Source: Folioceros fuciformis (lineage: Eukaryota). Taken from it: DNA of 42,268 nucleotides. The notes beneath the pieces are model-generated. The model was not told where the DNA came from, did not search any database, and saw only the letters and a program-made list of their open reading frames with translations. The position numbers and the translations under genes were made by a program. Positions 1-42,268 of the stretch are shown here, in pieces. The stretch spans positions 1 to 42,268 of the forward strand of contig JBNGIO010005082.1 in NCBI GenBank assembly GCA_049999805.1. The letters run 5' to 3'. Within the stretch, counting starts at the first letter, position 1; the number at the start of each line of letters is the position of its first letter.

Positions 1-660
1 ACTATTTGCCGCCCAGCGCCATCATGTTGTGTTCCAAGTTCTTCTCCAGCAGACTCAGCTTCGCAACCACTTGACAGCTCTGGCTTTTGGGAGCCCACAA
101 GTCGTGCGCCAGCAAAACCGCCTTGAGCAGGCTCTGGGCTGCAACCATTGCGAGTTCTGCCATCCTAACAGAAATCCCAGCACAGCCCTGATGCCACCAA
201 ATAGATCTTGAGTTTACGCATCCTCGCAACCCCAAACTCAGTCTCAACCAGCACACCCACCCTCCTGTTGGACACGCAAACCGCCAGGAAGCCAGCCGAA
301 TCCATCTGCACCGGGCAGCAAATTAGGCGTCTTGTCGCATCTGCATTGCTTCCTTTTTAAATCGGTTCACCTGCGATGAGAAGTGCATTTGAAACGTGGA
401 CTTCAAACTGATGGGTTTGGAATCCTTCCATCCCGGGTATGGAAAGCTGGGTATAGTGAACGGGTGCAAAAACCCGAGTATGCGACGAGAACCAGAAACT
501 GATGTTGCTGCTATGTCGTGTATGTCGATATGTCGATATGAAGCCATGGTACATCGAGTTGCGCATCCGCACAGGTCTGCTGATCGTATTTGCCTTAATG
601 GCCATCGGGTATCGATGGGAAAGCAGCCTGAAGTGGTGAATCGTGAGCCGTCCTATAATA

Positions 661-1753
661 GAGCCCACCCTCCCTAAATGTTACCTGTTGGGAGAAGGGC
701 ATTCGGTAACATTTAGGGAGGTGTAACAATTAGAGAATTCAAGTATTTATAAAAAATAAAATATTTAAATTTATTTAAATTATAAAATATATTTGTATAT
801 GATTATTTATTTATTTTATTATATATAATAAATATTATAATACTTAATATTATTATAACTTTATAATAAATAAAAATAAGAAATAAACTTCAAATTGACC
901 TCAAAAAATGGATTATTTCTTGTTTCAAAGAGGACCTGCTTTAAAACTTCTTTTTCAATTTGTTGCAAAGTCGTAATTGTAGAAATAGTATCATGTGGTT
1001 GTTGCTCCAAAAATATAAGTATCACCCCAAGTCCAAGGTGCATCTTTCACTTGAGCACGACCTAAAATAGGCCTTTCTTAATAATATTCTATAGAAGAAT
1101 TTTCAACATTGACAACTTCATTTTCAGGTGGAGGTTGAATAGAAGCTCGTATATCATTTGCATCTGGAGTAGAAAAGATAACACATGCATTTGTCACTTC
1201 ATACTTAACAAATTCTTGTGAAGACATAGTAGGGGTCAATCGTGTTGTTTCAAGTCCCAAATCCTTTATTTAACAAAGAAGCATTTCTATTTCTATGTAA
1301 TCTCTATTGAACAAATCTTCACGTGTTGCTTGATTGACTTACTGTTACTTATCCGACATACTATCACTTGCTCTCTCTTGCCATAATCCAAAGCGTTTCC
1401 AATAATTTCTAATGATTTTCTCTTTAACATCGATACACCCTCTTTTTTTTATGGCATTGCGATTGGATAAGTTACATATTTATATTATCCATGCTATTTT
1501 AAACATAATATGTATGTATAATAAAATTAAAATAATATTTATAGAATTAGACTATAGTAGATATATTATAATAAAATTAAAATAATATGTATAGATTATG
1601 GTGGTTAGAAGTACTTATTTTCATAAAATAAGTAATATATAATATTTATAAAAAATAACATTTAATCTTACTCCCCAACTACAGAGTACCCAAACCTGAA
1701 ACATTTATAGAGATATAACATTTAGGAAGGTCACATTTAGAGAGGGTGGACTG
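661..1753 (-). mobile_element. Non-autonomous Tc1/mariner-superfamily (pogo/Tigger-like) DNA transposon with a decayed transposase C-terminal remnant
   Basis: AT-rich island bounded by imperfect 26-bp TIRs (661-686 gagcccaccctccctaaatgttacct; 1728-1753, reverse complement cagtccaccctctctaaatgtgacct). TA flanks both ends (659-660, 1754-1755). The minus strand at about 1380-1460 reads NAIKKRGCIDVKEKIIRNYWKRFG, resembling the pogo/DDE_1 'AW..V...I.NCW.K.G' motif. Confidence 0.75.
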
Positions 1754-2744
1754 TACAAGTTGCAGGCAGCATAACCGCAGTCATTGTAATACAACATTCC
1801 TGCCTCCAGGGAATGTCAGGCCACTCACTTGCATTAACAAAAAGCGCGTCAGATAACATATGGGGAAGCCCGGCCTTCTTCAAAATCTTGACCTACCTTC
1901 ACCCCTCATGAGGTGTGATAGCAACTCTCCAAGAGCTCTCAAATGAACCCATGACAGTGGCTGGGTGTTCTATATGTGCTTGGCAGCAATCTGCTAGAGC
2001 TGCGTTTGCTATGCCAGGGGAAATGTTGTATGCTCTGCTTCAGCTTCCTGAAGACCTCCTGAAGTGTGAAAAGTGGATGCAGATTCTACAACCCATATTG
2101 CAATCTCCTAGTATCCAGCAGCAAGTTACAGAGGAATCTAGTGGGCTTGAGCCGTTGCTTGTCAACACCTGTGGCCCTTTCATGCATTCGTGCAAGTCAA
2201 ACCTCCTAACAGACAATGTCAATCAGCACGTAAGAGGAATCATGTGCAGTCTGCTTGCTCTTCTTGAAAGACTGTCACAAAGTATGTGCTATTCTGCCCA
2301 AACAACCGTTCTCTCGTTCAAATGACGAACTTCTTCACGTGATCGTCTCACATACATGACGGTAGCTAACTCAGAGGAATTCCAGCGTCCTCCCTGAAAA
2401 TATCTTTCCGATGCTCCCTGCGTAGAGTTGTGGAATCTGACGAACACCTACAAGCAAAGTAAGGCTAATGGATCAGAAAATCAGAAGAGCCTCGTTTTTT
2501 TGGCTATTTCACCAACACAGACAACATCTGATAAGCATCTTTCGGCCCAAGGACAGCGAGGGGAAATCAGCATCATGTCAGGTCCTTTTGTATTCATCTG
2601 ATACGATCACTTCACTCAGGATGCAGCTGAATGATGTGCGAGAGGGAAAAGCAAATGGATTCAGGCATTTATGAGCACTACACGATACTAAGGGGGATGG
2701 GAGAGGCTGGAACTACTCTCGAGCTCAGTTTCAAATCAATGAGA

Positions 2745-2775
2745 TCTACGAGCTACCAACTGGGTAGCTCGTAGA
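2745..2775. repeat. Perfect 13-bp inverted repeat (hairpin) with 5-nt loop
   Basis: tctacgagctacc-aactg-ggtagctcgtaga. Confidence 0.85.
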
Positions 2776-4307
2776 CGAACAAACAAATTGAGTGTCTTAA
2801 ACAAGCCTGTCACCTCACAGCGACGTTTCTATCCCAAGCATGCAGCCATCAGGGTACCAGCGTGAAGCCAACAGCACCCCTTCACAGTTACTCGAAAATC
2901 AGGATCACGAGCATGACAAAGCCTACAGGCTACAGGGATACAGAATCATCTCCGGATTTTCAATCACAATCTGGTGGTCACTCCATCGCCCACAAAACCT
3001 GCAAGAACGGAAGCTAGAACCCCTTCAGGATCTCCAAACTTTCCGACTGAGTGTTGCATTGGCCTCTTCAGCTTATTTTATGCCGAATGCGAACAACCTC
3101 CTTATCCAACACACGAGTGATTATCTTCTTCCGGCGTTCGTTCTTGACAGCTCGTCGAACACACTGGTGGATGATGCAAAGGCATGAGTTCATAGACATA
3201 TCGAAGCTGGGGTTTGCCGCCATGATCACGAACACCGTAGCGTGCATTTCCGGTCCAAGGTGGAGCCAGAAGTTCACGATGTTGCGATTTCTGAGAGACT
3301 CAGTGCTGAATAGTCGGCGGTACTAAGTCCTGTGCATCTCACTGTTGTTATTGCATACTGATGTCTAAACCTGACAGGCATTGCTGGACGTGTGCTACAG
3401 TGGAGGGTGGGTGACGGCTGGCGAGCAGGACTTAGCCAGGAAAGTTCAGCCAGGCCGGACAAGAGGAGGTTGTTAACTCGGTTGTTGCAACTGTTGAGAA
3501 GGCCGTCCTGCCGCCGTGTGCCGTCCTGCTGACGTGAAGTTTAGGAGACGACTCCAACCAGCTCGTCCTGTGGTTGAAAGGCCCCGCCCTTGCCTCTGTG
3601 ATGTCCGCCGACAGTGTGATTGGGTTCTTTTCCCCCTCTCGTCTCCTGCGCTCATCTAGCGCAGGAGACGTACATTTTCCATGGCATTTTCCAGCTGTTA
3701 AGCTGAGAGGTCTGGGGCTCTCTCTCCTGCGGCTGAAGCGCATCTCGTGGGACACACTCCTGGTCCGATTCTCCAATCGGGCTGTCGCTGCCCCTGCTGC
3801 TGCATTTCTCCAATCGTGCATGCGTCCATCGTTCCCCGGGTGCGAGTGGAGTAAAATCCGTCTAAGAAACTCTGGGAATTTCCTGGTACAATGCTTTTCT
3901 AGGAAGCTTGTTCGCATGTGTTCAGAGGATTTTCCTTTCTGCCTTCCCTTTATAGGACTTGTATGGGTAGACCATATGTATTTTCTCTGTTGGGCTGATG
4001 TGGGTGTATGGGCAACAGGAGCTAGTTGTTGCCTCAATGTTTGCTTTGCGTCATTGGCAGCTCGTGGGCCAATGGTAGCTACCTCCTCGGTGTCTTTGGC
4101 CTCCATAGAAGCTAGCTCTTGTTGTCCGTCCTGTCTTCAGTTAGCCTTGTTGTCGACTCTTGCTTCAGCATTATATATTGGTTCTGACATGTTTCCCGTC
4201 GACAGCAAACAAGCTTTGGGTCTCTTCCTCCCAGGGAAGATTCTTGGAAAGGAAGCTTTTTGGGAAGGGAGTCCTCACTGATTTTTTTATCAAGGAGAGG
4301 AAGCGCC

Positions 4308-4973
4308 ATGGCAGAACAACAAGCAGAAAGGGGAATGACCGGAGTGAGCGGGTCTCACACCATGACAGTCAAGGAGGATTCAAATCCAACGACTCCATCC
4401 GTCTACCGCCGTCACAGAAAGTGCTGCATATGTTGTGCTGTGGTTGCTGCCCTTATCGTAATCCTTGTCCTGGTGATCATCATTCTCTCGTTGACTGTAT
4501 TCAAGGCCAAAAGCCCCACTTTCACCACAGACAGTGTGATGCTGGAGAACATCGACCTCAATCTAGTTCCTCCACCGCAGGTAAACCTGACGCTCAGGAT
4601 CACACTGACTGTGCACAACCCCAACATAGCCAGCTTCAAGTACGGGAACAGCACGGCACATATCTACTACCGAGAAATTGAAGTGGGATATGTTCCCATA
4701 CTGGCAGGCGAGATGGAGGCACACTCTGCCAAGACTGCTAGCTCTAGCCTGATAATTGAGCTGGCTAAGTTCGTCTCGGAACCCCTCATCCTCATTCAGG
4801 ACGTTCTGGTTGGAGCCTTTCCTATTACCGTCAACTCTGTTCTCTCCGGCAAGGTTAACATCCTCAACATAGTCAAGAAGCATGTTACAGCCTCAGGATC
4901 ATGCACCACCACCGTTTTCGCTAATTTGACAGCAGGCCCCCTCGACTGTCAGTACTACACGAAGGGCCTGTGA
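4308..4973 (+). CDS. LEA_2 / NDR1-HIN1-like type II membrane protein (copy 1), intronless
   Basis: Basic/Cys-rich segment (RRHRKCCICC), hydrophobic TM helix ending in TVFKAKSP, NPN..SFKY motif and C-terminal Cys pair typical of LEA_2/NHL proteins. ATG at 4308. Confidence 0.9.
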   Translation: MAEQQAERGMTGVSGSHTMTVKEDSNPTTPSVYRRHRKCCICCAVVAALIVILVLVIIILSLTVFKAKSPTFTTDSVMLENIDLNLVPPPQVNLTLRITLTVHNPNIASFKYGNSTAHIYYREIEVGYVPILAGEMEAHSAKTASSSLIIELAKFVSEPLILIQDVLVGAFPITVNSVLSGKVNILNIVKKHVTASGSCTTTVFANLTAGPLDCQYYTKGL

Positions 4974-5292
4974 CCGAGGGCTCTTTTTCCTGAGGCCGTT
5001 CGAAGGTCCTTCTTCTCCACACTCTTGTACCCGGCTCTACTCTCGTGTTCCCTTAAAGAAGAACGGAATTACTTACTGCCAAGGTTATCAGAAAACTGAT
5101 AATCAATTTTTCCGTTCTGTTATCCATATGTAATCCGTACACAGACTTTGCTCAGTTGTGGGTAGGAGAGCTCGGGGGCACACAACTTCAACCTCCTGCA
5201 CCTTCTGCTGGGGCAGTTGTCAATTAGTAAGATTGTCTTCTATCCATAGCTCTTAGTGGCTAGCATTCACCACCTCTCCCATGCATTTCATA

Positions 5293-5395
5293 TTGCCACT
5301 TTTCAGGTCTACTGTGCATCTTGCCATTTTTCACGTCTACTGAGTATCTTGCCACTTTTCACGTCTACTGAGCATCTTGCCACTTTTACTGAGCA
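5293..5395. repeat. Tandem repeat, 28-bp unit, about 3.6 copies
   Basis: Unit ttgccacttttcacgtctactgagcatc starts at 5293, 5321 and 5349, with a partial copy at 5377. Confidence 0.9.
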
Positions 5396-5829
5396 AAAGG
5401 TGATCTCCTGCCCAGTCTAAACCGGACACCCACCAGGCGATTTAAGTGATTGATAGAGAATTTAAAACAATTCTAACAACACTTCCTAGAAGGGTCGGAA
5501 TAGACAGATACTCTTCGTCTTCCCTCTATGAACGGTCCCATGGTTTGCACACGCCCCTCTTGCACCTGTTCTTCCTGTGGAAGAATTTGCTCATAGAGCT
5601 GTGTAGGGGGGGGGGGGGGTGACGCAAAAACAATGTGTGCAAGTGATGTGTGTGTCTTGTGGTTTGTTCTGAAGCAATACCAGAAGAGAACCTTTATTAA
5701 GGCAGAACTTCGCTAGTCAGCGAGACGCTGGATCCAGCTCTCAAATGGCCTATACACAGGCTGGGCTTTCTGTGATCGACGAGGTCACTGCGTCAAGTGA
5801 GCTACATTGTCAGAAATCTTGCACTGCTT

Positions 5830-7704
5830 CTAGTTCTGCAAGTTCTGATGGAACATCTCCAGGTCGATGGGAAGAGGGTGGCCGCCACGGGTATAACTCT
5901 CATCATACTCTCTTTCCTCACGGCTCGGTGGCAGGACAGCAGCATGCCTGGTGCGGCGCTTCATCATCTCTTTCACCATTTTCTCGTCCACGTTGAATGC
6001 AGCCATGAGCAATTCCTGGGGCATGTTCCTGAACACGCTGTCTTCCCCGGCCATATGCATCGGCATGGGCCTGCGTTCACACGGAGCACAGACAGGTCAG
6101 GCAATTATAAGGTTCGTACACAAAAGCTACGAACATTGTCACCCACAAAAGGGACGGTGGTGAGGGATGGAATCACATACAAGTCCGTGGTGGTGAAGGC
6201 GATCAGCTCGCAACCTTCGCGGCCAGCTCGCTTCATCACGGGGTAGCCCATGGGGATCATCAACATGTCACCCTCCTTCATTTCCTCGTCGAAGCAGCGC
6301 TCACCGTTGGGCCTGACGACTTGCACGCGGACAGATCCCCTGCTGCAGTACACCATGTTGTGTCCATTGGCCATGTACCCAGGAGCCACCATCGCCTCCT
6401 GAAGGAGACGGTAATGTCAGGAACGCTACTTCATGAAGTATGGAACCTGCACCTGGGACTTCCTGATAATCGTTCCTTTTACTATCCTAGCTACCACACA
6501 GCAATCACAGCTTACGGGTTCGAGGCGAGTTCGGATGGCGCCCATTCCAGTCTGCGGGCGCATGGTTTGGAGCACAGGCAGACGGAATCGGTTGAGAATA
6601 GTCATGCACCCTCCCTGGCTGCTGTAGCGGTCGCAGTTGGCGTGCTCCATGTCGTACATGAAGTGCACCGTGGACATGGATCCCATCGACTCGGACTCGC
6701 TCCCTTCACGGCCACACTGGTTGCACATGAGGTCGTGGAAGGGGTGATCCTCCTCCACTCGGATGATGCCTCTTTCCTCCTGGCTGTTAACCAGCCTGTC
6801 CACCGTCTGCTCGTCCACGTTCCAAGCCGCCGCCAGCATTTCCTTGCTGAAGCCTCGCATCACGCTGCCGCACTGCTCGCTTCTGCCTCCCATCAGCATG
6901 AACCCCTGCAAGTGCAACCAACAGTCCGGAATCTGCCATCAGCCCTCCCCCGCATTGCAGTAACATGGGTCTGTCAATTCTGAGTCCTCTGCAAAGCGCT
7001 CTTACACTGCATCGCCCAGGCTTCACTGCTACCATCGAGGTGTCGGCCATGGCCAGCAAGTGGCACTCTCCACCGTGCTCCTCCTCCCTCCGATGCTGTT
7101 CATGTCGGCGCTTGCGTTGGCGGTCCTCGTCCCGGCAATGCTCGCGACCCCGTGTACACTCACACCCCCGACTTTCGTCTCCCATGTTGTAGAACCAGAA
7201 CACCATACCCCGGGGAACTGCCACGACCTCGCCCTTCCGGATGATGCGGTAGTCTCGGCGGGCGCCCATGGGCAGGCTCATGCCCATCATCGCCTGTCCT
7301 GTAGCCAGCAACCATTCCACAGAATGCGCAATCAAAGCATGGTACGACGACGTAACGTTGTTCACAATGTGACGTGCCCTGTAGCAGCAGGCACAGGATC
7401 ACCCACAAGAACGGGACAAAGAGACGCACGTACCACGGGTGCAGTAGATGAGCATCGCAGAGTCCGTGTACATGGGCATCAGCAACCCGCGCTCCCTCAA
7501 TTGGATTCTCGCGCCTTCCATACCCGCATTCTCGAGAGCCTCACACCGATCCGATCTCCACATGTCAAACCGACCTCCGTCGGACTCGATCACTCTTTCG
7601 GCTTCCAGCCTCGAGCAATGAGACTGGTCACCCATTGTTGTGGCCACCAGGGCAGCCAGCAGCAGGCTGGCAATCACCGTTCCCAGCCTCCTCATTTGCG
7701 CCAT
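5830..7704 (-). CDS. 11S legumin-like bicupin storage globulin with signal peptide; 5 exons: 7704-7434, 7298-7006, 6905-6516, 6398-6181, 6070-5830
   Basis: Signal peptide MAQMRRLGTVIASLLLAALVA. Legumin-like motifs ERVIESDGG, GEVVAVPRGMVFWFYN, GFSKEMLAAAWNVD, GGCMTILNRFRLPVL, MVAPGYMANGHNMVYCSRGSVRVQVV, MAGEDSVFRNMP. All four GT-AG junctions keep the frame. Confidence 0.9.
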
Positions 7705-7852
7705 GGTTGCAAATTGCTCTGATTTGCAGCAAACTCGCCAGACGTACAGGACTACAGACCCCAAACGTGAGGGAAGAGGAGATGTGTGTCACCGCACAAG
7801 CAAGGGCGGGCTTTATGGCAGTTCGCCCATCCTGTCACTGAATGAAAAGGCT

Positions 7853-7858
7853 CATGCA
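7853..7858. promoter_or_regulatory. Candidate RY element (CATGCA) upstream of the legumin-like gene
   Basis: CATGCA about 150 bp upstream of the ATG, with a TATA-like CATAAA on the minus strand at about 7812-7817. RY boxes are the B3-factor (ABI3/FUS3) sites of storage-protein promoters. A 6-mer can occur by chance. Confidence 0.35.
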
Positions 7859-9022
7859 ACTCCCCGTTTAGGACTGGTGCCAAGTCTAGTACTCCCTTTG
7901 AACAGTTGTACTCCAAGAGGCGGTGTTCCGTCAGTGATGTGTGGAGTGTGCTGCAGTCAGCGAGTAGTCTGGCCAACGTCTGCTTGTCATGCTGGAAACT
8001 AAGAAAGCATGTCAACCCAGGCTTATAACCAGAAGAATAAAACAGTCTCCACGGATCTTAACTACACATCGATCTGGGGATCCTCATGGGAATCATGGGC
8101 ACTGTTTCTTGCTGCGTGGCCCAAGGTCCTCATGGACTTGCTCGCTCAGCCTTCTTGGTGGGGAGCCTGATCTTGCAGGGTTGTAGTAGGAGACACAAGC
8201 TTAGGGAAGGACGAGGATGACAGTATGTATCCCCATATCCCTCACGGCGTCTAGCTGCGCATCCACCCTGGCTAATAACAGAGAACCTCGTGGGTTTCCT
8301 GCCCCCGAAAGCAGCTTGGTTCCTCGTTTTCACCAGTGTGACTCTCGTATGCTCCCAAAGTGTGAAGGTCCCCAGGGGTCCCAGTTGGTTCCTTGAAGGA
8401 AGGAACAGGCTTTGTCAAGCACACGGATTCGCAAGGATTGCAGTCAGGCGACCACAGGCTCTCCCAGAACCCTGCTGTTGCTCAGTACATAATGTACAGG
8501 ACGGGCACAATAGCTTGCAAATGGGTTCCCGATGGTCATTTATGCTTGCTCCTAAAATCGATGTACACCAGAGAAATGAGGGGAAGAAGCGTAAGATGAG
8601 ATGGAGGGAAGAAGCATAAGCTTCAGAAGGAGGCCCTGCAAGAAGCATGAGCAATGAAAAGGGGGTGAACTGCATCGAAGAGTGAAGTGAAAAAGCATCG
8701 AAAGATAAACCCTTGGCTGATGAACACTGGAGCAGGTCTTGCCACTCCTAGCTTGTCTCCGAAGGCTCAAGACGAAAGATAAACCCTCGGCTAATGAAGC
8801 TTGGTGCATGGTTCCAGTGCTTTCCTACACAAACGTTGCTCAGTTGTGGGTCGGAGAGTTCGGGGGCACACAAACGTGCAGCACCTTCTGCTGGTATCAC
8901 TATCGGTCAGTTTGTGCTGCGGAATTGTGGTCAGCCCTTTGTGTGAGGTTAGCAGGGATCACAAACTGCGCAGTTCAAGCTTGGTTGGAGTTCTGGATCG
9001 ACTGTACGTGTTACAGAGACTG

Positions 9023-11144
9023 CTAGCGGGGAGAGGCGTCAACAACGGTGCCGCTGGGCACTCCGGTGTTGGAGATGTCGGGATTGTCAGCGAGAACAGG
9101 AGGTCCGGGCCCCTTGTCCTGCACACCCGCTGAATTCTCTGAATCCTTCGACAGTCCCCAGGGCGTGGTGCGCCACGGGTCATCCAGATCCCGGACCACT
9201 TCGAGGATGGAGGGCCGCCTCTCGGAGTCGTCGAGCTCGCAGCACACCAAGGCCGGGCTCACCAGCGACTGCACCACCTCCGATCCGGAGAAGTATGCCC
9301 CATGCCCAACCCGGTCCCGGAGCCATAGGCGGTCCTCACATCCCGCACGATGTTCTTGCCGTCCGAGATGGATGCAGACCGGTGACCAGCTGGAGTCCAA
9401 CAGCACGACGCCGAGGCTGTAAAACTTGGCCCTTGTCCGTGCGCTTGCGGGTGAGGAAGTACGAGGGGTCGAGGTACCCGGGCGTGCCCTTGACGACCGT
9501 GGAGACGAACCCCGGCCCAGACTCCTCTAGGTCTGGCCGGGCGCCAGCTTGAAGAGCCCGAAATCCTCCACCTTGGCACTCCGCTTGTGCTCCAGCAGGA
9601 TGTCGGAAGCCTTGATGTCCCAGTGGAAAATGGGGCCGGTCGGCCTCGTTGTGCAGGTACGCGATCCCCTGGTGCTCCCCAGCGCAATCCGCAGCCGAGT
9701 GAGGCTCTATCTACGCTCATACTGGGCCAGGTAGGGCGCTTACGAGAAGCTGGGACTCTCGAGTCGGAGACGGATCGTGAGGGGGTGCATGGAGTAGAAG
9801 ACCTCGGACCCAGGATCCCAGCTCCCAACGTTCCATGCCTCCTGGAAGTCTCTGCAGTGGAGAACATCGTTGAATGCGCTGCCTTTGCTTCCCTCCGCAG
9901 TGTAATCCGGGTCCGAGTCCTGCTTGGGAAGATCGCTCTTCAGCTTCTGCCGGGAATCTGTGAATTTGGAAGAATTTCCCACGCACACGGGGTTTTCCTC
10001 CCAGCCACAGCGTCCCGTTCGTTGTAGGGGAGAAGGCGGAGACGCGGTTGTGCTGCAGATTTAGAATGATGGCCGCTGTTAAGCCAGGGCCGGCGTCGTC
10101 CAGCCCGAGCCGTGGCAGGGACGACAGGTTCACCTCTCCGCTCAGATTGTTGGAGAAGAGAAACAGTGCCTGGAGCGATGGCAGCGGGCCGAGGGTTACC
10201 CCGCTCTCGGTTTGGGAGAGCTTGTTGTCAGAGAGGAAAACCGAGGGAGGCGAGGGGATCTCGCCACGCAGCCCGTTGTTGCTCAGATCCAACAACCAGA
10301 GCGAGGGGAGGTTGCACACCAAACCCGGGGGGAGCTCTCCCTGCAGACTGCGCCCCCGCATGCTGAGCTTGGAGAGGTCCAGGAATCTTGCCGAAGGCGC
10401 CCGGGATGGGCTGGGCATCCAGGGGGCTTGTTGTCTGGCCAGCTGCAGAATGGCCAGGGTGGAGCTGTTGGCCAGGTCCCGGGGGAGGGACGCCCGTGAG
10501 CTCGTTGTTGTCCACCAGAGGTACAGCGCGTCCGGGAGAAAGCGCTAAACGATGGATGCCGGGATGGAGCCTGAGAGGGAATTATTGTTCATGTGGAGGT
10601 GCCGGACGGAGGCGAGGTTGCTAAAGGTGGTCGGGATCGGGTCGGTGAAGAAATTCTGATCCATTTGGAGGTGAATGACCGCCGTCAGCTTGCCCCGTTC
10701 CGAGGGCAGCCTGTCAGCTGGTTCCGGCTAACCAGCGGTAGCTGTAGGTGCTGGAGGTTGTCGATGGCAGACGGCAGGCTCCCCGAGATGTTGTTCCGCG
10801 TTACCAGGTTCTTGAGATCCTCGACCTCGGGGGCCAGCTCGCCCTGCAGCCCCATCCGCAAGAGCCGCAGCTCAACTACTATCCCCACGCCTTGCTCGTC
10901 CCTCTCAGAAGACCCACTCCCAAGTGGAGACAAATTGCATTAGTGAATCGGAGGGGCCGCACGGATTATCCCCGTCACAGCTCATCAGTCTCCGGCTCGG
11001 ATCCACCAGCTCAGCTTTCACGGCCCGCAGTGCCGTCAGGCCCTCTAAATTCGTGCCAGTCGTCATCACAGGAAAAGGTATAGGTTGCCGCTCCGCCCCT
11101 TCTGCCAGGATGAGGATGATGCCGATCATCAAGTGGTGGAACAT
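9023..11144 (-). pseudogene. LRR receptor-like kinase pseudogene
   Basis: Signal peptide/LRRNT (ALRAVKAELVDP...), plant LRRs (LQGELAPE, NNISGSLPSAI, LDLSNNGLRGEIP) and kinase motifs ([39 protein letters not shown]) scattered over several frames. In-frame TAG at about 9527-9529. The HRD motif reads HWD. Confidence 0.85.
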
Positions 11145-13803
11145 CCGGGTCCTGGCCTTCTCCTGCCTCCTTCGATCACGAACCCCATGGCATTCGGAGA
11201 TGAACCTGCACACCCTTCTAATTATTCCTGCAACACACTCTCCCGAGGCACCACCTCCTTGCTTCTGCAACAGCATGATAGGATCGATGCGGTTTATGGC
11301 TTCCCTCTTAAGCAAGAACAAGAGCAAAAGGAGGAGAAATCACCTGAAGCACTATCAAGAACAGAAAGAAGGGGACAATATCACCAGGAGGAGATGAGGA
11401 TAGACACGGCAGCGGCGGGGATGGCCTGCGGGGAGGCAATGCTGGTGGCAGGAGGGAGAGCTCGTCAGACATGCCGGAGGATGGGGAGCAGGGTTTGGTA
11501 GCCGGCGCCGTGGGCTTGTTTTTTTCTCTTCCATTGCCAGACGGCAGGGTTATCAGGTGGAGTTGATGGCGCTACGCCTCGACAGCGATGGTCAGGAGAC
11601 GGCAAAGTCATTGTCCAGGATTTGTGCACCGTCTGTAGCTTAGCTCAGGTCTGGCGGCTAGGATGCGTTGCGATTGTAGGGCAAGGAATGGGAGCCAGGG
11701 TTAGGGCTCAGGAGGAGGAGGGGAGATGCGGTGCACGCCGGTGACTCACAAGGTGTTGGAGGAGACGGTAGAGATTTCCCTCCTCGTCAATCTGCGTGGC
11801 AACCCCGTCACTGCAACGACGGACTGACAAGCAGGAATTGTGGCCTCTATGAGGTTGCAGTGATGTATGGAGCGTCCCGGTAAGCCGTGTGTGGAGTTGT
11901 TGCATGTCCTGTTCCGAGTTGCATATTCTGGTTGCATCTTGTGTTGTGAGTTGCACTCATGATGTTGTGGTATGCTCAGCCCGTGCACACGGATTGCTTC
12001 TGCCTCGAATGCCACTCATGTAACGAGTTCTTTCCACTTTCTACAACCTGAGCAAGGAGAATCGGTCCTTCCTCGTCGTGCATGCGGGTGTAGGCGAGTG
12101 TAGGGCCATGACGCAGGGTGGTTCTTTACACTCCTCCGTTCTGTTTCTACGGGGACGGGGCCACGGTGGATGAGTGGTGTGTGTGGCAAGGGCGTCCAGA
12201 GGCTTGGGGATCGTGTACGGGAATTCCGATTCCTTTCCTATGCAGAACTTGGGCATAGGCTGGAAACTGTAGAAGTAAAGCTGCATCCCTCTGGCATTGC
12301 TTGGAGCCTTGTGCACAAATCTCCATCGCATCTGTCACGTATATGCCAGCATCTCCACAGCCAGCTCCTGAGGTGAGTTTCGGCATCGTGGAGAACCATC
12401 TGCACTCCAGTCTGAACTCATCTCGCTGTCTGATATCTGCATCTGCAACACCAACTCTGTGTTTCCATGCCTAGAATACTTTGTCTCTGTGTTGATCGTG
12501 CTTTTTAATTGCTTTATCGGCGTCCAGTGGCTTTTTAAGTCGGTGTCAATTGCTTTCTGGTTGGGCGGTTGTTTTCTGTAGGCCGGCTCCTGAAATGTTT
12601 ATACATAGTCGTTCAGCAGCCATTGCTGACAGGATGTTCCTGCTTTGCTGTCTAGGAGTGAAGCGAATATCTGATGTACAAGATACCGGTCACGTTCTTG
12701 TGGTAAGGTCGTCTAATCAATGTAAGCGGCGTCGACTAATGTTGAATCGGACTCGGTTGTCCTTTCAGCCTGTGGGCAAAGATGGTGGACGTGCTGGTAC
12801 CAGGTCCTGGGTACTCGACTTTGGTCGCGCGGAGGCTGCAACGCGTATGGTGGGTGGCGTTCGAAGAGAAGGATTGGGCAGGAAGGTTCTGCGGGGCCGG
12901 GCAGGAGGGGGTTGGTATTGCGTCACTGTTTGGAAGGTAATCGTCTCAACGTCGAATGTAATACACGCTGGGCCTGCTACCAAATGGGCCCGTGGTTGAA
13001 AGGCGCCGCTGTGTGATCGTTCCAGACGACGTGTGCTTATTTTCCTCTCCTCTTTCGGCTGGTCTCTATCCCTTGTGAACTTAGCCTTGCAAAGGATCGC
13101 TAGGCAGCATTGCATGCAGTTGTTGCAGAGGGCGAGGGCTGGGACCGTGTCCCGCAGCTGTTGGAGCTCTGACGCAACCGTCTCCCCTGCTGGTTCACGT
13201 CTCTAATTAGGCTGCCGCTACACGCTCCCGTTACAATTCTGCAATTGGGCTGCCGTTGCAGTCTCCCCCTGCAGTTCTCCAAGCGGGCATCCCAAATTTT
13301 ATTTTCGAGGTGGGAGTGACGTGACGTGCTCTGAAGAAGAGCCGCAGGTGTGTAGTAGGAACGTCCTAGTGCGCCCCTGTGTGCTTTTCGGGGAAGCTTG
13401 TTCCTGTTCTTTCCTGGGAAGCTTGTCTTCGTCACCATCGAACTATAGTGGTTTGGGTGGACAAGTCTTGCACAATCGGGTACGGCATCTCCCGGCCTTG
13501 GTTAGCTCACTTTTATAGAATGTCTGCTGGGCTGATGTGGGTGTATGTTGCATGGTAGCTGGCTGGTTTTGTTTTTCCTCGTCAGGAGGTTGACATTAAA
13601 GAGTTGTTAGCTTTTTGTCAATCCCTCTCAATCAAAGGTAGCTAGCTGGCTTTTGTTGGAAGCTAGCTCGTCTTCAGCTCATTTGTGTGTGACCCATCTT
13701 CCTCGCCAGGAAGCAAGCTTCGGCTCTCCCATTTTTGGGGAAGGAAGTGAGGACACAAGTCACCGCAGTCTGGAATCTGATTCAGAACAAGACAGGAAGG
13801 GTC

Positions 13804-14490
13804 ATGGCAGAAGTACATGCATTAAGGGATGTGGACGGAGGAGACGCAGAGAATGGAGCGAACGGAGACACGGGGTCTCACACCATCGTGACAATGAAGC
13901 AGGATCCACGTGACAGCAGGAAGCGCAGCATCTTCCGTCGCTACAGAACGTGTTTAATATCCAGTGTTGTGGTGCTCATACTTATCGTCATTTTGATTGT
14001 CATCCTGGCCTTCACTGTGTTCAAGGCCAAAGATCCCAGTTTCAAAGTAGAGAGTGTGGAGCTGGAGAACTTCTCTTCGAATCCCTTACCACCACCGCGG
14101 ACGAATATGACGCTTAGGATCACAGCGACTGTGCACAACCCCAACATAGCCAGCTTCAAGTACGGCAACAGCACAGCATATATGTACTACCGGGGCATTC
14201 TAGTGGGAGTTGCTCCCATACCAGCAAGCGAGATGAAGGCACATGGTACGAAAGCAGTTAGCCTTGACCTGACTTTAGAGCTGGATACCTTCGTCTCCAG
14301 TCCTGCTATACTCATCTCGGACGTTATTGCCGGGGCCTTTCCCATGTCCTTCGATTCTACCATCTCTGGAAAAGTGAACATCGCCAACATAGTCAAGAAG
14401 CACATTACGGCCTCAGCAGTATGCAACACCACTATTCTCTCAAATTTTACAGAGAGCGCCATCGATTGTCAATACCACACGAAGCTCTGA
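13804..14490 (+). CDS. LEA_2 / NHL-like protein (copy 2), close paralog of 4308-4973
   Basis: Same architecture. The TVHNPNIASFKYGNSTA and NIVKKH segments are identical to copy 1. ATG at 13804. Confidence 0.9.
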   Translation: MAEVHALRDVDGGDAENGANGDTGSHTIVTMKQDPRDSRKRSIFRRYRTCLISSVVVLILIVILIVILAFTVFKAKDPSFKVESVELENFSSNPLPPPRTNMTLRITATVHNPNIASFKYGNSTAYMYYRGILVGVAPIPASEMKAHGTKAVSLDLTLELDTFVSSPAILISDVIAGAFPMSFDSTISGKVNIANIVKKHITASAVCNTTILSNFTESAIDCQYHTKL

Positions 14491-15934
14491 CCCCATGACT
14501 GTCAGGCTCGCCAACTTTTGCTCCTACGTGCTCCTTCCAAGGTACCCCTTTCACTTAGTACCACTGTCTTGCTCACCCTTGTCCCCAACTCAGAAGCAGG
14601 ATATGAGCAAGGACTTCAGAAACTTATCAATCTGGGTGTAACTTCATTGTTTGCTACACTAGAGTTCCCGTACTCCCTTTTCTTCCTACCACATCCTGAC
14701 CACAGGATTTGTCCACATATGGATTGGAGAGTTAGAGGCCATGCATCCCCTTTTTTTGGGGGCAGTGGAGTAAGCCTATCTCGAGATCCAGAAGCACGTG
14801 ATGAGGCTCTGGTTATAGCAAGCATGTGATTTCCGTAGGCAGAGTGTGACATAGGTCTCAGATGCCCTTTCACAATGTAGATACATAAAACGCGAAAAAG
14901 CTGTGTTCGTTTTGTTCCTCCTCCACTCTCTCCTGCGTGAATGAATGTCTGTACAGTACTGCCCGGAATGGGCGAGACGCTTGTTCCGTTGTCTGATTGT
15001 CCATCGTCCAGGAGGGAGGTGGGGCCTGCGTGACCTACAGTCGGTGCTGCCAGGCCACATGGTGGCCTCTGACCACTGCTCAGACCCACGAAAACCTGGA
15101 CCTCGACGCTGCCCCTTTTCTCAGGGCATGCAGGTCACATGGGAAACCAATCACATATGAGACGAGTCGTATGTGTGTGATGCTTTTGCCATTATTTCTC
15201 CACGGCAAATGTCATGCCTTTGGTCCGCTTGTGCACATCAAAAGAGAGTCCTGTGAAAATAGCATAGGGTTTGATGGATGCCATGTGTGTTCTGGAAGTT
15301 ACCTGCAATAAGAGAAAATAAAATAAAATAAAATAAAAAACGAAGCGTTGCAGCCTTGCAGGGAACCCGGCCCGGCCCAGCCAGCCAAGCCGGTGTTGGA
15401 GCCCGAATAATCTGACTTTTTCCCCTTCCAGCCACAAGTCTTTCCAGCTCACTCGGAGCAAAGCCCGTCCCCGCTGCGCGCTGGAAGAGAGCGCCCTCTG
15501 TCGTTCGAACCGCACTGGAGTCTGAGTGCAAAAGCTTGGGAGCAACAAGCGCAGCTCGAAATCGGTGCTGCCGATGGTCATTTGCAGGTTCGGGGCTCCC
15601 AACCCTTGTTGCTGTTGCATGGGGAGTAGTGTGGAAGTGCATTGTCTTCCTTTTTGCGGCTTCCCGATCGGCTTTGCTGCATTTTTGTTCCCGCTTGTGT
15701 TGCTTTAGATGAGGTGTGAAGACGGATCTGAGTGCGGCTGCTGGTGTCTGTGGCGGTGGTGAGAAGGTGCATCGGGAAGGTAGTGTGTAAGCAGCGGTGA
15801 GTTTGGCTTTTGGCAGGAATGTTCTTTCGTTGCTGATCTTTTTGTTGTGATCTTTGGTGAGCGCATGTGCAGGGGAAGAAGGAGTTAGGCAAGGCGGTGT
15901 CTTGTTCCTCCTCAGGATCTGAGGGGAGGCAGAC

Positions 15935-17979
15935 ATGAGGCACGATTCTCCTAAAGCGCGAGGCGGCCAGGATTCCTTGGGGCAGCAGATCATCCGAGTC
16001 ATCAGCAATGTAGGCTTCGCGTTCTTCGTGCTTGCCGTGCTTACGATCACCGTGATCGCGGTCACCTACCAGCCTCCGGATCCTCTGACGCAGCGGGGTG
16101 ATGAGATGTCCAGTATCTTGTCCGTGATCCAGAACTCCAGTTTCCGGCAGGATAATACCGTGATTGTGACGGGGGAAGAGTTCGGGAAGCCCAACTCGGA
16201 AGGGGCCATCACTCGGGACGATGTGGCGGACTTGCAGCATGACGCTTTGCCTGAAGAGGGGAAGAAGTGTTCGGGAGAGCTTGCTGTGGACTGCCTAAAC
16301 CCAGGAGTGAAAGCTGCCATCGAGGCCTGGAATCTGGACCACTTTCCTGCCCTGGACTTCTACAAGTATCGGCAGCCAGTGCATGTCCCGGACGATGCAC
16401 ACGCGTGTGATGTGGCTTGGAAGTACAGGGCCAAGTCGGATGGATCCTCCAGGATGTATAGGGATTACAGGAGGTTCGTGCTGAAGCTGCTGGAAGACTG
16501 TAAGTACGAAGTTGTTTCTTCTGGGACGTGGCACTCGGGCCACGGGGCGAAGCCAGGAAAGTATCACTATCCCGCCTCTCCTCCGCCTCCCCCGCCTGTG
16601 GAGCTGAACAATTCCGAGGACGATCCGGAAGATAGTCCGTTGGGCAATCCGGATGGCTCGGGTGAGAACCATGAAGGGGATGGGGCCGCGCCGGGCAACG
16701 TAGAGGGCGGAGGGGACGAAAACCCCTTGGGCGGAGAGCACCCGAACCCAGATGGTGGCAATACCGCGACTCCTGATGGCGAACAAGTTCATGCTGACTC
16801 GAATGGTGGAGAGAATCCAAACCAGGACCCGAGCGCAACTCCGGCTGTCATCGCTGAGCAAGGAATCGAGGTTGGTGTGGATAATGTGCAGGTCGCCGAC
16901 CTGACCCCGGTGGCGACGGAATCATCTATTAGGGAGCACAAGTACTTGCTCTATGAGAGAGCTGGTGACTATTGCAAGCACATGAACCACTTCACATGGA
17001 GCTTCCTTTGTGCTCTAGGAGAAGCGAAGTACCTGGAAAGGACGTTTGTTATGGACCTTGACTTCTGTCTTTCGTGGTCTAACAACCCTGGTCATGGTGA
17101 CGAACTCAAGGATTTCCGCCTTTACTTTGATCTGGACCACTTGAAGGAGGCATTGCCCATCGTTGAGGTCGGTGATTTCTGGAATCAGTGGAAACAGTGG
17201 AACGAGCAACACCCTGACGATCAGTTGCAGGTTTGTCCATGTCACTCACCTTGTCGTTTGTCTCTTTCGGTATTTGTGCGGTTGTTTTGACTTGTGCATG
17301 TTTGCACTGATTATTGATTGACATGTCCCTGCAGCTGCGTGACGTGCCGGAGTTTCAAACTACACCTATGGATCTCAAAGAGGACGATCATACCCTAGTT
17401 AGACGGCAGTTCCCTCTTCCAGAACCTGATAATTACTGGTACAGAGTCTGCGAGGGACCAGCACAGAGCGTGGTGGAGCGGCCTTGGAGCATATTGTGGA
17501 AGTCGAAGAGGATCTTAAATATTGTTGAAGCTATCTGTGGAAGGATGGAGTGGAAGTTCGATGTTCTTCATGTCATTCGCGGTGACAAGGCCAAGAACCA
17601 CGAACAGTATCCGCACTTGGATGCAGACACCCAACCTGACAGTATCTTGGACAAACTGCAGTACAAGTTACAGATTCAGGCACGGCGGAACATCTACATA
17701 GCCACTAATGAGGTGGAAACCTCCTTTTTCGACAAGTTGCGGGGGCTCTACAACATACACTTTCTTGATGACTTCAAGGATCTATGGGAGCCAAGCAGTG
17801 ATTGGTATGAGTCGACGAAGTTACTGCTAGAGTCACGGGGTCAGACGGACAAGGAACCAGAATTCGATGGCTACATGAGGGTGATGGTCGATTCGGAAGT
17901 CCTTTACCGGGCCGAAAAGAAGATTGAGACATTCAATGACCTGACGGCAGACTGTAAGAACGGTGTGAACACCTGTTAG
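15935..17979 (+). CDS. SUB1-like (At4g08810-family) / O-fucosyltransferase-related type II membrane protein; exons 15935-17230, 17335-17979
   Basis: N-terminal TM followed by TYQPPDP. Family motifs CDVAWKYR, RMYRDYRRF, WSFLCALGEAKYLERTFVMDL, KDFRLYFD, HVIRGDK, IYIATNE, EFDGYMR, ETFNDLTADCKNGVNTC. Phase-0 GT-AG intron. Confidence 0.88.
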
Positions 17980-19511
17980 ATCTTATTGATCCGTAACAAG
18001 GTTCGGCCTCGCGATTGCAGTCTTTTTTGCGTTCAGAGGCTGGAGTTTTCTGCTGCAGCCCCTCTGAAGTGGGCATGGTGGCGGTGTGGCACGTCGAACG
18101 ATCACGTAGGTGCCTGGCAGGGCAACAGGGGCTGTGAAGACTTGGAAGTGTTCTCTCCCCTTTGGCGCGGCTAGCTGAATTTTGAGAACTGGATGCAGTG
18201 TAGACGTAGACACTAACTTCAGGGGGTGCATTATTTGTCTGTGGTAGGAGGTAAACAGGGGTGTGTCAGGATCTGTCCTCTCTCCCCGTGTGGGGTAGCT
18301 ACTAGTTCCTGTCCTCTCAGACATTGCAGAGTCGGGTAGCATGTTTACAGCGTTGGGTTGGTGAGCGTAGGGAGAGTTGAACTTCCTGCTAGCTGTACCC
18401 ACCTGCGTGGTCAGAAATCCGTCTACATATATTTCTTCGTGCGAACATCCCCCACGCTCACTGCAGGAGTTTTTCTGCGTTCACTCCTTTCCGTGTACTG
18501 TTAACAAGCCATGGTGTATTAGCCATTCTATTTAAGCTTCAGATCATGAAGGCTTTGAACTCCGTAGGAGAGGAAGAAGACCCCAGCCAATTGAGTTATG
18601 TCGCGACCTCCTCTGCGTCACCTGGTCTGGCAGGAAAGTGGCCGTTGTGTTGTCGTCTGAAGCTTTGACAGCTTGTAGCGTGTTTTGGCATAACAGTTGT
18701 ACGTACATACATAAAAAACAGAAAAGATTGGCGAGAGACAAATGTGAAATGTCATATAGACTTCATTTGGAGATGTGGAGATCGAGTTGAGCTAAAATGG
18801 CCTCCCCTGTGCTCGTCGAGCAAACACTACAGGCTGCTAGCCAGCAAGCAAACAAAAGAGATACATGTGAAGCGAAGTCGTCTGCAACAGACGTCAGGCC
18901 AACGAACGGCAGCGAGGTAGATGCAGCTAGGGAACCGTTGAGCCGTCACACCTGCTGGTTAGAGTGCTGCAGAAGATTGCGAGAAGTGTGTCATAACCAT
19001 CTGCGGATTGTCCTTGAGGCTGATGGCGATGTCGCATAATGAAGCCCGCGGGAAGGTTGTACCGAGTACGTGGTCACTCTCCACCTGCAAATTGCTTGCT
19101 CCTGGACCGGGCCGGGGCTCTGCACCCCCGCGTTACGGCCTCTGGCGTGGAGCTCTTAGAGAGGGCCTGGCCTGTGTCCCTCTTCAGCCGCGTCGGCCTC
19201 GATATTTTCATGTCACGCACGACCTTCGCTTGCCTCTGGTGCAAATCCGAGAGGACAACACGGACTGCAAAGAAGTTCAGCCTCAGCCACGGCTTCGTCT
19301 TTCGTCAGGGTAATGGTGCTTTCTTCTTGATTGATTCCTGTCGAGGACCCGAGTGTGTGACACCTCTCGTGAAACTTGTGAGCTGGATCCAGGTTCTTGG
19401 AGTGCGTTAGCTTCTGCCATGACAGCAGCCGCTGCTGAATGAACGACTTGTGTGCTCTGGATTGACAGGAAAGAAGGAGAGATCGAAGTACTGCACTACT
19501 AGGTAGGGCAA

Positions 19512-20201
19512 ATGGGAGACTCCGAGGAGAATGAAGCTGCCCGGATGACGCAGGGGCTCAAAACGGAGGACAAAGTGCTGCGTGTGGAGGAGGAGATTGG
19601 AACTACCGTCAGGCCTCCCTTCCGCCGTTCCAGGTGCTTCAAATGTGTGGGGCTGACAGCAGCTGCCATAGTCGCTCTGGTTCTTGTCATTGTCATTCTT
19701 GTGTTCACGCTGTTCAAGCCGAGAGATCCTCGGATCAAGCTGGAAAGCGTGACCCTGACCGGATTGCAGTTCGGGCCCGGCGCGGGAAGCTTGCTGCCGT
19801 CTGTGAACATGAGCCTGGAGGTGACGGTTGCCGTGAAGAATCCCAACCATGCCAGCTTCAAGTATAAAGCCACCACCACTCGCTTCTACTACCGAGAGAC
19901 GGCTGTAGGAGAGGCACCCTTGCCTGGAGCCGAGCTGGATGCCGACAAGACCGACATCCAAGTCACCATGGTTGTCATCCAGGTTGACAGGTTCCTCAGC
20001 AGCGACCCCTCCAACCTTGTGCTCGACGTTCTTCGTGGAGAGCTACCCTTTTCGACCAAGAGTGAGGTGGATGGCTATGTGAACGTGCTCAACGTCTACA
20101 AACACCACGCCCATGGAATAGCTCAGTGCGACATGGTCATCTTCCTTGGAAATCAGACCGTGGGAGCCATGAAGTGTGACTACAATGTAGATCTGCACTA
20201 A
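19512..20201 (+). CDS. LEA_2 / NHL-like protein (copy 3, more divergent)
   Basis: RRSRCFKC, TM helix, FTLFKPRDP, VKNPNHASFKY and C-terminal Cys pair. Confidence 0.9.
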   Translation: MGDSEENEAARMTQGLKTEDKVLRVEEEIGTTVRPPFRRSRCFKCVGLTAAAIVALVLVIVILVFTLFKPRDPRIKLESVTLTGLQFGPGAGSLLPSVNMSLEVTVAVKNPNHASFKYKATTTRFYYRETAVGEAPLPGAELDADKTDIQVTMVVIQVDRFLSSDPSNLVLDVLRGELPFSTKSEVDGYVNVLNVYKHHAHGIAQCDMVIFLGNQTVGAMKCDYNVDLH

Positions 20202-20757
20202 GAAATCAGCCTGTTGGAGGCTTCGGAGCTAGCTACACATGAATGAGCTGGGGCCCTGCAAAATTTCCACGCAGGTGTAGGAAACCAGTGATGATGTGTA
20301 GGATGATGCGGACTTCCGATGGATCTCTCTGCATACTGTTGTATTTTCAATGTTAGATGGTACTCCAGTAGGACAAAGATTGATTGTTTTACTTTTAAAA
20401 AGGAAAGCAAGGAAGCTTGGCAAGCCAGGAGTGAATAATGCGAGGAAGCAAGCAAGGAAGATGGGCAAGCTAGGAATGCATAAGGTGAAGAAGAAAGCAA
20501 GGATGATAGACAACTAACTAACTACACATGGTGTTTAACCCGACATTAAAAGCCGCGACGTGTAACACGTGAGGATCTTCCCCGCTGCGTTTATTCGCGA
20601 GCAGGGAAGGGAGGCTGGGCCCTGGACTAAATATAGCAAAGTGCGTATGAAGACAAGGGAACCAGAGAAGAGCGCCGGGCGCCCGTGATGTGTCGCGCAA
20701 GGTCGAGGCCGCCGGACGGAACGCCGAAGCAACGGTCCGGAAGTCAGGGTAGGTGGC

Positions 20758-20786
20758 GCCGGTCAAAGAACGTCACTTTGACCGGC
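20758..20786. repeat. Perfect 11-bp inverted repeat in a palindrome-rich GC tract upstream of the histidine kinase
   Basis: gccggtcaaag-aacgtca-ctttgaccggc, with further ccggtc/ccggtt and gatcg motifs up to about 20880. Confidence 0.7.
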
Positions 20787-21557
20787 TTTTTAACCGGTCA
20801 AGCCGGTTGATGGTGGGGCGGTCAGGCGGACCGGATCGAATCGCGACGCCCGCGATCGGATCGGATCCCGATCTGGCCGAATAATATTTGCAGGATTTGG
20901 ATTTGACGTCGGCCCAACCACCAGGTCAGGCTAGGCGGGGCGGCATACGGCCGGTTTCACCAGGTATTGCCCTAATATCGCCAGGGTATCGCCGGCAGGA
21001 GCATTTGAAGCATGGGCAGGCGGAGATCGGGCTTGCAGGCTCAGAAAAGGAGGCGTGATTGAGTTGGCCAGATCGCGCGAGTGAGGGAGCGAGCGAGCGA
21101 TCGTGGCGGCACTGCAGCTTGATTTGGAGATCTGGTTGGGCCCCGTGTTGTGTTGGTTTTGCTGTGCGGCCCAGGCCCCTGGCGGCCCGACGACGCACAG
21201 CCAGGCTCCCATCGCCTTTGTGTCTGTGTCTCTCTGCCTGTCTGTGCTTCCCGCACCGCTAGCCATGCCGGGATCGCTGCCTGCTTTCCTCCTCCTCTAT
21301 AGGAGAAGAAGCGGGAGCGGGAGCGGGAGCGGAATGGGCACGGCCACTTCCAGTGGTTGATCCCGCCTTCCCTTCCTCCCCTCCCTGCCGGCCATGCCGG
21401 CTGTTGCCTGGCGCGGCTGCAGGGCGTCCACGCCACGGCTCTCTCCCGCTCCGATTCCATCCCTTCTTGTGACCTAATTCCCGGCTCCGGCCCGGGGGAC
21501 GATCGAGCCGGGGTCGGGGTCGGGAGGGAGGACGTGAATGAATTTCTGCCCTCTGAC

Positions 21558-24529
21558 ATGACACAGGTGATGACCTCGGTGCACCCGACTTTGTTAGGGA
21601 CATCCTCGTGGCCGCAGACGCTCTTCCGAGCGCACCTCGCCGGGAGCGATGCAACGGCTGACCTCCCGCTGCTGCGTTTAGAACGGGAGGAACGGAAGCA
21701 TAAGGGGATGGGGAAAGGGAGAGGGAAGCAGCGACGCGGGATGATCGCGGAGGGGCACGGGCAGACGGAGGGTGAAGCCCCAGCGGCCCTCAGGCTGCGG
21801 CAGGAGGAGAGCATTATCGCGCGGCTGCAGCGGCTGCTGCCGCAGGAGGAGGTGGTGCCGGAGCGGGAGCCGTTTGGGGTGGAATGCGTGCACCAGGGGG
21901 AGGGACGGGGGCATGACAACGGGGTGCCGGATTTCGTGAGGTTCTGGGCCAGCGCACAGGGTTTGATGACGCTCATGCTGGGCTTCCTGGCCACGTACAT
22001 TTTCCTGCTGCTGCTCACTGCGCCGCGGAGCTGGAATGTGGGGTCGGATGGGGTGGACGGGGTGCCCGTGGAGCTGAATCCCGGGGTTGTGCTTGCGAGG
22101 ATGATGGGACCGTTGCACTGCTGGGTTTCTGCGCGGTCATGTCCCTTGCTCGGCTTCTTGGCTATGTTTTTGTGCATTGTGGTGGGGGCGTGGGTGAATG
22201 ATGGAAGGGTGTGGAAGCGGGTGCCGTCAACGGCTAAGGGTTGTGTGCATTGTGAGGGTTTGAGGAAGAGCCAGACCATGGTGGAGGAGGCGGATGAGCG
22301 GGCTCAAAAGGCGCAGAGGGCAAAGCAGCAGTTCATGGCGTATGTGTTTCACAACATTCGAGGTACGAAAGGCGTAGTCTTTTGAGGATGTGTTTTGGTT
22401 GCAGGGAGGGTGGGTTAAGACGGGGGCGTGCAGAAGAGGATATGTTTGCTTCTCACGGGGGCTTGACTTGTGTTGTGAGCGTTGGGATTTTGCAGTTCCC
22501 TTCAATGCCATTGTTCTGGGACTCGGCCACATGAGGGCCACGGGCAGTGGAGACGGGAATGTTGGACACGATGCAGACCGGGTGGACCTCCTGCAGATGA
22601 TGCTGGATTGCGCGGAGACCATGACCAGTGTGCTGGACGACGTTACCGACATGGGTGCGTGTGTCTTTACGACGGTTGCGCTGGATGAGAGCTTTGTGGG
22701 TTCGTTTTTGGGAGTTTCCTGCTCACGTTGGTCTGGAATGGCTGTTTGATGTGCAGGGCAATGGGAGGATGGACGCATGGAGTTGACCAATGACGAGTTT
22801 GATCTGCTTGCGGTGATCAAGTTCTTGTCGTGGGGGTTGAGGGACCTGCTTGACCAGAAGCAGATTCGTTTTCAAATGCTCATTGACCCCCTGGCCAGGA
22901 AGTACCTAACAACGCACCATGTGGTTGGAGACAAGCACCGGGTTGTGCAGACTTTGGGTGAGTTGTGCTTCATACAAGTTTCCTTCCCTGGCTTTTGAAG
23001 GGTGCTTACATGAAGTGGAGGTGGTCCAAAGCTGATTGTGTGGTTGTACAAGCTTCTGTCAGGCAATTTCCTCAGCAATGCCATGAAATTCACTCCAGCA
23101 GGCGGTGTAGTGGATTTGAATGTGGAATGCTTGGAGGTCATTGAGGAACAAGACTGGGCAGTGTCGACTTTTGGCCCACCTTTGCTACACGACACTCCAG
23201 CAGTTGGTGAGACGCAACTCGCCGATAGGGTGTCAGGGGTGGCAGGGACGTCCGATCTGCCCTCCCCATCCGGTGCAAGAACGTGTAGACGCAAGGCTGA
23301 ATCCAAGTACAAGGTTGCAAGGCTTCAGTTATCTGTGAAAGACACGGGAATAGGTGTTTTCCTCGTTCCTTTACCCTAGCCTTTATTGCAGTCTGTTTAC
23401 GAGTGTGGTTTTCTAATCTCCTGCATGTAAGCAGGTATATCTCCGGATGATCAGGCCAAGCTGTTCGAGCCGTACTCCTTTGTTACTTCTGGTTGGGTTC
23501 AGAAAGCGGGTGTATCTGGTCTGGGACTCAGTATGGCTAAAAGATTTGTAGAGCAGGTTGGCGGTCAAATTGGTGTGGATTCACAGGTGGGGAGTGGCAG
23601 CACCTTCTACTTCTCAATTCCCTTTCCCCTTATCCCAGTAGACGGGCCTGTAGAGCAATCGATAACATCGACTGGAGCATCTTGCGACAGTGGCGCGAGC
23701 GGGTTGGCTTCCAATGTAGGTAGGAGCAAGTCTTTCGCAGGGCTAGAGGAGGAAGCACGCTTTAAGGAGAACCTTAAAGCGTTCAAGGGCAGGACGTCCA
23801 AGTCAATTAGTTGTAGTCAGCTACTGAGTAGTGGTGTCTCGAGCCGGAAACGGAAAGTCTTGCTTGTGGAGGATACCGCCATCAATAGAGTAAGTATCCA
23901 ATTATCGGAAGGCCGCTCACCGTGCCTACGAGTTGTTGGCCTTCAATTATGCAGCAGGATTTGTGTTGTTGACACGCGTGCATGCTGGCAACATTTCAGA
24001 TAGTGCTTCGGAAGGTGTTGGAGAACCTGAACCTTATAGTGGAGGAAGCTGAGAATGGGAAGATTGCTGTGGACATGGCGCAGCAAGGTAGAACCTATGA
24101 CTTAATCCTGATGGACAAAGAGATGCCAGTAATGGATGGACATGAGGTAATGCTTCAGTCTAATTCTTCAGTCTACCGAAACGCTTAGTGCTTTCGTGTC
24201 TCTACAGCTTCCACGTGCGTGGTCCTTGCCACACACTATGATAATCAATGTCTCTCATCCGCAGGCCACCAGGCAGTTGCGAATGATGGGTGTGAAGACC
24301 CCCATCATAGCATTAACTGGCAACTCGTTACAATCAGACAGAGAGCTGTTTTTGGAGGCTGGTGTGGATGACTTCCAGACGAAGGTCAGTAGCTGGTCCT
24401 TCTGTCCTCCTTTTCCTCTTCCGTGTAGAAAAAGCCAGTGTGTGATCCCTTTCTGTCATGCAGCCTTTGTCGAGAGACAAACTTGTGCAACTTCTTGCAA
24501 GATACGGAGTCGAGAGCTCCTGTCCATAG
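21558..24529 (+). CDS. Hybrid sensor histidine kinase (2 TM, HisKA, HATPase_c, receiver); exons 21558?-22362, 22496-22654, 22757-22957, 23063-23353, 23435-23889, 24000-24146, 24265-24384, 24464-24529
   Basis: H-box FMAYVFHNIRVPFNA, N-box NFLSNAMKFT, G1 VKDTGIGI, F-box LFEPY, G2 SGLGLS and GSGSTFYF. Receiver LLVED, DLILMDKEMPVMDG, IIALTG, TKP. All seven introns are GT-AG and in frame. The start codon is uncertain (first in-frame ATG used). Confidence 0.9.
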
Positions 24530-25802
24530 AGCGCATCTAACTGTACCATAGACTGGACGACGGCATCGAATACTGATGATATTTAGGGAAGACGCCAACA
24601 GGGTGGAACGCCAAAGGGTGCACTGCAGACAAGCTGTCCACGCTAACGTTGGGGTAGGCTTAACTTTAGTCGGCTCCCTCCATTGACCTCTTTTTTTTTT
24701 TTACCACCACTGATGCCCACGTTGGGATTGGACATAATCCTGTGAAATGGTTGGAAACATCCCTGGGTCACCTATTCTTTCTCTTGGCATCCCACACCGA
24801 CTCTTGTGGATCTGTGTCAATGATTTATTTTGTTCCCTTTTTGCATGGGAAGGTCCCCTTTCTGATGTGTAAATACAGGACGCTTTTACTCTAGCTGCCA
24901 CCCTTTGGATTTGCTTCCGCATCCCGACGTGAACGGGTCTTCCCCCACGCCGCCAATCTTTAAATGCAGCTATAACAGCATCAATTATTATCGTCACAAA
25001 GAAACCCTTTTTACACGGCATAGAGAGCTGGGCTCTGCAATCTCTTTCTTCTCTGTTTGCTCTGCACTCATTTGAAAAGATTACGCTCTTTTCCCCCCTT
25101 TCTCTGAGAGTCTGCGACCCGAATGCAGGAGAGGAGACTCGAGGATTGAAATTCCTGGCGTGACCAATCCGACCAGCCTCGCATAGCGCCATGCCGTGTT
25201 GTTTGCTTGCGCTATCTTTCAATTAGCGGAGTGACTTGCCCCGGGTGCGGAGCACCATCGGGTGCTTTGGCATTGGTGGCTGCCGCAATCTCTAGTTGGC
25301 TTGTTCGCAGCAAGAGATTGTGTCTGATGTCGGCCGTGGGATGCGTGCCAGCTACCGGATTTGGCTCATATAGATTGACGACAAGTGTTTCAGTTCTTCG
25401 TTGCCGCAAAGTCGGCGCCGGATCTGTTAGGCCAGTGAAGGTTTCAGGTGGGGCGGAGTTCGTTGAATACGTGGAAAGGTGTAGGTCATGAGCTTTGTAG
25501 TTCACCACATTCCCTGTTCAGTGTCATAGGATTGGAGCATTGCGCGGTGTATGGTCGTGCCGGAGTAGCGAGGATCTGGAATCAGCTTGTCGGTGAACGC
25601 GTTGGTCGGGAAGAGGATATCAGTCCCGTAGCAAACCGTTTTGGCATCGAAGGTGGAGAAACAAATACGGGGTTGCAACATCTTTCTGCAGTGAAAGGAT
25701 TTGGGCCTGCTCAGTTCTTTGGGAAGCTGACTGCACCTCAGGTAGCAGCTTGCAGTCCGGTGTTTGCGATTCTCGACCTAATTCGGAAGACTGTTTGCAG
25801 CT

Positions 25803-27705
25803 ATGGAGTGGCTCTGTCCAATCTGTACTTACATCAACCCGGGACGTGCGTTGGAATGTGAGGTGTGTGCACAACCATTTGACGCAAATGATGGCATGCC
25901 AGGCGTGAATAGAGCGGATGGGAACAATCCAATGGAAGCTGAGTGGAGTTGTGGGGTTTGCACGTTTCTGAATAGTGCGAATTGGCTTCTATGTGAGATG
26001 TGTGGTCAAGGGGAAAAACCTGTAGCTGGAAATCTTGGTGGGGTCACACGATCAGTGGGGACCTTTCGGCCCCTTAGGGTGCCGCTAGCTGGCCAACGTA
26101 CGGATGTCGCTCGTGTCAATACTGGGGACCAAACCCCGAACGAAGACTTGGAAGCGGTCCGCAGTGGTGCAGGATCTCTTCACTCTCAGGAACACGTGGA
26201 TGTGGAACAGGCTTCAGCCCAGGTCTCCGTGGAAACATCTGCTCCTGTGGAACCAGTTGCGGAGACGCCCCTAGTTGTCTCGCACAAGCGCCAGCGAGAG
26301 AGTGGAGACGCTGAGCCACCTGTTTCGAATTCCCTTCTGAGGAGATTACACGAGGAAAGGATGTGCAGAAGTAAGAGAGCCGAGTCACGTGGTAGTCTTT
26401 CTGCTAGCAACTATCTGCAAAGCTGACTTGTAGAGCTTCTCAGACTGCATGCTGTTGACAGAGGTTTTGAACGCTAAGAGCAATTGGAATTGTGAGATTA
26501 GTGAAATCGTTTTTGGTCTACCGTTTCTAAGTTTGCCTCGTGCAGGAATCAATCGTGGCGAAAACTCCTTGGCCAGTAAGGAGGAGCAGCCGAAAGGTTC
26601 GAGTGCGACAGAAGCATCTCAAAAACCTTCTCCACTTGCCATCATGTTTTACAACGTTTGGTTCCGTGAGGATGTTGAGCTACTGGGCCGTATGGCAGCC
26701 ATAGGTAGACTCATTGAAGAGTATGAACCTCATGTGATATGTTTTCAGGTGAGACCTGGACCCGTGGTTGTCTAGCACTACAGTGCGAAATTCCACACAG
26801 ATTTAAGAACACAGGTTCTTCGCTCTTTTGGCCTGCAGGAAGTTACTCCCAACATCTATGACATCTTTCAAAAGTCAGGCTGGTGGAAGCAGTATCGAAG
26901 CTCAGTGGCACCTCAACTGGCATCTTCGCGACCATACTTCGCAATGCAGGTTGAACGTGGTGTCCTTTGCTGGTTGTGGCGTGGCTGTGAACTGCCTCCC
27001 TGACTCCCATGAACATGACTGTGCAGCTCGGAAGATTGCCCGTGAAATCTTTTCGACGTAGCCCATTCAGCAACTCTGTCATGGGCAGGGAACTTTGTCT
27101 AGCTGATATCGAAGTAGGTACGGGGAAGAATATTGTAGTGGCAACAACACATTTGGAAAGCCCTTGTCCAGCCCCACCGTCGTGGAATCAGATGTACAGC
27201 AAGGAGCGTGTTCAGCAAGCCTCGGAAGCACTGAATTCTTTGAAGGACGTTCCAAATGTTGTCTTTGGAGGAGATATGAATTGGAATGACAAACTCGATG
27301 GTGAACCGCCTCTTCCTAGTGGTTGGATTGATGCATGGCTCCAGCTCAAGCCTAGAGAGGTAGCCATCCGTTTGTCTTTAATGCGTCAGCTGCCTGTCTA
27401 GTTATCCCTTTGACACTACTCATCCTCTTTCGCATTCTGCTGATTGTTTGCAGCCGGGCCTCACCTATGACAGCAAAGCCAATCCCATGTTGAAAGGTAG
27501 CCGTCACCAGTCGCGGTTGGACCGAGTTTTCTGTCACCTGGAGGACTTCGATGTGGAAAGCATTGAGATGATTGGGTCACAGCCTATTCCTGGCGTCACT
27601 TTCCAGAAGAATCAGAGGGTAGGGAAGCAGTCCCAGATGGTCACGCTGCCCGTGCTCCCAAGTGATCATTTTGGCCTACTTCTCAAAATTCGTCAAAAAT
27701 TATAA
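25803..27705 (+). CDS. TDP2: Tyrosyl-DNA phosphodiesterase 2-like EEP nuclease with two RanBP2-type zinc fingers; exons 25803-26370 (or 26391), 26546-26748, 26839-26949, 27027-27359, 27454-27705
   Basis: W-x-C-x2-C-T-x2-N-x6-C-x2-C twice. EEP motifs YNVWF, ICFQEVT, TTHLES, GGDMNW, RLDR, PSDHFG. Frame-preserving GT-AG introns; the first donor is ambiguous. Confidence 0.88.
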
Positions 27706-28621
27706 GATTCTCGTTGAATGCATCTATCTAACGCCAAGACACGGTCTTCATTCCCCTAGTGATGCGTGTACGGTGCTAAATTATCAATGGACACGTGTAG
27801 CCGTGTCGAGCTTTCGTGGAGCTAAATTTTAAGGAGCCGTGTCGAGCTTTTGTGCGTCTGTCCCAGACACGTGTCACAGCGAACGTCGACTTTAACCTTC
27901 CTCGTTCCGGAAGGAGCACACGATTTACCGCCACAGAAAACTTTTAACTTCACTTCAATTCGAGGTACACAACATGTTGCCACGGCTGGCTAATGGTTAT
28001 ACGCAAACTGCTACAAGCCGACTTCGCACAAACCTAGATGGAGCTCGACATTCCTGACACTGCGCTTGTCAGCATATCACATCACAATATAGATATTTGC
28101 TCCACCGTGACCAAAAGCACTTCTCAGAAATCCATCTCGCCTCATGCCAGTGTCAGCAAAGAGCGCAGGGACCTCCTGTCAAAGAATAGACCCCTTCTTC
28201 GTGAAGGTCAAAGTAGTAGATATCGTTCTGGACTTATTCCGTCACCTCAGCTGTTCCCTAGTGTGCGTCTTGGGTAAAGTCTGCAAGCAAAGGGTACACT
28301 CCAAACCAATTGCCATCCTCTTCGCCTCTCCTCTGCCAGTGCGCCTGAACGAAACAAAATATCGAAAACACAACCTAGTGCCTCCGTCAGCTTACGTATA
28401 GAACCACACAACAAACCACCAGAAAACCTGGTATCAATATGGAGGCCGAATAAACGGCCTCTGCATCACCTCCTTGGCATGGTGCATGACCAGACATCCA
28501 GGCTTCAGTACAATACTTCTTCAAAAGAGTCGAACGGCACGGTTACCATGTGAATATCTCTCCAAGTAGGTGAACGACAAGAATAAGTAAGTAGCAAACC
28601 CTGTAAGCTAGCAGCCCTGTT

Positions 28622-29284
28622 CTAAGCACGACAAGACGGTAGTGTCAACCCGCCACAGAAAAAGGAAACGATGATGTACACCAAGACGATGATGAGGCAA
28701 GTCAATGAAGCCAGGAGCTTAGTATTTTGCAACCACAGCGACTGCCGAAGACGGCGGGACTGCTTCTGAAACCTAAAACTGTTGTCCTGTATCGTAGCAG
28801 TTTTGTCCACTAGTAGTTCAATCCTGTCCCCTCGTTCCAAAACCTTGTCAATGTTCTCAACCATCACCTTGTGCACCTCGGCCATCTCTCCCTTCACCCT
28901 GGTGATGGTGTCGGCATTGGGGTTATTCGAGTAGTATTCCATCTGCTGGTTCAAACTCCTGGAAAACTCATCGTTCATTGCATACGGCAGAGCAGTGGAG
29001 GCCACTCTCCCATATGCCTTCATAAATCTGCCATGAATGTCCTCCAGAAAAGCGAACGGAATCCTCCTCCCCATGGTCTCGTCCGCCATACACAGGAAAG
29101 CCAGCCCGTCTGCCTTCATGATGTGGAAAATATGGCGGTCCTGGGAGTAGGAAGCCCGCGTCTCCGGGACCGCTGGCACCCTCTCCAAAATTCGCCGCGC
29201 AATGGTCCCCGCGTTGCTGGATGCAGCGCTGAACTCCGCCAGCACCAAGGTACCCCTGGCTACCAGAGCGTACAAAATCGCCAT
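28622..29284 (-). CDS. VAMP71: VAMP71-type longin R-SNARE (VAMP714-like), intronless CDS
   Basis: MAILYALVARG..VLAEF longin start, GRRIPFAFLEDIH, AMNDEFSR, SNARE motif VMVENIDKVLERGDRIELLVDKT, C-terminal TM and CGGLTLPSC. Confidence 0.95.
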   Translation of the reverse strand: MAILYALVARGTLVLAEFSAASSNAGTIARRILERVPAVPETRASYSQDRHIFHIMKADGLAFLCMADETMGRRIPFAFLEDIHGRFMKAYGRVASTALPYAMNDEFSRSLNQQMEYYSNNPNADTITRVKGEMAEVHKVMVENIDKVLERGDRIELLVDKTATIQDNSFRFQKQSRRLRQSLWLQNTKLLASLTCLIIVLVYIIVSFFCGGLTLPSCRA

Positions 29285-29658
29285 GGCTCCCGTTCCCCCG
29301 AGAGCGAGTCGCCAGTGAGATCGTGAGAGCGGGCGAGATGCAGAGGAAATCCGCTCCCAATTCAAACCTCGACCTTCACGATCCGGCTGGCGGGAATTGT
29401 GTTTGTGCCCGGGCTTCCGCGCTCAGATCTCCATCCGTCCCGCCGCGCGAACCTCGCTATTACCCCTCCGGAGTAAGAAGCCAAGCCTGTTACACAGTCT
29501 ACTAATATATACTGGAGATGGTCTAACATTGCTTTGGATAGCACGGCTAAACGCGAAACGGTAAACTGGAGTACGGCCAGTTGTTGAACTTGCAAGGCAC
29601 AGTTGTCTGGCCAGGCTCCAATTTGAGCTTCACACCATCGAGATCCAGGAAGCAGGCC

Positions 29659-31531
29659 ATGAGCAGGCTGTCATCGCTGAAAGCCTCCGGCGTGGTTGCA
29701 GCTGGATTTGAGGTCGAGGGAAATGGCGGGTGCTGCCGGTCTTGGTGCATCCGGACATCATCGGTGGAGTATTCTGAGGCTCGGACGTCGGGGAGGGCCG
29801 TGGAGGTCTGCAATTTCTGTTGCTGCGGACATCTTGTGGCTTTGGTTAGGGAGTGTGTCTTATTTTTGACGATTCCAGGTGGATGGAGAGTTGTGTGTGC
29901 AAGGTGTGAGAACCTATGATTTCCATTCTGCAGAAGCATCGTTTGAGAAGCTGGAGAAGCCATATCCCGGAGTGAGGGTTTTATCCTCAGGTGACCGGAT
30001 TTCAGCTTCTTTGGTTACGGGACAGAGAATTTTTTGGATGGTTTGTGTTTGTTTTTGTTTTAGGAGTTAAATGTGCGTTGGTTCTGGGTGTAGGTAAGCT
30101 GCATGTTGAAGATCTGGAGCGAGGTCTGAGGTTCAGCTGCGGGCAGTTTGTGAGTGATTGGTGGTGCCCTCGTTTTGTGCGTGTTTAGGAAGGTTGGATT
30201 GGTTTAATTTGGGGTGGTGTATTGTTTTGCTCGTTGCCAGACGTGGTTGCCAGGACTACAGAGTCTGAGCCTGGGTGGAAATGTAACTACTGTCATTCGT
30301 AATGAGCTGGAACTCACTTGCCCCAAGTTGAATATGTCGGGTTCAGAGAGCTTTGACAGTTTGGAGGACACAGTTGCGTATGTCTGTGATCACCGTCGCA
30401 CAGGAGATTTGGAAACAGCGTCTGTTGGAAATTCAGCATTCGTTCATGGTCCCTGTCAAGGCTGGGTTAAGGTCCCGGCTGCATCATTCAAGGACCTAAG
30501 TTTAGCCCGTCCAGAGGTTGCAGCTGGCAAGCAGCAAATCAGGAAGGACGACCCTGGATTGAAGGATAGTGTTGGCGGCACTGAGAACCTTGGCATTACA
30601 TTTTCTGCTCAAGGAATTTTGTTCGACATAGAGCACCAAGCAGTGATGGCACAAGGACCTCTGAAAATATCCTGCCGCCTGAAGGGCTTGGAGGTAGTTT
30701 TATTTTATCTCCTGACCTGCTTTTGAATGAAAGTGAAGAGGTGTCCTATGCTACATAGCGGGGAATCTGGTCCCGTTAGTCCATGACTATATTCCATTCT
30801 TGCAGATAAGCGCAGGTGCAGGGGACCTCTTGCTGAATGAAGGAATTTTGGCTTTGCACGAGGGAGTATCAGTTACACTACAAGAACGTGAACTGAATAC
30901 TCCCAGACTCACCTGGTACTTTGGTAGGGTTGGGAATCCCCATGGCAACATCTTTGCACAAGATTCCAAACGAGGGGACTGGCATTCACGCATGCCACAG
31001 AAGTCACGCGACCTGGCTGTCGGGGAACGTAAATTAGCCCACCAACCAGCGGCCATAAATCTTGCTAAAGAAGACATGGTGGCGCGTTTTACGGCAATCG
31101 TGAGAGGGATGCGTACCAGTGGTCCGTGTCTTGGGAAGCAGTTGAAAATCATGCCGTTTTGCAGATGCACCCGCAGAATTTCTGCAGGAGACATCTCTGC
31201 TCCGACACTCCTCACTAGCAGGCCTCGCAAGCATCACATTCTTAGGGCTGTAACCAGGAATCTCTGCACCAGGGCAGTGTCCTTCGACTCCTCGGGCTTC
31301 CACATTCATCTGTCCCAGCTGCTGCAACTCACACGAGAAGACCTCGCGTTGATGGACATCGCTGTTCCTGTTTCGCGCAGTGGCACAGCCTCATCGCAGG
31401 TGAGGGAGCGAAATGTTTACCCTCTTCTTGCTGCTAGAGAGGAACAAGGAATGGACATCGTGACGGACACGAACAATGTCGTACTTGTAGAAGGTCCCTT
31501 CCGCCTTCTGCTGGCAAAAGAGCGAAGGTGA
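29659..31531 (+). CDS. Predicted 497-aa protein resembling cyanobacterial LptC (beta-jellyroll lipid-transport protein); exons 29659-29805, 29879-29990, 30094-30149, 30241-30693, 30806-31531
   Basis: Four GT-AG introns (phases 0,1,0,0) join five separate ORF pieces into one stop-free frame with repeated beta-strand-like motifs: WCIRTSSVEYS, VDGELCVQG, GKLHVEDLERGLRFSCGQFTW, GITFSAQGILFDIEHQAVMAQGPLKIS, ISAGAGDLLLNEGILALHEGV, LNTPRLTW. The gene model is better supported than the family call, which is from memory. Confidence 0.6.
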
Positions 31532-31787
31532 CGACTTGTCAGATTGGTCTCGTGGTATGTCACAAAAACTCGTATCTTTATTTGTACCTTGTCTATGAGA
31601 CACAAAAAATAGCACATAAAAGGAAGCTGATTGTCTGCTACTTTCAGTAAGAAGCCTCCGGATTGATATATGGAGGCCCACAAAGGCACAAAGTTATACA
31701 CTTCCACGATGTATCAAATCAAAGTCCGTTATGGAACATATGGCCTGACACAGAAACGCTGGTTGCCCTGGACTCGGTTTGTTGAGC

Positions 31788-32132
31788 CTAACTGTGTAAC
31801 TGAGGAATATAACAGCCCGGAACGGGAACTGTGAAACCCCCGTAAAGGCAGGCTAAGATGAGGTCGGCTAAGCCGCCAGAGAGAGGGTAAGCTCCGGGGT
31901 TGGGAGTACGACACCAGCAATAGTAGGCAGCACTTATTCCCGCGCCACAGCACTCTCGCAAGTATTCCGGGCGTCCGCTGTAATCAAAATTTGCGCATTC
32001 CTGATTGTTTGGTTCGTTGACGAGACACTCAGTGGGGACATTGTCATAGGCCAGCGCTCCACGAGCCGCCCCTGCCACCATCAACACAGCTGCCAGAGCT
32101 GTCCATGCAGCCAACCTTAGGTCAGGAGACAT
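31788..32132 (-). CDS. Small secreted 8-cysteine-motif protein (nsLTP/prolamin superfamily), copy A
   Basis: Signal peptide MSPDLRLAAWTALAAVLMVAG; pattern C..C..CC..CWC..C..C. Confidence 0.85.
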   Translation of the reverse strand: MSPDLRLAAWTALAAVLMVAGAARGALAYDNVPTECLVNEPNNQECANFDYSGRPEYLRECCGAGISAAYYCWCRTPNPGAYPLSGGLADLILACLYGGFTVPVPGCYIPQLHS

Positions 32133-32331
32133 CGCAAGATCCAACCAAGACTGTGCGTCAAGGAGAAGAAGAAGAAGACGAAGAAGAAGAAGAAGAAGAG
32201 GTTTCCTCTAGTCCAGTGAAGGGCGGATGAGGGAATGCAGGCCTTCGTGACGCTGGTAGGCCAGTGCATACCGGGGTGGAACATATACGCCGGCGAGGTG
32301 CCGGACATGAGGTTGGTGATTGTTGCTCCTC

Positions 32332-32515
32332 ATCTGTTGAACAACTCACACTTTCGGCGTGTGATCTCTACTTCGCCTTCCACGGCCGTCACAGATGGTA
32401 CCACTGTTACCTTCTGACCTAGGGGATGCTGGGTAGCTCAAATTCGTGCCACTCCGTCCCTGTCGACAGGCAATCCATGCGGTTCATGGTGCTACGGCCT
32501 GGAAACCTTCCACTA
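32332..32515 (-). promoter_or_regulatory. Conserved upstream block of the 8-Cys genes (also at about 34290-34475 and 36138-36320)
   Basis: Colinear motifs tctgttgaacaactca, cggcgtga, ccttctga, agctcaaattc..ccactccgt and catgcg..tcat..gctacggcctg lie 5' of all three copies, with minor variation. Confidence 0.7.
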
Positions 32516-33104
32516 AGAGCTAGCTGGCACCGGAATGGCATGTTAGCACCGACGATGAACGCACCACAAGAGTTGAACAGGCTGTGTGGCTAGCCTAGTC
32601 ATTCCCGTACGCCTGGTCCTGGTTCTGCTCCATTGAAGTCCTTCCTACCGTAGGACGCCGATCAGCATCGAGGGACGGTGAAGTGTAGAAGTGTTTCCTC
32701 ATTTTCTAGGATACCGATTCGCAAATTTTGACGATGCCATGAAGTACTTGCTGTTGAAGGTTTGTGCGAGAATGTGGCCGACACACCAGACGAGCCAGGT
32801 TTATCTGATTTACCTACGCGGATTACTCCTGGGGAGTTTGTTTGCTGCAAACAAAAGTTCTGACGAGTGCTACCAAGCTCTACTCACCGTAGTGAGGTCA
32901 CGAACGTACATTGGCAGAGAGTCATGTACTTTCTTACCTGCATTCGGAGCAGCATCAACAGAGGCCCCAACAAAGACGGCTCTAAGCTTTGCCGCTGGAG
33001 ATCCTACTAAGTGTAGATGCCTTTCACTTTCCATGAGTGATCACCAATCCGGCAGCCATTGATGCAACAGACGATGAAGCACCTTGGTCTCTGCTAGAGA
33101 AGAA

Positions 33105-33273
33105 TGTCGAAGGGGCCCGAGGGAGTTGACAGGATATGGAAATGTGCTTGCTGATAGCAGAGTGTGTCGAAGGGGCCCGAGGGAGTTGGACAGGATATGG
33201 AAATGTGCTTGAGGGGCCCGAGGGAGTTGGACAGGATATGGAAATGTGCTTGCTGATAGCAGAGTGTGATGCT
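33105..33273. repeat. Tandem repeat with a 60-bp unit (about 2.7 copies); a single diverged copy at about 34908-34963
   Basis: aggggcccgagggagttg(g)acaggatatggaaatgtgcttg occurs three times; copies 1 and 3 are followed by ctgatagcagagtgtg. Confidence 0.9.
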
Positions 33274-33795
33274 GACGGATGTTTTGAGGATGTGACACAT
33301 GTGAAAAGAGACATCTGTGCCAGAAAAGCCTGCGCACTCAATAGAGACAAGACATGATATAAATATTAATATATTTATTCAATAGTTGTATAATCATAAT
33401 GAACATCCTGTGTTACAAGCTTCACAGGGCTTGCAATGGACGCTTGCGGAGGCTTGCGTGGCTCGGAGTTAACGAACGCAATTAGAGGAGATGCGATTTG
33501 CATTCTGAAGCTTGGACATGTTGACCGACCCGCTGAAGGTTTTCTCCAACTGGCCGACGTAGGAAATCGAAATGGTATCACCGTGGGGAGCTGCTCGGCG
33601 GCTGTGACAGCGTGCTGGAGATGAAGGGGAATCGGAGAGATGGAGGCGTTCAAAGTTCAACAGTTTGATGCTTTCTCTTATGTATTTATGCTTCAAACAT
33701 ACACAGACATAGGTAGTGTACTACCAGAGGCTTGTCGACTCTCAGCGGCAAGCTCTACATGTGCGTGCCATAGCCATTGCGCACCAGGCGACAAA

Positions 33796-34098
33796 TTACG
33801 GGGAAATGCAACTGGGAGGGGGCTCTGCAAAACCAAATGTCCCGCAAGCTGCGACCATCCCCGCCAGCGCGTTCTCCACGAGGTAAGTACCGTTCCTCCC
33901 ACACAAGCAACTGTAGATGTCTCCCACGGTGACACAGCAGTCATGGCCGCTTGTGAAGATTCCGGTGATGCTAAAATCCACGCAAGCAGTAAGTCCAGCC
34001 AAGTAAACGTAACACGGCTCCTGCGCGAACAGTCCAAGAGGCGCCACTGCCACCAGCAACAGAGTCGTCCATGCAGCCAGCTTCATGTAAGGCGACAT
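33796..34098 (-). CDS. Small secreted 8-cysteine-motif protein, copy B
   Basis: Signal peptide MSPYMKLAAWTTLLLVAVA; pattern C..C..CC..CLC..C..C. Confidence 0.85.
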   Translation of the reverse strand: MSPYMKLAAWTTLLLVAVAPLGLFAQEPCYVYLAGLTACVDFSITGIFTSGHDCCVTVGDIYSCLCGRNGTYLVENALAGMVAACGTFGFAEPPPSCISP

Positions 34099-35634
34099 CT
34101 CAGACCGAGAGTGAAGGGAACAAGGCCCGAGGCAAGGAGAAACAGGAGAACCCGATTCCGACTTTCCGAAACTGCTCAGCCAGACGCTGGAAGTTGTGAC
34201 GCTGGTAGACGAGGTTGTGAGCGCACAGCACAGCACACAGCGAAGGGGAACTTGTAGGCTCCGGGGAAACGAGGTAGGTCATGGCAGCTTCTCTGTTGAA
34301 CAACTCATACCGCGTACCTCCGGCGTGAACGCTACACTTCGCGTGTGAGGACGGTCACAAATTCGTTCAGTGTCACCCTCTGATACCTGGCAGCTCAAAT
34401 TCATACCACTCCGTACTCATCGAGACTCTGGTAGTGCATGCGAATCATGGCTCTACAGCCTGCTCAACTTCCACCGGGATCTCAGTGAAATGAAAATGGG
34501 AAAGGCTCCCTAACACCGATGAAGGACAGACAAGAAGATTACCATCTAATCGTTCTCGTGAACCTGATAAACAGTACTGCTCCCTTGTTCCTCCCACCTG
34601 AAGTAAATCAATCAGCTACTAATGAAGGTGTTATAAACTTGTTCGTCCTTGCAGGATATCAGTTCACAACTGGAGAGGTGCTGTAAAGGTGCAGCAACAG
34701 AGGCCTCAACCAGACTGCAAATTTGGCCTCATCCAGCTGAAAAACCTTCACCAATCTGGTTAGCAGCTTCTGGTGCAACAGGCGATTCTCGTCCAAAGCC
34801 TACAGTCAGCCGGGGCCTCCTGTATCGAACTCCTGATGGGGATTCCCAAAAGGAATATTGCTTAGTCTGAAAAACAAGTGGGAAAACAAAACAGTGTCAT
34901 CGGAGCTCGAGGGGGTTGGAAAGGATATGTGACTGTACACTTGCTGATAGCAGAATGTGATGCTCTGGATTGTTTTCTCCCTGAGCTTCTGTTTGCATCT
35001 GGCATGCATTTTTGCAGTCTATCAAGGAATATTCAGTTCCGTTAGAATCTGCGTGTGAGATCAGAGGGGGTTCGATGGTTCGGGTACATCTGTTTGTGAC
35101 CATGTAGCTTGCATCTGCAGATTGGCCTGGAGATATCCTGGGCGTTGCAGGCACAATCAGCAACTGGAACGTTGAGCCTTCAACCTTTGAGTTTGGATCA
35201 TACAGTACTGAGGGACATGGAAAAAGTTCATCGATTTTTATTAATTCAGGAGACGCAACTGTGAAACTGACTGTTCGGACTCCTCATGGTGGTGCCGTGT
35301 TGGTTGCCAAACTGGGGCGGCTATGCGATGACACGAGAACCCTTCATTGCAACACTCCAAGACACGCGACCTTTCTTGCATTAAGACTTCAACCAAGTGT
35401 AGGAAAGCAGCAAGAAAAGTAGCCGAGTTTTGGATGGGAATCGCATTCTAAAGCTTACAAATATCTTGAGCAACCGGCTGTGAGTTGCAAGTAAAGTGAA
35501 CACCCTTGGGCATCAGAATCCATACCCTGTCCAATCTACGTCTTCTCTCAAATGTTAACACTAAGGTAGGTACTGTGGGAACATCAGCTTGTCGTCTGTC
35601 AACGGCAAACAGTAAGGTTGCCCAAAGTTGCAAC

Positions 35635-35955
35635 TTATGGCACACTACAACTCGCAAAGGGAAGTGTCAAACCAGTCGCCAAGCAACTTGCAACGAGCAC
35701 TTCCAGCGCGCTATCCACTCCAGGATCACCGTGGCTGGAAGTTTCACACAAGCACTTGTAGACGTCTTGTAAGGAGACACAGCACTGAACAAGCGCGTCG
35801 AACAGAGATCCGTTGGAGTTGAGGTCCAAGCAATCCTCTCCTCCAGGTAGGAAGTAAGCGTAACACTGTTCGCCCTGAGCGACCGCTGCGTGAGGACGTG
35901 CCACCGCTACCATGAACAGAGCTGTCCATGCAGCCAGCTTCAAGTAAGTCGACAT
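35635..35955 (-). CDS. Small secreted 8-cysteine-motif protein, copy C
   Basis: Signal peptide MSTYLKLAAWTALFMVAVA; pattern C..C..CC..CLC..C..C. Confidence 0.85.
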   Translation of the reverse strand: MSTYLKLAAWTALFMVAVARPHAAVAQGEQCYAYFLPGGEDCLDLNSNGSLFDALVQCCVSLQDVYKCLCETSSHGDPGVDSALEVLVASCLATGLTLPFASCSVP

Positions 35956-37179
35956 CGTCAAGCAATACCTTTGCGTGAAGTGGACAAGGCAAGGTGCAAC
36001 AGTAGCAAAAGGCTCCGAATTGCCGAAACTGCTCAGCCAGCGTTGATCTGCTGCTGGTAGACTCGGTAGAGTGGATGACTACACCCCGCAGTGGAACTTG
36101 TAGGCCGGCGAGAAAACAAGATAGGTGAATGCTGCTCTTCTGTTGAACAACTCACACTCCCGGCGTGAGGACTTCAATTCGCGAGGTAAGGATTGTAGGA
36201 GGCTGTTTTAGTGTAAGTGTAACCTTCTGATACCTCGGAGCTCGAATCTGTGCCAATCCGTCCCTGTCAGAAGGTAATCCATGCGAATCATTGTGCTACG
36301 GCCTGTGAACCTTCCTCCGGGAGCTCACCTCCATGGCTCCGACTGTTTGGAAAAAGTATCATGGTATCCGGCTGAAAGAGTAGGTCGCCATTATTGTGCT
36401 CCGGCCTGCGATTCGACGAAGCACATATCACGTCAAAGCGAGCTTCACCATGCCTGCAAAGCCCCGATTGCTACCTCCTCATAGTGACCAATACTGCTGC
36501 CAGTGATGGAGACGTATATATATTCATCATGCCTTAGAGCCATCTATGGTGGATCTGATGTAGTCACTCCAACTATTTCATTCAACGCATTTATTATATC
36601 CAAAATTAAAGAACCGCCATGAAGTTCGAGGGATGAGGAGATTGTTGAGTTCTTAGACTCTATTGAAGGATTGTGTTAGAGTGGGCGTAGTACATACCTA
36701 CTTTGGAAAGCTATGAGAAATTTATTCTTGTCTTTATTGTGGTGTGCAAATCTCAGGTTCCTCTGTCCGAGGAGGCCCAATCGACTCCAAAGTCCGTCGT
36801 TTGTAACTTGTCAGCGTTTTCTTGGAACGACATATTTTAGCACCACAGAAGGACTGACGTGCGTTAGGTTAGTATTTGGAGATAGCATGCGTAATGGAGG
36901 GAGATCTATGAGCCCCACGCAGCAGATTTCGTTTGGGAAGAGAAACTGTACACAAATTTTCTTGAAGAATCAAGACAATTAAAAACATCCCTCCCCTTCC
37001 CAAGGGCACACACGTAGGAGCTACCAAGGGAAGCAAATTGATTTTGATAATGTCTCTTGTAACTCATCTTGTGCCTGTGTGATCTATTCGAGATTCTGCT
37101 GCAGGCTCAGGATGACGTAGTCTGTAGGAACAAGCAGAAACGTAGCAACCTCCTCACACATCTCAAGTAATCCTATAAA

Positions 37180-38444
37180 TCAATTCCGAGGCTTTAAAAT
37201 GCGGTTCGCAACTTCTTCGAACGTAAGAACATCCTTTTTCCAGAGCCTGCAATAAAGATCCTGGACAGTTAAGCCAGAAAAGTTGGAAATGCAAATTGCT
37301 GGAATTGAGCACCGTCTGCTACTCACCAGCTATCGATACCCACGGCTTCTGCTCCTTGTTTGTCAGTAACGAAGTCATCTCCTACATGAACAGCTTCATT
37401 GGCTTGTACGGCCAGTTGTTCTGTAAAATTGTCCAAACTTAGGGTTCATGACACGTTAGCAGCATGTGGTGCCAGCACCCCACCTTCATTCCAACTTACC
37501 CAAAGCAGCTCGAAAAATCTGCGGGGCAGGCTTTTCATGACCGAGCTCTGATGAGACAATCACCGCATCAAACCTGCAAGCAGATTGTCTCATTTAAGAG
37601 GCCAAATTCTGGAAAACTGAGAGCTGTAACCGAGGGACAATAATTGACTCACAGACAGTCCACTCCAAGGTCGTGCAATATAGGCCGCAGTCTGGAGTCG
37701 AAGTTGGACACCACAGCAAGCTTCACTGCTCCGTGTAAATCCTGATTAGCATAAGGTAAAAGGGGGGAGGTAAAAAAAAAAAAAATCAGCAGCGTACCTC
37801 CTGCATCTTTCAGGGAATGCAATGCTTCCTGAGCTCCATCAGACACCTTCCAGGCATCGCCGCTAGCAAAATGCTGCATCAGGGAGCAAGACTCAGCTCG
37901 ATGTCCTGCCCCTAATTAGGGCTTGCGGCACAGGCGTGTCCTGGACTGAGACTGACTTGATACAGCTCCTCGAAGAAATCCACATCAGGACAGCCGGTTG
38001 CAGTGGCCACAGCATATCTCCAGAAGGGTCTTCCATCGCCCTGTGCATGCATGGGGGTTGCGAGAAGCCCAAAGCAACGCTGAGAAGCGAGTAAATAATG
38101 AGGGGGCTTATACGTTGTCCAATGCAACCAAATCAGCACACCTCATATCGCAAGCGCTCAGGCCATGGCTCCGTAAACGCCTTCTTGAATCCCTGCTTGA
38201 TTTCAGCTGGCGTCGTGTGCACACCGTACTTGGCTCCAATGGCAGCATACACTTCCGGCACAGGGCGTGCAGTTTCTAACAGAGTCCCTCCAACATCTAC
38301 CAGCAACGCATCGTACAGGGGCCGGCTTGGGCCTACAGAACCCCTGGCCGACGACACCTGCCACCTGAGATGCGGGATCCTGGAGGTAACTACTGGCTGC
38401 AAGAGCGGAACATTCAGCAGCGCCATTCTGCTGGACGCGGCCAT
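37180..38444 (-). CDS. HAD-superfamily hydrolase (HDHD3-like), probable organellar transit peptide; exons 38444-38142, 38040-37957, 37873-37798, 37725-37653, 37573-37500, 37420-37327, 37246-37180
   Basis: Motif [17 protein letters not shown], motif [36 protein letters not shown]. Six GT-AG introns in frame. Ser/Arg-rich N-terminus. Confidence 0.9.
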
Positions 38445-39114
38445 GCTTATTAGATTCACAATCAAACAGCACTAGGGCTCGGTTAACAGGGCTGCATCCG
38501 AGTTCTACAAGTGCTCTTCGGTCGAAAACCCCGTCGCCTGTCTCACGCTGGAGTTATGCCACCTCGTACTCTCAAATCTCATCTTCAAGGAAGGTTCCAA
38601 GCATGGACCAAATAGAATTATTCCATTGCCACGCGCTATCTGCGACGTTCTCCCTCCGATTTCCCCACAGCTTGCCCACTTTTGTTTCCAGAGCGGCACG
38701 CGAGCTCCCTAAGGTTTCTTGCGTCATCGCTGCAGACTGTGCTACGTGCAGTGGAGGAATTGCATCCGGTGTACAGGTATCCGCATGCATCAAGAGGCGG
38801 AGGTACGCGTTTGCTCGTTTTGCTCGGATCCAGCTCACGCTCGGTCCAGCGGCACCTTCGCTCAGGTGAGCGCCAGCAGATGCTCCGACTCAGGCGAACC
38901 TTACAATTTCGGGCGCCATTCCGTCTGGACTTGACAGACTTTCCGCTCAATTTTCGAGACTCAGACAGAAAGACCAGGCGCAATCAATTCCACTCAAGAT
39001 CCAGGCTCAACCTTCAAAACTTGCTGAGTTGAAACCCTAAATATTACGTCCTGTTAATAACAAGTGGGCAATTTCACTACCTGCAAGCTAGAATCAAAAT
39101 AGTCCCACGTCATA

Positions 39115-41418
39115 TCACTTCAGCAATGGAGCCCGTTGGGGAAGTGCCACCTGCAGCACGCCATTGCAAAGCAAAATAAGTCTCAAATAATTGAAGTAAT
39201 ATAAAAATAAATAAAAGCACTTACAAACATTACCTTCCTATGCTCCTCAATTCTAGCCTTGATGAAAGAATACAAAGCAACCCCAGCTATAGCAATTGCT
39301 GTTCCAACACCAGTCTGAGTCGAAATTGGATTCCCTGATGTTCCATATGTGTAAGCAAACACTTTCTCATGCGATTAATCGTGACAACACACACGAAATA
39401 TAAAACCTTACCGAAAACAAGAATAGAAAATCCAATAACAAATATTCGCTTCAAGACATTGCCAACTGCATGGGACAATGGTGCTACGCGCTCCAGTGTG
39501 TTAGTTGCAAGCTGCAAAATCATGAGAACGAGAACATAATCAACACACGATCAAATGTTAAGTGAGCACGACATTTTCTCATTCTTGAATAAGAGTATTA
39601 CGCATACCTGATTATATGTATGATAGAATAGTCCCACTAAGAGAAGATCGAATAGAAACTTTTGTAAGCCAATAGTTTGAAGAACATCTTCAATCCCATG
39701 AAGAAGTTCCTGCCCTTCCATCTGTTCTCAAAGTACCCACAAATATGTTACAATGAAATGAACTCTTCATCAAATGACGTTACTTAATTATCAATCTAGA
39801 TCTTACCAATATTGGGAGTGGGATACAGCATAGGAGTGACATTACTGTGATGTAAGCATAAACATTTGTACTATCCATACCAATCTGCAACATTGTGTTG
39901 GTGGGTTGTAAGCTCATCAAAACAAAACAGGGCATCAAACAAACAAGAGAAGAAACCAACTTGTTAAGTGTCATAGTACCATAGCCTTTTTGCTGTATAT
40001 GTTTCTATAGGTGAAAGCAACATTTGCGACCATTGCACCTGAAAATCCCAACCAATTGAAGGAAATCTCTGTCACAGACGCCATGCACACGCCTACACGA
40101 AGGTAATAAAATCAGTGATCAATCGATAATATGTCAATCTGCAATGCATCTTGACTATAATGTGTGTTTTGGAACAGGATAACATACCTACTACAACCGG
40201 GATCAAAGACAGCCATACAGTGTATGGAACTACTTGGTGTAAGATGAATCTTGTTGCTGTTGCACTGAAAAAAGGCTCCAAAGCTACATTTGAATGAAAC
40301 TTAATAAGAAACATGAGTCGAATACTATAACAATTACAAAAAAAATGGTTCATACCTTTAATGGTGTGTGTGAAAGAAACAGCCATTGTAGCAAAAGAGA
40401 TGTTTGTTGTCACATGGCCAATAGCATGGCAAATGGCTATTGGTAGAAGTAGAAAGAGTTGGTCTTTCGTGATTGTCTGTAACATGAACCCAAACGATGA
40501 AAGATTGAGGATCTCACATTCCTACAATATACAATGAGTTATTTAAGTAGCATGTCATTCAAAAACTTACAGCGCGCTTTGGGAGTCTCACAATCCATGA
40601 TATTAGACAATAAATTGTGCCCACAGTTAGCTCTATTGTTGACAAGAAACTGCCAACATGACCAAGCTAGTTAGAAAAGTACAAGAACGTTGTGCTTACT
40701 GAAAATGAATATGTACTTACTAGGGATATGGAAAGTAGTTGAGGATTTTCTTGTTGAGGATGTTGAAGATGACATTCAAGAAGTACCTAGTACATGGACA
40801 CATTAGCTGAAAGATATAGAGACAACATTATACATAGTTGTATGATGTATGAACTCCATGGATCTCTTACCACATGAAAAAGAAGAATGTTGTTAACAAT
40901 GTCGGATAATAAGCCACAAATGTTGCACGAAGTCCTCTGAAACAATCCCAAGACCAAGTTAATTAGGAATGGATCACCACAATCTAGTCTCTTCCTCCCC
41001 ATGACCATATCAAGTTTGTTAAAACAAACATTGAGTAAACAACAGAGATGGAAAAACACATAAATGCAAAAGAAGAGAATTGCCCACAAAAAGGTAATTG
41101 GCTGAAACCCCATAAATGGGAAAGAGGGGAAATGCCCACAAAAAGGTGATGGGCCGAAAACACATGAATGTGAAAGAGGAGAACTGCCCACAAAAAGGTG
41201 ATAGGCCAAAAACACATAAATGCCAAAGAGGAGAACCGCCCACAAAAAGATGATGGCTCGAAGAAGAAGAAGAATATACCCCAAAACAGCATAGGTAGCA
41301 AGACAAAGTACGTGAGATAATAAACTTACTTTGATGCAGAAGAAACTTGAGGGTCCCCATCCTCGTGTTCTAACAATGGCGCTTGAAGCTCATCCACAAC
41401 CACTTCATCATTTGCCAT
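39115..41418 (-). CDS. TPT: Divergent triose-phosphate/phosphate translocator (TPT) paralog; exons 41418-41330, 40936-40871, 40786-40721, 40649-40571, 40476-40356, 40283-40188, 40092-39980, 39884-39807, 39721-39608, 39511-39412, 39334-39234, 39150-39115
   Basis: TPT signatures [105 protein letters not shown]. Eleven GT-AG introns in frame. The 5' end is less certain. Confidence 0.9.
41052..41262. repeat. Intronic minisatellite, about 52-bp unit, about 4 copies
   Basis: Repeated aaaacacat(a/g)aatg...gagaa.(t/c)gcccacaaaaag(g)tgat within TPT intron 1. Confidence 0.85.
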
Positions 41419-42268
41419 CCCGGTAGAAATACTTCTACTACAACTCATGGTGCCCATAAGTTGAGTAAGGAGACAAGATAGACCCACAAAACTCCCTCCA
41501 ATGCCTTATTTCTATACAGAGAGTCAGACAACTGAGGATGCAAAAGAGCTCAGGTAGCTGCACATATATAGACATAATTTCGATGATGAAGTGTTGATGC
41601 TCCGATCGTCTACATGATTTGAATAAATGTTGCTCACAAAATAATAAGCTTTCGCCGAACGTCAAAGATGGATTCTCAATAGTAATAGAAATAATAAGGT
41701 TTTGTTGTGAGAGAACATATTTTGGAACTTTTAGGCGGAGGAGAGAAGGAAAAGGGAAGGCGGATTTAGGGCAGGGTTTAGGGTGGGAAATTAGGGTCCA
41801 GGGTGGAAAGGTGGAAGAGTGCAGGTGCAGGAGAGAGGACAGCGCGGCATTAGTGCGGTCGTGAAAGGCTGGTGGGCAAAAGCGGAATTGTGAAAGAAAG
41901 TACACGACTTGTGCAGGGGTGATAAGGCGTCAAAGAGTGATAAGGTAAGGAAAATGAAGTGGTCGTGAAAATGTGGAGGAGTCGTATGATGATCCAGACG
42001 GGAACGGCCGTAGCTTGCCAGCTCCTGCGGCGCCGTTGCCTCCTCACGACACTCTTGTCTGCCGTTTCGCCGCCTTTCGCCGCAGCAAACGGAACGGGCC
42101 CGTTGACAGACCGACGCTTGGGCGAAAGTGTTGGCGCTCCGTCCCACAGCTCCTGGCCACGCTATGCTGCCTGCGGTTGCTGCGGGCAATCGTTCCTGCC
42201 GCCTGCCGCCTGCTGGCCTGCTCAGTGCTGGGCCTGCGCTTTCCTGCCTGCTGCCGCCTCTTCTCCAG

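Follow-up and report, generated by a model that had tools for sequence, protein, structure and literature searches.

Gene model and transcript

A gene of five exons lies on the forward strand of a contig of Folioceros fuciformis, of which a stretch of 42,268 nucleotides, called here the window, was analysed. The gene is placed head-to-head with a VAMP-type SNARE gene, and its neighbours are eukaryotic genes (Longin + Synaptobrevin, three LEA_2, one RanBP zinc finger). Transcript evidence was obtained from a 2290-nt contig of the public run X1, which spans positions 29470-32153 through four GT..AG joints with zero mismatches. The RNA label of this run is a guess; its contig is intron-free, and hence it was taken as RNA-derived. 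Run X1 contains 74% of the query words, and two sister runs contain next to none of them. The splice evidence consists of one contig from one run, and assembled contigs lose minor isoforms. The features of the gene, in window coordinates, are as follows:

29470..29658, + strand: 5' untranslated part of exon 1; the X1 contig begins at 29470 and the first in-frame ATG is at 29659
29518: two-codon upstream ATG, within the 5' untranslated part
29659..29805, + strand: exon 1 coding part, residues 1-49; donor confirmed by RNA, LptC-like match beginning at residue 27-28
29806..29878, + strand: intron 1 in the proposed form, 73 nt, GT..AG; support from homology, none from RNA
29806..29933, + strand: intron 1 in the X1 contig form, 128 nt, GT..AG; alternative 3' splice site with a frame shift
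29879..29990, + strand: exon 2 in the proposed form, 112 nt, of which the X1 isoform lacks the first 55
29991..30093, + strand: intron 2, 103 nt, GT..AG; X1 contig joint
30094..30149, + strand: exon 3, 56 nt; frame and X1 contig
30150..30240, + strand: intron 3, 91 nt, GT..AG; X1 contig joint
30241..30693, + strand: exon 4, 151 aa, residues 106-256; corresponds to LptC-profile columns 143-292
30694..30805, + strand: intron 4, 112 nt, GT..AG; X1 contig joint
30806..30925, + strand: first 40 codons of exon 5, residues 257-296; the LptC-like region ends here
30926..31531, + strand: C-terminal extension in exon 5, residues 297-497 and stop; no known family

The earlier note on this DNA had proposed that five short fragments are joined through four canonical introns into one frame of 497 aa, with the junctions to be confirmed from RNA. 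The frame itself holds: 29659-29805, 29879-29990, 30094-30149, 30241-30693 and 30806-31531 join to 1494 nt, that is 497 codons and a stop with no internal stops, all four introns being GT..AG. By our own arithmetic, the odds of 497 codons staying open by chance are (61/64)^497, or about 4e-11. In the X1 contig, introns 2, 3 and 4 (29991-30093, 30150-30240 and 30694-30805) are identical to those proposed, and intron 1 has the proposed donor (29805|29806). The contig differs from the model in the acceptor of this intron, which lies at 29933|29934 instead of the proposed 29878|29879 (joint 29803->29932, cut +2); in the single X1 contig, the proposed acceptor is absent from RNA.

When acceptor 29933 is used, the 497-codon frame is broken. 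In the resulting isoform, the ATG at 29659 gives just 62 codons, and the long frame, although open from 29778 onwards, has its first ATG at 30334, from which an ORF of 361 aa begins after six upstream ATGs. The locus is a genuine five-exon, transcribed nuclear gene of a plant-like eukaryote, and its main splice form may use either the 29878 or the 29933 acceptor. The G+C content is 0.525 in the exons and 0.435 in the introns. A gene on the minus strand was ruled out, as the GT..AG joints are all on the plus strand, and no second copy was found in the window by tblastn with the spliced protein or by a search with the LptC profile described below.

Relationship to cyanobacterial LptC

The LptC family PF06835 was found in 75 of the 81 sampled genomes of the cyanobacterial phylum, often as two to three stretches within a single ORF of 380-450 aa, so that long LptC proteins do exist. 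The LptC profile used in this work is self-built rather than curated: 39 loci gave 36 distinct ORFs, five of less than 340 aa were excluded, and the 31 long cyanobacterial ORFs used all carry PF06835 above the cut-off. One member, L159, later appeared wrongly framed, and the half-sample profiles reported in this section suggest that it does not drive the result.

The spliced 497-aa protein scored 32.9 bits against this profile (E 1.4e-12 for one target), compared with 4.0 bits for the best of 2000 shuffled controls. With profiles made from random half-samples, the plant protein obtained 23.7-34.5 bits in all eight cases and the shuffles at most 6.2; the reversed sequence received -1.6 to -3.1 bits in five of the eight, was unreported in the other three and never rose above 0. 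Two collinear HMM matches were observed, residues 28-122 with columns 70-159 and residues 229-295 with columns 265-333, which jointly span all four exon junctions, the first including the residues encoded by exon 2 and the second straddling the exon 4/5 junction. By using hhalign in local mode, residues 27-296 were aligned with columns 69-334 of 396, over 245 columns, with a probability of 83.5% and an E value of 8.3e-6; the global mode gave a probability of 45.6%. With individual cyanobacterial LptC proteins, 44-157 columns were aligned, at an identity of only 12-25%. The parallel to the long cyanobacterial LptC proteins, which had been drawn in the earlier note, is thus borne out, with the profile score well clear of the shuffles and collinearity over ~270 residues, and these alignments make it very probable that residues ~27-296 are homologous to cyanobacterial LptC.

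The LptC signal needs splicing. The best of 1060 unspliced six-frame ORFs in the window reached 4.0 bits (E 0.89), and the isoform of the X1 contig 16.3 bits. For intron 1, a total of 225 GT..AG donor-acceptor pairs were considered, and the 47 that keep the frame were scored against the LptC profile. The proposed junction ranked first of the 47 with 32.9 bits, followed by a runner-up at 25.9 and a baseline of ~16; since the best LptC score is found at the proposed junction, homology favours it.

In Pfam-A and NCBIfam, no LptC, OstA or LptD_N match was obtained at E values up to 10 with the single exons (49, 37, 151 and 241 aa), and both matching blocks cross junctions. Cyanobacterial profiles of the PF03968 type (LptA/LptD_N), prepared from three ORF length groups (n=9, 16 and 5), left the plant protein unreported or under the shuffles. 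The suggestion of an LptC/OstA-type protein was upheld by our own LptC profile and by hhalign, and it failed with the PF03968-type profiles; membership of the LptA / LptD N-terminal domain family (PF03968) was rejected on these profiles and on the single-exon Pfam searches, all negative. A DUF707 match on exon 4 (Pfam, E 0.037) was under the cut-off and was treated as noise. A PDB sequence search with exons 4 and 5 returned irrelevant weak rows only.

Exon 4 and the predicted fold

Over the same columns, exon 4 comprises 151 aa and most cyanobacterial proteins 150 aa. Its residues W2, W75 and P105 are invariant across 30 sequences, namely the plant protein and 29 cyanobacterial segments, after L150 (long insert) and L159 (outlier) had been dropped from the alignment. 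In the ESM Atlas, 18 of the 30 clusters nearest to exon 4 carry LptA/LptD_N/LptC families, with values of 0.90-0.93, and exon 5 points weakly in the same direction (0.81). The matches to LptD_N clusters speak for the superfamily and not for the PF03968 family as such.

The AlphaFold2 model of exon 4 calculated without an alignment had a pLDDT of 30.7 and was unusable, and the model calculated with 29 of the 31 cyanobacterial segments reached 42.6. One stretch was confidently modelled, exon-4 residues ~115-148, which form four beta strands. Fold comparison of this low-confidence, LptC-guided model yielded just two very weak rows among the families listed in it.

The two ends of the protein

Most cyanobacterial LptC ORFs carry a hydrophobic segment near their start: 22 of the 31 have a 19-residue window of at least 1.6 on the Kyte-Doolittle scale, and in 21 of these it lies within the first 51 residues. 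In the plant protein the highest 19-residue mean is 1.12, at residue 255. An N-terminal transmembrane anchor was not found in it by hydropathy, in agreement with the earlier reading of the sequence. The protein begins at about profile column 47-69, and the equivalent of columns 1-68 is absent. Only 26-27 residues lie ahead of the LptC-like region, fewer than a transit peptide usually has.

At the other end, exon 5 adds an extension of ~200 aa (residues 297-497), which gave no sequence match in Pfam, NCBIfam or the PDB. When 1.84 billion representatives were searched with exon 5 by phmmer, a single match was returned, P0001. This protein of 214 aa is 29% identical to exon 5 over residues 15-241 of the latter and is a singleton on one 2965-nt contig. 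The extension and P0001 have conserved islands in common, which points to constraint in two or more lineages. Word-based searches of public proteins at the chosen cut-offs returned no relatives for exon 4 or P0001. The gene is extremely diverged and apparently confined to a narrow lineage.

Descent

The tree was calculated from 34 rows and 159 columns, after L128, L129 and L159 had been dropped out of 37. The terminal branch of the plant protein measures 4.22 changes per column, and its amino-acid composition is off from that of the other rows; for a branch of this length, relaxed constraint fits as well as new function. In the free tree, the plant row is placed beside L150 and L133 with a support of 89/71, which is not strong, and it belongs to no starred set. 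By the AU test, a grouping with a 13-row clade (Calothrix, Chlorogloeopsis, Scytonema) was not rejected (p-AU 0.483), and the identity to LptC of these genera is 18-22%.

Judged by these sequence comparisons, the descent of the gene is cyanobacterial and old, and the tree fits an endosymbiotic or another ancient transfer alike. The phylogeny, proposed in the earlier note as a way to separate endosymbiotic from recent transfer, speaks through its long end branch against a recent acquisition from a cyanobiont, and it singles out no cyanobacterial lineage as the donor (p-AU 0.483, support 89/71).

Proposed role and alternative explanations

On balance, the evidence leans towards a real, expressed and diverged protein derived from LptC. 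The productive splice form would give a 497-aa protein consisting of the diverged periplasmic part of LptC, with the anchor lost and ~200 lineage-specific C-terminal residues gained. LptC is characterised by a twisted beta-jellyroll with a hydrophobic groove, and it acts together with LptB2FG at the inner membrane, from where lipid is passed to LptA/LptD. If the plant domain resembles LptC and LptA in this respect, it would most likely form an open beta-jellyroll groove for lipid acyl chains, which could be handed edge-to-edge to an adjacent jellyroll; the N-terminal domain of an LptD-type barrel would be one such neighbour. The two LptD-type barrels of the plastid serve lipid import and remodelling, and, to our knowledge, how lipids cross the aqueous inter-envelope space at these barrels is not settled. 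Because the plastid retains LptD-type barrels (TGD4, LPTD1), the space enclosed by its two envelope membranes would be the likeliest workplace, where the protein may serve as a soluble bridge or adaptor. We infer the fold, lipid binding, location and partners by analogy, and a role in a plastid lipid bridge is put forward as a tentative possibility.

A more specific proposal, which we regard as speculative and rather unlikely as it stands, is that a nuclear-encoded, LptC-derived soluble jellyroll docks on the N-terminal domain of TGD4/LPTD1 and spans the gap between the two plastid envelope membranes. In such an arrangement, the new C-terminal domain would stand in for the anchor by way of an inner-envelope partner, and the alternative splicing of intron 1 would serve as an on/off switch for production. 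If this were true, the cyanobacterial Lpt bridge would have partly outlived endosymbiosis, and not just the outer-membrane pore, having been rebuilt for plastid lipid traffic.

The gene could also be a decaying relic, an LptC descendant that gives no working protein and whose main transcript is mis-spliced and probably degraded, or translated into a short peptide only. Such decay would be in line with a sole RNA contig that takes the frame-breaking acceptor, with the extremely long end branch and deviating amino-acid make-up, with the loss of the anchor, with curated profiles that miss the exons and with the near absence of relatives from public protein sets. It is harder to reconcile with a 497-codon frame that is fully open through five exons, with a frame-keeping junction that is also the homology-maximising one, with the retention of the family-invariant W, W and P in exon 4, and with C-terminal islands conserved in the 29%-identical P0001. 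We consider a relic unlikely, and favour, with some reserve, the view that a working protein is made from the gene.

Assuming that the protein works, it may do so outside the plastid, as an LptC-derived lipid- or glycolipid-binding module of the cytosol, contact sites or secretion in which the C-terminal domain sets the function. The lack of an anchor, the mere 26-27 residues in front of the LptC-like region and the 200-aa extension of no known family, conserved with P0001, would all suit this explanation, which is nevertheless improbable: no positive pointer to another location was found, and the known eukaryotic Lpt relatives, TGD4 and LPTD1, are all plastid proteins according to passages of the sources (PMC12096540; 10.64898/2026.07.15.738633).

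That an unrelated, beta-rich and lineage-specific protein resembles LptC by chance is very improbable. The low identity, the lack of a curated-profile match, the low-confidence fold and the use of a self-made, uncurated profile with self-made controls leave some room for it. Against this, 32.9 bits stand opposite at most 4.0 for 2000 shuffles, all eight half-sample profiles agree, the blocks match collinearly and keep their spacing of 150-151 residues, the related LptA/LptD_N-type profiles fail to match, and the language-model features of two separate exons indicate the same superfamily.

A recent transfer from a nitrogen-fixing, Nostoc-type cyanobiont to the host nucleus, one form of the cyanobiont origin that the earlier note had offered as a possibility, is barely credible despite the p-AU of 0.483 for a grouping with the Calothrix/Chlorogloeopsis/Scytonema clade, because the identity to all sampled cyanobacterial LptC is at most 25% and 4.22 changes per column have accumulated on the end branch, while the gene has four spliceosomal introns, a lost anchor and a gained extension, and the free tree puts the plant row by L150 and L133, outside that clade (89/71, not strong).

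Comparison with known systems

The closest counterparts of the LptC-derived protein favoured here are the long cyanobacterial LptC proteins (~380-450 aa, with PF06835 two to three times). Plant residues 27-296 match their profile collinearly, 150-151 residues separate the two best blocks, and the invariant W and P positions are kept. Unlike these proteins, the plant protein is without the N-terminal hydrophobic anchor and the equivalent of columns 1-68, it is extended by 200 aa at the C-terminus, and its gene is nuclear and interrupted by four spliceosomal introns; the identity is only 12-25%. For E. coli LptC and LptA and P. aeruginosa LptH, the beta-jellyroll components of the periplasmic bridge, no sequence match to the plant protein was detected, and their structural resemblance to it is very weak, having been obtained with the low-confidence model that LptC sequences had guided. 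The plant cargo, in contrast to that of the E. coli and P. aeruginosa Lpt systems, would not be classical LPS.

For Arabidopsis, passages of a 2025 review and a 2026 preprint describe TGD4 and LPTD1 as its two outer-envelope barrels of the LptD type, which act in plastid lipid traffic and are, like the gene described here, eukaryotic nuclear genes from the bacterial Lpt system (PMC12096540; 10.64898/2026.07.15.738633). Unlike the plant LptC-like protein, TGD4 and LPTD1 are membrane beta-barrels and derive from another Lpt component, and they are natural partner candidates for it. The table of a review places LptACD among the prokaryotic lipid-transfer protein families, and its garbled footnote apparently marks LptACD as prokaryote-only, a point that the passage leaves unsettled (PMC5507252). 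No plant or algal counterpart of LptC/LptA is described in the literature retrieved by full-text search, which was mostly at the level of abstracts.

The value of the gene is limited by its apparently narrow lineage, its extreme divergence and a productive splice form that is unseen in the X1 contig. As an LptC descendant, it would show how a membrane-anchored bacterial bridge protein is remodelled after transfer to the nucleus, the anchor being lost and a tail gained. A eukaryotic, intron-bearing descendant of LptC of this kind, set beside the LptD-type barrels of the plastid, is a concrete candidate for the missing piece of inter-envelope lipid transfer.

Gene model and splice forms

The LptC-like gene had been proposed, from the sequence itself, as five segments joined into one frame:

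Segments of the LptC-like gene
29659-29805, +, exon 1
29879-29990, +, exon 2
30094-30149, +, exon 3
30241-30693, +, exon 4
30806-31531, +, exon 5

Joined, these make 1494 nt, an uninterrupted frame of 497 codons plus the stop codon, as claimed, and all four introns have GT..AG borders. A contig of 2290 nt from the public sequencing run X1 spans 29470-32153 and, compared with 29000-32400, shows four GT..AG joints without a single mismatch. Since the introns are absent at these joints it derives from spliced RNA, the RNA nature of X1 being a guessed label and the splice evidence one contig from one run; 74% of the region's sampled words are present in X1. Introns 2, 3 and 4 and the intron-1 donor (29805|29806) are exactly as predicted, but the predicted intron-1 acceptor (29878|29879) is replaced in the contig by 29933|29934, so that 55 nt of the predicted exon 2 are absent. 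The model thus holds in part, with a real frame and real junctions in three and a half cases out of four; the remaining acceptor is a prediction.

In the X1 isoform only 62 codons can be read from the ATG at 29659, and the long frame, open from 29778 to 31528, has its first ATG at 30334 (361 aa), with six other ATGs upstream in the transcript. Fifteen GT donors and 15 AG acceptors for intron 1 give 225 pairs, 47 of which keep the frame open; the best LptC-profile score among these is that of the predicted 29806..29878 (32.9 bits; runner-up 25.9, baseline about 16). Homology supports this junction, and the sole RNA contig carries the other acceptor; alternative 3' splice-site use, with one productive and one frame-breaking form, is the simplest reading. 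Minor splice variants are dropped in assembled contigs, and X1 is a single run.

Genomic neighbourhood

The gene is flanked by a SNARE gene and a small cysteine-rich ORF, and the other neighbours in the window are typical plant genes.

Neighbouring features
4299-4970, +, LEA_2 (NDR1/HIN1-like) gene
13804-14487, +, LEA_2 gene
15923-17290, +, large ORF with DUF7074 (E 1.8e-28) and DUF7075 (E 1.5e-21)
17311-17979, +, ORF
19509-20198, +, LEA_2 gene
28625-29287, -, intronless SNARE gene, 221 aa, Longin and Synaptobrevin (VAMP7-type)
31791-32132, -, cysteine-rich ORF, 114 aa
32154-32208, GAA/AAG triplet run
33799-34170, -, small ORF
35638-35955, -, small ORF

The SNARE and LptC-like genes are arranged head-to-head, with RNA contigs that reach 29463 for the former and begin at 29470 for the latter; the two transcripts thus overlap or leave hardly any room for a promoter. 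The latter contig extends about 620 nt beyond the stop (31532-32153, +), across the minus-strand ORF 31791-32132, most likely through the merging, in an unstranded assembly, of convergent transcripts with overlapping 3' ends. The GAA/AAG run, immediately upstream of this ORF's start, interrupts the RNA contigs because it is skipped as a repeat. The ORF has many cysteines and, by eye, a signal-peptide-like start. All three small minus-strand ORFs look similar by eye, with a hydrophobic N-terminus and then a cysteine pattern resembling the eight-cysteine motif of plant lipid-transfer proteins; they had no Pfam match at E <=0.001.

The LEA_2 genes are three intronless paralogues (about 225-230 aa) over 16 kb, with Pfam E-values of 1e-4, 3.1e-7 and 2.2e-5, two scoring marginally below the curated cut-off. 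The DUF7074/DUF7075 ORF contains an acidic, proline-rich, low-complexity insert and seems to be continued by ORF 17311-17979 past a short gap, presumably an intron.

Similarity to long cyanobacterial LptC

Cyanobacterial loci were obtained by a primer scan. The LptC family PF06835 matched in five of five cyanobacterial-phylum genomes at first and then in 75 of 81, commonly in two or three stretches within a single open frame of 380-450 aa, so the earlier note was right about long, repeated cyanobacterial LptC proteins. These matches are at odds with a Synechocystis review, which describes the organism as being without homologues of E. coli LptA/C/D/E. In small cyanobacterial genomes of 1.8-2.2 Mb (loci L164, L166, L172, L173, L175-L177, L183 and L184) a short LptC ORF (about 200-220 aa) has, within a few hundred bases, a neighbouring ORF of 320-330 aa that carries two stretches of PF03968, the LptA/LptD N-terminal domain (for example 84708-85190 and 85301-86011 on contig C4 of genome G026), which suggests a conserved lptC-lptA-like gene pair.

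From 39 loci, 36 distinct ORFs were taken, of which the 31 of 340-470 aa gave a profile of 389 positions.

Scores against the cyanobacterial LptC profile
Predicted 497-aa product: 32.9 bits (E 1.4e-12 for one target)
Open frame of the X1 isoform: 16.3 bits
Best of 2000 shuffles: 4.0 bits

The proposed parallel with cyanobacterial LptC is borne out by this score and by its collinearity: residues 28-122 match columns 70-159 and residues 229-295 columns 265-333, together crossing all four exon junctions. Random half-sample profiles gave 23.7-34.5 bits in eight of eight cases (shuffles <=6.2), suggesting that one profile ORF that later looked mis-chosen (L159) is of no consequence. Local hhalign aligned residues 27-296 with columns 69-334 of 396 in a single stretch of 245 columns (probability 83.5%, E 8.3e-6), and global mode gave a probability of 45.6%. 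Exon 4 encodes 151 aa, the equivalent columns spanning 150 aa in most cyanobacterial proteins, and a MAFFT alignment with 29 cyanobacterial segments contains three residues invariant in all. None of the window's 1060 unspliced ORFs matched the profile (top score 4.0 bits, E 0.89), and the plant protein went undetected by profiles of cyanobacterial PF03968-type ORFs.

Single exons gave no LptC, OstA or LptD_N match in Pfam-A or NCBIfam, even at E up to 10, and PDB sequence searches with exons 4 and 5 returned nothing relevant. With exon 5, phmmer against 1.84 billion representatives found one protein, P0001 (214 aa, from a single contig; E 5.4e-7), 29% identical across exon-5 residues 15-241. 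Word-based searches returned no relatives of exon 4 ('longer', 'near') or P0001 ('longer'). Among ESM Atlas features, LptD_N/LptC families account for 18 of the 30 clusters nearest to exon 4 (0.90-0.93), which points to the Lpt superfamily; the same families at 0.81 are a weak lead for exon 5.

Interpretation and origin

On balance, the gene is real, transcribed and nuclear, and its productive form probably encodes a derivative of cyanobacterial LptC that is highly diverged, lacks the anchor and has acquired a new C-terminal domain. The main rival, a decaying relic of an LptC gene, appears rather unlikely. By analogy with Lpt proteins, the LptC-like domain would bind lipid in a jellyroll groove and might dock onto another jellyroll. 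A 2025 review (PMC12096540) and a 2026 preprint (10.64898/2026.07.15.738633) describe two LptD-type plastid barrels, TGD4 and LPTD1; work between the plastid envelope membranes with such barrels is the most attractive reading, albeit a tentative one drawn from analogy. No account of an LptC in plants or algae emerged from full-text literature searches, and the accession PF06835 turned up only in unrelated uses of the string and in soil-microbiome papers.

Across 44-157 aligned columns, the plant protein is 12-25% identical to the sampled cyanobacterial LptC proteins. A tree (34 rows, 159 columns) gives the plant row, deviant in amino-acid make-up, a terminal branch of 4.22 changes per column and places it next to two cyanobacterial rows without strong support. 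Its grouping with a clade of Calothrix, Chlorogloeopsis and Scytonema was not rejected by the AU test (p 0.483), so the tree does not single out a donor lineage. Divergence, four introns, lost anchor and added tail jointly argue against the recent transfer from a cyanobiont that the earlier note had entertained.

Protein anatomy and comparison with LptC

Residues 297-497 match no known family and share conserved islands with P0001. AlphaFold2 reached a pLDDT of 30.7 for exon 4 alone and a mean of 42.6 when the 29 aligned cyanobacterial segments were supplied; the latter model is confident only at residues ~115-148, which form four beta strands. Since the plant N-terminus corresponds to about profile column 47-69, the protein lacks the anchor and first strands of LptC. 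With the defining anchor gone and its single exons out of reach of the curated models, it counts as an LptC homologue and not as a canonical member of the family. Among the cyanobacterial LptC ORFs, 22 of 31 reach a hydropathy of at least 1.6, of which 21 do so in their first 51 residues, whereas the highest 19-residue mean of the plant protein is 1.12, in agreement with the transmembrane anchor having been noted as absent.

Follow-up and report, generated by a model that had tools for sequence, protein, structure and literature searches.

A divergent TPT-clade gene of Folioceros fuciformis with an intact substrate site and without a visible transit peptide, a candidate carrier outside the plastid

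Can a transporter of the TPT clade serve a membrane other than that of the plastid? TPTs are the chief daytime carbon export route of chloroplasts and work by strict 1:1 phosphate antiport; the family is thought to stem from endomembrane transporters. To our knowledge, the green-plant TPT clade is known solely from the plastid inner envelope. The question is raised by a gene in a 42,268-nucleotide stretch of Folioceros fuciformis DNA (contig JBNGIO010005082.1; the whole stretch is referred to below as the window), for which an earlier note had proposed retargeting from the plastid and a vacuolar or endomembrane phosphate/triose-phosphate antiporter.

The gene occupies positions 41418-39115 on the minus strand and consists of 12 exons with 352 codons, from the ATG at 41418 to the stop codon at 39117-39115 (Table 1). 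All 11 introns have GT-AG borders, and neither a stop codon nor a frameshift is seen in the 12 exons; judged by its reading frame and splice sites, the gene is real and intact. Ten of the introns are 71-96 bases long, intron 1 being 393 bases. The intron of 72 bases between exons 5 and 6 is in frame and stop-free. The last 11 residues, including APLL, are predicted, since they are set by the predicted final intron of 83 bases.

Table 1. Positions of the exons and other features of the TPT-clade locus in the window
Feature	Position	Strand	Remarks
Exon 1 (from the ATG of the earlier note)	41330..41418	-	last codon split; donor gtaagt
Exon 2	40871..40936	-	start of helix 1, ...FFFFMW
Exon 3	40721..40786	-	gene model; Pfam search of exon pieces
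Exon 4	40571..40649	-	helix 2; Glu80 codon GAG at 40633-40631
Exon 5	40356..40476	-	GH...THTIK; equivalents of His185, Thr188, Phe192, Lys204
Exon 6	40188..40283	-	ALEPFF...; preceded by the 72-base intron
Exon 7	39980..40092	-	Phe263 equivalent
Exon 8	39807..39884	-	gene model
Exon 9	39608..39721	-	most lineage-specific stretch; ends FYHTYNQ (Tyr339 equivalent)
Exon 10	39412..39511	-	GNVLKR; equivalents of Lys362, Arg363
Exon 11	39234..39334	-	helix 10
Exon 12	39115..39150	-	11 residues (predicted) and stop; APLL codons 39132-39121
Tandem repeat, 52 bases x 4	41053..41262	.	within intron 1
DELQAPLL, residues 10-17	41368..41391	-	relaxed (D/E)X3-5L(L/I) dileucine-type motif
Upstream extension with in-frame ATGs 41457, 41448	41419..41457	-	would add MGTMSCSRSISTG or MSCSRSISTG
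TATATAT, putative TATA-box-like element	41564..41570	-	about 107 bases upstream of ATG 41457; consensus reading only

By sequence, the gene belongs among the plastidic phosphate translocators, in their TPT clade. All six exon pieces searched match the Pfam TPT family (PF03151) at E<=1, three of them above the 30-bit gathering cut-off (73.8 bits for the read-through piece of exons 5-6, 51.9 for exon 7 and 38.8 for exon 10), and the remaining three are under the cut-off because they are short. Among proteins of 250-2000 residues, all 57 matches of the exon 5-6 piece carry PF03151, and nearly all of those with a functional name are triose phosphate/phosphate translocators. The best match to the spliced product shows 66.6% identity over 338 residues (E 1.8e-167). 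In a 19-row tree, with three more distant representatives, apart from the TPT clade, as the outgroup, the protein groups with embryophyte and Closterium TPTs (support 91/85), inside the TPTs of Chara and Klebsormidium; this tree replaced an earlier one with many fragments, which was dominated by long branches. Moreover, in a comparison of intron positions with ordinary TPT genes that covers three of the 11 introns, the intron after THTIK matches those in TPT genes of other plants in position and phase (read-through predictions P0058, P0059 and P0088), one TPT prediction has an insertion at the MW|Y junction, and the exon 1/2 border is 1-2 residues from the Brassica border.

Over a core of 302 residues, the identity of the protein to land-plant TPTs is 67-70.5%, compared with 77-91% among ordinary land-plant TPTs; its divergence is about twice that between liverwort and angiosperm TPTs. 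Its branch has 1.21 changes per site, while the 11 embryophyte TPTs in the tree have 0.09-0.46; a long branch would also be expected under relaxed constraint. Thirteen embryophyte TPTs share 195 invariant positions, of which 166 are kept here and 29 altered, the radical changes including His80Glu, Gly156His, Lys252Thr, Lys310Pro and Gly95Arg. When Chara and two Klebsormidium-type TPTs are added to these 13, 120 of the 131 invariant positions are kept, and the changes are mostly conservative. In a count over 166 embryophyte-invariant positions, 140 are kept here, compared with 138 in Chara and 128 and 130 in Klebsormidium.

All eight residues given as ligand contacts of TPT in the available text of bioRxiv 10.1101/169169 have identical equivalents here (His185, Thr188, Phe192, Lys204, Phe263, Tyr339, Lys362 and Arg363). 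They were mapped by aligning the gene model with a Wollemia protein and the latter with 5Y78; a PDB search with an intron-containing piece gave no match, and the homolog P0001 was used in its place. The alignments of the gene model also bear out two earlier observations, namely that the substrate-binding motifs GH, THTIK, YNQ and LKR are intact and that the His of the second transmembrane helix is replaced by Glu, encoded by GAG. This His is invariant in all 16 streptophyte TPTs compared; the position is not listed as a ligand contact in the solved structure, and the Galdieria protein has Gln there.

The N-terminus is where the protein departs from the clade, being short and acidic, as the earlier note had described it. 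From the ATG at 41418, there are 46 residues ahead of the first-helix motif F[FL]F..W (here FFFFMW), compared with 99-154 in 45 of 46 canonical TPTs (TPT-clade proteins with a Met start and the first-helix motif; the sole exception is a predicted short isoform). The first 40 residues include eight Asp or Glu, while 45 of the 46 canonical proteins have 0-2 and one has four. The reading frame upstream of 41418, formerly taken to be open for a few codons, is in fact open for 29, up to an in-frame TAA at 41508-41506, and includes further in-frame ATGs, one at 41457 and one at 41448, either of which may be the start of the protein. These would add 13 and 10 Ser/Arg-rich residues, respectively, the longer form having 59 residues ahead of the first-helix motif. 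The 13 residues from ATG 41457 are acid-free with five Ser (seven Ser/Thr) and resemble the first residues of a transit peptide. If the putative TATA-like element is used, ATGs 41575 and 41565 would be outside the mRNA, and 41457 would be its first AUG.

The DNA upstream of the ATG extends for 850 bases, to the end of the window at 42268. In it, the ORFs from five further-upstream ATGs have 19, 18, 1, 45 and 13 codons, none of them transit-peptide-like, and codon periodicity is absent from all frames of the GC-rich stretch 41960-42268. Downstream of the in-frame stop and ahead of the ATGs there are several AG dinucleotides, possible acceptors. Brassica isoform X3 differs from its counterpart only upstream of ...KVGFLGKYP, and this swap point places the canonical intron 1 within 1-2 residues of intron 1 of the gene studied here. 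By this comparison, the whole transit peptide of ordinary TPT genes appears to be encoded in exon 1, which ends at about the same intron position. No cleavable transit peptide was found in the visible exon 1 or the 850 bases upstream, and the length and charge of the N-terminus are far outside those of 45 of the 46 TPTs. The earlier claim that the transit peptide is missing agrees with these data: the visible exon 1 is unlike a leader, the frame above it is closed by the TAA, and the 850 bases hold no leader-like ORF. Upstream coding exons, which the same note wanted excluded, may exist beyond position 42268 or unrecognised before it. The loss of the transit peptide is plausible.

Of the APLL dileucine motifs claimed for both termini, the N-terminal one (DELQAPLL or ELQAPLL) fits the relaxed rule only, while the C-terminal RAPLLK, with no acidic residue in range, fails the strict and the relaxed rules; the strict form [DE]xxxL[LI] is absent from both termini. 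When the 38-residue N-terminal segment is shuffled, the relaxed motif arises in 14% of cases, and a 4-mer common to the shuffled termini in about 1% (a post-hoc test). Among the 46 chloroplast TPTs, 32 have the relaxed motif N-terminal of helix 1, two of the 46 having it within the last 37 residues before this helix. As far as the available text of PMC5383025 goes, the (D/E)X3-5L(L/I) motif is needed for tonoplast sorting of INT1, NPF8.x, ESL1, TPC1, MOT2 and VIT1, and alternative in-frame starts of DMP1 can include or drop a dileucine-type motif. Lys and Arg number 15 on the side of the termini and two on the opposite side. With one relaxed motif of 14% chance expectation and a C-terminal LL lacking an acidic residue, the step from a missing transit peptide to the tonoplast taken in the earlier note is not supported, and a tonoplast location of the protein is speculation.

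Orthologs were sought in several collections. The search with the exon 5-6 read-through piece among proteins of 250-2000 residues yielded ordinary TPTs only. An exhaustive search of representatives clustered at 50% identity gave 366 proteins at E<=0.001, and among the best 150 of these (148 of them new) all 148 are at most 71.7% identical to the spliced product, with no ortholog among them; at this level of clustering, an ortholog could sit hidden inside a TPT cluster. Exon 9, the most lineage-specific one, gave seven word-sharing candidates, none at E<=1. In metagenome contigs, 71 stretches matched the pattern and one was a relative, contig L001, which was rejected as an ortholog, being a cDNA-like contig of the ordinary TPT type. 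In the literature outside Bockwoldt et al. 2019 and Knappe et al. 2003, we found no report of a TPT with a dileucine or tonoplast link and none of a phosphate translocator that lacks a transit peptide.

The gene is located inside an AT-rich island of 3 kb. The GC3 of its coding sequence is 0.39, compared with 0.46-0.68 in 10 neighbouring ORFs; the low GC3 and the island may be due to low expression or to another history. No direct or inverted repeats were found at the flanks of the island, and transposon capture or insertion was rejected as its origin on this ground. A search of sequencing runs gave no RNA run containing the gene. One run, labelled as the same species and sharing next to none of the words, gave a single contig of 393 bases at 38800-38910 and none on the gene, and is uninformative for expression.

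The explanation that we favour, while giving it somewhat less than an even chance, is that of an intact, selectively maintained, fast-evolving member of the TPT clade, whose exon 1 has no transit peptide and which would probably be inserted into the ER as an endomembrane carrier. The protein keeps all of its ligand-contact residues and, by homology, the 10-helix DMT fold; one-for-one exchange of inorganic phosphate for triose phosphate or 3-phosphoglycerate has therefore most likely been kept. Delivery by the standard stromal-leader route would be improbable, because exon 1 no longer encodes a transit peptide; the most likely alternative would be that the protein enters the ER co-translationally, helix 1 acting as a signal anchor and both termini lying in the cytosol according to the positive-inside rule. 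From the ER, any endomembrane could be reached, the tonoplast being one candidate only. A further-reaching scenario, in which the plastid leader was removed from a TPT copy, the protein was sent to the tonoplast or another post-ER membrane as an antiporter of phosphate and 3-carbon sugar phosphates in a compartment where none is known, and Glu80 retunes charge or substrate preference, seems rather unlikely to us.

Two other explanations keep the protein in the plastid. The 5' part of the gene may be missing from the model, with the normal transit peptide of a divergent inner-envelope TPT encoded by an exon that is outside the window or was not recognised; we consider this possible, though on the unlikely side. 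It is consistent with the limit of 850 bases on the upstream DNA, with the 29 open codons above 41418 and their possible AG acceptors, and with the long leader of 45 of the 46 other TPT-clade proteins (all but the predicted short isoform). However, the transit peptide and the mature N-terminus normally share an exon, as the Brassica isoforms indicate, and an extra 5' intron would be new, since the canonical intron 1 is at the place of intron 1 of this gene. Moreover, the missing intron would have to exceed 850 bases (ten introns here have 71-96 bases and one has 393), the first in-frame ATG follows the TATA-like element at a distance of about 107 bases, and the acidic run at the N-terminus would be awkward inside a leader or right after it. 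Alternatively, the protein might reach a plastid membrane with no cleavable leader, by a non-canonical route or with translation from ATG 41457 providing a minimal leader. We know of no polytopic inner-envelope carrier of land plants that lacks a leader, and 13 residues followed by eight acidic ones are unlike any of the 46 leaders compared, so that this explanation appears improbable, despite the acid-free, Ser-rich composition of the 13 residues and the unchanged substrate site. Homologs in complex plastids, which occupy outer plastid membranes, also speak for it: according to the available part of PMC5635587, diatom TPT1 is a protein of the chloroplast-ER membrane whose C-terminus faces the cytosol.

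Equally improbable in our view is the narrower proposal of the earlier note, by which acidic dileucine signals sort the protein to the tonoplast as a vacuolar phosphate/triose-phosphate antiporter. DELQAPLL does fit the class described for INT1, NPF8.x, ESL1, TPC1, MOT2 and VIT1 (PMC5383025, available text), it would be cytosolic if insertion follows the positive-inside rule, and the recurrence of APLL at the C-terminus has the low chance frequency given above for any shared 4-mer. Against this, the spacing is not the strict one, the relaxed motif arises in 14% of shuffles and is present before helix 1 in 32 of 46 chloroplast TPTs (though in two of 46 within the last 37 residues), the C-terminal LL has no acidic partner, entry into the ER is itself putative, and the searches gave no ortholog that would show conservation of the motif. 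Slightly less probable still is a 5'-truncated duplicate, silent or drifting to loss, whose N-terminus is chance upstream sequence. The long branch, the 29 changes at 195 embryophyte-invariant positions (several of them radical), codon usage unlike that of the neighbouring ORFs and the lack of an ortholog in the searches point in this direction, but, at about 30% residue divergence, the 12 exons have neither stops nor frameshifts, no splice site is lost, all eight ligand-contact residues and 120 of the 131 streptophyte-invariant positions are kept, and embryophyte-invariant positions are retained on a par with the working Chara and Klebsormidium proteins.

If the favoured explanation of an endomembrane carrier is true, this leaderless TPT-clade protein, its substrate site intact, would represent a natural retargeting of a plastid carrier and reverse the presumed endomembrane-to-plastid step in the origin of the family. 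It would also hint at exchange of sugar phosphate and phosphate across a non-plastid membrane. If an upstream exon exists, the gene would be merely a divergent chloroplast TPT, of little interest.

Among known systems, the closest relatives are the land-plant chloroplast TPTs, with which the protein shares PF03151, the ligand-contact residues and common intron positions. They differ in having 99-154 residues ahead of the first-helix motif (46 or 59 here), 0-2 acidic residues in the first 40 (eight here), the helix-2 His in place of Glu, and a different C-terminal tail. GsTPT2 of Galdieria sulphuraria (PDB 5Y78/5Y79) is likewise identical in the eight ligand-contact residues, and the 10-helix DMT fold is assigned here by homology, but it is a red-algal protein, far more distant, with Gln in helix 2 where streptophytes have His and this protein Glu. 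The TPT homologs of complex plastids, as described in the part of PMC5635587 available, resemble the proposed carrier in serving membranes other than the inner envelope; unlike it, they are plastid-associated, belong to secondary plastids of the red lineage and are not close in sequence. The tonoplast transporters INT1, NPF8.x, ESL1, TPC1, MOT2, VIT1 and DMP1 have a terminal motif of the relaxed form as well, but they come from unrelated families, and the putative motif here has non-classical spacing and a 14% chance expectation. Finally, Arabidopsis GPT1 is of the GPT subfamily and is still targeted to plastids besides the ER, unlike the gene studied here with no visible plastid leader; being a plastidic phosphate translocator that, according to the available parts of PMC9478949 and PMC11540758, enters the ER as well and is recruited to peroxisomes, it provides a precedent for a phosphate translocator family able to work outside plastids.

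[quoted passage not shown] With exon borders placed by eye on the sequence and then checked by script, all 11 introns have GT...AG ends, intron 1 being 393 bases long and the other ten 71-96 bases, and the joined frame comprises 352 codons without an internal stop. The N- and C-terminal product sequences given in the earlier note match this frame. All six exon pieces give hits to Pfam TPT PF03151 (E<=1), and three of them (73.8, 51.9 and 38.8 bits) exceed its 30-bit gathering cut-off. The gene occupies a 3-kb AT-rich, intron-rich island (39000-41960) with sharp edges near 39030 and 41960; no flanking repeats pointing to mobile-element insertion have been identified around it. Its GC content is 0.39 at third codon positions (GC3) and 0.355 in introns, and most of the GC-rich genes around it have few introns, with GC3 of 0.46-0.68 in 10 ORFs.

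Family membership and an intact substrate site are both established. Exons 5 and 6 with the in-frame 72-base intron between them form a single 142-residue open frame, which, used as a query, retrieved 57 proteins from a collection of 5.8 billion clusters. All 57 contain PF03151, and nearly all functionally named ones are labelled as chloroplast triose phosphate/phosphate translocators; the spliced product is 66.6% identical to the best of them over 338 residues (E 1.8e-167). The intron following THTIK coincides in place and phase with the one read through in mis-predicted proteins of other plants (P0058, P0059, P0088), which read THTIK-G, then junk, then ALEPFF. The available text on the solved Galdieria TPT names His185, Thr188, Phe192, Lys204, Phe263, Tyr339, Lys362 and Arg363 as ligand contacts (bioRxiv 10.1101/169169). 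Traced via the alignment of 5Y78 with the Wollemia TPT and then of the latter with our model, all eight named residues are identical here.

Coordinates of the TPT gene, associated elements and neighbouring genes
Feature	Position	Strand	Comment
TPT gene, complete	41418-39115	minus	12 exons; borders set by eye, script-checked
Tandem repeat, 52-base unit x 4	41053-41262		83% matches; within intron 1 of TPT gene
In-frame upstream ATGs	41457 and 41448	minus	candidate starts of TPT gene
TATATAT element	41570-41564	minus	TATA-box-like by consensus reading
LEA_2 (PF03168), three paralogs	4188-4973, 13693-14490, 19503-20201	plus	single-exon
DUF7074/DUF7075 O-fucosyltransferase-like gene	15923-17290 and 17311-17979	plus	two adjacent frames
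Longin + synaptobrevin (VAMP7-type) gene	28622-29422	minus	one uninterrupted frame, apparently intronless
Three tandem ORFs	31788-32207, 33796-34278, 35635-36078	minus	139-160 codons

The strong divergence of the gene is also established. Within a 302-residue core, the product shares 67.2-70.5% of residues with 12 embryophyte TPTs (liverwort, fern, gymnosperms, angiosperms), while these show 76.8-91.4% identity among themselves, apart from two Riccia copies (97.7%); the values for Closterium and Chara are 62.6% and 59.8%. In a maximum-likelihood tree of 19 rows, its branch reaches 1.21 changes per site versus 0.09-0.46 for the 11 embryophyte TPTs included. The product branches inside Chara and Klebsormidium, as sister to the embryophyte and Closterium TPTs (join support 91/85, exclusion from the group 82/87), its exact place being unsure because the branch is so long. 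Should the host be an embryophyte, a level of 67-70% identity with every other embryophyte TPT implies that this copy has evolved unusually fast. No ortholog was found among protein clusters queried with exons 5-6, among 50%-identity representatives or metagenome contigs, or with exon 9 as the query.

Of the 195 positions that never vary among 13 embryophyte TPTs, the product keeps 166; once Chara and two Klebsormidium-type proteins join the comparison, it keeps 120 of 131. The 29 altered positions are mostly conservative, the radical changes including His80Glu, Gly156His, Lys252Thr, Lys310Pro and Gly95Arg. The first of these, the helix-2 substitution suspected in the earlier note, is real: His is invariant there in all 16 streptophyte TPTs compared, the position lies outside the ligand-contact set, and the Galdieria protein has Gln (5Y78 alignment). 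Residues 240-310 (exons 9-10, 39721-39412) carry several states common to Klebsormidium-type and not embryophyte TPTs, namely a one-residue deletion and NP after helix 9, which reflect either the retention of ancestral states or convergence along the long branch.

The shortness and acidity of the visible N-terminus establish that it lacks the character of a TPT transit peptide. Only 46 residues separate ATG 41418 from the first-helix motif F[FL]F..W (here FFFFMW), and the first 40 residues include eight Asp/Glu. Among 46 TPTs with a Met start and this motif, 45 have 99-154 residues ahead of it (the exception being a predicted short isoform), and 45 carry 0-2 Asp/Glu among their leading 40 residues, the remaining one carrying four. 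ATG 41418 is one candidate start rather than the settled one, as its reading frame stays open over 29 codons above it, up to TAA at 41508-41506; the two further ATGs would add MGTMSCSRSISTG or MSCSRSISTG, both extensions being short, acid-free and Ser/Arg-rich. If TATATAT, which resembles a TATA box by consensus, acted as one, the mRNA would start near 41540, with 41457 as its first AUG.

We tentatively favour, at somewhat below even probability, a mature mRNA without an upstream coding exon and a protein that leaves the standard chloroplast route. A missed leader exon is rather unlikely, though ahead of the remaining readings. In a Brassica napus TPT isoform pair, differences are confined to the part upstream of KVGFLGKYP; this would place the ordinary intron 1 within a residue or two of intron 1 here, and the whole transit peptide in exon 1 of an ordinary TPT. 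A leader exon might lie beyond 42268, so the absence of a transit peptide claimed previously holds for the visible N-terminus only. Against a leader exon within the window, frames from further-upstream same-strand ATGs (19, 18, 1, 45 and 13 codons) are not leader-like, and the GC-rich last 300 bases have no codon periodicity in any frame. That a leaderless protein still reaches a plastid membrane is improbable, and a silent relic slightly more so, since some 30% of residues have diverged while none of the 12 exons has gained a stop or frameshift or lost a splice site, a pattern that points to continuing purifying selection and not decay.

Departure from the chloroplast route is a broader claim than a tonoplast address, which we consider distinctly unlikely because the motif evidence is weak. 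The (D/E)X3-5L(L/I) class does serve tonoplast sorting, as the earlier note stated (PMC5383025, available text). Of the two motifs it proposed, N-terminal DELQAPLL has the relaxed form and not the strict one, its acid lying 5 or 6 residues ahead of LL (classically 4), while C-terminal PQRAPLLK, with no acid in range, has neither. Shuffling the 38-residue N-terminal segment gives the relaxed motif in 14% of cases and the strict one in 6%. Among 46 chloroplast TPTs, 32 have the relaxed motif ahead of helix 1, and only two have it in the last 37 residues before that helix. The recurrence of APLL at the two termini is slightly unusual (any common 4-mer in about 1% of shuffles, a post-hoc test), and the last 11 residues depend on a predicted 83-base intron. 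The dileucine fit is weak. Lys and Arg total 15 on the face that bears the termini and two on the other; should the protein enter the ER, this bias predicts cytosolic termini and thus an accessible motif. Both ends of the chloroplast protein point into the stroma, according to the available text (bioRxiv 10.1101/169169).

The window is gene-dense, also containing LRR, cupin and HATPase pieces and a RanBP2 zinc finger. The LEA_2 paralogs, spaced 5-9 kb apart on one strand, each have an N-terminal membrane anchor. The three tandem ORFs, without a Pfam match, have in common a Cys-rich body and a start resembling a signal peptide (KLAAWTxL...VA), and look like a small family of secreted Cys-rich proteins. 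In the collection searched, no relative of the DUF7074 neighbour exceeds 54% identity (the best is a transcript; Riccia 45%, Psilotum 38-42%); a quick tree joins this neighbour to that transcript, within a group of a liverwort, ferns and one angiosperm clade without resolved order. The host is therefore probably a non-seed land plant whose lineage has almost no representation in protein databases. In a small sequencing run under the same species label, the only contig on the window covers 38800-38910 and ends about 120 bases before the GC-rich/AT-rich transition, which may be coincidence. No RNA run was found, and no read fell on the TPT gene, results that count neither for nor against its expression.

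No leaderless or tonoplast TPT is reported in the literature searched. The nearest precedent is GPT1, which, according to the accessible part of its report, also reaches the ER and peroxisomes (PMC9478949), followed by diatom TPT1, placed in the chloroplast-ER membrane in the portion available (PMC5635587).
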